In this document: one piece after another, positions 1 through 17,584 of the stretch
Layout: the number at the start of each line of letters is the position of its first letter
Numbering within the stretch: the first letter of the stretch is position 1
Origin: a bacterium
GTDB lineage: Bacteria; SAR324; NAC60-12
DNA length: 17,584 nucleotides
Assembly: GCA_965233585.1 (NCBI GenBank)
Contig: CBDDTI010000646.1
Coordinates: 1 to 17,584 of the forward strand
Reading direction: 5' to 3'
Translations under genes and position numbers: made by a program
The notes under the pieces: model-generated
The model's input: the letters and a program-made list of their open reading frames with translations, nothing else
What the model was told of the DNA's origin: nothing
The model's database searches: none

Positions 1-69
1 TTTATTTGTTTATTTGCAAGCCTGAAAACGAAGCTGTTTTACGAGATGTTTTTAGGTTTTGAATTTGAG
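1..69 (-). repeat. Hypermutated fragment of repeat family B
   Basis: 1-47 aligns without gaps to 11331-11377 (tatttgcaagcctgaaaacgaagctgttttacgaga vs tatctgcaagcttgaaaactaagctattctgcgaga). 9 of 12 mismatches are C->T or G->A. Confidence 0.75.
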
Positions 70-737
70 TTTTAGAATATTTGTATATAGAAAGGGTTTG
101 TATATTTTTTTTTGTATAAATATTTATTTTTAAAAATTATTGTGTCGAAAAATATTTTAAAAAATATATAAATAAATTAAATTAAAATAATTAAAATTTT
201 TATATGAAAAAAAATATATTTATTTATTTAAAAAAGTTATATTTAAAAAATTATTACTTGATTTTAATTATGAAAGGTAGCTCTAGAGGGGCTACTTTGA
301 GTTTTACTTTACGAAGTAAAGGGGAGGTCGGCTATTTTCGTTATCTGATTATTTAGGAAATTGCTAGTTATTTTAGAATCTTCTCTCCCCCCTAACGCCT
401 CCTATACACCCGAAGAGCAAACTCAAAATATTATAATTTATAATAATTTTGATTTTTTCGGATTAAAAAACTATATTTTATTATATGGTGAAATATCCGT
501 AAATACTAGTATTTTTGCTAGGTGTTGGCTAAAAACCACTATAAATACCGTACTTTTTGTTATTAGAGGCAAAAAACATCATAAATACTGTGGTTTTGGG
601 CTTCCGATTCGATTCATTCAATACATTGGTATTTACGGTGTTTTTTACTCCGAGAGCCACTACGGAATCGAGACAAAAAGCTGCAAGGAATACTAACACT
701 AACCCCAATAGCACTACCTCTACTCTACCAATACCAT

Positions 738-930
738 GATCAACAACAACAAGAACAACAACAGGACCAGCAACAATAATAACAGCAACAACAGCAATAA
801 CACCAACAACACCAACAGCAGCAACAACTACAAGAACAATAATAAGAACAACAACCAGAACTACTACAACAACGACAATAATAACAACAACGACGACGAC
901 AACAACGACCAGAACGACAAGAACACGAAT
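738..930 (+). repeat. Imperfect (AAC)n trinucleotide microsatellite
   Basis: Run of aac/aat/gac/agc triplets. It generates the spurious poly-Asn and poly-Cys ORFs. Confidence 0.9.
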
Positions 931-1084
931 AACTGCGGGTGCGAAGGACCAACTTTTTTCTTCGCTAATGGCTCATGAGCAATTGGTGAGTGTGTGTGCG
1001 TCTGCCAGTGTATACTGTACGCAGCCTCGGGATCGAAATGTTCGAGTACGTTGTCGAACCAGCCGGCCCGTGAATAAAAAAAAC

Positions 1085-1190
1085 AAAAACACGAACAAAA
1101 ACCACCACCACTATAACTATAACCACAACCACAATTACAATCATAAGGGCAAACACAACACCAACGCCAATAACCATAACCACAACCAGA
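1085..1190 (+). repeat. Degenerate (AACCAC)n-like simple repeat
   Basis: Units such as aaccac, aactat and aaccat. Confidence 0.65.
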
Positions 1191-1290
1191 GAGAAAATGG
1201 CCGCGTCGCTTTTACCTGCCTCTTTCCTTTATTGTTTCTTCGATTCCTTTCTTGCTGACCTACCTTTCGTATTCCCCCTCTCAAATTTAT

Positions 1291-1780
1291 TAAATTATGT
1301 TTTTTATATTGAATTATAATAATAATACTAATTATATTTAAAAAAATATATATATTATTGTTTTTTTCGAAAAATATATTTTTTTAAAAATAAAAAATAG
1401 TAATTATTATTTAATGTTTTTATATAATAAAAAAAAATATTATAAATTTACCTTTACGATTTTTTTTGAAATTATATTTTTTTGTATTAATTAAAATTTT
1501 TCATAGTTTTTTTAAATTAAAATTAATAGTTTTTAAATAAATTAAATATATTTAATAAATTTTAAATATTTTATTTTTTTTATTATTTTCAAATTTTTTC
1601 CTAAATATGTTTAAAATATATTTTAATAATAGTGTTTTTTTTCGAATAAATTTATTATATAATTATTTATTATTAATAAATATTAAAATTAAAAATTTCA
1701 TCGAAATATTTATTGAAATAAAAAATATTAATTAAAAAAATATATATGCAAAATAATATTACCAACATTGGTAATAAAAT
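1291..1780. other. Extreme AT desert with retained CpG
   Basis: Manual count for 1321-1740: 12 C and 15 G in 420 nt (about 6% GC), yet 4 CpG. Confidence 0.85.
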
Positions 1781-1790
1781 TAAGGCCTAC

Positions 1791-1889
1791 CTGAGTCCAC
1801 CAATCAAATTAATTTCGAGATTCATACCAACGGGCAATGGTTTTCCTCCATTGTGGCGAGATTTCTGCATATGATTGATTTCTTCGAGC
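1791..1889 (-). CDS. Candidate isolated 99-nt exon of an unknown host gene
   Basis: Minus strand reads tactgcag|GCTCGAAGA...TGGACTCAG|gtaggc. Length is a multiple of 3. One frame is open (LEEINHMQKSRHNGGKPLPVGMNLEINLIGGL). The phase-0 frame has a single TAA. It forms a moderate-GC island next to an AT desert. Confidence 0.35.
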
Positions 1890-2366
1890 CTGCAGTAAAT
1901 CAGGATCTTCAGGATTTTTTACCAATATATTTTATGTTGATCAGTGCACGACATTGAATGCCTTTTTTTTGATTTCAAAAACTGATGGAACTTTCCCCAA
2001 AAATATTCTATATTTTCTGAAAAGGTTCCAAGACCTGCGCGTTAGCGTCTGTTCCGCAAGAGCGTGGAGGAATGGGAGTTGTTATTCTTAAAATTGAGAG
2101 AAAAAAAAATAATAATTTTGAAAATGTATTATAGGACGATAAAATAAGTTGTATATAAATAATATTTTACAAGCAAAAAACCTTTTACATTTACAGAACC
2201 TTTTACATACAGACGCTTTTTTGCAGTTACACGCTTTGCACACCTTGTTGTTGTTTGAAGCATACTTTACTGAAGCGATCTCGGGTTAACCCTTCGCCAC
2301 CAATCGCCGTCTTCAAAAAAAACGTAACCCAATAATACCAAGGGCATGCCTGTAGGGCATTGAGCC

Positions 2367-5013
2367 ATGGCCCCATCACATGGGACGCCGGTCGGTGGAG
2401 AGCGGCCGCGGCGGCGGCGTAGCAACTCTCCGGCTGGCGCTGCCGCAGCGGCAGCTGCTGGGCCTCCTGGCTCTGCCATGGAGGTCGATGATGCGGGCCT
2501 GAGGGCTCCTCGGCGGGTCTACTGCCCTCTGCCTTCTTTCTCATGCTCGGATGCACCATGAAGGGGCATGTGGATGCCCACTTCTCAGAAGCACTCCAGG
2601 GGGACCTCCCCGGACGTTGGCTGCAAGCCCAAGGGCGTCAGCGGTGCCCTGTTTGTGGGCTTAACGTGTCCATCCGCCACGGTACTCACCCCACCTTCCG
2701 GTCGTCAGCCCGCGCGGCGGCAGGCCATGGGAGGGCACCGCGTGCTGCTGGCCCGACTTTGCCTAGCTTTGACGAGATCCAAGCTAGTCAGACCCCAACT
2801 CTGCGACACGTCCTGAAAGCAGCCAGACATCTGTGGGGGCAAGCCTTCACTTCACTCGCTGCCTTGCCTCTGTGGTGCACGATAATGATGCAACTGCTTT
2901 GCAAGAATTGTTCATTCTTCCAAGGTCCGTTCTTGATGCACCAAGGCAGGGCGGCTGCCACTACCAGAAGGCGGTGGCCTCCTATACTTAAGATAGGCTG
3001 CGGCGGTGGCAGGCTGGTGAGCGCCAGTCGCTTTGGGACACTCGGGGCAAAGTCCCCGGCCCCTGACGGCAAGACCTTTCTGTGACCCAGCGGCAGGAGA
3101 TGGCCATTAACCTGGCGAGAAAAGGGCACGACAGAAAGGCTTGCGCAGCCCTTCTGTCAACGGGCCTTTGCCCTGACACGCCAGCAACAGCCCAGGCCCT
3201 TTGCAGCTTGCACCCGGCTCACCCTCAGCCGAGTGCCCGCCCTATGCATGATTTGCCTCTTGCACCTGAAGTGGTGTCTGATGCGGTGGCCAAGGCCTTG
3301 CGGTCCTTCCCCGCTGAAACTGCCCTGGACCTTCTGGGTTGCGCGTGCAGCACTTGCGTGAGGCCACTGCAGCTGGAGAAGCTGATGCCCTTTTCCAGCA
3401 CCTGGCCTTTGTGGTTGGGCTGCTTGCTCAGGGCCAGGCTTACCCTGCTGCTGCTGCCGCCTTTGCTGGTGCCAGCCTCCTCGCGCTGCCAAAGCCAAAG
3501 GGCGGTTTACGCGCCATTGCAATTGGTGAGACTTGCGGCGACTCACCGCCAAATGCCTCATGGCACATGTCCGGGCGATGGGCCGTAAGCATGTTTGCCA
3601 GCGCAAGTTGGCGTAGCCGTGCGGACTGGGGTAGAGGCAGCTGTGCATACCACCCGTTCTTGGTCGAGCGGTACGCGCAGCAGGTTGACCAAAATGTTTT
3701 GGACAGTGTCCAGGCCCATTTCCCGGCCCTTTCACGGTGACAACCTGGTGCTTCCAGCACCCTTTGTCACTGTACCATGGTGGGCGGACGCTGACGACAT
3801 CGGCGGCTTGTGTGCAGCAAGGGGATCGGCTGGGCCCCTTCTTGTTTGCTGCAGCAATCCAGCCCTTGGGAGAGCAGTTGCAGGCAACCATGCCCTTCTT
3901 TTTTCTACTTAGATGATGGCGTGGTAGCCGACGATGCCCTTTCAGTTAGCCAGGGTCTCCAAGCCATCCAGCAACCTGCACGGTCAGTGGGCCTCACTTT
4001 GAATTTGGACAAGAGCGAGCTTGTTGATGTTGGGCCAACATCGTCGGCTACACTCACCGCCAATTTCCCCGCACAGCTTCTGGCGGATGCGCATGGCAGC
4101 AGCCGTGTGCTTCGCATCTTTGATTTGCTGATGGCTGCCATTGGCACCCCTGACTTGGTGGCTTGACATACCTGCAGCGGGTGCAAGCACGCAAGCAGAT
4201 TTTGGATGCAATCTGCGTCGTTGGAGGACACAAAAGATCGCCTCCGCTTGTTGCAGGCCTGCGCGGGGCATTGCCGCCTCGTCCAAAGCCCGCGTTGCAA
4301 CCCTCCAGCGGCGCAGCGGTCAGCTTTGCTGCAATTTGATGCTCACATCGGGGCTGGTTTTAGCAGCTTCACCGGCTTGCACCTGAATCCATCTCAATGG
4401 GGACAAGCTTCCTTGGTTTTGGCCACGCAAGGTTATGCTTGCGGGAAACCGCAACATACTGTGGTCAAGACCTTGGCGGCCTTCGATGCGCGAGTGGCAG
4501 GAGGTGTCCCACTTGCCGCCGGGGCTGTGCTCGGGCAAAAGCAAAAAAGTATAACTACCTTGGTGGACTCCGCGGCGTGGGCCCGACAGCTTGCCACCTG
4601 TTTTGCGGCGGGCAAAGCGCTTTTGCACTCAGAGCAGCATCCTGGTGCGCGCGCCGTTCTGGCAACTGTCCCGTATGAAGTTTGCTGGATGGAGCCGGCC
4701 CGGCAGTATTTTTGGCAAAGCTCCGCTTCAGACTGTTTTTGACACTTACTCCCTTCATGCTGGTGCTTGCGCAGCCGGCGGGGAGCGGACTGGTCGACAC
4801 CACGCCGCCGGCGGGGAGCGGACTGGTCGACACCACGCCGTCTAAGAGGTTGTGCTGCCCTACGCAGACCGGGCTCGTTTTGAGCCTGAGCGGGGAAAAC
4901 CCGAAGTTTTGCTTCCGCAGCGGCCTGAAGACAGCCGGCATGAAGGCCTAGCATCTGCAAACAGCTGCTGCGTGCGAAGGGCAAGGGTTCGGATTCAGCC
5001 CATTGTCTTTGAG
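2367..5013 (+). pseudogene. Decayed non-LTR retrotransposon ORF (Zn fingers - reverse transcriptase - Zn knuckle - restriction-like endonuclease), CRE-like clade
   Basis: Motifs appear in order across frameshifts: YCPLPS/HVDAH and CPVCG..HPT zinc-finger remnants (2520-2695); TA[P]GPSGLRVQHL (~3319-3356); PKPKGGLRAIAIGETxRRLTAK (~3489-3555); QVGVAV..G.EAAVH; VQQGDRLGPFLF (from 3812); FYLDDG (YLDD 3906-3917); GLTLNLDKSE; WGQASL..HARLCLR; DTYSLHAGAC..GGERTGRHHAV (4741-4842); HLQTAAACEGQG/VRIQPIVFE (4952-5013). No APE domain is seen. Many frameshifts, stops and deletions. Confidence 0.9.
4774..4839 (+). repeat. Perfect 33-bp in-frame tandem duplication (AGGERTGRHHA x2)
   Basis: gccggcggggagcggactggtcgacaccacgcc at 4774-4806 and 4807-4839. 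Confidence 0.95.
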
Positions 5014-5129
5014 CTCAAAAACACAATGAATGTTATTCCAGTCATTGGTGTCGATGACATTGTTGGTGTGCTCGGAGTACCTTCCATTAGTCCACTAATT
5101 CCCTCGGATTTTTCCGGACCTGTTTTGCA

Positions 5130-5450
5130 GAGCTTTCACAGACAGAAGCGTTTACAGTCAGGCGCTTTTAGATAGACGATTTTACAGAGACACTTTCACA
5201 CACAGACCTTTTTTCACACACAGACATTGTCAACACATAGACGCTTTTACAGTCAGACACTTTTACACACAAATTCTTTTCCACACAGACGGTTTTACAC
5301 ACAGACGGTTTTACACACAAACACTTTCACGAAACATTTCAAAAAAAAACTTTTTATAGACAAACGGTTTTACACACAAAAAATTTTAAGCAGAAGTACT
5401 TTTACATACAGACGCTTTTACACAGACGGTTTTATACACAACGCTTTTGG
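5130..5450 (+). repeat. Degenerate ~15-17 bp minisatellite (acacacagacgctttt)
   Basis: Repeated units such as acacacagacggtttt, acatacagacgctttt and acacacaaacactttc. Confidence 0.85.
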
Positions 5451-5699
5451 AAGCAGTCACTTTGGCTTTGCACACAGTTGCTTTTTAATCTCAGGCTGGC
5501 CCATGATCTCGCAATCACAATGAAATCATCTTGGTGTTTGTGCCCTCTCAGCAATTCGACGGAGGGATCAAGTTCACTCCATCAATTTGCTGATGTCGAA
5601 CCTCCGTATATGTGTTGGGGCCACAACAAACCCTCTTACGCACAAATGCCTACAGTCGTACTCACACCCTTTTGAGATCCAACACCAGTTAAAAGGTTT

Positions 5700-6040
5700 T
5701 GCACATCCAACCTCGTTTCTTGCGAAAGGATTGCTCGGGCAAAATAAAATCGCAAATTTAGGTCAATTTTTGATAATCGACCCTCATTTCGTGCGAAAGG
5801 ATTGCTCCGACACAAATATAATAATCGCAATGTACCTCACTCAATTTTATGTATCGACTTTCATTTCGTGGGAAAGGGTTACTCCAGGACAAATAAAATC
5901 ACAAATTTTCCTCTGTTTTTAAAAATAAAATCACAAAATTTCCTCAGTTTTTGACGATCGAAGGGTTTGTTCGGAACAAGTACGATCGCAATTTTACCTC
6001 AATTTTTGTGCATCGACCCTGATTTCGTACGAAAGGGTTA
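5700..6040 (+). repeat. ~70-77 bp degenerate subrepeats (aatcgcaattttacctcaatttt..atcgaccctcatttcgtgcgaaagg)
   Basis: Cores near 5705, 5776, 5853, 5957 (partly deleted) and 6012. Confidence 0.8.
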
Positions 6041-6179
6041 ATGTTTCGTCACTCCTAGCCGGCATCACCCTTAGCCTAAAAAAAGAAAATTAAAGAAGGT
6101 AAGAGAGACAAAAGAGAGAAAGGAAGGAAAAAGAGAAAAGAAAAAGGAAAGAGGAGAGAGAGAGAAAGAGAGATAATGT

Positions 6180-6650
6180 AAGTATTCGAAAAATAAGTGC
6201 GAGAAAATATATACATATAACAATGTAAATATGTTAATATATATAAATATATAAAAAATAAATTAATACTTATAACAATTAAAAAATCCTTCGTTCAAAT
6301 ACTTTCGAGAAATAAAAACAAATATTAAACAATATCATTAATAAATAATAATATATTTCAAATTAAAAAAGCATTATTATAATTATAAAATTAAATTATA
6401 AATTAATATATATTCATTATAGTATTTTGTTTTTTTAAAGTAATATACTATAGTTAATTGTAGTATAATAATATAGTTGTAATTATTATTAATATAATAT
6501 AGTATAAAATAATTTAGTATCGTATTATATAGAATAATAATTATAGTTATACTTATAGTTAGTTAGTAGTATAGTTATAATTAAATTTATAATAAAATAT
6601 AATATAATAAATTAATTAATTTTTATTTATTTTCAATATATAAAATTTCT
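6180..6650. other. AT desert, probably eroded simple-repeat modules of the flanking elements
   Basis: Very low GC. Residual tagt/tagtt periodicity at 6420-6580. Surviving CpGs (attcgaa, ttcgttc, ttcgaga, atcgta). Confidence 0.7.
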
Positions 6651-7201
6651 CCATTTCGTAAAACCACATCTAAATATCCAAACATATTCCAAATCCATCT
6701 ATTTTTTACATTTTTTAATTTAAAATTTATTTCGTACCACAACGACGCGCATTTTATCAACATATCAACTTCCAAAAATAATCTAAAAATAGTCTACTTT
6801 ACCCATTTGGTGTAGTTTGTTTATATATTTTAACTTGCAAAATATATTTCGTATCACAACAGCGTATATTTTTTCGACATCTCAATTTCCAAAAGTACTC
6901 CGAACTAGAATTAAACTTTGTACCACAATGGTGTACAATTTTTCATTTCTCATCTAGCAAAAATACCTCGTACCCGCCGCTTTAACAAACCTACTTTTTT
7001 TTTCGACCCTCCGAAGCCACGGATCATTAGAAAACTAGCTACAGTAAATCGCGACTTTGCTACCTTTTCGCGCGCCTATACCTTCTGCTTCTAACTCTTT
7101 GTCTTCTCTAATCTGCTCTCTTCTTTTCTCTAATTCTTCCCACCTCTGCTTTTTTCATCTGTCCATATTATCGAAAGTTTGACTTTTAAACTTCCTTCAA
7201 T
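6650..7201 (-). mobile_element. Hypermutated terminal fragment of family B (copy A)
   Basis: Colinear with 11900-12442, including the 94-bp subrepeats, cccgccgcttta, tcgcgacttt and the terminal ..aagtttgacttttaaacttccttc. Confidence 0.92.
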
Positions 7202-7869
7202 GAAAGAAAAGGCAAATGTCCGGAGCACAGTACCATACAGTAAACTAAACCAGAACCACACCGAACTTGTCCGATACCCTTCTCCTGCCAGACCCCCGGG
7301 CGGCAAGGGTTAGTAGCTTTATAAATTATATATATTATAAGAATTTATAATATCCAACTTTCGCGAAACAAAAAATCGCGAACTCGGAAAAAAACTTTCG
7401 TGAGGGTTCCGAACAAAACATAAACGGTCTTCACAATTAAAGCTCTTTACCACGACCTTGGGATCGATTACTCTGTATTTTATGTTTTGTTATATTGATA
7501 ATATAATATGTTTAAGGATACTACTATTTTTAGCAATATCGTTCCGGCAATTGTTTTCTAATCCTAATTATTTATATTCAGGATACGAAATCACCTTCAG
7601 AAAAAACACAAAGATATATTTAAATTTTAGCTTTCTTGAAATTAAAAACAAAAAACTATCGTAATCTAAACCTATGCTCTCAATATAATTCCAACGTATT
7701 CCAAACACTGTAGATCCTTTTTGGCGTTCATCATTTGCGGGTATATCTCTATTGAGTATGCTCCTGTATGTCTGGTCAGATTCGTGCTGGGGTCAAAACA
7801 TGGTACATACTTCATGGTCATCCATCCCATGTCATGGGAATGCAAATATAATGGACTCATATTGGGTAA

Positions 7870-7980
7870 TGTGGGTAAAACAATACCATAAACCCACCAT
7901 CCCCCAGTCAGCAACATGTTTATAGGTGGTATGGTTACCATTCCCAGTCATGGCTGGTTTATGGGATTGTTTTACCCACA
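7870..7980. mobile_element. MITE-like element, 111 bp, 25-bp terminal inverted repeats
   Basis: tgtgggtaaaacaataccataaacc (7870-7894) vs ggtttatgggattgttttacccaca (7956-7980): 24/25 complementary. Confidence 0.75.
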
Positions 7981-8298
7981 CAAATCCCTATGAACATGGA
8001 TTGATTGATGACCATCCCAGATGACCGGGCATACTATCCAACTACAAATTGGCTCAGATGACTCTTGGAGTGCCACACATTTAAGACTGGCAGTGACTGG
8101 CACTTCTGACTCAAGGTCTGCAATTTGTCATTAGTGAGTCACTGGGCCAAGTCACATCCTACGAAGTCACAGGACAGATGTGGATGTTTTTTATCATTTG
8201 CCATCCCCCAAATTAAGATAGACCCTGCCAAATAGGGCGTGGGAGACTTAAAAAGGTATGGTTAGATTTGTAAGTTCGAATTCTGATTTCAGGAATAC

Positions 8299-8376
8299 TA
8301 CTGTTTGGTTATTTAACACAGCCATGGGAAATGGATGAAAATGGCTAATTTGTAGATGATTTGTAATGATTTACCT
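8299..8376. repeat. One-armed copy of the 9776-9882 MITE family
   Basis: tttggttatttaacacagccatgggaaat..atttgtagatgattt..tttacct matches 9782-9835. The right arm is absent. Confidence 0.7.
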
Positions 8377-9039
8377 GCTCAATCGTCGCCGCGTTGCTCT
8401 GAGCAATTCTACTCAGAACTAGGGTCAAAAAAAACACAATGGCTTTATCCCATAATCTTCATACAGTATTTTCTTGGTTAAACCTCCATTATCTACAATT
8501 TTTGGAGATTAAATCCTTGCATTGGAGCTACATCACTGGGTTGCCAGTCTACATCTTCATTTTTTAGCACGTTAAAGAGATCATTTTCCACCACTCAGCG
8601 GTCAAAAGACATCTGTATAGTGTCAATTTCCACTGGAAACGCTACAGTAATCGATGGATGGGAGGGAAAAACAATTTTAAACAATATACATACATGGTAC
8701 ATGGTTCAATTGTTTTTTTACCAATAATTTTAGGGGGTGTCCTATACATTTTCCCTTGGCTGGGTGGTCTCATGCTGCGCTGTCCTTCATAGCGCCTTGC
8801 CGCGTGTCCTGCGTGTGAGCAAGAATTCTTCTGTAAACATTTGCGTCTTGGTTTGTGCAGATTAACATCTGAATGTTCAGTGAAACTGCATCTAGAATGA
8901 TATATAAAGTATTCATTCACATCCACATATGGATATGCGTAAGAACAGATGTGCTTTACCATACACATGTGTAATTGATAATCATGCTGGTTTATGGGCA
9001 TGTCACATCACATCCGCCCTAACCACTCGCAAATGGCAC

Positions 9040-9090
9040 CAGGTCAGTTCTTGCTTTCTGCAAAGGATGAACTGCACAAGTGTTGTCTAC
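9040..9090 (-). CDS. Candidate 51-nt micro-exon (VDNTCAVHPLQKARTDL)
   Basis: Minus strand reads tttctcag|GTA...CTG|gtgcca. Phase 0, open. Confidence 0.3.
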
Positions 9091-9775
9091 CTGAGAAAAC
9101 AAACGGTCCAGTCACGGATTCATTTCCTTATCTTCAAACCCGGCAGTTCAACCGGAATGGATTATAAAATCATTGTGCCAGCAAAATTGATTTCAACTAC
9201 TGACACTTATGTGGGAAACACAATAATGAACCCGACACAATTTGCCAATCTTTTCTTCCATTTGGTGGCATAGCAACCTTACCCCCAAAACAGGGCTATT
9301 ATTTTGGGTTATTAAATCATCTCAAACACAAACAATAAAACCGGCAAGTGCCCAAAGCACACAGGAAAATCATCAACAAAGTACTCATCGGGCAAATCAT
9401 TTCAAGTAGAGATGTGGGTCAAAATTCCGCGCCCAAAAATTGTGTAACTATTGACATGCCATTGAATGGTTTATTGATCTTGGAACAGGTTTTGTCTCAA
9501 AATAGAAGGCTGTTGCCACATCCTGGGAGTATACCCCCATTTAAGACCAGTTACAACACGTCTACCCATCACTAGATGTATTCTCAGACTTGAACCCATC
9601 TGAGCACTGTTTAAAACCTGCAACGTCAGTCGATTTAATCCTGGCTGTTGGAGACCGGTTTCCCAGTTCATGCAATGGATAATAATATCAATATAACCCC
9701 CGAACTGATCATCTACAAAAAAAACAGCCGCTGTATTAAATTTTTCCCATAAAATATGCCCATCAACCCCCACAA

Positions 9776-9882
9776 ATACCCTTTGGTTATTTAACATAGC
9801 CATGGAAAATTGCCCATTTATAGATGGTTTACCTATTAAAAGTGGTGATTTTCCATGGCTATCTTAAATAACCAGATGGTAT
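9776..9882. mobile_element. MITE-like element, 107 bp, ~34-bp terminal inverted repeats
   Basis: taccctttggttatttaacatagccatggaaaat (9777-9810) vs attttccatggctatcttaaataaccagatggta (9848-9881): 31/34 complementary, with TA at both ends. Confidence 0.8.
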
Positions 9883-9934
9883 GTCTTAAAAACCCGACAA
9901 ATTTCATCAACCAACGGGGGTAGTTCACTGCGGC

Positions 9935-17584: not shown

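What the first reader, a model, noticed from the sequence alone, without database searches (positions are those of the whole stretch)
6650..7201. RIP-like directional C->T / G->A hypermutation of a repeat copy in an apparently non-fungal genome
Seen: copy A and pristine copy B lie in the same window. 6840-6903 vs 11962-12025 (64 nt, ungapped) has 13 mismatches: 6 G->A, 6 C->T, 1 G->C, and no A->G or T->C. 7153-7201 vs 12394-12442 has 5 mismatches, all G->A or C->T. Both transition types on one strand mean cytosines on both strands were hit. Erosion increases leftwards until homology dissolves into an AT desert. Known: this is the signature of fungal repeat-induced point mutation (RIP). Inference: an analogous cytosine-directed defence acts on repeats in this probably dinoflagellate genome. 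I do not know of a described mechanism there, but I cannot check the literature.
Basis: partly seen in the sequence, partly recalled or inferred. Interest (0 to 1): 0.85.

Follow-up and report, generated by a model that had tools for sequence, protein, structure and literature searches.

The report
C-to-T mutation halos in dinoflagellate repeats
A repeat copy in what looks like a coral-symbiont dinoflagellate genome has lost many cytosines to thymine on both strands because it lies beside an extremely AT-rich patch, a position-dependent hypermutation that resembles fungal RIP in outcome but not in its rules.

Summary
Against a 22-copy family consensus, copy A has 33 C>T/G>A changes, 6 reverse transitions and 13 transversions. 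Two other copies are equally biased, at independent sites.

The window is not bacterial. It lies in a 12 Mb 'prokaryote' bin that also holds about 6 Mb of coral-like contigs and about 1.16 Mb (42 contigs) of Symbiodiniaceae-like DNA.

In those 42 contigs, to-AT transitions per C/G site fall from 0.24 inside AT deserts to 0.16 within 200 bp and 0.04 beyond 2 kb. Reverse transitions stay near 0.04.

Three tested rules of RIP are not met:
- There is no dinucleotide preference: CpA 0.234, CpC 0.223, CpG 0.230, CpT 0.287.
- Duplication does not trigger it. A 21-unit tandem array and 61 young linked duplicate pairs are unbiased, and copy B 5 kb away is pristine.
- GC also falls near deserts in DNA with no repeat match in this sample.

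Best reading: position-dependent, context-free cytosine loss around AT-rich islands, probably from local non-CG methylation or exposed DNA followed by deamination. I found no report of this in dinoflagellates.

The parts
6657..7201 (+). Copy A: a hypermutated copy of the 3' half of repeat family B, covering about three 94-bp internal units plus the unique 3' end with its terminal hairpin motif.
   Evidence: Aligns with 11896-12442. 33 to-AT vs 6 to-GC transitions against the consensus. Gradient of 0.43 falling to 0.16-0.18 to-AT per C/G site, left to right. G>A 46/84 vs C>T 30/144.
6157..6736 (.). AT desert (sliding 100-bp GC of 20% or less). Its edges are the most eroded ends of the two flanking repeat copies. 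The core 6264-6656 has no specific homologue.
   Evidence: Left edge aligns with a C230 unit up to 6263. Right edge is copy A. The core gives only compositional matches at 58-67% identity in many registers.
5763..6263 (+). Eroded copy of part of the 1.37-kb tandem-repeat unit of contig C230. Erosion increases rightwards into the desert.
   Evidence: Transition-tolerant alignment. Ordinary BLAST of 5763-6204 vs C230: 45 to-AT vs 9 to-GC. 39 vs 7 in the longest HSP.
11350..12445 (+). Copy B: a near-consensus, full-length (about 1.1 kb) member of family B, with three 94-bp internal tandem units at 11903-12185.
   Evidence: 1 C>T, 0 G>A, 2 T>C, 2 A>G and 8 tv vs the consensus over 330 sites. Longest HSP over this region is symmetric, 36 vs 35.
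395..1123 (+). A second eroded repeat copy of a different family, lying next to the first desert.
   Evidence: Vs C114:6053-6858: 53 to-AT vs 16 to-GC, 27 tv. Window 266-906 vs C287: 82 vs 13.
31..312 (.). AT desert.
   Evidence: GC 0.17 in window 1-300.
1248..1797 (.). AT desert, with GC down to 0.07.
2250..5100 (.). GC-rich island (58-67% GC) between two deserts. It is not eroded and has no copy elsewhere in the bin. It shows that the halo is short-range.
   Evidence: No HSP. No Pfam family for its 7 ORFs.

Best explanation
Copy A is a real, individually mutated copy of a roughly 1.1-kb non-autonomous repeat of a Symbiodiniaceae-type dinoflagellate. Its contig was binned by mistake with a bacterium from a coral sample.

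Copy A sits in the roughly 1-kb 'halo' of an AT desert. In such halos, cytosines on both strands have turned into thymines 4-6 times more often than elsewhere in the same contigs. This happens whatever the neighbouring base, and reverse transitions are not raised.

What decides whether a copy is hit is where it lies (distance to an AT-rich island), not that it is repeated. So this is position-dependent cytosine loss, not RIP.

Inferred mechanism (not shown): AT-rich islands mark or nucleate a local state in which cytosines are deaminated faster or repaired worse. The state could be silent chromatin with dense non-CG 5-methylcytosine, which is reported to be targeted to silent transposons in Symbiodinium and Amphidinium. 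It could also be easily unwound DNA. Each conversion makes the flank more AT-rich, so the island grows outwards and inactivates whatever elements lie there.
For: Shown by calls:
- Direction and excess.
- Independent sites in three hypermutated copies. Shared sites were 3, 8 and 4 against 5.1, 4.7 and 4.0 expected.
- Distance decay over all repeat alignments in the 42 contigs, with no selection for bias. To-AT per C/G site is 0.236 inside deserts, 0.157-0.164 at 0-200 bp, 0.098 at 300-500 bp, 0.07 at 1-1.5 kb and 0.037-0.042 beyond 2 kb. To-GC per A/T site is 0.022-0.046 throughout. Transversions run from 0.08 down to 0.03.
- The gradient is seen within the single copy A.
- In the window, all three repeat segments touching deserts are eroded (53:16, 39:7, 60:8). 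Those 3.7 kb or more away are symmetric (36:35, 19:19, 35:31).
- Flat context in the 43 dinoflagellate-like regions. The same pipeline shows a twofold CpG preference in 45 coral-like regions, which serves as an internal control.
- 20 of 43 hypermutated regions lie within 500 bp of a desert, against 21% of the 196 control regions that have a desert on their contig. Mann-Whitney p = 0.0013.
- GC falls towards deserts equally in repeat-covered DNA and DNA with no repeat hit: 0.355 and 0.333 at 0-100 bp, 0.44 beyond 2 kb.
- No trigger by duplication.

From papers:
- Section 8 of PMC5890265: in Symbiodinium, CH methylation is low overall but targeted to transposable elements and mostly absent from transcribed copies.
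- Passages of PMC11572971: in Amphidinium, mCHG and mCHH correlate negatively with transposon transcription and overlap with 5hmU on repeats.
Against: - No methylation, chromatin or read data for this locus, so the mechanism is pure inference.
- Section 8 of PMC5890265 says CH methylation is biased to the 3' ends of elements, whereas copy A is most eroded at its 5' side.
- The origin of the desert cores is mostly unknown. Of 130 deserts, 84 have no alignable partner, 34 align best to other AT-rich sequence, 9 are intermediate and only 3 align to a GC-normal partner.
- At least one desert (C615:14675-15646) is an AT-rich satellite whose changes are shared by all units. Some deserts may therefore be natively AT-rich or amplified after mutation.
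- Deserts are defined by low GC, so part of the GC gradient is built into the definition.
- Transversions also rise about 2.5-fold near deserts, so age or general damage contributes.
- The transversions in the 43 regions lean to AT as well: 554 to-AT vs 311 to-GC.
- The bin holds only contigs near 40% GC.
- The strand asymmetry in copy A (G>A 55% vs C>T 21% of sites, p = 2.5e-7) is not explained by this model.
Confidence: 0.45

Rival explanations
1. A true RIP analogue: a homology-sensing defence that mutates cytosines in duplicated DNA, possibly during a rare sexual phase. The unmutated copies would be those that arose since the last episode.
For: - Directional C>T and G>A on both strands of repeat copies from several families.
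- Independent sites per copy.
- Copy A and the window's three deserts pass the two classical composition indices: 1.02/0.91, 1.06/0.68, 0.98/1.0 and 1.13/0.72. Copy B gives 0.43/1.24. The thresholds of 0.89 and 1.03 are recalled, not from a call.
Against: - No CpA or any dinucleotide preference. [quoted passage not shown]
- 21 tandem 1.37-kb units at 96-100% identity show 76 to-AT vs 133 to-GC changes.
- 61 linked duplicate pairs of at least 1 kb and 95% identity have ts 1125 vs tv 848.
- Copy B, 5 kb away on the same contig, is untouched.
- Load follows distance to deserts, and DNA with no repeat hit shows the same GC fall.
- The pooled 130 deserts fail both indices, at 0.81 and 1.76.
- A passage of PMC9998398 reports no DNMT4/RID-type enzyme outside diatoms in the MMETSP transcriptomes.
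Confidence: 0.1
2. Ordinary neutral decay: copy A and its like are simply old copies in a genome whose mutation is AT-biased.
For: - Most hypermutated regions are 65-80% identical to their partners.
- Transversions are also higher near deserts.
- Copy A has more transversions (13) than most copies.
Against: - Ordinary copies show no AT bias against their consensus: 46 to-AT vs 64 to-GC in the bin, and 196 vs 182 in 33 copies from another metagenome.
- C547:14175-14521 has only 5 transversions but 25 to-AT and 1 to-GC transitions.
- One insertion has one age, yet copy A shows a 2.5-fold gradient along 500 bp.
- Background DNA in the same contigs stays at about 44% GC.
Confidence: 0.15
3. Structure-driven spontaneous deamination: AT-rich DNA unwinds easily, exposing flanking cytosines as single strands. 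Repair of the products is weak in a genome that uses 5-hydroxymethyluracil as a normal base. No dedicated chromatin mark or enzyme is involved.
For: - Context-free spectrum.
- Short-range decay from AT islands.
- Effect also seen in DNA with no repeat hit.
- Strand rate asymmetry at 11 of 43 regions (p < 0.001).
- 5hmU abundance in dinoflagellates (passages of PMC11572971).
Against: - No direct evidence.
- The repair argument is my own inference.
- It does not explain why a GC-rich island 450 bp from a desert is intact.
Confidence: 0.15
4. Enzymatic editing by an AID/APOBEC-like deaminase, for example of retroelement cDNA.
For: - Marked strand difference in copy A (55% vs 21%) and at 11 of 43 regions.
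- The discussion of PMC5890265 (passage) raises APOBEC-like mechanisms only as a speculation.
Against: - C>T and G>A are interleaved at random in copy A (42 runs vs 37.3 expected, z = 1.1), not in strand-coordinated clusters.
- No TC, CC or WRC-type preference. 5' context rates are ApC 0.234, CpC 0.197, GpC 0.289, TpC 0.258. TCA, TCC and CCC are the least mutated trinucleotides (which pools the dinoflagellate-like and coral-like regions).
- The gradient runs across element boundaries into flanks, which editing before insertion cannot produce.
Confidence: 0.05
5. Artefact: mis-assembly, or systematic base-calling error on heavily modified dinoflagellate DNA.
For: - The bin comes from long reads. 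This is inferred from a 29-kb tandem-array contig and megabase bacterial contigs.
Against: - Large bacterial contigs have 0.82-0.92 ORF cover, so base accuracy is high.
- CpGs, the heavily methylated sites in Symbiodinium (section 8 of PMC5890265), are not preferentially changed.
- Changes come together with transversions and indels, as in real divergence.
- 7 of 80 loci from another public metagenome assembly also carry deserts of at least 200 bp at GC below 20% next to family B copies.
- 11 of 19 listed runs from 7 studies hold half or more of the sampled words of 5600-9600.
Confidence: 0.08

Closest known systems
Repeat-induced point mutation (RIP) of Neurospora and other Pezizomycotina
   Same: The outcome is the same. 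There are dense C:G to T:A transitions on both strands of transposon-like repeat copies and independent hits per copy. Very AT-rich tracts result. Copy A and the window's deserts pass the TpA/ApT and (CpA+TpG)/(ApC+GpT) indices.
   Different: No CpA preference. No dependence on duplication. Load set by distance to an AT island, with DNA lacking a repeat hit showing the same GC fall. The host is not a fungus. The machinery is unknown.
Methylation-driven decay of silenced transposons (5mC deamination in all contexts, as in plant heterochromatin) and AT-rich DNA as a signal for heterochromatin in Neurospora
   Same: Cytosine loss in every context within silent, repeat-rich DNA. AT-rich DNA associated with the affected state. 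Non-CG methylation is reported on silent transposons in dinoflagellates (PMC5890265 section 8; PMC11572971 passages).
   Different: The decay here is steep and short-range (about 1 kb) around small islands and reaches 7-20% GC. There is no methylation evidence for these loci. The comparison with plants and Neurospora chromatin rests on my own knowledge, not on a call.
GC dips at convergent gene-array (Hi-C domain) boundaries of Symbiodinium microadriaticum (PMC8110479)
   Same: Local minima of GC content in a Symbiodiniaceae genome, with no published mechanism in the passages read.
   Different: Those are averaged dips from about 51% to 46% (about 10% at convergent sites), measured around 10-kb boundary regions, at a few hundred sites per genome. 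Here there are 130 tracts of 200-1449 bp at GC of 20% or less in 1.16 Mb of repeat-rich contigs. Any relation between the two was not tested.
AID/APOBEC editing of retroelements in vertebrates
   Same: Cytosine-directed hypermutation of mobile elements, with a strand difference at some loci.
   Different: No strand-coordinated clusters, no enzyme-like sequence preference, and the effect crosses element borders.

Membership tests
RIP (fungal repeat-induced point mutation) | Excess of C:G to T:A transitions in repeated DNA, polarised against a family consensus | tested here: met
   Copy A 33 vs 6, C547:14175-14521 25 vs 1, C477:26189-26498 23 vs 4. The 13 pooled ordinary copies give 46 vs 64.
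RIP (fungal repeat-induced point mutation) | Fixed dinucleotide preference (CpA in the fungi where RIP is established; passages of PMC12543289) | tested here: not met
   43 regions: CpA 626/2673 = 0.234, CpC 0.223, CpG 0.230, CpT 0.287.
RIP (fungal repeat-induced point mutation) | Triggered by duplication: long, similar, especially linked or tandem copies are mutated | tested here: not met
   21 tandem 1.37-kb units at 96-100% identity without bias. 61 linked pairs of at least 1 kb and 95% identity with ts/tv of 1.3. Copy B 5 kb away is pristine. 33 of 33 analysable copies from another metagenome are symmetric; these were selected for an intact 3' motif.
RIP (fungal repeat-induced point mutation) | Composition indices TpA/ApT high and (CpA+TpG)/(ApC+GpT) low (thresholds recalled) | tested here: inconclusive
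   Copy A 1.02/0.91 and the three window deserts pass. Copy B gives 0.43/1.24. The pooled 130 deserts fail at 0.81/1.76. Any context-free C>T process also moves these indices.
RIP (fungal repeat-induced point mutation) | RID/DNMT4 or DIM-2 type methyltransferase; premeiotic timing | not testable with these tools
   Only 1.16 Mb of the host genome is held. PF00145 gave 5 weak hits, none on the 42 contigs. A passage of PMC9998398 reports no DNMT4 outside diatoms in MMETSP.
AID/APOBEC-type editing | Strand-coordinated clusters of one change type | tested here: not met
   Copy A: 30 C>T and 46 G>A in 42 runs vs 37.3 expected, z = 1.1. Per-site rates do differ between strands.
AID/APOBEC-type editing | Enzyme-like 5' context preference (TC, CC or WRC; recalled) | tested here: not met
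   ApC 0.234, CpC 0.197, GpC 0.289, TpC 0.258.
5-methyl-CpG deamination (animal type) | Preference for CpG | tested here: not met
   CpG 0.230 vs 0.223-0.287 for the other contexts in the dinoflagellate-like contigs. The coral-like contigs in the same bin do show it, at CpG 0.234 vs 0.106-0.150.
All-context methylation-driven decay of silent repeats | C>T in every context within silent repeat-rich DNA | tested here: met
   for context. The silent state itself was not tested.
All-context methylation-driven decay of silent repeats | Non-CG 5mC present at the affected tracts | not testable with these tools
   No methylome for this organism is at hand. The general pattern in Symbiodinium comes from PMC5890265 section 8.
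GC dips at dinoflagellate Hi-C domain boundaries | Located where co-oriented gene blocks converge | not testable with these tools
   No gene models or Hi-C data for these contigs. 130 deserts in 1.16 Mb is far denser than the 468 boundaries reported for a whole genome (passage of PMC8110479).

The most novel reading that the evidence does not exclude
Symbiodiniaceae, and perhaps dinoflagellates generally, have an active cytosine-directed genome defence that does not sense homology. AT-rich islands nucleate a chromatin or DNA-modification state in which a methyltransferase-deaminase pathway, or an unknown deaminase, converts every nearby cytosine. This permanently kills transposon copies and makes the island spread. 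It would be a mechanistically new, non-fungal counterpart of RIP. It could also be the origin of the unexplained GC dips at dinoflagellate chromosome-domain boundaries.
Probability: 0.15. Interest if true: 0.85.

Novelty: new variant of a known kind. Interest (0 to 1): 0.6.

Why it matters
Dinoflagellate genomes are huge and full of repeats. They have almost no nucleosomal chromatin and carry unusual DNA bases. How they restrain transposons is an open question.

A local regime that erases cytosines around AT-rich islands would be a new way of permanently inactivating mobile DNA. It would be a source of compositional structure in these chromosomes. It would also give directly testable predictions:
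- non-CG 5mC or 5hmU peaks at the islands;
- an excess of C>T polymorphism in the halos;
- a relation to the GC dips at domain boundaries.

The finding also shows that RIP-index scans can flag non-RIP processes. A practical point: a 'prokaryote' reference genome with 2% estimated contamination holds about 7-8 Mb of coral and dinoflagellate DNA.

Tried and rejected
- **rRNA search.** Rfam SSU and LSU searches of the bin gave tool errors and were not repeated.
- **Spliced leader.** This is uninformative for 1.16 Mb.
- **Pfam.** 13 window ORFs and 5 long ORFs from CpG-free contigs gave 0 families. My impression that 2250-5100 is RT-like rests on a recalled motif only. RVT_1 does not hit the window.
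- **Protein atlas.** No usable hit.
- **Exact 54-nt stretch of copy A.** 0 matches in metagenome contigs and in genome contigs. The family motif has 0 matches in genome contigs.
- **Same locus elsewhere.** No metagenome locus is at least 95% identical over at least 400 bp to the bin, so the locus was not found in a second assembly.
- **Purine/pyrimidine-collapsed BLAST** to trace desert cores to GC-normal repeats:
  - It worked for copy A (471 bits vs 133 or less for the reversed control).
  - It was marginal for 6175-6354 (148 vs 102).
  - Over all 130 deserts the reversed-sequence null was too heavy-tailed. Only 5 deserts exceeded it, and 91 of 130 beat their own control.
  - The best case turned out to be a satellite.
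- **Sensitive BLAST of the window's desert cores.** Only compositional matches.
- **Replication-origin or break-resection model.** The strand bias does not flip across deserts: same sign at 11 of 14 informative deserts.
- **Earlier notes of this scan.** Nothing by words or by sequence.
- **Dropped rows.** 47 of 80 metagenome loci had less than 250 bp upstream of the motif and were left out. HSPs under 200 bp were left out.
Full report
**1. The observation**

- 6840-6903 vs 11962-12025 has 13 mismatches: 6 G>A, 6 C>T and 1 G>C.
- 7153-7201 vs 12394-12442 has 5 mismatches: 4 G>A and 1 C>T.
- The full homology is 6657-7201 against 11896-12442.

The repeat ('family B') is about 1.1 kb long. It has three 94-bp internal units and a conserved 3' end. 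It occurs on at least 21 contigs of the assembly.

I aligned 22 copies of the 3' 355 bp and polarised changes against their consensus.
- Copy A has 14 C>T + 19 G>A, against 3 + 3 reverse transitions and 13 transversions.
- Copy B is near consensus: 1+0 vs 2+2, with 8 transversions.

Two further copies are as biased.
- C547:14175-14521 has 25 to-AT, 1 to-GC and 5 transversions.
- C477:26189-26498 has 23, 4 and 13.
- Thirteen ordinary copies pooled give 46 to-AT, 64 to-GC and 74 transversions.
- Fisher p for direction is 4e-6, 1e-7 and 6e-5.

The three biased copies share no more mutated sites than chance: 3, 8 and 4 shared, against 5.1, 4.7 and 4.0 expected. They are therefore not an AT-rich subfamily that transposed.

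**2. What genome this is**

The window is contig C646 of a 12.0 Mb, 747-contig 'prokaryote' genome, rated 92% complete and 2% contaminated. Earlier notes of this scan call the bacterium SAR324; I did not test that.

The bin is a mixture.
- Only 43 contigs (3.9 Mb) have bacterial ORF density of 0.7 or more. 646 contigs (7.0 Mb) have less than 0.5.
- Repeat sharing splits the low-density contigs.
  - About 6 Mb is homogeneous: GC 39%, CpG o/e 0.85-0.94. It carries actin-family exons separated by roughly 1.9-kb GT-AG introns.
  - A separate community of 42 contigs (1.16 Mb), called 'X' here, includes the window. It has uneven GC and many AT deserts.
- Contig C13 of X ends in a roughly 530-bp TTTAGGG array.
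- A LINE on X contig C449 has endonuclease, RT and a third long ORF. Its RT ORF finds 56 longer relatives.
  - Every relative that names an organism, or carries a gene id I recognise, is from Symbiodiniaceae: 'Symbiodinium sp. CCMP2592', 'Cladocopium goreaui', and the Skav... and symbB... ids. That these ids mean Fugacium kawagutii and Breviolum minutum is recalled.
  - One relative carries a DNA-methylase domain, like the DNMT-retrotransposons of PMC5890265.
- Fourteen of the 19 listed runs that hold parts of window 5600-9600 are labelled coral metagenome.

It is not proven, because no marker gene was found in 1.16 Mb.

**3. How widespread the bias is, and what governs it**

An all-against-all BLAST of the low-ORF contigs gave 56,013 HSPs of at least 200 bp. 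Of these, 29,245 had at least 20 transitions. In 326 the subject was AT-shifted with asymmetry above 0.6, and these collapse to 88 regions. 43 regions lie in X and 45 outside it.

*Context.*
- In X the chance that a cytosine was converted is the same whatever follows it: CpA 0.234, CpC 0.223, CpG 0.230, CpT 0.287.
- The 45 regions outside X show the expected CpG preference: 0.234 against 0.106-0.150. The method can therefore detect context when it exists.

*Position.* I defined 130 AT deserts in X as tracts of at least 200 bp with sliding 100-bp GC of 20% or less. They cover 47.7 kb without overlaps. I then used every repeat alignment in X without selecting for bias and took the best alignment per base.

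| Distance from desert | To-AT transitions per C/G site |
|---|---|
| inside | 0.236 |
| 0-200 bp | 0.157-0.164 |
| 200-300 bp | 0.134 |
| 300-500 bp | 0.098 |
| 0.5-1.5 kb | 0.07-0.08 |
| beyond 2 kb | 0.037-0.042 |

Over the same range, to-GC transitions per A/T site stay at 0.022-0.046. Transversions fall from 0.080 to 0.028-0.034.

Further evidence for position:
- Within copy A the load falls from 0.43 to 0.16-0.18 over 500 bp, moving away from the desert.
- On the other side of the same desert, 5763-6263 is a copy of the C230 tandem-repeat unit. It erodes in the opposite direction, into the desert.
- In the window, all three repeat segments that touch deserts are biased (53:16, 39:7, 60:8). 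All those 3.7 kb or more away are symmetric (36:35, 19:19, 35:31).
- GC falls towards deserts in the same way in DNA with and without a repeat match in this sample. 'Unique' here only means unique within 1.16 Mb.

**4. Not triggered by duplication**

- Contig C230 is 21 tandem units of 1.37 kb at 96-100% identity. It has GC 42% and 76 to-AT against 133 to-GC changes.
- Sixty-one linked duplicate pairs of at least 1 kb and 95% identity, on 14 X contigs, have 1125 transitions to 848 transversions. Across identity classes of 85% and above, ts/tv is 1.0-1.2.
- An independent public metagenome yielded 80 loci with the family's 3' motif.
  - 33 had at least 250 bp of element and were analysed. All were ordinary, with 196 to-AT, 182 to-GC and 354 transversions in total.
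  - The search pattern required a nearly intact 40-mer, so it would miss heavily mutated copies.
  - 7 of the 80 loci carry a desert next to the element.

**5. Other properties**

- In copy A the two change types are interleaved at random: 42 runs against 37.3 expected.
- Their rates differ between strands: G>A at 46 of 84 sites, C>T at 30 of 144, p = 2.5e-7.
- 11 of 43 regions show such a strand difference at p < 0.001.
- The sign of the difference is the same on both sides of a desert at 11 of 14 informative deserts. This argues against a replication-origin or break-resection origin.
- Classical RIP indices are passed by copy A and the window's deserts but failed by the pooled deserts. They cannot discriminate here.
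- Desert cores are heterogeneous. 84 of 130 have no partner, 34 match other AT-rich sequence, 9 are intermediate and 3 match GC-normal sequence.
- One 0.9-kb desert is an AT-rich version of a 16-bp satellite, with the same changes in every unit.
- The core of the window's desert (6264-6656) has only compositional matches.

What is demonstrably derived from normal repeats by transitions is therefore the halos and the desert edges. This has not been shown for every desert core.

**6. Mechanism**

*Shown:*
- a position-dependent, context-free, directional loss of cytosine on both strands around AT-rich islands;
- a range of about 1 kb;
- independence from duplication.

*Inferred:* a local state of the DNA raises deamination or lowers its repair.

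The candidate I favour is dense non-CG cytosine methylation of silent repeat DNA.
- In Symbiodinium, CG sites are methylated by default at about 70%.
- CH methylation is rare overall (about 1%) but targeted to transposable elements, and most transcribed copies lack it (PMC5890265, section 8 read).
- In Amphidinium, mCHG and mCHH correlate negatively with transposon transcription and overlap 5hmU on repeats (PMC11572971, passages).

Deamination of 5mC in all contexts would give the flat spectrum. AT enrichment could reinforce the state.

Easy unwinding of AT-rich DNA, combined with weak repair in a genome that tolerates 5hmU, is an alternative I cannot separate from this.

Points against my reading:
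- the published 3'-end bias of CH methylation does not fit copy A;
- transversions are also raised near deserts;
- the strand asymmetry is unexplained;
- the sample is biased, because the bin selected contigs near 40% GC.

**7. Comparison with known systems, and novelty**

Passages of PMC12543289 describe RIP as follows:
- it makes C>T changes in a CpA context;
- it acts before meiosis and uses Rid1.

The first two features were tested here and not met. The machinery and timing cannot be tested. AID/APOBEC editing and CpG deamination also fail their defining tests (see the membership table).

The nearest published observation in these organisms is the GC dip at convergent Hi-C domain boundaries (PMC8110479, passages; also stated in the review PMC11453091). 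No mutational explanation appears in the passages I read.

Literature searches:

| Terms | Papers found |
|---|---|
| 'repeat-induced point mutation' + 'dinoflagellate' | 5 (4 listed); one read in passages, the rest judged from titles and abstracts; none reports such a signature |
| 'Symbiodiniaceae' + 'hypermutation' | 0 |
| 'RIP-like' + 'non-fungal' | 4, all on fungi |
| 'Symbiodinium', 'AT-rich', 'transposable elements', 'C-to-T' (at least 3 of 4) | 47, of which 12 listed; none relevant |
| 'dinoflagellate', 'AT-rich regions', 'genome assembly', 'repeats' | 2, both irrelevant |

The library lacks most subscription journals, and I opened no supplements. Prior description cannot be excluded.

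**8. Verdict**

I class it as a new variant of a known kind, namely cytosine-loss hypermutation of silent repeat DNA. The unusual features are the strictly local, island-centred geometry and the absence of any sequence context.

Noticed in passing
whole assembly G000 (window = C646): A 'prokaryote' genome rated 92% complete and 2% contaminated is a three-way mixture. About 3.9 Mb is bacterial (43 contigs with ORF cover of 0.7 or more). About 6 Mb is coral-like, with GT-AG introns and 113 RVT_1 matches across the bin, mostly on the small low-ORF contigs. About 1.16 Mb is Symbiodiniaceae-like.
   Followed up: partly
G000 contigs C352, C102, C313, C138, C499 and C615:1-26000: Tens of kilobases are almost free of CpG (o/e 0.02-0.09), with TpG and CpA in excess (1.15-1.49). 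They are packed with long intronless multi-copy ORFs of up to 999 aa that have no Pfam family. They are interrupted by inserts with normal CpG (for example C352:18000-22000, o/e 0.7). On C615 they are physically joined to ordinary repeat-rich sequence. This is a second, quite different regime of cytosine loss in the same genome, or an endogenous viral or giant mobile element.
   Followed up: partly
G000 contig C230 (29,245 bp): The whole contig is 21 tandem units of about 1.37 kb at 96-100% identity, each with internal sub-repeats. A degraded copy of part of the unit lies at window 5763-6263.
   Followed up: yes
G000 contig C13:52767-53299: A terminal array of TTTAGGG units with a few variant units, preceded by a GC-rich subtelomeric direct repeat. 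It is a likely chromosome end of the dinoflagellate-like genome.
   Followed up: partly
G000 C615:14675-15646 vs C463:1704-2685: A 0.9-kb AT desert (GC 17%) is a satellite that matches a GC-normal 16-bp satellite (GC 46%) with 150 C>T and 98 G>A differences. The changes recur in every unit, so conversion came before amplification or homogenisation. CpA sites were converted least there (36 of 94).
   Followed up: yes
window 12500-15341: Three different satellites lie in a row. A 16-bp unit occurs x48 (12500-13262). A 313-bp unit occurs x3.3 at 99% identity (13265-14293). A 7-bp AGTGTGA unit occurs x100 (14638-15341) with extreme GC skew (+0.87). All have symmetric substitution spectra against their relatives.
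   Followed up: partly
window 2250-5100: A 58-67% GC island lies between two deserts. It has many overlapping ORFs on both strands, no copy elsewhere in the bin and no Pfam match. It looked RT-like to me from a recalled motif only.
   Followed up: partly
window 6657-7201 and 10 other regions of the 42 contigs: Per-site conversion differs strongly between the two strands (copy A: G>A 55%, C>T 21%). The sign is the same on both flanks of a desert at 11 of 14 deserts. This would fit a transcription- or replication-direction effect. It is unexplained.
   Followed up: partly
G000 C201:7300-8600 (locus L044): Exon-like pieces of a cytosine-5 DNA methyltransferase (weak PF00145 match, 33.9 bits summed) lie on a low-ORF contig outside the 42-contig set. 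Which organism it belongs to was not determined.
   Followed up: no
loci L052-L131 (public metagenome contigs): Most contigs of that assembly end about 75 bp beyond the family B 3' motif, so the repeat breaks that assembly. 7 of the 80 loci have a desert of at least 200 bp at GC below 20% just downstream of the element. This may also mean that the element inserts into AT-rich DNA.
   Followed up: no
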